A DNA stretch of 32,000 nucleotides from Candidatus Arthromitus sp. SFB-rat-Yit (lineage in GTDB: Bacteria > Bacillota > Clostridia > Clostridiales > Clostridiaceae). Of this stretch, positions 1 through 32,000 are shown piece after piece. The notes under the pieces are model-generated. The model was not told the origin of the DNA and did no database searches. It saw only the letters and a list, made by a program, of their open reading frames with translations. Every line of letters starts with the position of its first letter. Within the stretch, counting starts at the first letter, position 1. The stretch is taken from the NCBI RefSeq assembly GCF_000283555.1, contig NC_016012.1, positions 1,483,557 to 1,515,556 of the forward strand, given 5' to 3'. Both the position numbers and the translations under genes were made by a program.

Positions 1-173
1 TTGCACCTGTTTTAGATATATTTATATATTCAGAACCTACAAATAAAGTATTTATACAAGGAGCAATAGCATCACTTTTAAATATAATAACTGTAGGTAT
101 AGTTGGAACAGGCTTATTATCACTCTATGCTAAATCTATTGTTAAAAAAGGTAGCCTATCTAAAGAATCTTAA
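1..173 (+). CDS. 3' end of a membrane protein, possibly the substrate-capture (S) component of the adjacent ECF transporter (partial)
   Basis: Frame open from base 3 to TAA at 171-173. Translates ...[37 protein letters not shown] (hydrophobic helix plus basic tail). Ends 33 nt before the ECF ATPase gene. The fragment is too short to assign a family. Confidence 0.35.
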
Positions 174-206
174 AACAAAATTTCCAAATTTGAGGTAAAT
201 ACTTTA

Positions 207-1937
207 ATGAAAGAAAAATTAATCGAGTTTATAGACTTTAGTTTTAAATACAATTCTCAACAATCTTCAACACTTAAAAATATAAATCTTACTATTTATA
301 AAAATGAAAAAATATTAGTATTAGGTGAATCTGGATGTGGTAAAAGTACACTATTTAACTCTATAAATGGTCTTGTTCCGTTTTTTTATCAGGGAGAAAT
401 TTCTGGTAATTTGGAAATTAAAAATAAAAATACCAAAAATATGTCTATTTTTGAAATTTCAAAAAGCGTAGCTACAATACTTCAGGATACTGATAATCAA
501 TTTATAGCATTAACATCTGCAGAAGATATAGCTTTTAAGTTAGAAAACTTGTGTGTTAATCAAAAAGTTATGCACGAAAAAGTTAATAAAATATCTTCTC
601 TCATTGGTGTAAATGATTTTTTAAATTCAAATCCTCATAATCTATCTGGTGGACAAAAACAGAGGGTAACTCTAGGTGGAGTACTTGTAGATGATAGTGA
701 AATATTAATTTTTGATGAGCCTCTAGCAAATTTAGATCCAAAAACATCTGAAGAAACTATAAATTTAATTAATAAAATAACAGAGAAAACTCCTAAGACT
801 GTAATAATAATAGAACATAGACTTGAAGAGGTATTGAAACTTAATTTTGATAGAGTATTGTTAATGCATAATGGTTGCATAGTTTTTGATGGTGAAATGA
901 ATAAATTACTATGCTCTTCATTATTAAAAAAATATGGAATACGAGAGCCTTTATATTTAACAGCTCTAAAATATGCTGGATGTAATGTAGAAAAATATCC
1001 AAATGTTTTTGATATAAAAAATTTAGATATCTCACCATTTAAACATAATATTGAAACTTTTTACAATGATTTAAAATACTTCAATCCCCATAATATTATT
1101 GATTCATCCTCTCCATTATTAAGATGTGAGAATATAAATTTTAGTTATAATAATAAAAAAAATGTGTTAAATAACGTATCATTTGACGTTTATAAAAATG
1201 AATTATTATGTATCGTTGGTAAAAATGGTGCTGGAAAATCTACAATTTCAAAAATTATATGCGGTTTTTTAAAACCATCTTCTGGTAAAATATTATTTAA
1301 TAATAAAGATATAACAAATTCTACAATTTTTGAGCGCTCATCTTTAATTGGATATGTAATGCAAAATCCAAATCAAATGATAAGTCATAATTTATTATTT
1401 GATGAAGTAGCATTTACTCTTAAAAATATGAAATTGAATAAAAATGAGATAGAAACTAAAGTATATAATATATTGAAAATATGTGGTTTGTATGAATTTA
1501 GGAATTGGCCTATCTCTGCACTTAGTTTTGGTCAAAAAAGACGTGTAACAATAGCATCTATTTTAGTTAGTAATCCTAAAATACTTATTTTAGATGAACC
1601 AACAGCTGGGCAAGATTTTAATCATTATAATAAAGTAATGGAATTTATAAAGAGTTTGAAAAATCATGGTATAACTTCAATTATGATAACTCATGATATG
1701 AATTTGCTTATGGAATACGCAGATAGGTGCATTGTTATATCGGATGGTAAAAAAATAGGTGATGATATTCCTTCTAAAATTTTATCAAATGATGACATAA
1801 TTAAAAACGCAAACTTAAAGAAAACCTCATTACATAGTATTTCTGAAAAATTATCCTTAAATAATACTGAGATATTTATAAACAAATTTATAACTTATGA
1901 TAGGAGCACAAGAGATAAAAATGAAACTTGTTCTTGA
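207..1937 (+). CDS. ECF transporter fused double ATPase (EcfA1-EcfA2 type ABC ATP-binding protein)
   Basis: 576 aa with two ABC cassettes. Walker A GESGCGKST and GKNGAGKST; signatures LSGGQKQR and LSFGQKRR; Walker B ILIFDEPLANLD and ILILDEPTAGQD; H-loops IIEHRL and ITHDM. Followed by a T-component gene. Confidence 0.9.
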   Translation: MKEKLIEFIDFSFKYNSQQSSTLKNINLTIYKNEKILVLGESGCGKSTLFNSINGLVPFFYQGEISGNLEIKNKNTKNMSIFEISKSVATILQDTDNQFIALTSAEDIAFKLENLCVNQKVMHEKVNKISSLIGVNDFLNSNPHNLSGGQKQRVTLGGVLVDDSEILIFDEPLANLDPKTSEETINLINKITEKTPKTVIIIEHRLEEVLKLNFDRVLLMHNGCIVFDGEMNKLLCSSLLKKYGIREPLYLTALKYAGCNVEKYPNVFDIKNLDISPFKHNIETFYNDLKYFNPHNIIDSSSPLLRCENINFSYNNKKNVLNNVSFDVYKNELLCIVGKNGAGKSTISKIICGFLKPSSGKILFNNKDITNSTIFERSSLIGYVMQNPNQMISHNLLFDEVAFTLKNMKLNKNEIETKVYNILKICGLYEFRNWPISALSFGQKRRVTIASILVSNPKILILDEPTAGQDFNHYNKVMEFIKSLKNHGITSIMITHDMNLLMEYADRCIVISDGKKIGDDIPSKILSNDDIIKNANLKKTSLHSISEKLSLNNTEIFINKFITYDRSTRDKNETCS

Positions 1938-2748
1938 ATATATAGATAAGAATTCATTTATTCATAACTTAACAGGCGCAACTAAATTAATATGTTTTAT
2001 ACTTTGGTGTACTATAACAATAATAACATACGATACAAGATTACTAATTTCCTTACTAATCTTAAGTTTATTTTTATTTAAAATATCGAAGATAAAATTT
2101 AAAGATATTTCTTTGATAATAATATTTATACTAATATTTCTCTTATTAAATAATATACTCATATACATCTTTGGTCCTAATACAGGGTCAGAAATATATG
2201 GAACTAAAACTATTTTATTAAATTTTAATAACTCATATTCAGTTACTGCTGAGCAGATTTTTTATCAATTTAATATTACGCTAAAATATTTTAGTGTAAT
2301 ACCTATTTCTTTATTATTTATATTAACAACAAACCCGAGCGAATTTGCTGCATCATTAAATAAAATAGGTATAAATTATAAAATTTCATATTCTATATCA
2401 TTAGCTCTCAGGTATATACCAGATATAATAGAGGATTATAAAAATGTGTCTTTATCTAAACAAGCTCGTGGAATTGATATGTCTAAAAACGAAAAACTAA
2501 TTGTTAGAATGAAAAATATGTTCCTTATAATTATACCTATAATATTTTCAAGCCTTAATCGTATAGATAAGATTTCATGCGCAATGGAACTTAGAGGATT
2601 TGGATATAACAAAAAACGTACATGGTACAATCAGAAAAAATTCAAAAAAAATGATATACTCTCAATATTATTTTTTATAATTTTAAATTTAATATCAATA
2701 TATTTATTCCATACAAATAATGGTCGATTTTTTAATCCATTTAAATAG
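1921..2748 (+). CDS. ecfT: ECF transporter transmembrane T component (EcfT/CbiQ family)
   Basis: Polytopic membrane protein with the CbiQ-like segment LALRYIPDIIEDYKNVSLSKQARG. ATG at 1921 overlaps the ATPase stop (TGA 1935-1937), with AGGAG at 1902-1906. The track ORF starts at 1897, so the start is uncertain. Confidence 0.8.
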   Translation: MKLVLEYIDKNSFIHNLTGATKLICFILWCTITIITYDTRLLISLLILSLFLFKISKIKFKDISLIIIFILIFLLLNNILIYIFGPNTGSEIYGTKTILLNFNNSYSVTAEQIFYQFNITLKYFSVIPISLLFILTTNPSEFAASLNKIGINYKISYSISLALRYIPDIIEDYKNVSLSKQARGIDMSKNEKLIVRMKNMFLIIIPIIFSSLNRIDKISCAMELRGFGYNKKRTWYNQKKFKKNDILSILFFIILNLISIYLFHTNNGRFFNPFK

Positions 2749-2780
2749 AAGGGGGAAGATGTTATCATCTTCCCCCTTCT
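2747..2780. terminator. Bidirectional rho-independent terminator shared by ecfT (+) and the BFD-like gene (-)
   Basis: Perfect 15-bp stem agaagggggaagatg / catcttcccccttct with loop ttat, flanked by A/T runs. It overlaps both stop codons (TAG 2746-2748 on +; TAG on - at 2779-2781). Confidence 0.75.
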
Positions 2781-2985
2781 ATTTATTAGCTGCCTCTATA
2801 AGTTCAATAATTTTACTTCTGCATCTAGCACCTTTACATCCGCCTCCAGTTGCACCTGTCATTTCCTTTATCTTATCGATAGTATTAGCACCATCTTTTA
2901 TACACTCATTAATAGTAAATTTATCAATTCCTTTACACAAACATATCTTTGTCATTTTATCTTTTATGATATTATCTTTATCCAT
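2779..2985 (-). CDS. Small BFD-like [2Fe-2S]-binding domain protein
   Basis: Cys pattern KICLCKG...TGATGGGCKGARC resembles the bacterioferritin-associated-ferredoxin-like domain. The start is placed at MDKDN (2985) because GAGAGGTGG lies 7 nt upstream; the track ORF extends to 3003. Confidence 0.6.
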   Translation of the reverse strand: MDKDNIIKDKMTKICLCKGIDKFTINECIKDGANTIDKIKEMTGATGGGCKGARCRSKIIELIEAANK

Positions 2986-3086
2986 TGATTTACCACCTCT
3001 CAAATATTATACACTTTATTAAGTATACATTTCAATGTATAATATACTATATAGTATTTAGTATTTTTCATTCTAGCTTAATAATT

Positions 3087-5084
3087 ATGATTAACAATTT
3101 AAATAATAATGAAAAATATAATAATAAACTTATAGTTCAATATGTTATAACTTGTCTATTATTTTTTATTCTAATTGAAATAATCCATAGACAAGATTTT
3201 AATGCTATATATATGTTTTTAAAATCAAACACTATATATACAAATTTATATTTAATACTATTTTTTATATTTTCAAGTTTATATACGTTTGTATTTAAAA
3301 AACCCCTTATATTTTGTGCAATGCACTATAGTTTATGGTGTTTTATAGCATTCATAAGTAATATAAATATTTATTTTAAAGGTACCCCTCTAATTTTTGA
3401 AGATTTATTCCTAGTAAATGAAGCTACTGATATTATTTTAAAATATTTAAATTTTAAACTTATAACTAATATATTAATCTTAATTATTTTATTATCTATT
3501 ATATTTATAATTTTAATAAAACTATCTAAAAATATTAAATTTAAATTATTTAATTTTAAACATTCATATTTAAATTTCATACTATATCCATTTTTTATAT
3601 GGTTTTATCTATTCTCTATGGATAAACTTTATAATTATGGTAAATCTATTACATATGCCTTAAGTGATTTTAATTTATCGGATACATATTTAAAAAATGG
3701 ATTTCTACACTCATTTTATAATTCAACTAACTTGTTTTTTTTAAATAATACAAATTTTAATTATGATATAGATAAAGTCCTCAAACTTAAAAATATATTA
3801 AATAACCATTATTATAATTCTAAGGATCCAAATCTTAATATAATTGTAATTCAATTAGAATCATTATTTGACCCACTTAAGTTAAAAAATACAAAATTCT
3901 CTAGTGATCCACTTAAAAATTTGAGGAATTTATCAAAAACAAATGAGAGTGGAGAAATAATAGTTCCAGTTTTAGGTGGTGGAACAATACAAACAGAATT
4001 TGAAATACTTACAGGCATTAACATGAAAAATCTTTATACCAAAATGCCCTACTTAAATATACTAAATAAAAATCAAGTGGAAAGTATTCCTTATATATTA
4101 AAAAATTCTGGATATGCAACAACAGCCTTACACAATTATTTTTCAACATTTTACAATCGTACTAAAGCTTATGAAAATCTCGGATTTGATACATTTATAC
4201 CTATTGAATCTATTTCGTCAAGAGAAACTAGCAAAAATTTTTGGTATAAAGATAATCTTTTAATAAATGAAATTATAACTAAAATTAAAAATACTCCTGA
4301 GAAAGATTTTATATTTGGTGTAGCTGTAGAATCCCATGGCCCATATAATACGCCAATAGATGGAGATATTGTAGTAAAAAATGATTTACTTAATGAACAG
4401 GAATTACTAGAACTCCAAAATTATGCAAATATTATTAAACATGTAGATGATTTTATTCTTAATTTAGTAAATGAACTCAATAATATAGATGAAGAATACG
4501 TTCTGATATTTTATAGCGATCATCTACCTTCTCTTGGAGAAAATCATAGTACATTATCTTTATTAGATAGTGTAGATTTATTTAAAACTCCTTATTTAAT
4601 AATTGAATCAAATAATAATAATTCGATATCTATTGAGAATGAAGAAATTCATTCTTATGAATTTCTTCATGAAATTTTTTCAGATTTAAATATAAATTCT
4701 ACTATATATCATAAATTAAGGACAATTTTAAAACAAGATCAGAATTATGATGATTACGAAAAGCAGTTAATATTGGATATAAAAAAACAAAACATATATG
4801 AAGATAATAAATTTCCTTACGAAAAATCCACTATAAAAATAGGTAATAAACCTCAAATTATAGAAAATGTTAATATATCTGAGAATGAAATTTTAATAAT
4901 TGGAAGTGGTTTTACTGAAAATTCAAAGATTCTAGTCAATGGTATAAAAATTGATACCCAATATATATCTCCTAATTGTCTAAAATCTGTAAATTACACT
5001 ACCAATAATGATGATATATTTTTAGTTGTATTATTTTCAAATAAAAATTCTCCTTTAGATATCAGTAATAAATTTATATTTTAA
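3087..5084 (+). CDS. LTA synthase family protein (membrane-anchored sulfatase-like phosphoglycerol transferase)
   Basis: N-terminal multi-TM region, then a sulfatase-type domain with IIVIQLESL...GGGTIQTEFEILTG (LtaS-type catalytic Thr motif) and ...FYSDHLPSLG. An extra C-terminal beta-rich region of about 100 aa follows. The start is ambiguous (track ORF starts at 2985; ATG 3087 = MINNLNNNEKY chosen). Confidence 0.75.
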   Translation: MINNLNNNEKYNNKLIVQYVITCLLFFILIEIIHRQDFNAIYMFLKSNTIYTNLYLILFFIFSSLYTFVFKKPLIFCAMHYSLWCFIAFISNINIYFKGTPLIFEDLFLVNEATDIILKYLNFKLITNILILIILLSIIFIILIKLSKNIKFKLFNFKHSYLNFILYPFFIWFYLFSMDKLYNYGKSITYALSDFNLSDTYLKNGFLHSFYNSTNLFFLNNTNFNYDIDKVLKLKNILNNHYYNSKDPNLNIIVIQLESLFDPLKLKNTKFSSDPLKNLRNLSKTNESGEIIVPVLGGGTIQTEFEILTGINMKNLYTKMPYLNILNKNQVESIPYILKNSGYATTALHNYFSTFYNRTKAYENLGFDTFIPIESISSRETSKNFWYKDNLLINEIITKIKNTPEKDFIFGVAVESHGPYNTPIDGDIVVKNDLLNEQELLELQNYANIIKHVDDFILNLVNELNNIDEEYVLIFYSDHLPSLGENHSTLSLLDSVDLFKTPYLIIESNNNNSISIENEEIHSYEFLHEIFSDLNINSTIYHKLRTILKQDQNYDDYEKQLILDIKKQNIYEDNKFPYEKSTIKIGNKPQIIENVNISENEILIIGSGFTENSKILVNGIKIDTQYISPNCLKSVNYTTNNDDIFLVVLFSNKNSPLDISNKFIF

Positions 5085-5110
5085 AAATAAATGAAAGGAT
5101 AAATAAAATA

Positions 5111-6673
5111 ATGAAAAATACCTACTATATAACAACACCTATATATTATGCCTCAGGAAATTTACATATTGGACATACATATACGACAATAATGAGTGAT
5201 TCAATAGCTAGATTCAAAAGACTTCAGGGATATAATGTAAAATTTTTAACAGGAACTGACGAACATGGACTAAAAATACAACAAAATGCTGAAAAAGCTT
5301 CAAAAAATCCTAAAGAATATGTTAATGAAATAGTTGAAAAAATTAAGTTTCTTTGGGAATTGTTTAATATAGATTATGACATATTTATAAGAACAACTGA
5401 TGACTATCATATAGAAACTGTTCAAAATATATTTGAAAATTTATACAAGAATGGAGATATCTACAAAGGTACATATAAAGGACATTATTGTATACCTTGT
5501 GAATCATTTTTAACAGAAACTCAGTTAATTGATAATAAATGTCCAGACTGTAAACGTGATGTAATTATACAAAAAGAGGATGCTTATTTTTTCAAAATCA
5601 GTAAATATGCTGATAAATTATTAAAACACATAGAAGAAAATCCATTATTTATTCAACCAGAATCACGAAAGAATGAAATGATAAATAACTTTATAAAACC
5701 TGGACTTCAAGATTTATGTGTTTCTAGAACTAGTTTGAAATGGGGAATACCTGTAAAATTTGACAGCGATCACGTTGTTTATGTGTGGATAGATGCTCTA
5801 TCAAATTACATATCTGCCTTAGGTTATAGAAATAATAGGGAAAATCTTATGGATTCTTTTTGGCCTGCTGATCTTCATGTTGTTGGAAAAGAGATAGTTA
5901 GATTTCATGTAATTTATTGGCCCATTATGTTATTTGCGCTTAATCTTCCTCTTCCAAAACAGGTATTTGGTCATGGATGGCTTCTTATAAATGGAAATAA
6001 AATGTCTAAATCTCAAGGTAGTGTAATTGATCCTATTATTTTATCAAAACATTTTTCAATTGATTCTATAAGATATTTCCTTTTACGTGAGGTTAATTTT
6101 GGAAATGACGGTGTATTTAATAATGAATTGTTTATGATGAAAGTGAATAGTGACTTGTCTAATTTATTAGGTAATCTTATATCAAGAACCATATCTATGG
6201 TAATAAAATATTTTAACGGCGTTATTCCTAATCAAACTGAAATATTGAATGATGATATGGAACTTATAAATTCAGTTAAAAATTTAAAGGATAAAGTTAC
6301 TTCATACATGGATCAATTAAAAATATCAAATGCATTATCTGAAATATTTAATTGTATAAGCCTATCAAATAAATATATAGATGAAACTAAACCATGGATT
6401 CTTGGCGGAGATAAAAATTCTATAGATAGACTTAAAACTGTTTTATACAATTTATGTGAATCTATACGTGTGTTTTCAATTCTTCTATCTCCATTTATGC
6501 CAAATACATCAAAAGAAATAAAATGTAAACTAAATTATGAAATCGACTCCTTCGATTCAATTTCAGAATTTAATGGAACAAAAGCTGGAACTATAGTTCA
6601 AAAAGGAGAAAATTTATTCCCAAGAATAAATATTGAAGAAAAATTAAAAGAACTTTTAAACAAATACATTTAA
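5111..6673 (+). CDS. metG: Methionine--tRNA ligase, short form without a C-terminal tRNA-binding domain
   Basis: HIGH motif (GNLHIGHTYT), KMSKS motif (NKMSKSQG), zinc knuckle CIPCESF...CPDCKRD, 520 aa. Only 26 nt separate it from the upstream gene, which leaves no room for a T-box leader. Confidence 0.95.
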   Translation: MKNTYYITTPIYYASGNLHIGHTYTTIMSDSIARFKRLQGYNVKFLTGTDEHGLKIQQNAEKASKNPKEYVNEIVEKIKFLWELFNIDYDIFIRTTDDYHIETVQNIFENLYKNGDIYKGTYKGHYCIPCESFLTETQLIDNKCPDCKRDVIIQKEDAYFFKISKYADKLLKHIEENPLFIQPESRKNEMINNFIKPGLQDLCVSRTSLKWGIPVKFDSDHVVYVWIDALSNYISALGYRNNRENLMDSFWPADLHVVGKEIVRFHVIYWPIMLFALNLPLPKQVFGHGWLLINGNKMSKSQGSVIDPIILSKHFSIDSIRYFLLREVNFGNDGVFNNELFMMKVNSDLSNLLGNLISRTISMVIKYFNGVIPNQTEILNDDMELINSVKNLKDKVTSYMDQLKISNALSEIFNCISLSNKYIDETKPWILGGDKNSIDRLKTVLYNLCESIRVFSILLSPFMPNTSKEIKCKLNYEIDSFDSISEFNGTKAGTIVQKGENLFPRINIEEKLKELLNKYI

Positions 6674-6713
6674 AGGCAAATAGAATTCTATTTGCCTTTA
6701 AATGTATTTGTTT
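6658..6713. terminator. 56-nt perfect palindrome (28-bp arms) at the metG 3' end; likely terminator core ggcaaataga/tctatttgcc with extended arms
   Basis: aaacaaatacatttaaaggcaaatagaa | ttctatttgcctttaaatgtatttgttt; the arms are exact reverse complements. The 5' arm contains the last metG codons and the TAA stop. Confidence 0.6.
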
Positions 6714-6849
6714 GGATAATACTATACAATTATATATATATTTTACATTACTTAATTAAGAATTTTAAAACAAATTTTAAACAATACTATATGTGTTAAT
6801 AATATATATATCCTATATTTTTAATATTTTAATAAATGCCTTTAAAGCC

Positions 6850-6878
6850 TTGAAATATATACTTATTAAAACTAAAAT
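6850..6878 (+). promoter_or_regulatory. Candidate sigma-A type promoter for rplI
   Basis: TTGAAA (6850-6855), 17-nt spacer, TAAAAT (6873-6878), about 50 nt upstream of the rplI ATG. AT-rich background makes chance matches likely. Confidence 0.3.
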
Positions 6879-6929
6879 ATTCTTATTATAATTTATAATG
6901 TAAATTATTTATTTTACGGAGGTATTTAA

Positions 6930-7373
6930 ATGAAAGTTATACTCACTAATGACATTAAAAATGTAGGAAAAAAAAATGATTTAATTGAAGTATCGGATGG
7001 ATATGCAAGAAATTTCTTATTTCCTAAAAAATTAGCCATAGAAGCTAATGATGCAAATTTAAATACATTAAATTACAACAAGGAAATAGAACGTCAAGAA
7101 CGCATCAAAAAAATTGAAGAATTTCAAGAAATAGCAAATAAATTAAGAGGAAAAGAAATTATAATTACTACAAAGCTTGGTACTAACGGAAAACTATTTG
7201 GATCAATAACATCTAAAGATATTTGTAATAAAATAAATTCACAATTCAAATTAAATATAGACAAAAAGAAAATATCATTTGAACAAATTAAATCTTTAGG
7301 AAATTATCCAATCTCAATAAAATTATGCCCAGAGGTTTCAGTTAATATGGTACTAAAAGTTACTAGCGACTAA
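6930..7373 (+). CDS. rplI: 50S ribosomal protein L9
   Basis: MKVILTNDIKNVGKKNDLIEVSDGYARNFLFPKKLA is a canonical L9 N-terminus. 147 aa; GGAGG 8 nt upstream. Confidence 0.95.
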   Translation: MKVILTNDIKNVGKKNDLIEVSDGYARNFLFPKKLAIEANDANLNTLNYNKEIERQERIKKIEEFQEIANKLRGKEIIITTKLGTNGKLFGSITSKDICNKINSQFKLNIDKKKISFEQIKSLGNYPISIKLCPEVSVNMVLKVTSD

Positions 7374-7420
7374 TTTTAAAACTTGATTTATATTTTATTA
7401 AGTACTAAGGGGGAGAGAAT

Positions 7421-9337
7421 TTGAATTCTGATGTTACAATCGATGAAATTGAGAAATTAATTGAAGAAAGTAATAACATTGAGTTTAGAGTCAATGTTTT
7501 ATATGAAATGCTTGAAAAATTATTTGACAAAAATATTATAAATGATAGAATTTCTAAATTTAAATTACCAAAATATATTTCAAGTAAAAATGTTAATGAA
7601 AAACTCTATAGTATAAATGTAATTGCTAGCAATGGAAAATCATTAGTTGAGGTTCCTTCTGATAACGATTTAGAAAAAATTTATTTAATTACTAAAAATA
7701 TAATAGTTGAAGAAATTAGCCGTAGATATATTCAAAGTAAAATTGAAAATGAAGTTGAAAATATATTAAATGAAAAACAAGATAAATATATTGATGAAAT
7801 CAAACTACAAATTATCAAAAAAAATAAAGGTCCTGAAAATACTAAAACACTCAAAAAGTATGCTCAGCTTGAAATGTTAAACAAAAAACAATTAAATAAA
7901 AATATACAGCATCTTTTAAGACCTAAATCTTTTTGTGAAATACTTGGGCAAAATCGTCCAATTAAATCATTAATTTCCAAACTTGTTTCTGAATATCCTC
8001 AACATATTTTAATTTATGGCCCACCTGGAGTTGGCAAAACTTCTGCAGCTAGACTTGCATTAGAAGAAGCTAAAAAATTTGATTTTACACCATTTAATGA
8101 AAAATCAAAATTCATAGAGGTAAATGGAACAACATTAAGATGGGATCCAAGAGAAGTTACAAATCCTCTGCTCGGTTCTGTTCATGATCCAATTTATCAA
8201 GGAAGTAAAAAAGATTTAGCTGAAATAGGAATACCTGAACCAAAACCAGGACTTGTTACAGAGGCACATGGTGGAATTTTATTTATAGATGAAATTGGTG
8301 AACTTGATTTAATATTGCAAAACAAATTATTAAAGGTTCTTGAAGATAAAAAAGTAGAATTTTCATCAGCATATTATGATCCAGATGATGAAAACATACC
8401 TAAGTATATAAAATTTTTATTTGATAATGGCGCTCCTGCAGATTTCATATTAATAGGTGCTACTACCCGTGAACCTCACGAAATAAATCCTGCTCTTAGA
8501 TCTAGATGTACAGAAATATTTTTTGAACCTCTCACATCAAATGATATAGATAAAATTGTAATAAATTCTGCTGAAAAATTAAATATAAAATTAGAGGATG
8601 GTGTTCCATCATTAATAAGTGAACATTGTATAGAGGGGAGAAAAGCAACTGGAATAGTAAGTGATGCTTATAGTTATACACTATATAAGGAAAATAAAAA
8701 TTCAGATATTATAATAACAAAAGATATAGTAAAAGAGGTTTTATCATTATCCCGTATTACTCCATTTATAAATAAAGATGAAATAAAAAATCCACAAATT
8801 GGTTTAATAAAAGGACTTGGAGTTAATGGATTTTTAGGTTCAATTTTAAATTTTGAATGTGAAACATTCAAGGCTAAAAAATCTTCAAAAGGTAAATTTA
8901 GGTTTAATGAAACTGCAGGATCTATGGCAAAGGATTCAGTGTTTAATGCATCAACCGTTATACGAAAACTTACTGGAATTGATTTAAGTGACTATGATAT
9001 ACATTTGAATGCTATAGGTGGTGGAAAAATTGATGGTCCATCTGCAGGATCTGCAATAACTATATGTATATTAAGCTCTATTTTAAACAAACCGATAATT
9101 CAAGATGTAGCTATAACAGGCGAAATCTCAATAAAAGGATCTATTAAAAAAGTCGGAGGCATATTTGAAAAAATTTATGCTGCTAGACGAAATGGTTTGA
9201 ATCATGTAATAATACCAAAAGAAAATAAAAATGATGTTCCTAAAGATATCGATGATATTAACATTATCTATGTAAATAATATAAATGATGTTATAAAATT
9301 TATATTTAAAGATACTTCATTAATTAATAGTATTTAA
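7421..9337 (+). CDS. Lon-family ATP-dependent protease of the sporulation-associated LonB/LonC type
   Basis: AAA+ Walker A GPPGVGKTS, Walker B ILFIDEIGELD, C-terminal Lon protease domain with DGPSAGSA (catalytic Ser) and KKVGGIFEKIYAARRNG (Lys). TTG start preceded by AAGGGGGAG. Position between rplI and dnaB. Confidence 0.85.
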   Translation: MNSDVTIDEIEKLIEESNNIEFRVNVLYEMLEKLFDKNIINDRISKFKLPKYISSKNVNEKLYSINVIASNGKSLVEVPSDNDLEKIYLITKNIIVEEISRRYIQSKIENEVENILNEKQDKYIDEIKLQIIKKNKGPENTKTLKKYAQLEMLNKKQLNKNIQHLLRPKSFCEILGQNRPIKSLISKLVSEYPQHILIYGPPGVGKTSAARLALEEAKKFDFTPFNEKSKFIEVNGTTLRWDPREVTNPLLGSVHDPIYQGSKKDLAEIGIPEPKPGLVTEAHGGILFIDEIGELDLILQNKLLKVLEDKKVEFSSAYYDPDDENIPKYIKFLFDNGAPADFILIGATTREPHEINPALRSRCTEIFFEPLTSNDIDKIVINSAEKLNIKLEDGVPSLISEHCIEGRKATGIVSDAYSYTLYKENKNSDIIITKDIVKEVLSLSRITPFINKDEIKNPQIGLIKGLGVNGFLGSILNFECETFKAKKSSKGKFRFNETAGSMAKDSVFNASTVIRKLTGIDLSDYDIHLNAIGGGKIDGPSAGSAITICILSSILNKPIIQDVAITGEISIKGSIKKVGGIFEKIYAARRNGLNHVIIPKENKNDVPKDIDDINIIYVNNINDVIKFIFKDTSLINSI

Positions 9338-9340
9338 GGT

Positions 9341-9883
9341 TTAAAAATTTGGAGGAGTACTTACCCAGATGACACATGCCTCAACATGTTTAGATGTATT
9401 TTCTATATAGTGATCTGTTTCTGGTGAAAAATAAAAGGACTCTCCTTTTTTTACCCTTATCTTCCTACTTCCTAAATTTAAATAAATACTCCCTGAAATA
9501 ACATATCCAAATTCTTCACCTTCATGTGGATTTTCTTTAAATGTTTTTCCCCCACCTTGTAAATATACCATAATAGGCTCCATTCTGTTTTTCTGTGAAT
9601 TAGGTACAATCCAGTATATATCATGTTTCAATTCATTATTATTAGTTACAAAAAAATCATTCTTACTAAAACAAATCTTCTCATTATATTCTTCACTAAA
9701 AAATTCCTTTAAATTTGTTCCTAAGCATTCCAAAATATCCACAAGAGTAGCTATTGAAGGAGATGTCAAATCTCTCTCTAATTGAGATATAAATCCTTTA
9801 GACAATTCACTTCTATCTGCTAATTCCTCTTGAGTAAGACCATTTTTAATTCTTAAAAATTTTATTTTTTTCCCGATCTTCAT
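9341..9883 (-). CDS. XRE-family HTH transcriptional regulator with C-terminal cupin domain (PuuR-like architecture)
   Basis: HTH segment IKFLRIKNGLTQEELADRSELSKGFISQLERD, followed by a cupin-like GEEFGYVISGSIYL...GESFYFSPETDHYIEN. The start is placed at MKIGKK (9883) because GGAG lies 7 nt upstream; the track ORF begins at 9895. Confidence 0.8.
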   Translation of the reverse strand: MKIGKKIKFLRIKNGLTQEELADRSELSKGFISQLERDLTSPSIATLVDILECLGTNLKEFFSEEYNEKICFSKNDFFVTNNNELKHDIYWIVPNSQKNRMEPIMVYLQGGGKTFKENPHEGEEFGYVISGSIYLNLGSRKIRVKKGESFYFSPETDHYIENTSKHVEACVIWVSTPPNF

Positions 9884-9964
9884 TACAAACTCCATATAAA
9901 AATTAATAAATATTAAACTTAAAGTTTAAAATAGTAAACTAATTATAATTTAACATTATTTTAT

Positions 9965-9994
9965 TTGTCAATTATACTAATTACCTTCTATAAT
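9965..9994 (+). promoter_or_regulatory. Candidate sigma-A type promoter for dnaB
   Basis: TTGTCA (9965-9970), 18-nt spacer, TATAAT (9989-9994), 37 nt upstream of the ATG. Confidence 0.3.
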
Positions 9995-10030
9995 ATAATA
10001 ATAAAATATTTTATGTAAGGAACTAATTTT

Positions 10031-11350
10031 ATGGATAATAAAATTTCACCGAATAATATAGAATCAGAACAAACCATATTAGGTGCTATGATAATATATA
10101 AAAATACTATTCATGAAATAATAGATACTATAAATGTGGATGATTTCTATAAAGATGCACACAAAAATATCTTCAAAACTATAAAAAATATGTTTTTAAA
10201 AGATATACAAGTAGATTTAATTTCTCTTATAGAATATTTAAAAAAAGATTCTCTCTTAGAAGAATCTGGAGGATCTTTATACATAACCGATATATCAAAT
10301 TCAATAGCAACAATTGCTAATTTGCAAACACATATTAAAATAGTTAAAGATAATTCTATTTTAAGGAAACTTATTAAAATATCTAATGAAACACTTGATC
10401 GTATATATAAAAAAGATGATCCTAACTTATTAATTGAAAATATACAGAGAAGTGTATTTGATTTATCAATATCTGAAACTAAATCTGATATTGAACCCCT
10501 AAATAATATACTAGATAGAACAATTAAACATATTGAAAACCTATATATTAATAATCTATCCTTTGTTGGATTATCTTCTGGATTTTACGATTTAGATTTA
10601 AAACTATCTGGATTACAAAAATCTCAAATGATATTAATAGCTGCAAGACCATCTATGGGAAAAACTACTTTTGCATTAAATATTGCTGAAAATGTAGCAA
10701 TTAAAGAAAACAAAACTGTACTAATATTTTCTCTTGAAATGAGTAAAGAACAACTAACTAATAAATTAATATCATCAATAACAAAAATTAATATACAAAA
10801 ACTTCAAACTGGAAATTTAGATGACTCTGATTTAGATCAATTAGTAAAAGGTACCGAAATTATATCTAGAGCCAAAATATATATAGACGATACTCCTAAC
10901 ATATCAATTACAGAAATGAGATCTAAATGCCGAAAATTAAAATTCTCAACAAATATAGATTTAATAATCATAGATTATCTACAACTTATGAGTGGAAATT
11001 CAAGAAATGAAAGTAGACAACAAGAAGTTTCAGAAATTTCTCGTTTCATAAAAGCTTTGTCCAAAGAAATTAATTGTCCTATAATCGCATTATCTCAATT
11101 ATCACGTGCTCCAGAACAAAGATCAGATCATAGACCAATGTTATCTGATTTGCGTGAATCAGGATCTATAGAACAAGATTCTGATATAGTAATGCTTCTA
11201 TATAGGGATGAGTACTATAATAAGGACACAGAATATAAAAATATTGCTGAATGTATAATTGCAAAACATAGAAATGGAGAAGTTGGAACTATAAAACTCG
11301 CCTGGATAGGTCAATATTCAAAATTCGAGAATCTAGATAATAACCATTAA
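10031..11350 (+). CDS. dnaB: Replicative DNA helicase (DnaB family; DnaC in B. subtilis nomenclature)
   Basis: N-terminal SEQTILGAMI motif, Walker A ARPSMGKTT, LIIIDYLQLM, LSQLSRAPEQR, SDLRESGSIEQDSD. 439 aa, no intein. Confidence 0.95.
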   Translation: MDNKISPNNIESEQTILGAMIIYKNTIHEIIDTINVDDFYKDAHKNIFKTIKNMFLKDIQVDLISLIEYLKKDSLLEESGGSLYITDISNSIATIANLQTHIKIVKDNSILRKLIKISNETLDRIYKKDDPNLLIENIQRSVFDLSISETKSDIEPLNNILDRTIKHIENLYINNLSFVGLSSGFYDLDLKLSGLQKSQMILIAARPSMGKTTFALNIAENVAIKENKTVLIFSLEMSKEQLTNKLISSITKINIQKLQTGNLDDSDLDQLVKGTEIISRAKIYIDDTPNISITEMRSKCRKLKFSTNIDLIIIDYLQLMSGNSRNESRQQEVSEISRFIKALSKEINCPIIALSQLSRAPEQRSDHRPMLSDLRESGSIEQDSDIVMLLYRDEYYNKDTEYKNIAECIIAKHRNGEVGTIKLAWIGQYSKFENLDNNH

Positions 11351-11378
11351 AGGAGTATTCAAAATTGAATACTCCTTT
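11349..11378. terminator. Hairpin between convergent dnaB and the rlmH-like gene (probable bidirectional terminator)
   Basis: aaaggagtattcaa / ttgaatactccttt, a perfect 14-bp inverted repeat with a minimal loop. The U-tract is weak in both directions. Confidence 0.5.
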
Positions 11379-11403
11379 AATAATCTTAAATTCATATATT
11401 TAA

Positions 11404-11796
11404 TCATTTATGATATGGCTCATTATTAATTATTTTATATGCTCTATATATCTGCTCCAATAAAATCAAAACTAGTAAATCTTTACTCAAATTAAAACAT
11501 ACAAAACAGATATTATGATATAATTTATTAAATTTAACAAAAAAAATATTAATGTTTTTTACTCTATTTATAGATTTATATTTTATAATATCACTAAATT
11601 CAATAGAATTCATATATTCGCCATCTACTGTTGTTACATTAATATTATAATCATCACGACCAATCAATTTATTATCCAAAGAATAATAAACATTAATCTT
11701 AACAAACTTAGTAATCCTTTTATAATAGTCCATTATAGCTTGAATTAAATTTGAATTCTTTAAGTCTCTCTTGTCTAAAAATAAATTTATCTTCAC
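11404..11796 (-). CDS. RlmH-like SPOUT paralog B: canonical C-terminal tail retained, cofactor loop degenerate
   Basis: 130 aa with a GTG start overlapping the upstream stop (GTGA). N-terminus MKINLF...QAIMDYYKRITKFVKI and C-terminus LLEQIYRAYKIINNEPYHK match RlmH. The positions of the GGxxG loop (IFFVKFNKL) and of the TFPHQ motif (LSKDLLV) are not conserved. Confidence 0.7.
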   Translation of the reverse strand: MKINLFLDKRDLKNSNLIQAIMDYYKRITKFVKINVYYSLDNKLIGRDDYNINVTTVDGEYMNSIEFSDIIKYKSINRVKNINIFFVKFNKLYHNICFVCFNLSKDLLVLILLEQIYRAYKIINNEPYHK

Positions 11797-12182
11797 TTTA
11801 AAAACATCTTTTCTACAAACTGTAATGCAATCAACTTAAATATCTGATGTGGATATGTAAAATCACTTAATTTAATAACATAATTACATTTATTCCTTAC
11901 TTCATCACATACTCCTTCACTTCCACCAATTATAAAATAAACATGCTTGTTAATATTTTTAATCTTATTAATTTCATTCAAATTCTTTGTACCATTTAAA
12001 TCAAATAATACATACAAGCTATTTTTATTCTTATTTATCATATTTAATATACTATTACTTTCTAATCTTTTATTACTCTCCTTTATATTTATAAAATTGA
12101 TCTTACCCTTGTAATTATTCTCAATTTTCTTGAAATAATCTTTTAGTATACCTACAGAAATTAAACTTACTTCCCGCAACAT
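11793..12182 (-). CDS. rlmH: RlmH-like SPOUT methyltransferase paralog A: SAM-binding knot retained, C-terminal tail missing
   Basis: 129 aa. SLISVGILKDYF, VYFIIGGSEGVCDEV and KLSDFTYPHQIFKLIALQ align with 23S rRNA m3-pseudouridine1915 methyltransferase. It ends FVEKMFLK instead of ...IYRAF.I..GEPYHK. Confidence 0.75.
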   Translation of the reverse strand: MLREVSLISVGILKDYFKKIENNYKGKINFINIKESNKRLESNSILNMINKNKNSLYVLFDLNGTKNLNEINKIKNINKHVYFIIGGSEGVCDEVRNKCNYVIKLSDFTYPHQIFKLIALQFVEKMFLK

Positions 12183-12664
12183 TTCTTATACTTCTTACCA
12201 CTACCACATGTACATAATTCATTCCTTCCAATTTTTACACTATTTACTACAACCTTAGATGATCTCCATTTGGATGTTATTTCTCTAATCTTTTCTTCAG
12301 TTAAAATCTCACTCCACTCATTTAAATTAAATAAATAATCTGCCTTAGCATCTAACATATTAAAATACAACTCTTCTACATTAATATCAAAATCTATTTT
12401 ATCTTCTAATGTAATATTTTCTATATCTATATTTGTATTTAAACTCTCACTTATACCATCAACAAATCCTACTATAAATTCCTCACTTATATCGTATTTT
12501 TTAGATAATTCACTAATACTAGATGTAAATTTAAAATTCTTATTACCAAGTATATCCTTATAAATTTTTAATTCAACATTCTTATACTCATTCCAAAATA
12601 CTGCTTCCCCTTTTGTCTTAACAAATTCCGTAACCATATTAGTCCATTTATTATATAAATTCAT
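12167..12664 (-). CDS. SEC-C metal-binding motif protein
   Basis: C-terminal CTCGSGKKYKKCCGK is the SecA-type zinc-binding motif. AAGAGGTG 5 nt upstream of the ATG. The 3' end overlaps the rlmH-like start by 16 nt. Confidence 0.7.
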   Translation of the reverse strand: MNLYNKWTNMVTEFVKTKGEAVFWNEYKNVELKIYKDILGNKNFKFTSSISELSKKYDISEEFIVGFVDGISESLNTNIDIENITLEDKIDFDINVEELYFNMLDAKADYLFNLNEWSEILTEEKIREITSKWRSSKVVVNSVKIGRNELCTCGSGKKYKKCCGK

Positions 12665-12687
12665 AAAAACACCTCTTTAAAATATAA

Positions 12688-12846
12688 TTAATCTATTACC
12701 ATATATTTTGCATACTTATTGCAATAATTACAATAGTTATTATCCTTATTAAATTCAATATTTGGAATCAATCCATATTTATTAATAAAATCATCAATAA
12801 CATAATCTATATGTTCTTCACATGAACAAAACATATTATTTATCAT
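12688..12846 (-). CDS. Small CxxH/CxxC protein (Firmicute family found near yycJ-like genes); not in the supplied ORF track
   Basis: Manual translation gives MINNMFCSCEEHIDYVIDDFINKYGLIPNIEFNKDNNYCNYCNKYAKYMVID with a TAA stop (complement of 12688-12690). It has CEEH near the N-terminus and CNYC near the C-terminus, and fills the gap between the MBL and SEC-C genes. The start may instead be the second Met (12834). Confidence 0.6.
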   Translation of the reverse strand: MINNMFCSCEEHIDYVIDDFINKYGLIPNIEFNKDNNYCNYCNKYAKYMVID

Positions 12847-12851
12847 TTCAT

Positions 12852-13631
12852 TTAAAACCTCATATAATTACTAGGTAAACTTCTATGTGCAACTGTTAAC
12901 TTTAAATCTTTTCCAATTTTCATTCCATGATTTATAAGGATTCTTTCTGAAGTTTTATAGGCTAATTCTGGAAAATTACTTGTAATACTTAAATGACCTA
13001 AAATAATTCTTTTATAAGATATCCTTACAAGCTTAACTATTGTTAAAGCACATTCCTCATTTGATAAATGCCCATTATTACTAAGTATTCTTTCTTTTAA
13101 AAAATGTGGGTAATTACTTAATCTGAGCATTTCCTCATTATAATTACTCTCAAGTAATACAACATCTGAATCCCTTATATTATTAAAAATATCATTTGAA
13201 ATATGTCCAATATCAGTAACTACACTCAGCTTCTTTTTTTTATATAAAACACTATATCCAATTGGATCTACCGCATCATGTGGTAATTTAAAAGCTTTAA
13301 TATCTAAATCTCCAATCGAAAATTCCATTTTATCTATTATGTTTACATTATTAACACCTTTTAACTTATCTTGAATGCTCCTAAATGTTCGTTCATTTAA
13401 ATATATCGGAATATCTAATCCTTTACATATTACGCTAGCTCCCTTGTAATGATCTATGTGTTCATGAGTTATTAGTACACCACTTATCATATTTGGAGTT
13501 ATATTTATTGAATTGATGGCATTTATTAATGTTTTTTTAGATACTCCTACATCTATTAAAATATTTGTTCTATCACTACCAACTAAAAAACAATTACCAG
13601 AACTACCACTACTTATAGAACAAAATTTCAT
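12852..13631 (-). CDS. MBL-fold metallo-hydrolase (YycJ/WalJ-like)
   Basis: HEHIDH metal motif, later LPHDAVDP and GHLS motifs, 259 aa. The context upstream of rlmH matches Bacillus yycJ...rlmH. Confidence 0.85.
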   Translation of the reverse strand: MKFCSISSGSSGNCFLVGSDRTNILIDVGVSKKTLINAINSINITPNMISGVLITHEHIDHYKGASVICKGLDIPIYLNERTFRSIQDKLKGVNNVNIIDKMEFSIGDLDIKAFKLPHDAVDPIGYSVLYKKKKLSVVTDIGHISNDIFNNIRDSDVVLLESNYNEEMLRLSNYPHFLKERILSNNGHLSNEECALTIVKLVRISYKRIILGHLSITSNFPELAYKTSERILINHGMKIGKDLKLTVAHRSLPSNYMRF

Positions 13632-13647
13632 TTTCCCCCCAAATAAA

Positions 13648-14934
13648 CTATATTATATTCTTAAACTCTTTTATATCATCTTTATATTCTCTATATATAT
13701 TAGCACCTAATTTTCTAAATTTTTCCTCTATATTGGGATACCCTCTATCTATATGCTTTATTGAAGTTATCTCTGTGGTCCCTTTAGCAACTAATCCTGC
13801 TATAATCATAGCAGCACCGGCTCTTAAATCTGTAGCTTTAAGTTTACATCCTGTAAGCTTATCTACTCCGTTTATAATAGCAGCTCTTCCTTCAATCTTA
13901 ACATTTACTCCCATTTTTTTTAGTTCATCAAAATACTTAAATCTATTTTCAAATATACTTTCACTTATAATACTTGTTCCTTCAGAAATACTCATAAGAA
14001 CACCTATTATTTGCTGTACATCAGTGGGAAATCCTGGATACGGTGCAGTTTTAATATTTACACCTTTTAAACGTTCCGTACTTTTTACTAAAATACTATC
14101 ATCATATTCAAAAATAGTTACACCCATTTCTATTAGTTTTGCTGTTATAGACTCTAAATGCTTTGGTATTACATTTTTAATTAATACCTCTCCCGTACAA
14201 GCTGCCGTTGCCATCATATATGTAGATGCTTCTATTTGATCTGGTATTATCGAGTAATTACACCCTAAAAGTCTTTTGACTCCAGTTATTTTTATAATAT
14301 CTGTTCCTGCACCTTTTATATTAGCACCCATCAAATTAAGAAAATTTGCTACGTCTACAACATGTGGTTCCTTTGCAACATTTTCAAGCACAGTAACTCC
14401 ATCAGCAAAGCATGCCGCTAACATTACATTTATAGTTGCCCCCACACTTACTACATCAAAAAATATATTGTTGCCAACTAATTTATCCGTTTCAGCAATT
14501 ACTGAACCATGTTCAATTCTAATATTAACACCAAGTTTTTCCAAACCTTTTATATGCTGATCTATAGGTCGATCACCTATACTACATCCTCCTGGAAGAT
14601 CCACAATTGTCTTTTTAAATCTTGCTAACAATGCTCCTATCAAATAATAAGAAGCTCTCATATTATGTACATCATCACTATCAGCTCGATAATTTTTCAA
14701 ATTTGAATTATCTATTATTAAGGTATTATTTACCTTTCTTACACTAGATCCTAATGTTTTTAAAATTCTCACTAGTTTATTAACATCCTCTATATCGGGT
14801 ATATTATCTATTATACATATACCCTCACTGCACATAACTGTAGCTGGTATAACAGCAACAGCTGCATTTTTCGCACCACTAATTTCTATACTTCCATAAA
14901 GTGGATTAGATCCATTTATTATAATCTTTTCCAT
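13648..14934 (-). CDS. murA: UDP-N-acetylglucosamine 1-carboxyvinyltransferase
   Basis: [32 protein letters not shown]-terminus, active-site loop [15 protein letters not shown] with Cys, 428 aa. GGGAG 5 nt upstream. Confidence 0.95.
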
Positions 14935-15023
14935 CCATTCTCCCTACTTTAAATTGAGTTTAAATATAATAAAAATATCTAATTAACAATCCTTATTAAA
15001 CTTTTTTAAAGTCGCTCTTAAAT

Positions 15024-15053
15024 ATTCTAACTTTTATCGGTGTTTTTTGTCAA
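15024..15053 (-). promoter_or_regulatory. Candidate sigma-A promoter for murA
   Basis: On the minus strand: TTGACA (complement of 15048-15053), 18-nt spacer, TAGAAT (complement of 15024-15029). This implies a 5' UTR of about 80 nt. Confidence 0.4.
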
Positions 15054-15138
15054 TATTCTTAACAATAAACATAGTATTTTCTAAATTTTAGTTAATATTA
15101 TTCCTTAATTTAAATAATTTTATTCACGCCTAACATTC

Positions 15139-15193
15139 AAAAAATAAAAAGCACTCTATATACCTTAAAATAATTTTGGTATATGAGTGCTTT
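15139..15193 (-). terminator. Rho-independent terminator of the DUF1540 mini-gene
   Basis: gcactctatatacc / ggtatatgagtgc (13 bp with one bulge), followed on the minus strand by TTTTTATTTTTT. Confidence 0.65.
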
Positions 15194-15197
15194 GCAA

Positions 15198-15356
15198 TTA
15201 TTTCATAGACTGAAAACTTGCACAATCTGTTGACTCTACATTTTTTGCTATAGCTTCATGTTTAGTTATCTTTATTTGCTCTAAAGTGCAATACTGATTT
15301 TTATCATTAAATTTGCATTCTACTACGTTACATAATATATTATTATTTTTCAACAT
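15198..15356 (-). CDS. DUF1540-type small cysteine-rich protein; not in the supplied ORF track
   Basis: Manual translation gives MLKNNNILCNVVECKFNDKNQYCTLEQIKITKHEAIAKNVESTDCASFQSMK. The C-x4-C-x8-C ... C-x-x-F spacing is typical of DUF1540. AGAGGTAAAG sits directly upstream of the ATG, and a terminator lies downstream. Confidence 0.6.
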   Translation of the reverse strand: MLKNNNILCNVVECKFNDKNQYCTLEQIKITKHEAIAKNVESTDCASFQSMK

Positions 15357-15487
15357 CTTTACCTCTACCTTTAAACAAAATCACTATTTTATTATTAATT
15401 TCTTATTATTTTTTTATTCTATATTGTGTTATAATCCTATTATTACATTTAGAGGGGGATTTTAGGTTAATATACCTGCTATTAATT

Positions 15488-15988
15488 ATGAAATACATTA
15501 TTAAATGTGGTTTTACAGATAATTCTATAAAGGATTTAAAATATTTCAAAAATCAATTTCATCAAAAGTATAATTGTGTGAAAAATAAAAATTCATTATA
15601 TACACCCTTACTTAGTTTTAATTGTAATGATTGTATTAAATTTGATCCTCAATTAATAAAAAAAATTCAAAACTTACAAACTTTTAGAATTAATATATCT
15701 AATATCAAATTACAAAATAAAGTAGTTTATCTGTTAATAGAACCTCTGGGTTTTATATCATCAATACAACGATTATTCGAAGAATACTTTTTAATAAATA
15801 GTATCAAATATAATAAAATAAATAAATGGGATCATTTATACATAAAATATATAAATATTGATAAACTTAATGTAAATATAGCTGATTTATTTTTTCCGCC
15901 ATATATAAAAGTATCATCAATAAATATATTTAAATATAACAACAAAAAATCAACTCTACTAGACTCTATAAGTTTAAAAAATATATAA
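15488..15988 (+). CDS. Hypothetical 166-aa protein; layout reminiscent of a two-lobed 2H (LigT/YjcG-like) phosphoesterase fold with degenerate HxT/S motifs
   Basis: Long ORF in stop-rich AT DNA. An extended -10 (TGTTATAAT, 15427-15435) lies upstream. The positions expected for H-x-T/S-x read LYTP and HLYI. The only strong SD (AGAGGGGGA, 15451-15459) is 28 nt from the ATG, so the true start is uncertain. Confidence 0.5.
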   Translation: MKYIIKCGFTDNSIKDLKYFKNQFHQKYNCVKNKNSLYTPLLSFNCNDCIKFDPQLIKKIQNLQTFRINISNIKLQNKVVYLLIEPLGFISSIQRLFEEYFLINSIKYNKINKWDHLYIKYINIDKLNVNIADLFFPPYIKVSSINIFKYNNKKSTLLDSISLKNI

Positions 15989-16055
15989 AAGAATCACCTT
16001 AATTAATTAATATAATAAACTAAAAATTATATAATTAATTTTAAGGTGATTCTTT
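15988..16055 (+). promoter_or_regulatory. Long imperfect hairpin sequestering the ribosome-binding site of the S8 peptidase gene
   Basis: aaagaatcacctta (15988-16001) pairs perfectly with taaggtgattcttt (16042-16055). The AT-rich extension attaattaatata / tatataattaatttt continues the stem with two bulges. The 3' arm contains the SD AAGGTGA and ends 1 nt before the ATG at 16057. The 5' arm starts at the last base of the upstream TAA. Confidence 0.55.
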
Positions 16056-16056
16056 C

Positions 16057-17250
16057 ATGATTAATAATATTAAAAAAAGGCTTCATCCAAATCTTCTATA
16101 CGCATTTAACCTAAATAAACTTACTTCATATAGAATAATATTAGAATTGAAACATAACTCATCATCTCTAATAAAAAAAATTCAAAATAATCAAGGATGT
16201 ATTTTTACACATCATATACCAGACCTAAATTTAGTGTGTTGTACAGTACCACATAAATTCTTATATACCCTTGTAAACTCTCCTCAAGTTAAATATATTT
16301 CATTTGATTCTGAAGTTTTTTTATGTGGAAATAAACTATTTCCAGAAACTGAAAAATCAAGTTATAAAACATCAGCAAACAATAATACATTAACTGGTAA
16401 AAATATAACTATAGCCATGATAGATTCAGGAATTTATCCATTAGACACTTTTACAAAATCTAAAAATAGAATACTGTTCTTCAAAGATATTGTAAATGAC
16501 TTCTCGTATCCTTATGATGATAACGGTCACGGCACAGCTATGTGTAATATAATAGGTGGAAACTTCACGTATAAAAACAAAATACTTAAAAATTCTTCAG
16601 AGTGCAATTTTTGTATGATAAAAGCTTTTGATAAATACAATAAGTCCTATTGCTCATTAATTTTTAAGGCTATTGATTTAATACTTGAAATTTCCTCAAA
16701 ATACAATATTCAAATATTGTATCTTCCATTTGAGCTTTATGAATTTAATAATTTTTTATTAAATATATTTCAAGCCTTGATAAACAAAATATCTAAATCC
16801 AATATTATTGTATTACTTCCTATAGGAAATAACTCAACCAATTATTCTTCATTAAAAGGATTATCTTTACTTAATAATTGTATTGTTGTTGGGGGTAATA
16901 ATTTTAAAGACTCATCAAAAGGTATTTATATAAATACTTTCATAAAACCTAATGTGATATCAATTTACGAAAATATAAAAGTACAAAATATAGATGTTAA
17001 ATACATCCCTGAAAAAAACAATCAGTATATATATCCAACTAAACTTAAAAATTCATCGATAGAATACTTTGGAAGTTCCTGTTCTTGTGCTTATGTATCT
17101 TCTTTAATAGCATTACTTAAGCAAAAAAACATATCGATAAATACAATAGACATCATTTCTTTATTTAAAATAAGCTGTAATAAAATAAATAATTTAGATA
17201 ATTCAGTACAGGGACTAGGTATAATCGATATAACCAAATTATTAGAATGA
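16057..17250 (+). CDS. S8 (subtilisin-like) serine peptidase with N-terminal propeptide-like region and no signal peptide
   Basis: Catalytic triad contexts AMIDSGI (Asp), DDNGHGTAMC (His), GSSCSCAYVSS (Ser), and oxyanion LPIGNNS. The N-terminal 100 aa or so are non-hydrophobic and resemble an I9/Csp-type prodomain. Confidence 0.8.
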   Translation: MINNIKKRLHPNLLYAFNLNKLTSYRIILELKHNSSSLIKKIQNNQGCIFTHHIPDLNLVCCTVPHKFLYTLVNSPQVKYISFDSEVFLCGNKLFPETEKSSYKTSANNNTLTGKNITIAMIDSGIYPLDTFTKSKNRILFFKDIVNDFSYPYDDNGHGTAMCNIIGGNFTYKNKILKNSSECNFCMIKAFDKYNKSYCSLIFKAIDLILEISSKYNIQILYLPFELYEFNNFLLNIFQALINKISKSNIIVLLPIGNNSTNYSSLKGLSLLNNCIVVGGNNFKDSSKGIYINTFIKPNVISIYENIKVQNIDVKYIPEKNNQYIYPTKLKNSSIEYFGSSCSCAYVSSLIALLKQKNISINTIDIISLFKISCNKINNLDNSVQGLGIIDITKLLE

Positions 17251-17267
17251 TTTCACATCTCTATTGG

Positions 17268-18461
17268 TTAATATGCTACATAATTAAGAGGATTATCTGC
17301 TTTACCATTTACCCTAACTTCAAAATGTAAGTGTGGACCTGTGCTTCTTCCGGTATTACCTATTTCACCTATCAATTGACCTTTTTTCACGTATTCACCT
17401 TCTTTTATAAACATAACATCGCAGTGTCCATATAATGTTTCAATTCCCTTACCATGATTCAATTTAATATAATTTCCATATACATTATTGTATGATACTA
17501 AATTTGCAAAACCAGATTCTGCTGCAAATATAGGATCCCCTATATTCCCCGCAATATCAATTCCATGATGTTTTTCTCCACCCCATCTTAGTCCAAAAGG
17601 AGAAGTTATAATATTACCTTTTGAAGGATTATTTAAATAAAATAATTCATTCCCTTGAACATCATTTAAAGAAGGTTTCAAGATTTTAGTAGATACTTTT
17701 CTCATCCCTATGTACTTATTATTATTATAAGTGATTTCTTTTACAACTTCACGATCAAATCCATTTTCATACATTTTTTCTTCGTCATTATGCTGATCAC
17801 AAATTTTTACTATCTGAACTTTATTATTTTTAGTGTTTTCCAAAAAAGTTTTACTAGCTACTATTTCGACGGTAGCTAAAATATTATTTTCCTGATTATT
17901 ACTCAATATAAACTCATACAATTGATCTTCACTCATAATATCCTTAATATTTAAAACAACCTCCTTAAAATCAATTTTTTCTTTAATCTTAATCCAATTA
18001 ATGGGAATATCTTTCAAATTATTCTTATTTATGTAGTAATTAAACAATTTCTTTTTCACATTATCAAATACATCTTTATTTTCAATATTAGCGATTATTT
18101 TATCCCCAACTAATAAATTATACCCTTTTACATAAACTCCTAAAGCTTCATCTAAAATTTTACTAATTTCTTCAGGAGATAAAAAATCTCCTTTCTTAGC
18201 TAATCTTACTTTAAAACCTAAAGAATCTGTTTTTACAATTTTATCTAATTCTATATTATTATTGTGTAATTTTTCTTTATAATATTCAGTAAATATTTTT
18301 TTATCTTTAGTTAATCCAATCTTATTCCCATTAATTAAAATTACATATCCTAAAGTTTTACCATATACCAAAAAAAATATTGATATTGCAAGAATAATGT
18401 TAATACTCAAAATTATGAACCCAACATTTATTTTGCATTTAAAATTTTGCATAAATTTCAT
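17268..18461 (-). CDS. Membrane-anchored M23 (LytM-type) peptidoglycan metalloendopeptidase
   Basis: N-terminal TM helix (VGFIILSINIILAISIFFLVY). C-terminal M23 motifs HHGIDIAG, NYIKLNHG, GNTGRSTGPHLHFEV. Confidence 0.85.
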   Translation of the reverse strand: MKFMQNFKCKINVGFIILSINIILAISIFFLVYGKTLGYVILINGNKIGLTKDKKIFTEYYKEKLHNNNIELDKIVKTDSLGFKVRLAKKGDFLSPEEISKILDEALGVYVKGYNLLVGDKIIANIENKDVFDNVKKKLFNYYINKNNLKDIPINWIKIKEKIDFKEVVLNIKDIMSEDQLYEFILSNNQENNILATVEIVASKTFLENTKNNKVQIVKICDQHNDEEKMYENGFDREVVKEITYNNNKYIGMRKVSTKILKPSLNDVQGNELFYLNNPSKGNIITSPFGLRWGGEKHHGIDIAGNIGDPIFAAESGFANLVSYNNVYGNYIKLNHGKGIETLYGHCDVMFIKEGEYVKKGQLIGEIGNTGRSTGPHLHFEVRVNGKADNPLNYVAY

Positions 18462-18589
18462 GTCATCCCCTATATCTCTTTTTGAGTATTATTTATACAT
18501 TTATTATAAAATATTCCTTTTTTTATTCTTACATCATAAAAAAAATGTTATAATTTAGTTCAAAATTTATTTTAGAAAGGCAAAATCAA

Positions 18590-19582
18590 ATGAGTTTATA
18601 TAAATTAAATTCTCCTTTTATAAACTATACTTTAATTGATAATAATTTTATTGATAATTTCCTACCAAACACACGTGGAGAATATGTAAAAATCTATATA
18701 CTTATTCTTAAGTATGCATCTTCTGGAGAAATGGGTTTTGACACCTCTTTTATTGCTAAAACACTTAATTTATTGGAATCAGATGTTAAAAACGCTCTCA
18801 ATTATTGGGATAATTTGGGATTAATAAAAATATCAACTATAGACAATAAGGTTTCTAATATAGAGTTTACTCAATTTTCAGATTTAAATAATTACCCGTC
18901 ATCATTGAATTTAATAAATCAGATAACTGACAATAACCTTATAGATTTTTTTAAAGAAATTGAATCAACTATAGGAAGGCCATTATCACAAAAAGAAATG
19001 GAAACATATATAAACTGGACTAAAAATTACAACTTTTCATATGAGTTAATTTTATATTTAATAAGTTATTGCGTAAATAAAAACAAAAAGGACTTTAGGT
19101 ACATTGAAAAAGTTGCAATCACATGGTCTGATTTAAATATTAACACTCTCGAGCAAGCTATGATATACACAGAAAAAAGAGAAAAACAATTTTATAACAT
19201 AAAAAAAATATTAACTTACATGGGATTGCCTGATACGGAAGTTAGTAAATCACATGAGGAATTATTTAACAAATGGCTTATAACCTATAATATGCCTTTA
19301 GAGCTAATCTATAAAGCGTGTGATATATGTTGTTCGAAATTATCTAAAAATGACCTCAATTATATTGATGGAATACTAAATAATTTCAAAAATTCAAATG
19401 TGTTTTCTATTGAAGATTTTAATAAGTATGAATCAAATAAAAATTTAATATCTAAAACTTCTTCAAATAAATCTATCAATAAAAATTCATTTTCAAATTT
19501 CCCGCAAAGAAGTTATGATTATGATAAACTTGAAAAAATATTAACACAAAATACATATGAGGAAAATAATACAGATGATTAA
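18590..19582 (+). CDS. DnaD-domain replication initiation/primosome protein (DnaD / B. subtilis DnaB-like)
   Basis: N-terminal winged-helix-like region and two DnaB_2/DnaD-type repeats (PLSQKEMETYINWTKNYNFSYELILYLISYCV; ...YNMPLELIYKACDIC). An extended -10 (TGTTATAAT, 18546-18554) lies upstream. Followed by an overlapping loader ATPase gene. Confidence 0.8.
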   Translation: MSLYKLNSPFINYTLIDNNFIDNFLPNTRGEYVKIYILILKYASSGEMGFDTSFIAKTLNLLESDVKNALNYWDNLGLIKISTIDNKVSNIEFTQFSDLNNYPSSLNLINQITDNNLIDFFKEIESTIGRPLSQKEMETYINWTKNYNFSYELILYLISYCVNKNKKDFRYIEKVAITWSDLNINTLEQAMIYTEKREKQFYNIKKILTYMGLPDTEVSKSHEELFNKWLITYNMPLELIYKACDICCSKLSKNDLNYIDGILNNFKNSNVFSIEDFNKYESNKNLISKTSSNKSINKNSFSNFPQRSYDYDKLEKILTQNTYEENNTDD

Positions 19583-20555
19583 AGGATATGGTGAAAAATT
19601 AGATAAGTTATATCAAGAGATAAGATATAACAACTCAAAAAAGCAAAATATCAGATTAAAAAATATATGTACTACTAATCCAGAAATTTTAACCCTAAAA
19701 AATAATATAAAAATTTTATCATTTCAGTTAATGAAATCACCTAATTCAAATAACTCCAATCAATTGAAATTAAAAATAAATGAAATTAGATCAAAAATTA
19801 AAAATATACTAAATGATTTAAATTTACCTGAAAATTACTTGGATACTATATATACATGCTCTTTATGTAATGATACAGGGTATATACTTACACAAAAATG
19901 TTCTTGTTTAATTTCAAATTTAACTAAACTATATTTAAAAGAATCAGAATTAAAGTTATCTATAATTAACAATAATTTTGAAAATTTCAATTTCTCTTTT
20001 TATTCTGATGATATCATTAAAAATAGCACAATATCGCCAAGCACAAATATCAAAAACATATATGCTAATATTTTAACCTATATAAAAACATTTAAAACAA
20101 ACAAATTAAACTTATTATTTAACGGTGAATGTGGTAGCGGTAAAACATTTATGACTCACTGTATAGCTAAAGATTTATTGGATAGTGGTTATTCAGTTTT
20201 ATATAAAACTTCAGAAGATTTATTTACAGAATTATTTAATTATTCTAACAATAAAATCGTTAATAGATTTAATGAAAGTATTAATGATTCGTTTTTAATA
20301 CAATGTGATCTCCTTATAATTGATGACCTTGGTACAGAAAATCAAAACAAATTATATCCCTCAATCTTTTTTAACTTTATTAACAAAAAATTGTTTTTAA
20401 ATAAAAAAATGATTATTTCTACAAATTTTACTCTAAGAGACTTACAACAAACATACTCTGATAGAATATTTTCCCGTATTATAGGAAATTTCAAAGTTTA
20501 TAATTTCTTTGTGCACGAAGATATAAGAATTCAACAAAAACAGATTAAGAGGTAG
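19575..20555 (+). CDS. DnaI/DnaC-like helicase-loader AAA+ ATPase (IstB-like)
   Basis: Zinc-ribbon-like CSLCNDTGY...CSC, Walker A GECGSGKTF, Walker B LLIIDDLGTE. The start is set at MIKGYGEK (19575) with GAGGAAAA 9 nt upstream, overlapping the dnaD-like stop by 8 nt. The track ORF starts at 19557. Confidence 0.8.
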   Translation: MIKGYGEKLDKLYQEIRYNNSKKQNIRLKNICTTNPEILTLKNNIKILSFQLMKSPNSNNSNQLKLKINEIRSKIKNILNDLNLPENYLDTIYTCSLCNDTGYILTQKCSCLISNLTKLYLKESELKLSIINNNFENFNFSFYSDDIIKNSTISPSTNIKNIYANILTYIKTFKTNKLNLLFNGECGSGKTFMTHCIAKDLLDSGYSVLYKTSEDLFTELFNYSNNKIVNRFNESINDSFLIQCDLLIIDDLGTENQNKLYPSIFFNFINKKLFLNKKMIISTNFTLRDLQQTYSDRIFSRIIGNFKVYNFFVHEDIRIQQKQIKR

Positions 20556-20580
20556 GGGTAAAACCCTACCTCTTAATCTG
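20541..20580. terminator. Bidirectional terminator shared by the dnaI-like gene (+) and rpsR (-)
   Basis: Perfect 17-bp stem cagattaagaggtaggg / ccctacctcttaatctg with loop gtaaaa. The TAG of the + gene (20553-20555) and the TAA of rpsR (complement of 20573-20575) both lie inside the arms. Confidence 0.7.
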
Positions 20581-20857
20581 TTGTAAAAGGAAGTAGAACT
20601 ATATTTCTAGCAAGTTTTATAGCTCTTGTAACTTCTCTTTGATGTTTAGCACAAGCACCTGATATTCTTCTTGGTAAAATCTTACCTCTTTCTGTAATAA
20701 ATTTCCTTAATTTATTAACATCTTTATAATCTATAAAATTAGACTTTTCAACACAAAAAGAGCATACTTTTTTTCTGGTTTTTCTCAGTCTAAAACCATT
20801 CTTTTTAACTTCTTGCTGTTTATTGTTCACGTTAGATGTTGAGTTGTTATTATTCAC
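20573..20857 (-). CDS. rpsR: 30S ribosomal protein S18
   Basis: CSFC...[53 protein letters not shown] start with GGAGGTGA upstream. Asn-rich N-terminal extension. Confidence 0.95.
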
Positions 20858-20874
20858 TATCTCACCTCCAATTT

Positions 20875-21306
20875 TTAAAACGGTACATCCTCATCAATCA
20901 ATGTCATTTCATCACTCATAGGAATATCTCCATAATCAATAGAATTTCCAAAATCACTGTTGTTTTGCGTATTACTATTAGAAGATTTATTCCCCCAATC
21001 TATAAATGAAACTTCATCTGCTACAACTTCTGTTATATACCTTTTATTATTATCTTTATCGGCATATGTTCTAGTCTGAATCCTTCCAGAAACAGCAAAT
21101 TTACATCCCTTATTTATGTAATTAGCAGTAGCTTCTGCTTGCTTCCCCCAAATTACAACTTGTATAAAATCTGTTGTTTTGGGTTGTTCTTTTGAGGTTA
21201 CTTTTCTATCAATAGCTAAAGTAACCGTTGATACTGCCGTACCATTAGGTGTAAACCTTAACTCTGGGTCTTTAGTCAACCTTCCTATCAATATTACTTT
21301 ATTCAT
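20875..21306 (-). CDS. ssb: Single-stranded DNA-binding protein
   Basis: [27 protein letters not shown]-fold N-terminus and acidic C-terminal tip DEDVPF. Located between rpsF and rpsR. Confidence 0.95.
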
Positions 21307-21315
21307 GAATAACCT

Positions 21316-21600
21316 CTATCTTCTGTTGACTATTATATGTCTTATAATATCATCCATTATTTTTAAGTTTCTATCTAATTCTTTTGGTAATTCTTCATTG
21401 CTTACAAAGTTTATTAAAACAAAATATCCTTCATTCTTCCTGTTTATTTCATAAGCTAACCTTTTCTTTCCCCAATGATCAATATTTTCTATATTCCCAT
21501 TGTAGCTCTCTATAATATGAGTAACCTTATCTATAACGCTAGCTATTCTCTCCTCAGTACTATCTGCATTAAGTATAAAAACAGTTTCATATTTCTTCAT
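21316..21600 (-). CDS. rpsF: 30S ribosomal protein S6
   Basis: MKKYETVFIL...HWGKKRLAYEI is canonical S6. 94 aa. Confidence 0.95.
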   Translation of the reverse strand: MKKYETVFILNADSTEERIASVIDKVTHIIESYNGNIENIDHWGKKRLAYEINRKNEGYFVLINFVSNEELPKELDRNLKIMDDIIRHIIVNRR

Positions 21601-21655
21601 ATTCTCACCTCCCTCCGGACTTAAGGCTACATAATTTTATGTAGCAGGGAAACAT
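21601..21655 (-). promoter_or_regulatory. Structured rpsF 5' leader (possible S6:S18 autoregulatory element)
   Basis: The minus-strand RNA reads uuucccu-GCUACAUaaaauuAUGUAGC-cuuaaguccggAGGGAGGugagaauAUG. It has an inner 7-bp hairpin, and an outer CCCU/AGGG pairing that would occlude the SD, with an asymmetric loop containing UCCGG. No covariance model was run. Confidence 0.4.
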
Positions 21656-21693
21656 AGATATTATATCATTTTAAAAGTTTATAATCAAACTAT

Positions 21694-21927
21694 TTATAAT
21701 TTCTTTTTGTTTATATTGTCATATATATATTTAATTAATATATTTTTTTCTTCAAGAATTTTAATTGAATTTTCAAAATCCTTTCTGTATATACCAATTC
21801 CAATACCGCAACTATTAGTTATATGTGTAGGTACAGGAACTATATTTAATTTTATTGACATTTGAGTTAAAATCTCTTCACATTTTAAAGCTCTATGTGT
21901 ATTAGAAAAAATTAATATGTATTCCAT
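21694..21927 (-). CDS. DUF3343 protein (putative S/Se carrier-like small protein)
   Basis: 77 aa. ILIFSNTHRALKCEEIL...VPVPTHITNSCGIGI matches the DUF3343 pattern. Divergent from a class V aminotransferase gene. Confidence 0.7.
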   Translation of the reverse strand: MEYILIFSNTHRALKCEEILTQMSIKLNIVPVPTHITNSCGIGIGIYRKDFENSIKILEEKNILIKYIYDNINKKKL

Positions 21928-21990
21928 TTTTTTATTAACTCCTTTAACTTACTATATTATTTTTGTTATATTATAATTGGGTGATAATTT

Positions 21991-23169
21991 ATGAATTTGT
22001 ATTTCGATAATTCTTCAACAAGTTTTCCGAAACCAAAAATTGTAATTGATTCTATAAATAATTTTACTTCAAATATTGGAGCTAGTCCAAATAGGGGGTG
22101 TTATGACTCATCAATAAAATCTAGTAAAATTCTTTTTGAATGCCGAGAGTTATTATGTGATTTTCTGCATTACACCTCTCCTGAGAATATAGTTTTTTCG
22201 TATAATGCAACTTATGCATTTAATATATTGCTTCAAAGTATTATGAACTCAAAATTTTTTTATGATAAGCCACATTTTTTAGTTTCAAATTTGGATCATA
22301 ATTCTACATTAAGACCATTAATTAATTTAAAAAATAAAAAAATAATAGATTTGGATTTTATAAATTGTACTAAAAATAATTTTATAGATTTTGATGATCT
22401 ATGCTCTAAAATAAAACCTGAAACGAAATTTGTAATAATATCCCACATGTCTAACGTTTTAGGTAATATCCAGGATTTAAACAGACTATCTAATATTTGT
22501 AAAAATTATAAAATTTTTTTAATTTTAGATGTAGCTCAAAGCATAGGTCTTTTAGATATAAATTTAAGTAAAATTTATTTTTCTGCTTTGATTTTTACAG
22601 GCCACAAAAACTTATTTTCAACTTCTGGTATAGGAGGTTTTGTTATATCTGATGAGCTTTTAAATTTATGTGACAATTATTTTCTGGGTGGTACCGGAAG
22701 TTTATCTTCATCATTATTATCAAATTCAGATATGCCTGATTATTTTGAAGTCGGTACTCATAATATGATTGGAGTATGTTCTTTAATGAGCGGTATTAAG
22801 TTTATAATAAATTATGGTTTAGATTTTATATATTCCAAAAAAAAGGATGTTCTTAAAAGTATATATGATAAAATATGTAATATCGATGATATAATTGTTC
22901 TTAATGACGTTTTTTTAGATAATCAAAATTCTAATATATGTATTAATTTTAAGAATTTATCTCCAGATATAGCATCGCACATGTTAAATAAACACTATGG
23001 TATTTGTGTTAGGTCTGGATTGCATTGCTCTCCTTACACACATAAGATTATTGGTACGTATCCATCCGGTTGCATTCGTATAAGTCCATCGATCTTCAAT
23101 AGTGTTGTTGATATAAATTATTTAATTTCATCTCTGAATAAAATTTGCAATGTTTCACGTGGAACATAG
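21991..23169 (+). CDS. Class V aminotransferase-fold PLP enzyme (cysteine desulfurase / selenocysteine lyase family)
   Basis: PLP-lysine context FTGHKNLFSTSGIGGF. Active-site cysteine loop VRSGLHCSPYTH. 392 aa. Confidence 0.85.
   Translation: MNLYFDNSSTSFPKPKIVIDSINNFTSNIGASPNRGCYDSSIKSSKILFECRELLCDFLHYTSPENIVFSYNATYAFNILLQSIMNSKFFYDKPHFLVSNLDHNSTLRPLINLKNKKIIDLDFINCTKNNFIDFDDLCSKIKPETKFVIISHMSNVLGNIQDLNRLSNICKNYKIFLILDVAQSIGLLDINLSKIYFSALIFTGHKNLFSTSGIGGFVISDELLNLCDNYFLGGTGSLSSSLLSNSDMPDYFEVGTHNMIGVCSLMSGIKFIINYGLDFIYSKKKDVLKSIYDKICNIDDIIVLNDVFLDNQNSNICINFKNLSPDIASHMLNKHYGICVRSGLHCSPYTHKIIGTYPSGCIRISPSIFNSVVDINYLISSLNKICNVSRGT
23151..23166. promoter_or_regulatory. parS: parS centromere-like site
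   Basis: TGTTTCACGTGGAACA. Its reverse complement TGTTCCACGTGAAACA fits the Firmicute consensus TGTTNCACGTGAAACA exactly. It lies in the last codons of the aminotransferase gene, 15 nt before the parA ATG. Confidence 0.85.
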
Positions 23170-23180
23170 AAGGTGGTATT

Positions 23181-23957
23181 ATGAAAAAAATATGTGTATT
23201 TAATCAAAAAGGTGGTGTTGGTAAGACAACTACAAACATAAATTTAGCTAGTTATCTTGCTTTGGAGGGTTTTAAAATTTTGGTTGTTGATATGGATCCC
23301 CAAGGTAATGCTTCTAGTGGTTTAGGTATAGATAAGAATAATCTCAACTCTTCTATATATGACTTATTTGTTTCTGATAAAGATCTAAATTCATTGATAA
23401 TTGAGAGCGATATAATTAAAAATTTATACATTGTTCCTTCGAGTATAAATCTTGCTGCTGCAGAGGTTGAACTTGCTAATATGAAGAATAGAGAGTTTTT
23501 GCTTAAAGATTCATTTTCTAAACTAAATGGTTTTTTTGATTTTGTTTTTATTGATTGCCCTCCTTCTTTAGGTTTTTTAAGTTTAAATTCTCTTGTTGCT
23601 AGTGATAGTCTTATAATTCCTATACAGTGTGAATTCTATGCTTTAGAGGGGTTAAGTCAATTGATAAATACTATAAGTCTTGTTAATCAATCTCTTAATA
23701 AAAAATTATACATAGAAGGTGTAATTTTAAATATGTTTGATTCACGTGCAAATCTTAGTAATGAGGTTGTTTCTGAGGTTAATAATTTTTTTGAGGATAA
23801 AGTGTACTCTACTATAATACCTAGAAATATTAAGCTTGCTGAGTCTCCTAGTTACGGTCTTCCGATTATGTTATATGATGAAAAATGTAAAGGGGCTATT
23901 TCTTATAAAAATTTAGCTAAAGAATTTATTTGCAGACAAAGGAGGAGTGGTTTATGA
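23181..23957 (+). CDS. soj: Chromosome partitioning ATPase ParA/Soj
   Basis: Deviant Walker A NQKGGVGKTT, VVDMDPQGNAS, FIDCPPSLG. The start at MKKICVF (23181) has GAAGGTGG upstream. The track ORF starts at 23145. Confidence 0.9.
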   Translation: MKKICVFNQKGGVGKTTTNINLASYLALEGFKILVVDMDPQGNASSGLGIDKNNLNSSIYDLFVSDKDLNSLIIESDIIKNLYIVPSSINLAAAEVELANMKNREFLLKDSFSKLNGFFDFVFIDCPPSLGFLSLNSLVASDSLIIPIQCEFYALEGLSQLINTISLVNQSLNKKLYIEGVILNMFDSRANLSNEVVSEVNNFFEDKVYSTIIPRNIKLAESPSYGLPIMLYDEKCKGAISYKNLAKEFICRQRRSGL

Positions 23958-24808
23958 AAAAAAATGTTCTTGGTAAGGGTTTAAATTCTCTGATACCAAA
24001 TTATGATAATAGTAATATTAATTATATTTTTATAGATATTGATTTAATCTGTGCAAATATTAATCAACCTCGTAAACATTTTAATGATTCTACTTTAAAT
24101 GAGTTGAGCGAATCTATTAAAATACACGGCATAATTCAACCATTAATCGTTAGCGAATTTGATAATAAATATTTAATAATCGCTGGCGAACGCAGGTACA
24201 GAGCTGCTAAAATGATAAATCTCAAAAAACTTCCTTGTATAATTGTTGAAAAATCAACTAGCGAAATACTTGAGTTATCTTTAATTGAAAACATACAAAG
24301 AGATGATTTGAATCCAATAGAAGAAGCTAGGGCATTTAAGAATCTTATAGATAACTTTAATATTACTCAAGAACGTTTATCTGATAGATTATCAATATCA
24401 AGAACTGCTATTACAAATAAGTTGCGATTATTAAATTTATCTTCTATTGTTCAAGATTACATATTAAATTATGATATAACAGAAGGACATGGTAAGGTTT
24501 TAGCTGGTATAAAAGATGAGTATCTTCAATTAGAAATATCTAATAAAATAATAGATGAGGATTTAAGTGTAAGGGAGACTGAAAGAATAATTCAATCTTT
24601 ATTTTCAAAGAGTAAAGATAAAAACAAAGATAAGGTTTGTTCTAAAAATGATATCTATATAAATAATTTAAAATTAAATTTAGAAAACTATTTTGGGACA
24701 AAGGTATCAATAAATACAAAAAAAAATAAAGGTAATATTCAAATAGAATATTACTCAACAGAAGATTTGAATAGAATATTAGATTTAATATACTCTAAAG
24801 ATATGTGA
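23954..24808 (+). CDS. spo0J: Chromosome partitioning protein ParB/Spo0J
   Basis: LGKGLNSLIP N-terminus, NQPRKHF, arginine patch GERRYRAA, HTH QERLSDRLSISRTAITNKLRLL. The ATG overlaps the parA stop (ATGA), with GGAGGAG upstream. Confidence 0.9.
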   Translation: MKKNVLGKGLNSLIPNYDNSNINYIFIDIDLICANINQPRKHFNDSTLNELSESIKIHGIIQPLIVSEFDNKYLIIAGERRYRAAKMINLKKLPCIIVEKSTSEILELSLIENIQRDDLNPIEEARAFKNLIDNFNITQERLSDRLSISRTAITNKLRLLNLSSIVQDYILNYDITEGHGKVLAGIKDEYLQLEISNKIIDEDLSVRETERIIQSLFSKSKDKNKDKVCSKNDIYINNLKLNLENYFGTKVSINTKKNKGNIQIEYYSTEDLNRILDLIYSKDM

Positions 24809-25218
24809 TTTATATCAAAATACTCTTTTATGTTTTCATTTTCATCTAAAAAGATATTTAACAACAACGTTAAGTATCTTTTTATTTTTTTGTCATTATT
24901 TTCTTTGACGCTCTGATTTAATTGTCTTATATATTTAGTTTTATTTCTGAATAACTTACTATTTTTAAAATTATTTGTATATTCTTTATACTTATCATAT
25001 TGATTATTTTTTTTGATTTGCTTTATTATTTTCTCCTTTTCATCTAAAATTTCTATCCATTTTTTATTTAATTCTGTATCATATTTTTCACTTAACCTTA
25101 AAAATTTCTTCTCTTGATTTAATAATTTTGTTACGCTATATGTATTAACATTGTATATTATCGTAATTATTATTAAATTTATAAAAAATATTTTAATGTA
25201 TTTTGTCAATTTTATCAT
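24751..25218 (-). CDS. Hypothetical N-terminally anchored or secreted Lys-rich coiled-coil protein
   Basis: 155-aa ORF in stop-rich DNA. Hydrophobic N-terminus IKIFFINLIIITIIYNV. AAGGAG abuts the ATG, and an alternative TTG lies 9 nt downstream. The last 19 codons overlap the parB 3' end in antisense. No recognisable family. Confidence 0.45.
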   Translation of the reverse strand: MIKLTKYIKIFFINLIIITIIYNVNTYSVTKLLNQEKKFLRLSEKYDTELNKKWIEILDEKEKIIKQIKKNNQYDKYKEYTNNFKNSKLFRNKTKYIRQLNQSVKENNDKKIKRYLTLLLNIFLDENENIKEYFDINHISLEYIKSNILFKSSVE

Positions 25219-25330
25219 CTCCTTAATTAATATTTTATCTAATATAATTTTAATTATTCTATTATTTTAAATCATATTTCTTAATATTTAACATAACCTT
25301 ATTGGTGTAGTAATATTTGGAGATACTCTT

Positions 25331-26032
25331 ATGAAAATAAATGAAAATTTAGTTAAGTATAATTTTTCTTCAAGACAAGGAACTAAAATAGAATATATTG
25401 TTATACATGATACAGGAAATACTTCTAAAGGTGCTGATGCAAATGCTCATTTTTCATTTTTTAATTCTGGAGATAAGCAATCATCTGCTCATTACTTCGT
25501 GGATGATACTCAAATATTAAGAATTATTAAAGATTCAGATAAATCATGGCATTGTGGAGATGGGAAAGGTAAGTATGGTATAACAAACGAAAATAGTATT
25601 GGAATTGAAATGTGTATCAATGTTGATGGTGATTTTAGTATAACATTAGATAAAACAATTGAACTAACAGCCTATCTTATGGATAAATATGATATACCCC
25701 TAAAAAATGTCGTAAGACACTATGACGCAAGTAGAAAAATTTGTCCAAATATAATGAGTAAAAATAACTGGGTTTTATGGTATGAATTTAAGTCAGATCT
25801 AAATAGTTGCTATAATAATTTGATTTCTGATTATAATACAATAATTATCTCAGATAATATAAATAATTTTATCGATAATGTTTATATAGTGTTTTTATAT
25901 AGGCACCCTGATAGTGAAGGTAAAAAGTTTTGGTATAATAAAATAAAATCTAAAAAATCAACAGTAGAAGATTTTGTTAATTCTTTAATGAGTAGTCAAG
26001 AATTTTCAGAGATTAAATCTATCTATATATAA
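25331..26032 (+). CDS. N-acetylmuramoyl-L-alanine amidase (Amidase_2/PGRP type) with C-terminal DUF4214-like domain; no signal peptide
   Basis: IEYIVIHDTGN, SAHYFVDD, NSIGIEMC and RHYDASRKICP are amidase_2 zinc/catalytic motifs. The tail VYIVFLYRHPDSEGKKFWYNKI...SSQEF resembles DUF4214. Confidence 0.85.
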   Translation: MKINENLVKYNFSSRQGTKIEYIVIHDTGNTSKGADANAHFSFFNSGDKQSSAHYFVDDTQILRIIKDSDKSWHCGDGKGKYGITNENSIGIEMCINVDGDFSITLDKTIELTAYLMDKYDIPLKNVVRHYDASRKICPNIMSKNNWVLWYEFKSDLNSCYNNLISDYNTIIISDNINNFIDNVYIVFLYRHPDSEGKKFWYNKIKSKKSTVEDFVNSLMSSQEFSEIKSIYI

Positions 26033-26036
26033 AAAT

Positions 26037-26067
26037 TATAGTGAAGGCTCTATGAGCCTTCACTATA
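26037..26067. terminator. Bidirectional terminator between the amidase gene (+) and rsmG (-)
   Basis: tatagtgaaggctc / gagccttcactata, a perfect 14-bp stem with loop tat, followed by aaacTTTTTTT. The rsmG stop lies within the 3' arm. Confidence 0.75.
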
Positions 26068-26764
26068 AACTTTTTTTGTCTACTATTCTATATTCTCTTG
26101 GATAAAAATCAGGTGTTTTAAATAATTTATTTATTACTATTAAATTACTATTAAATTCTGGTATATTTATTATTTTTTCACTATTCCCACCTAATATTTT
26201 AATAGCTTTTGTTGCTTCTTCTAATTCTTCCTTTGCTTTTAATCCTTTTAGAGCTATATATTTACCATTTATTTTTACTAATGGAAATGATAATTCTAAT
26301 AATTTATTTAATCTTGCCATTGCTCTTGATAAAACATAATCATATTTCTCTCTAAAATCTTTATCTCGTGATAAATCTTCAACTCTACTATCTATTGCTT
26401 TTATATTTTTTAAATCTAATACTCTTATTATTTTATATAAAAAAATCACTTTTTTTGTGGTTGACTCTATCAAATCTACACTAAGGTCATCTCTTATTAT
26501 TTTTATAGGTATTCCTGGAAATCCTGCACCACTTCCAACATCACATAATTTAGTATTATGCTTAATTTTGTAATTCAATATTAATATAGAATCCAAAAAA
26601 TGTCTTGATATAATCTTATCTCTATCATTTATGGCTGTTAAATTAAATTTTTTGTTGTATTCTATTAAAGTTTCCATATATATATTAAATTTTTCATACA
26701 TTTCAACTGTAAAATCAATTTTTAATTTCTCACAAAATTTTTTCATAGTATCAAAATATTCCAT
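26063..26764 (-). CDS. rsmG: 16S rRNA (guanine527-N7)-methyltransferase RsmG (GidB)
   Basis: SAM motif LCDVGSGAGFPGIPIKI. 233 aa, immediately downstream of mnmG. Confidence 0.9.
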   Translation of the reverse strand: MEYFDTMKKFCEKLKIDFTVEMYEKFNIYMETLIEYNKKFNLTAINDRDKIISRHFLDSILILNYKIKHNTKLCDVGSGAGFPGIPIKIIRDDLSVDLIESTTKKVIFLYKIIRVLDLKNIKAIDSRVEDLSRDKDFREKYDYVLSRAMARLNKLLELSFPLVKINGKYIALKGLKAKEELEEATKAIKILGGNSEKIINIPEFNSNLIVINKLFKTPDFYPREYRIVDKKSL

Positions 26765-26765
26765 T

Positions 26766-28640
26766 TCATCTCCTCCTCATAAGCTCAATATATAATATTA
26801 AAACTGATATATCTGCAGGAGATACTCCGGATATCCTCATTGCTTGACCTATACTAATTGGTTTTATTGCCTTTAATTTTTGAATTGCTTCTCGTCTTAA
26901 TCCTTTAATATCTGTATAATTCAAATCCGATGGAATTAATTTATTTTCCATTTTTTTAAAATTCTTAACTTCATCCTCTTGTTTTTTTATATATCCATCA
27001 TATTTTATCATTATATTAATTTGTTCAATTACATCCTTATCTATTTTAGGTCTATTTTTATCCAGCTTATATAACATATCATAATCTAGTTCAGTTCTTT
27101 TAATTAATTCGTATAAAGTTGTCGGTTTTCTCAGTGATTTTGAGTTCATTGATTCTAATATTTCATTGATTTCCGTGGAGTTATTTATTCGTAAATTTTT
27201 TATTCTGTTTAATTCCTCGTTTAAACTTTTTAATTTATGATTAAATATAGAATATCTTTCTTCGTCTACTAATCCAATTTCATAACCTTTATGTGTTAAC
27301 CTTGCATCAGCGTTATCTTGTCTTAATAAAAGCCTATATTCAGCCCTAGATGTCATCATTCTATAAGGTTCATTTGTTCCTTTATTTATAAGATCATCAA
27401 TTAAAACCCCAATATATCCATCACTTCTATCTAATATAAATTGTGATTTATTTTTAATATATAATGCGGCATTAATACCAGCTATTATACCTTGTGCTGC
27501 TGCTTCCTCATATCCAGATGTACCATTAATTTGACCTGCTGAAAATAATCCTCTAATACTTTTAAGTTCAAGTGTGTGTTTAAATTCTTGAGTATCTAAA
27601 ACATCATATTCTATAGCATATCCCGTTCTCATTATCTCGATATTCTCGCATCCTTTTATAGTTCTTATCATTTTAATTTGTATATTTTCTGGTAATGATG
27701 AAGACATTCCTTGAAGATACATTTCATTTGTATTTAATCCCTCTGGTTCTATAAAAATTTGATGCCTATTTTTATCCCCAAATCTCATTATCTTATCTTC
27801 AATAGAGGGGCAATATCTTGGACCAATACCTGTTATTGTTCCATTATAAATAGGGGATTTATCTATATTATTTTTTATTATTTTATGTGTTTCATCATTA
27901 GTGTAAGTTAAATAACAATCCACTTGTTTTACATTTATGTACTTGTTTAAAAATGAAAATGGTATTATATTCTTATCACCTGATTGAATTTCAACTTTTG
28001 AAAAATCAATACTTTTTTTGTTAACCCTAGCTGGTGTCCCTGTTTTAAATCTTCTAATTTTCATTCCTAAATCAATTAATTTATTTGTTAAAAGTTTTGA
28101 ATTTGATAAACCATTAGGTCCCGAGTCAAATATATTATCCCCAATTATAACTTTTGAATTTAAATATACTCCTGTGCAAATTACTATAGATTTACATTTA
28201 AAATAGGAATCTGTTGTGAGTATAACTCCTTTTATTTCATTTTTTTCTATATGTATATCTTTAACTTCTCCTTGAATTATAGATAGATTTTCCTGATTTT
28301 CTAATACGTTTTTCATATGCTTTTGATATTTTAACTTATCTACTTGAAATCTTAAAGAATGAACTGCAGGTCCCTTTGACATATTAAGCATTCTTGCTTG
28401 AATTACACATTTATCTGCAGTTAATCCCATTTGTCCACCTAATGCATCTATTTCCTTTACCAAATGTCCTTTTGCAGTTCCACCTATACTAGGATTACAT
28501 GGCATAAAACCAATTGAATCTAAATTTAATGTTATTAATAAAGTTTTAATACCAATTCTTGAAGAAGCAAGGGCTGCTTCAATTCCTGCGTGTCCACCAC
28601 CTATAACTATTACAGAAAATTCTCCTCTTAAACAACTCAT
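26766..28640 (-). CDS. mnmG: tRNA uridine 5-carboxymethylaminomethyl modification enzyme MnmG (GidA)
   Basis: FAD motif [46 protein letters not shown]. 624 aa. Confidence 0.95.
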
Positions 28641-28647
28641 AAATTAC

Positions 28648-30012
28648 CTACTTTCCAATACAAAATTTTGAAAATATATTATCTATAATTGATTCTGTTA
28701 CATCCTCACCTGTTATACTCATTATAAAACTTAAGGCTTTTCTGATATCAATAGATATAATATCAAGTGGAATAGAATCATTTAATAAATTCAGTGAATT
28801 ATGTAAAAGCATTCTTGTATTAGCTAGAGCTTCCACATGACGTAAATTGGTTAATATTATTGAATCTTCCATAGAATCTAAGTCATTTAATATAAATTTA
28901 TCTTTAATAGATTTTTCTAAATCTTCAAACCCAATATTCTCTTTAACTGATAGAGTAATTACATTATCTCGTGATAATATATTAAATTTTTTACAAACAT
29001 CTTCTGCATTAAATAAATTATCAATTTCACATTTGTTTATTATAACAATAAATTTTTTATCTTTTATAAGTTCATATATTTTAAAATCCTCATCACTAAG
29101 TTCTGTTGTTCCATCTAATAAAAATAATATAAGTGTACTCTCTTCTATCTTTTCTTTAGTCATATTAATTCCTATAGACTCTACTATATCATTGCTTTTT
29201 CTAATTCCTGCTGTGTCAAATAAATTTAATACAATTCCTCTAAAATTAACAACTTCTTCTATTATATCTCTAGTAGTTCCAGGTATATCTGTAACAATTG
29301 CTCTATCAAATTTACAAAAATAATTTAAAAGTGATGATTTTCCAACATTTGGTTTGCCAACAATACAAGTTGAAATACCATCTTTAATTAATATTCCTTG
29401 ATCTTTATATTTTAAAATATCATCTAAAATATTTATAACCTCTTCTAAATCTTTTTTTATATCCTGAGAGTGAACTTCCTCAACCTCATTCTCAAAATCA
29501 ATAATAACTTCTATTTTTGAAATTATATTTAAAATATGCTCTTTTACTATAAGCAATTTATTATACAATTTACCCATTTTTTGATTAATAGCACATTTAA
29601 GTTCCATATCTGATCTAGAGTTAATTAAATCTATTATTGATTCTGCCTTTGTCAAATCTATTTTCCCATTAATAAATGCTCTTTTTGTAAATTCTCCAAC
29701 GTCAGAAACTCTAGCTCCAAGACTAACAACTAAATCAAATATTTTTGTTGTTATAAGTTTTCCACCATGACAATTAATTTCTATAACATCTTCTCCTGTA
29801 AAACTTTTTGGAGCCTTCATAAAACTTACTAACACTTCATCATAAATTTCTCCATCATACTTTATAAATCCATATTTAATTCCATTTGGAGTCAAATCGT
29901 CTTTGCTATGGAAAATTTTTTTTGCTATTTCAAGACTTTTATCTCCAGAAATCCTTATTATGTTTACAGCACTTTTAGAAAGTGCTGTTGATAAACCAAC
30001 AATTGTACTCAT
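28648..30012 (-). CDS. mnmE: tRNA modification GTPase MnmE (TrmE)
   Basis: G-domain GKPNVGKSS, DIPGTTRD, DTAGIR, NKCE, and the C-terminal CIGK motif. The start is set at MSTIVGL (30012) with GGAGG 6 nt upstream. The track ORF extends to 30051. Confidence 0.95.
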   Translation of the reverse strand: MSTIVGLSTALSKSAVNIIRISGDKSLEIAKKIFHSKDDLTPNGIKYGFIKYDGEIYDEVLVSFMKAPKSFTGEDVIEINCHGGKLITTKIFDLVVSLGARVSDVGEFTKRAFINGKIDLTKAESIIDLINSRSDMELKCAINQKMGKLYNKLLIVKEHILNIISKIEVIIDFENEVEEVHSQDIKKDLEEVINILDDILKYKDQGILIKDGISTCIVGKPNVGKSSLLNYFCKFDRAIVTDIPGTTRDIIEEVVNFRGIVLNLFDTAGIRKSNDIVESIGINMTKEKIEESTLILFLLDGTTELSDEDFKIYELIKDKKFIVIINKCEIDNLFNAEDVCKKFNILSRDNVITLSVKENIGFEDLEKSIKDKFILNDLDSMEDSIILTNLRHVEALANTRMLLHNSLNLLNDSIPLDIISIDIRKALSFIMSITGEDVTESIIDNIFSKFCIGK

Positions 30013-30026
30013 ATTTAACCTCCAAT

Positions 30027-30054
30027 AAAAAAAGAGTTGTCCTATAAACAACCC
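30027..30054 (-). terminator. Probable rho-independent terminator after yidC
   Basis: Minus-strand RNA GGGUUGU-uuauagg-ACAACUC (7 bp including one G-U pair), followed by UUUUUUU. It lies in the 48-nt yidC-mnmE gap. Confidence 0.5.
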
Positions 30055-30060
30055 CTACAA

Positions 30061-30750
30061 CTAATTTTTTGATAATTCCGTATCATTTTTAAATACATTA
30101 TTTATTATCATACTTATTATAATTGAAACTATATTAGAAAAGACATAATATATTCCTACTGCCGAAGAAACAGATATTGTAAATACTCCAAGCATAACTG
30201 ATAATACAATGTTCATAACTCTACTTTGTTGAGCTTGAGCTTTATTATCTTCCGATGAAGATGCAGGTATACTTAATTTACCTTGTAAAAAACCAGTTAC
30301 AACTGCCAATATCGGCAATATAAAATACGGATCTTTTGCTGCTAAATTAGGTATCCATAAAAATGAAATCGTATTTTCCTGTAAACCTGGTAATCTTAAA
30401 AATAATTGAAAAAATAATAAAAGTATCGGTAACTGTATGAATGTAGGTAAACATCCAGATAATGGATTTATTTGATAATCCTTATATAGTTGCAATATTT
30501 GTTGTTGTTGTTTTTGTGGATCTGACTTATATTTAGCTTGTATCTTTTGAAGCTCTGGCTGTATTTTTTGTAAAATTTTTGTTGTTTTTATTTGCTTTAT
30601 ATGTAAAGGTAAGGTAATTATCTTAATAATTAATATAGCTAATATAATTGTCAATCCATATGATAAATTAACATTTGGAATAATACTAAAAACTATATTA
30701 TGTAATCCTTCAAATCCCTTAATTAACAAATTAATTATACTATCAAACAA
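30061..30750 (-). CDS. yidC: Membrane protein insertase YidC/Oxa1 family (SpoIIIJ-like, short clostridial type)
   Basis: YGLTIILAILIIKIITLPL...QPELQKIQAKYKSDPQKQQQQILQLYKDYQINPLSGCLP is the conserved YidC core. 229 aa. Confidence 0.9.
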   Translation of the reverse strand: MFDSIINLLIKGFEGLHNIVFSIIPNVNLSYGLTIILAILIIKIITLPLHIKQIKTTKILQKIQPELQKIQAKYKSDPQKQQQQILQLYKDYQINPLSGCLPTFIQLPILLLFFQLFLRLPGLQENTISFLWIPNLAAKDPYFILPILAVVTGFLQGKLSIPASSSEDNKAQAQQSRVMNIVLSVMLGVFTISVSSAVGIYYVFSNIVSIIISMIINNVFKNDTELSKN

Positions 30751-30815
30751 CTATTAATCCCCCTTAAAACTATTACTAATACAATTTTAATATAAAAAAT
30801 ATAAAAAGTACATTT

Positions 30816-31031
30816 TTATTTTAATGGATCATATCCCCCTTTAGATAATGGATTACATTTACAAATTCTTATAATCACTAAAAAAGTAGCCTTAATAGTA
30901 TTATACTTTTTATAGGCTAAGATAGCATAGTTTGAGCATGTTGGATAAAACTTACATCTAGGAATTGTATTTGATGATATATATTTTTGATAAATTTTTA
31001 TTATTTTTACACTAATCTTTTCACGTTTCAT
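30816..31031 (-). CDS. yidD: Membrane protein insertion efficiency factor YidD
   Basis: IKIYQKYIS...CKFYPTCSNYA...KGGYDPL is canonical YidD. Its ATG overlaps the rnpA stop (ATGA). Confidence 0.85.
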   Translation of the reverse strand: MKREKISVKIIKIYQKYISSNTIPRCKFYPTCSNYAILAYKKYNTIKATFLVIIRICKCNPLSKGGYDPLK

Positions 31032-31366
31032 AATAACATTAAGCTCTTGTTAAACAATTTATTAATACTTTTTTCTACTTCTGAATAATTCTTATCTTTA
31101 GCTGCAACTCTTACAATAAATACAATATCATATCCAGTTTTAAGTTTATATAAATTTAATCTATATATTTCATAAACATATCTTCTTATCTTATTTCTAA
31201 GAACACTTTTTCCTACTTTTTTACTTATACTTATACCCAACCTATTAATTTCTAAATTTTTCTTATTTTTGTATATATATAATATAAATAATTTACTAGA
31301 ATATGATTTTCCTCTATTATATACAATTCTAAAATCAAAATTTTTCTTTATCTTATAAACCTTCAT
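31028..31366 (-). CDS. rnpA: Ribonuclease P protein component
   Basis: 112 aa, basic. SISKKVGKSVLRNKIRRYVYEIYR is the RNR-type motif. Located downstream of rpmH. Confidence 0.9.
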   Translation of the reverse strand: MKVYKIKKNFDFRIVYNRGKSYSSKLFILYIYKNKKNLEINRLGISISKKVGKSVLRNKIRRYVYEIYRLNLYKLKTGYDIVFIVRVAAKDKNYSEVEKSINKLFNKSLMLL

Positions 31367-31387
31367 AATCTAAATACAATCCCCTCT

Positions 31388-31440
31388 AAAATATTAAAGA
31401 GGCACTTTTATATTTTAAAAATGTGCCTCTTTAATATTTT
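31388..31440 (-). terminator. Strong hairpin between rpmH and rnpA (attenuator/terminator)
   Basis: aaaatattaaagaggcac / gtgcctctttaatatttt, a perfect 18-bp stem with a 17-nt AT loop. The U-rich 3' end is part of the arm. Confidence 0.5.
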
Positions 31441-31450
31441 ATTAATCCTA

Positions 31451-31585
31451 CTAATAAGTTAATCTTTTTCTACCCTTTAATCTTCTTCTTTTTATAATAG
31501 CTCTTCCAGAAGCATTTTTCATTCTTTTTCTAAAACCATGCTCCTTTTTACGCTGTCTCTTTTTTGGTTGATACGTCATAAACAT
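31451..31585 (-). CDS. rpmH: 50S ribosomal protein L34; not in the supplied ORF track
   Basis: Manual translation gives [44 protein letters not shown] (44 aa), with TAG as the complement of 31451-31453. GGGGTGG lies upstream. Confidence 0.9.
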
Positions 31586-32000
31586 GTAACCACCCCATTT
31601 TAATTAAATTTCTAAATTTTATTTTAGTAGATTATATATCTAATTTTAAATTATGTCAATTATTATTTTTTCCTAATATAAATAAATATTAATTGAATGA
31701 TTAGATGTTATTATGTTATTATTATTCTTATTGTTGATAACTTGTTTTGTTTTCAACATTTTTATTAACATATCAATTCTATGTTAATATTTATGTTTAT
31801 TATTTGAAATTATTTGATTTTTACTGCTTTGTATTAATATGTTTGTTTGTGTATAAATTAATTTATATTGCATTTTTAAAATTTTTAACATTTTTTATTT
31901 TTTATTTATATTCCATATACATTATTGTTTATTTATTGTTGTTTATTTGTTAATTTCTAGATATTATTTTAAAGTTTTTTATTTATTGGAGGTAGTAAGT
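31586..32000. other. oriC: rpmH-dnaA intergenic region, probable upstream part of oriC
   Basis: Non-coding and extremely AT-rich. DnaA-box-like 9-mers: TTATCAACA (complement of 31732-31740), TTATACACA (complement of 31848-31856), TTTTCAACA (31750-31758), TTATTAACA (31762-31770). GGAGG at 31989-31993 suggests dnaA starts just beyond the window. Confidence 0.55.

What the first reader, a model, noticed from the sequence alone, without database searches (positions are those of the whole stretch)
11404..12182. Tandem, translationally coupled RlmH paralogs that have each lost a different half of the composite active site
Firmicutes normally carry one rlmH of about 155-160 aa downstream of the yycJ-like MBL gene. 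Here there are two RlmH-like ORFs of 129 and 130 aa overlapping by GTGA (11793-11796). The upstream copy keeps the SPOUT knot and cofactor loop (VYFIIGGSEGV, SDFTYPHQIFKLIALQ). It terminates as FVEKMFLK and so lacks the conserved tail. The downstream copy keeps an RlmH-like N-terminus (MKI..., QAIMDYYKRI) and a near-canonical tail (LLEQIYRAYKIINNEPYHK). Its glycine loop is IFFVKFNKL and the FPHQ motif is SKDLLV. Structural and biochemical work on E. coli RlmH showed that the homodimer has a functionally asymmetric composite site. One protomer binds SAM and the other supplies essential residues from its C-terminal tail. These two ORFs look like a natural genetic separation of those two roles. 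That would be an obligate heterodimer produced by tandem duplication and reciprocal degeneration. I am not aware of such an arrangement having been described for this enzyme.
Basis: partly seen in the sequence, partly recalled or inferred. Interest (0 to 1): 0.72.

Follow-up and report, generated by a model that had tools for sequence, protein, structure and literature searches.

The report
Split RlmH methyltransferase: two complementary half-enzymes
In segmented filamentous gut bacteria the small ribosomal RNA methyltransferase RlmH is encoded as two adjacent, overlapping genes: one keeps only the cofactor pocket and the other only the catalytic tail, so they most likely work as an obligate heterodimer with a single active site.

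Summary
On the minus strand, A (11793-12182, 129 aa) and B (11404-11796, 130 aa, GTG start) overlap by GTGA. Both pass the Pfam SPOUT_MTase cutoff, and both are modelled as RlmH-like folds. The window comes from Candidatus Arthromitus sp. SFB-rat-Yit.

Aligned to E. coli RlmH, all eight "second-protomer" residues of Koh et al. 2017 are invariant in the B family. These are R25, R26, E138, R142, S145, Y152, H153 and R154. A keeps none of them unchanged (five sit in deletions; position 142 is K in 5 of 8). The cofactor-pocket residues (GGxxG, S123, H129, D73, E56) are invariant in A and lost in B.

The A-B tandem is intact in 10 diverged lineages (SFB clade plus Ca. Dwaynia). dN/dS is 0.17-0.52 for each gene. 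78 other bacterial rlmH loci hold a single full-length copy.

The most likely reading is an obligate A:B heterodimer with one composite site that makes m3Ψ1915. The interaction, the activity and the absence of a third, canonical copy could not be tested.

One caveat is unexpected. Short "tail-only" RlmH-like proteins without a SAM loop are widespread outside this clade: 108 of 144 new representatives in the best hits. The two looked up stand alone. So B may have a function that does not need A, and an origin by tandem duplication is not certain.

No description of such a split was found in the literature searched. I rate it a new variant of a known kind.

The parts
11793..12182 (-). Gene A: the SAM-pocket half of RlmH (129 aa). 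It keeps the knot and cofactor loops. It lacks the alpha1 K-R segment, E138, R142 and the whole C-terminal tail.
   Evidence: ORF. Pfam PF02590, 55.8 bits. Alignment to RlmH structures ends before the tail. Residue table. AF2 model pLDDT 78.5, with RlmH structures as top Foldseek hits at TMq 0.72-0.82. NCBI protein BAK81883.1 / WP_014095338.1, named RlmH.
11404..11796 (-). Gene B: the catalytic-tail half of RlmH (130 aa, GTG start). It keeps the alpha1 K-R, alpha3, and alpha5 E-x3-R plus the EPYHK tail. It lacks the GGxxG loop, helix alpha4, helix alpha2 and the FPHQ motif.
   Evidence: ORF. Pfam PF02590, 46.3 bits. Tail alignment. Residue table. AF2 model pLDDT 91.1, with RlmH structures as top hits at TMq 0.72-0.86, and no helix between beta4 and beta5. 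100% identical to P0006 / BAK81882.1 of Ca. Arthromitus sp. SFB-rat-Yit.
11793..11796 (-). GTGA stop/start overlap between A and B (translational coupling).
   Evidence: The overlap is GTGA or ATGA in the window and in L003, L006, L007, L011, L013 and L095. It is 1 nt in L014 and L015. It is 26 nt in L094, by the gene calls. There is no clear Shine-Dalgarno sequence upstream of B in any lineage.
11910..11936 (-). A residues 83-91, FIIGGSEGV: bight 2, the glycine loop that contacts the SAM ribose and homocysteine moieties.
   Evidence: F83, I84, G86, G87, S88, G90 and V91 are invariant in the 8 A sequences. They correspond to E. coli 102-108, IGGPEGL.
11844..11870 (-). A residues 105-113, LSDFTYPHQ: bight 3 of the SAM pocket.
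   Evidence: S106, T109, Y110, H112 and Q113 are invariant in the A family. S123 and H129 equivalents are kept in 8 of 8.
11407..11463 (-). B residues 112-130, LLEQIYRAYKIINNEPYHK: the end of alpha5 plus the catalytic tail (equivalents of E138, R142, Y152, H153 and R154).
   Evidence: E114, Q115, Y117, R118, Y120, I122, E126, P127, Y128, H129 and K130 are invariant across 19 sequences. They are 12 of 12 in the B family. The roles of these residues come from Koh 2017.
11716..11730 (-). B residues 23-27, DYYKR: the alpha1 basic pair equivalent to E. coli R25/R26, the RNA-binding residues of the tail-donating protomer.
   Evidence: K/R at position 25 and R at position 26 are kept in 12 of 12 B sequences. 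The segment is deleted in all 8 A sequences.
11473..11547 (-). B residues 84-108: the degenerate SAM pocket. IFFVKFNKL replaces FxIGGSxGL with an 8-residue deletion of alpha4, and FNLSKDLL replaces MTFPHQLM.
   Evidence: Alignments. G103, G104, G107, S123 and H129 equivalents are variable or gapped in B. The hydrophobic interface positions 122, 125 and 127 stay hydrophobic.
12167..12664 (-). Upstream SEC-C-motif gene (165 aa). Its last 16 nt overlap the start of A. It is the first link in the coupled chain secC-A-B, downstream of yycJ (12852-13631) and murA (13648-14934).
   Evidence: The same order and the same overlap occur in all related loci.

Best explanation
A and B are the two complementary halves of what is normally a homodimeric enzyme, RlmH (23S rRNA m3Ψ1915 methyltransferase).

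In canonical RlmH each active site is composite. One protomer supplies the SAM pocket, made of bights 1-3 of the SPOUT knot. The other protomer supplies helix alpha5 (E138, R142), the C-terminal tail (Y152, H153, R154) and the alpha1 basic pair (R25, R26). Only one of the two sites is thought to act on the single target in the 70S ribosome.

In the SFB clade, A has kept only the pocket role and B only the tail and RNA-docking role. The two genes are translated from one mRNA by stop-start coupling, which favours equal amounts and co-assembly. I infer that they form an obligate A:B heterodimer with exactly one functional composite site (A's SAM plus B's tail). The mirror site (B's pocket plus A's missing tail) would be dead.

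Shown here: the reciprocal retention of residues, conservation of the pair, purifying selection on both genes, and RlmH-like folds for both. Inferred: the physical heterodimer, SAM binding by A only, and m3Ψ1915 as the product.
For: 1. Residue-level reciprocity, read against the E. coli structure and mutagenesis. All 8 tail-side residues are invariant in 12 of 12 B sequences; A keeps none of them unchanged (five sit in deletions, position 142 is K in 5 of 8). G103, G104, G107, S123, H129, D73 and E56 are invariant in 8 of 8 A sequences, and none is kept in B. In E. coli, the E138A/Q, Y152F, H153F and R154A mutants are inactive, so an A homodimer should be dead.

2. A and B are adjacent and overlapping in 10 of 10 diverged lineages with enough flank. 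A identity falls to about 40% across these.

3. All 32 tail-less A-type clusters found belong to this clade. Bit scores drop sharply from 143 or more within the family to 110 or less for canonical RlmH.

4. dN/dS is 0.17-0.52 for A and 0.24-0.38 for B, with dS up to saturation and no frameshifts or stop codons.

5. B has its own invariant motifs at the dimer-interface bights (YNIN, ICF). The interface positions 72, 122, 125 and 127 stay hydrophobic.

6. Both AF2 models match RlmH structures best. The secondary-structure losses are also reciprocal: B lacks the solvent-side helices alpha2 and alpha4, and A has shortened interface helices alpha1 and alpha3.

7. Evolutionary rates of A and B are correlated beyond their neighbours: partial r = 0.45, Mantel p of about 0.009 with 9 taxa. 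This is weak support.

8. The pair sits in the rlmH position downstream of yycJ in the origin-proximal region. 78 other rlmH loci hold a single full-length copy.
Against: No direct evidence of an A:B interaction was obtained. Multimer modelling was not possible.

A third, canonical rlmH elsewhere in the genome could not be excluded. The presence of rluD, which makes the Ψ1915 substrate, was not checked.

Tail-only RlmH-like proteins resembling B are common in other lineages (108 of 144 new representatives). The two looked up have no RlmH-like neighbour. So a B-type protein may do something on its own.

In A, the R142 position is K in 5 of 8 sequences, so partial function cannot be ruled out from sequence alone.

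dN/dS of both genes is higher than that of their neighbours, which indicates relaxed constraint.
Confidence: 0.6

Rival explanations
1. B belongs to, or behaves like, the widespread family of solitary tail-only RlmH-like proteins. That family would have a SAM-independent job of its own, for example binding helix 69 or the 70S ribosome as a non-catalytic factor. A would then be a separate protein, and the adjacency would reflect shared ancestry and operon membership rather than an obligate complex.
For: Of the 144 new representatives among the 150 best hits to a tail-only profile, 108 lack the GG and HQ motifs but keep EQIYR and the PYHK tail. P0030 (L009) and P0047 (L010) have no RlmH-like neighbour. 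In an NJ tree without A, the SFB B sequences group with these proteins in 94 of 100 bootstraps.
Against: A lacks every residue shown to be essential in trans. Yet its SAM motifs are invariant and it is under purifying selection. This is hard to explain without a tail donor. A-type proteins were found only next to a B. The NJ grouping may be long-branch attraction: the mean distance from B to canonical RlmH (1.61) is smaller than from B to the solitary proteins (1.77). A and B rates are correlated.
Confidence: 0.2
2. A canonical rlmH exists elsewhere in the SFB genome and makes m3Ψ1915. The A/B pair would then be a redundant duplicate that has taken on a new role, such as another target or a regulatory function.
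For: This was not excluded, because only 32 kb of a 1.5-Mb genome was available. Both proteins score far below the RlmH equivalog cutoffs.
Against: The pair occupies the expected rlmH position after yycJ. The genome is reduced, at 1,515,556 bp. NCBI names both of these proteins RlmH. 78 of 78 other loci have one copy within about 3 kb. The catalytic residues specific to RlmH are strictly conserved between the two genes.
Confidence: 0.1
3. The two ORFs are decaying remnants (pseudogenes) of a duplicated rlmH in a reduced genome, and they have no function.
For: Each has lost motifs regarded as essential. Their dN/dS is higher than that of neighbouring genes.
Against: Both reading frames are intact in 10 lineages with dS above 1. 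dN/dS is 0.17-0.52. The functional residues that remain are invariant. The stop/start overlap is conserved. The only truncated copy (L001) differs by a single T in a T8 run and is otherwise identical, so it is most likely a sequencing error.
Confidence: 0.03

Closest known systems
Canonical RlmH (YbeA / OrfX / YydA; COG1576, PF02590), a homodimeric 23S rRNA m3Ψ1915 methyltransferase (PDB 1NS5, 5TWJ, 4FAK, 1TO0)
   Same: Same minimal SPOUT fold. Same genomic position after yycJ. Taken together, A and B carry the full set of SAM-pocket and catalytic-tail residues.
   Different: The canonical enzyme is one gene of 140-163 aa that forms a symmetric homodimer, and each protomer has both halves. Here there are two genes of about 130 aa, each with one half only. 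A versus B by BLASTP gives E = 0.14, and they share about 14% identity in profile alignment.
Trm6-Trm61 (tRNA m1A58) and METTL3-METTL14: heteromers of a catalytic methyltransferase with a degenerate paralogue. These are Rossmann-fold enzymes. This entry rests on my own knowledge and on the mention in Tkaczuk 2007.
   Same: Paralogous subunits. One has lost SAM binding and serves in RNA binding or in completing the active site. They derive from a homo-oligomeric ancestor (bacterial TrmI).
   Different: A different fold, and they are eukaryotic. In those pairs only one subunit is degenerate. Here both subunits have lost a different, complementary part of a composite site.
Yeast Upa1-Upa2 (Ygr283c/Ymr310c, COG2106), a heterodimer of SPOUT paralogues
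   Same: The only SPOUT paralogue heterodimer found in the literature searched. It arose by duplication of a gene whose orthologue, human SPOUT1, is a homodimer.
   Different: Upa1-Upa2 is described as catalytically inactive, with neither subunit binding SAM, and it acts as a scaffold in pre-60S assembly. It is eukaryotic, the paralogues are 70% identical, and it has a perpendicular dimer with OB inserts. The SFB pair looks built to retain one working site.
Solitary tail-only RlmH-like proteins (about 125-140 aa) in uncultured Firmicutes, e.g. P0030 (Erysipelotrichaceae MAG) and P0269 (MBE6020160.1). Databases annotate them as RlmH.
   Same: Same architecture as B: alpha2 and alpha4 missing, no GGxxG or FPHQ, and EY.KR, SSE.LA and EQIYR...EPYHK kept.
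   Different: No adjacent A-type partner in the two loci examined. The relationship to SFB B is unresolved, either common descent or convergence. Their function is unknown.

Membership tests
RlmH (COG1576 / PF02590 / TIGR00246) | Minimal SPOUT alpha/beta-knot fold with no extra domains | tested here: met
   Pfam PF02590 above the gathering score for both proteins. AF2 models give pLDDT 78.5 for A and 91.1 for B. The top Foldseek PDB hits are 1TO0, 4FAK, 1VH0, 1O6D and 5TWJ, at TMq 0.72-0.86. Knot topology itself was not checked.
RlmH (COG1576 / PF02590 / TIGR00246) | SAM pocket: bight 2 GGxxG and bight 3 LSxxT[FY]PH[QP] within the same polypeptide | tested here: inconclusive
   Met in A (GGSEG, LSDFTYPHQ; invariant in the family). 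Not met in B (an 8-residue deletion, with variable residues at all these positions).
RlmH (COG1576 / PF02590 / TIGR00246) | Catalytic E138-R142-Y152 triad plus H153 and R/K154 on alpha5 and the C-terminal tail | tested here: inconclusive
   Met in B (12 of 12 invariant). Not met in A (no tail; E138 replaced by Q/K/M/L, R142 by K/E/Y). Neither protein alone has all the defining residues. The pair together does.
RlmH (COG1576 / PF02590 / TIGR00246) | Score at or above the NCBIfam equivalog cutoff | tested here: not met
   Best scores are 46.7 bits (A) and 47.2 bits (B), against cutoffs of 141-242.
RlmH (COG1576 / PF02590 / TIGR00246) | Antiparallel dimer, and SAM-dependent methylation of Ψ1915 on 70S ribosomes | not testable with these tools
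   Needs biochemistry or multimer modelling.
Enzyme/pseudoenzyme paralogue heteromers (Trm6-Trm61 type) | Two paralogous subunits encoded separately, one of which has lost the cofactor-binding motifs | tested here: met
   A and B are both PF02590. hhalign between the two families gives 92.6% probability. B lacks all the SAM motifs.
Enzyme/pseudoenzyme paralogue heteromers (Trm6-Trm61 type) | A physical heteromer that is required for activity | not testable with these tools
   Indirect support only: strict co-occurrence (10 of 10 loci), a stop/start overlap and correlated rates.
Tail-only RlmH-like family (solitary short proteins) | About 125-140 aa, no GGxxG or FPHQ, alpha2 and alpha4 deleted, EQIYR...PYHK tail kept | tested here: met
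   B meets all of these.
Tail-only RlmH-like family (solitary short proteins) | Common descent with the solitary proteins | tested here: inconclusive
   NJ without A groups B with them (94 of 100 bootstraps). But B is closer to canonical RlmH in mean distance (1.61 against 1.77), so long-branch attraction is likely. With A included, the tree is saturated and uninformative.

The most novel reading that the evidence does not exclude
The SFB pair may be the fully partitioned end point of a wider and undescribed phenomenon. RlmH uses only one of its two composite sites, so protomers are free to specialise. Under this reading, the hundreds of tail-only RlmH-like pseudoenzymes in uncultured Firmicutes would be dedicated tail-donor and ribosome-docking subunits that pair with a SAM-binding RlmH protomer encoded elsewhere. 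Alternatively they could be a new class of SAM-independent helix-69/70S-binding factors. In the SFB clade the partner has additionally lost its own tail, which would make the heterodimer obligate.
Probability: 0.25. Interest if true: 0.8.

Novelty: new variant of a known kind. Interest (0 to 1): 0.66.

Why it matters
1. It is a natural genetic dissection of the asymmetric composite active site proposed for RlmH from E. coli crystal structures and point mutants. If A+B is active while A and B alone are not, that proves one pocket plus one tail in trans is sufficient. It also shows which residues belong to which protomer role.

2. It is a clean bacterial example of a homodimer turning into an obligate heterodimer through complementary loss in each copy. 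This kind of complexity ratchet is usually discussed for eukaryotic RNA-modifying enzymes, and here it occurs in a reduced genome.

3. It exposes an annotation problem. Both halves, and many solitary tail-only proteins, are named "RlmH" in databases although none of them has a complete active site.

4. SFB are important immunomodulatory gut symbionts that are hard to culture. Their ribosome modification status is unknown.

Tried and rejected
- **Heterodimer modelling.** Only monomers were modelled.

- **A canonical copy elsewhere.** The one genome-contig scan did not return the SFB genomes themselves, and it fetches only flanks. Supplementary tables of SFB genome papers held no rlmH, SPOUT or COG1576 entries in the stored parts. 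I first thought the "longest_contig" column argued against another SFB RlmH. I dropped this argument because that column describes only the cluster representative.

- **Phylogeny of A, B, solitary and canonical proteins.** With A included, distances saturate and even B is not monophyletic. Without A, the result is compatible with long-branch attraction. The origin of B is left open.

- **Metagenome scan for the context of solitary tail-only proteins.** 76 of 80 loci held a single canonical RlmH. The one locus with a tail-only gene next to a canonical rlmH (L099) shows a GC jump from about 42% to about 60% at the junction. It is probably a chimeric contig or a foreign insertion, so it was not used as evidence.

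- **Truncated B in L001.** This is a single T missing in a T8 run in an otherwise identical sequence. I treated it as a sequencing error, not as pseudogenisation.

- **Promoter and terminator scan.** Nothing beyond chance in this AT-rich DNA.

- **Rfam and tRNA scans.** Nothing in the window.

- **A frameshift fusion of A and B.** I considered this. The sequence around the overlap is not a conserved slippery site across lineages, and B has its own complete RlmH N-terminus, so ordinary stop-start coupling is the simpler reading.
Full report
**Observation**

The window is AT-rich, about 24% GC. The minus strand carries ORF A (11793-12182, 129 aa, ATG) and ORF B (11404-11796, 130 aa, GTG). They overlap by GTGA.

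Both ORFs match Pfam PF02590 SPOUT_MTase above the gathering score, at 55.8 and 46.3 bits. Both score only about 47 bits against NCBIfam RlmH equivalog models, whose cutoffs are 141-242.

Against solved RlmH structures, A aligns over the glycine loop and FPHQ region and ends 8-10 residues short of the chain end. B aligns over the N-terminal helix and the C-terminal EQIYRA..EPYHK tail.

**Source and context**

B is 100% identical to a protein of Candidatus Arthromitus sp. SFB-rat-Yit, on a contig of 1,515,556 bp. This organism is a segmented filamentous bacterium in the Clostridiaceae. NCBI names both A (BAK81883.1) and B (BAK81882.1) "RlmH".

The window is the origin-proximal region. It holds yidC, mnmE, mnmG, rsmG, parAB, ssb, dnaB and rplI. 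The local gene order is murA, yycJ-like MBL, yyzF, a SEC-C-motif gene, A, B, and then a convergent dnaB. The start of A lies 16 nt inside the end of the SEC-C gene. The start of B lies inside the stop codon of A. Neither start has a clear Shine-Dalgarno sequence. This fits a chain of translationally coupled genes.

**Is the pair conserved?**

Yes. Public assemblies hold the same A-then-B tandem in nine further lineages beyond the window's own. Relative to the window protein, these run from 86% to about 40% identity for A and down to about 50% for B. They are L003/L004, L006, L007/L008, L011/L012, L013, L014 (Clostridiales MAG), L015 (Ca. Dwaynia gallinarum), L094 and L095. All have intact frames and a 4-nt, 1-nt or (in L094) 26-nt overlap.

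One assembly (L001) has a shortened B. It differs only by a missing T in a T8 run, and an independent assembly (L002) agrees with the window.

A profile search with the A family found 32 tail-less clusters of 129-141 aa. These score 143 bits or more, and canonical RlmH scores 110 bits or less.

In 78 rlmH loci from other bacteria there is one full-length copy per locus.

**Selection**

Nei-Gojobori dN/dS is 0.17-0.52 for A and 0.24-0.38 for B. Neighbouring genes give 0.005-0.26, and dS ranges from 0.15 to above 1. Both genes are therefore maintained, under somewhat relaxed constraint.

**Reciprocity at residue level**

Koh et al. 2017 (PMC5430550) showed the following for E. coli RlmH.

- One protomer provides the SAM pocket. 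This comprises bight 1 (L72, D73, I74), bight 2 (103-GGPEG-107) and bight 3 (L122 to H129).
- The other protomer provides E138 and R142 on alpha5, the tail residues Y152, H153 and R154, and R25/R26 for RNA binding.
- E138A/Q, Y152F, H153F and R154A are inactive, although they still form dimers and bind SAM.

I confirmed my E. coli sequence against 1NS5. I then aligned it with canonical Firmicutes RlmH, 8 A-type sequences and 12 B-type sequences.

All eight tail-side positions (R25, R26, E138, R142, S145, Y152, H153, R154) are invariant in B, and they carry the canonical Firmicutes residue. None is kept unchanged in A. Five of them are deleted, E138 is Q/K/M/L, and R142 is K/E/Y (K in 5 of 8).

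Conversely, G103, G104, G107, S123, H129, D73 and E56 are invariant in A, and none is kept in B.

Larger family alignments (31 A, 18 B, 40 canonical) give the same picture segment by segment. The tail is absent in A and 97% conserved in B. Bights 2 and 3 are conserved in A. In B they are degenerate in sequence, and helix alpha4 between them is deleted. B also has motifs of its own (YNIN, NR.KN.N, ICF). It keeps hydrophobic residues at the interface positions 72, 122, 125 and 127.

A and B are now so different from each other that BLASTP gives E = 0.14. Only profile comparison links them, at 92.6% probability and 14% identity.

**Structure**

The AlphaFold2 monomer models give pLDDT 78.5 and pTM 0.78 for A, and pLDDT 91.1 and pTM 0.86 for B. 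Both find RlmH crystal structures as best PDB matches, with TM 0.72-0.86.

B has no helix between beta4 and beta5 (alpha4 lost) and no alpha2. A keeps both of these but has short alpha1 and alpha3 helices. Koh et al. place alpha2 and alpha4 on the solvent side, and alpha1, alpha3 and alpha5 on the dimer side. So B has kept the interface layer in full.

**Most likely mechanism**

A and B form an obligate heterodimer in which A's SAM pocket faces B's alpha5 and tail. This gives one working composite site for m3Ψ1915. The other site is dead.

This fits the published view that only one cofactor site of the RlmH dimer takes part in catalysis. The stop-start overlap would deliver the two chains together.

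Weak extra support comes from correlated evolutionary rates of A and B after regressing out three neighbouring genes. The partial r is 0.45 and the Mantel p is about 0.009, with 9 taxa.

The heterodimer, SAM binding by A only, and the product are inferences. My confidence is about 0.6.

**An unexpected complication**

Five proteins among the first hits have the B architecture but come from outside the clade (P0028, P0029, P0030, P0047, P0054). The two whose loci were read have no RlmH-like neighbour: P0030 from an Erysipelotrichaceae MAG, and P0047.

An exhaustive HMMER search of 1.84 billion representatives with a tail-only profile gave 963 hits at E of 1e-10 or better. Among the 144 new sequences in the best 150, 108 are short (123-141 aa) and lack the GGxxG and FPHQ motifs. 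They keep EY.KRLS.Y, SSE.LA and the EQIYR...PYHK tail. Those that carry names are called RlmH in uncultured Firmicutes or Clostridiales MAGs.

Tail-only RlmH-like proteins are therefore a large and apparently undescribed group. Whether their genomes also encode a canonical RlmH could not be tested. The single locus that shows a tail-only gene beside a canonical rlmH (L099) has a GC jump at the junction and may be chimeric.

NJ trees do not settle whether SFB B belongs to this group or converged on it. This keeps alive a rival reading in which B has a function that does not need A. It also means that "tandem duplication then reciprocal loss" is only one possible history. In the other history, an older tail-only paralogue allowed the canonical copy to lose its tail.

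**Comparison with what is known**

The full-text library holds no paper that describes a heterodimeric or split RlmH. The 2022 SPOUT review does not contain the word "heterodimer".

The nearest SPOUT precedent is yeast Upa1-Upa2. This is a paralogue heterodimer that was anticipated in 2007 and is now shown to be catalytically inactive and to act as a scaffold. Functionally, the closest analogues are Trm6-Trm61 and METTL3-METTL14. In those pairs only one subunit is degenerate.

As single proteins, neither A nor B meets the full RlmH definition. The pair does. I rate this a new variant of a known kind.

**Limits**

Only 32 kb of the genome was available. No multimer modelling or biochemistry was possible. 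The literature library covers open-access papers only.

Noticed in passing
Outside the window: proteins P0028-P0030, P0047, P0054, P0243-P0384; loci L009, L010, L096: There is a large, diverse family of short (123-141 aa) RlmH-like proteins that lack the SAM loops (no GGxxG, no FPHQ, alpha2 and alpha4 deleted) but keep the catalytic tail perfectly. They make up 108 of the 144 new 50%-identity representatives among the best 150 hits. Where named, they are annotated as RlmH. The two loci read in detail (L009, L010) have no RlmH-like neighbour, and L096 also holds only one RlmH-like ORF. Their function and partner are unknown.
   Followed up: partly
L099:10001-11004: A tail-only RlmH-like gene (133 aa, + strand) lies 117 nt from a convergent canonical rlmH (161 aa). 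GC content jumps from about 42% to about 60% exactly at this junction. This is either a chimeric metagenome contig or a foreign insertion, so it cannot serve as evidence that the two types co-occur in one genome.
   Followed up: partly
window 11539-11546 (A8 on + strand, T8 in gene B); L001:2361-2530: One public assembly of the same strain (DRR001117) has 7 instead of 8 bases in this homopolymer, which truncates B to 102 aa. It is otherwise identical, so this is probably a sequencing error. A homopolymer inside the degenerate loop region could also, in principle, vary in length.
   Followed up: partly
window 12167-12664 (-): A 165-aa protein with only a C-terminal SEC-C motif (CxCGSGKKYKKCCGK) lies between yyzF and A. 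Its last 16 nt overlap the start of A in every lineage, and its dN/dS is low (0.09-0.20). Its function is unknown, but it is tightly coupled to the RlmH pair.
   Followed up: no
window 11351-11380: A perfect 12-bp inverted repeat (AAAGGAGTATTC, loop AAAATT, GAATACTCCTTT) sits between the convergent stops of dnaB and B. It is probably a bidirectional terminator. The consensus scan did not flag it because no T-run follows.
   Followed up: no
window 15488-15988 (+): A 166-aa ORF with no Pfam match lies between murA/DUF1540 and a subtilase gene. An ORF of similar size with no Pfam match is present at the same place in related loci (L002, L006, L095).
   Followed up: no
P0154-P0159 and many of P0160-P0240: The canonical RlmH proteins closest to the A family are unusually short (140-152 aa). 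They already lack part of the alpha2 insertion seen in the 159-aa Firmicutes enzymes, and some have H-G/N/R instead of H-Q after the FP motif. So the size reduction may have preceded the split.
   Followed up: no
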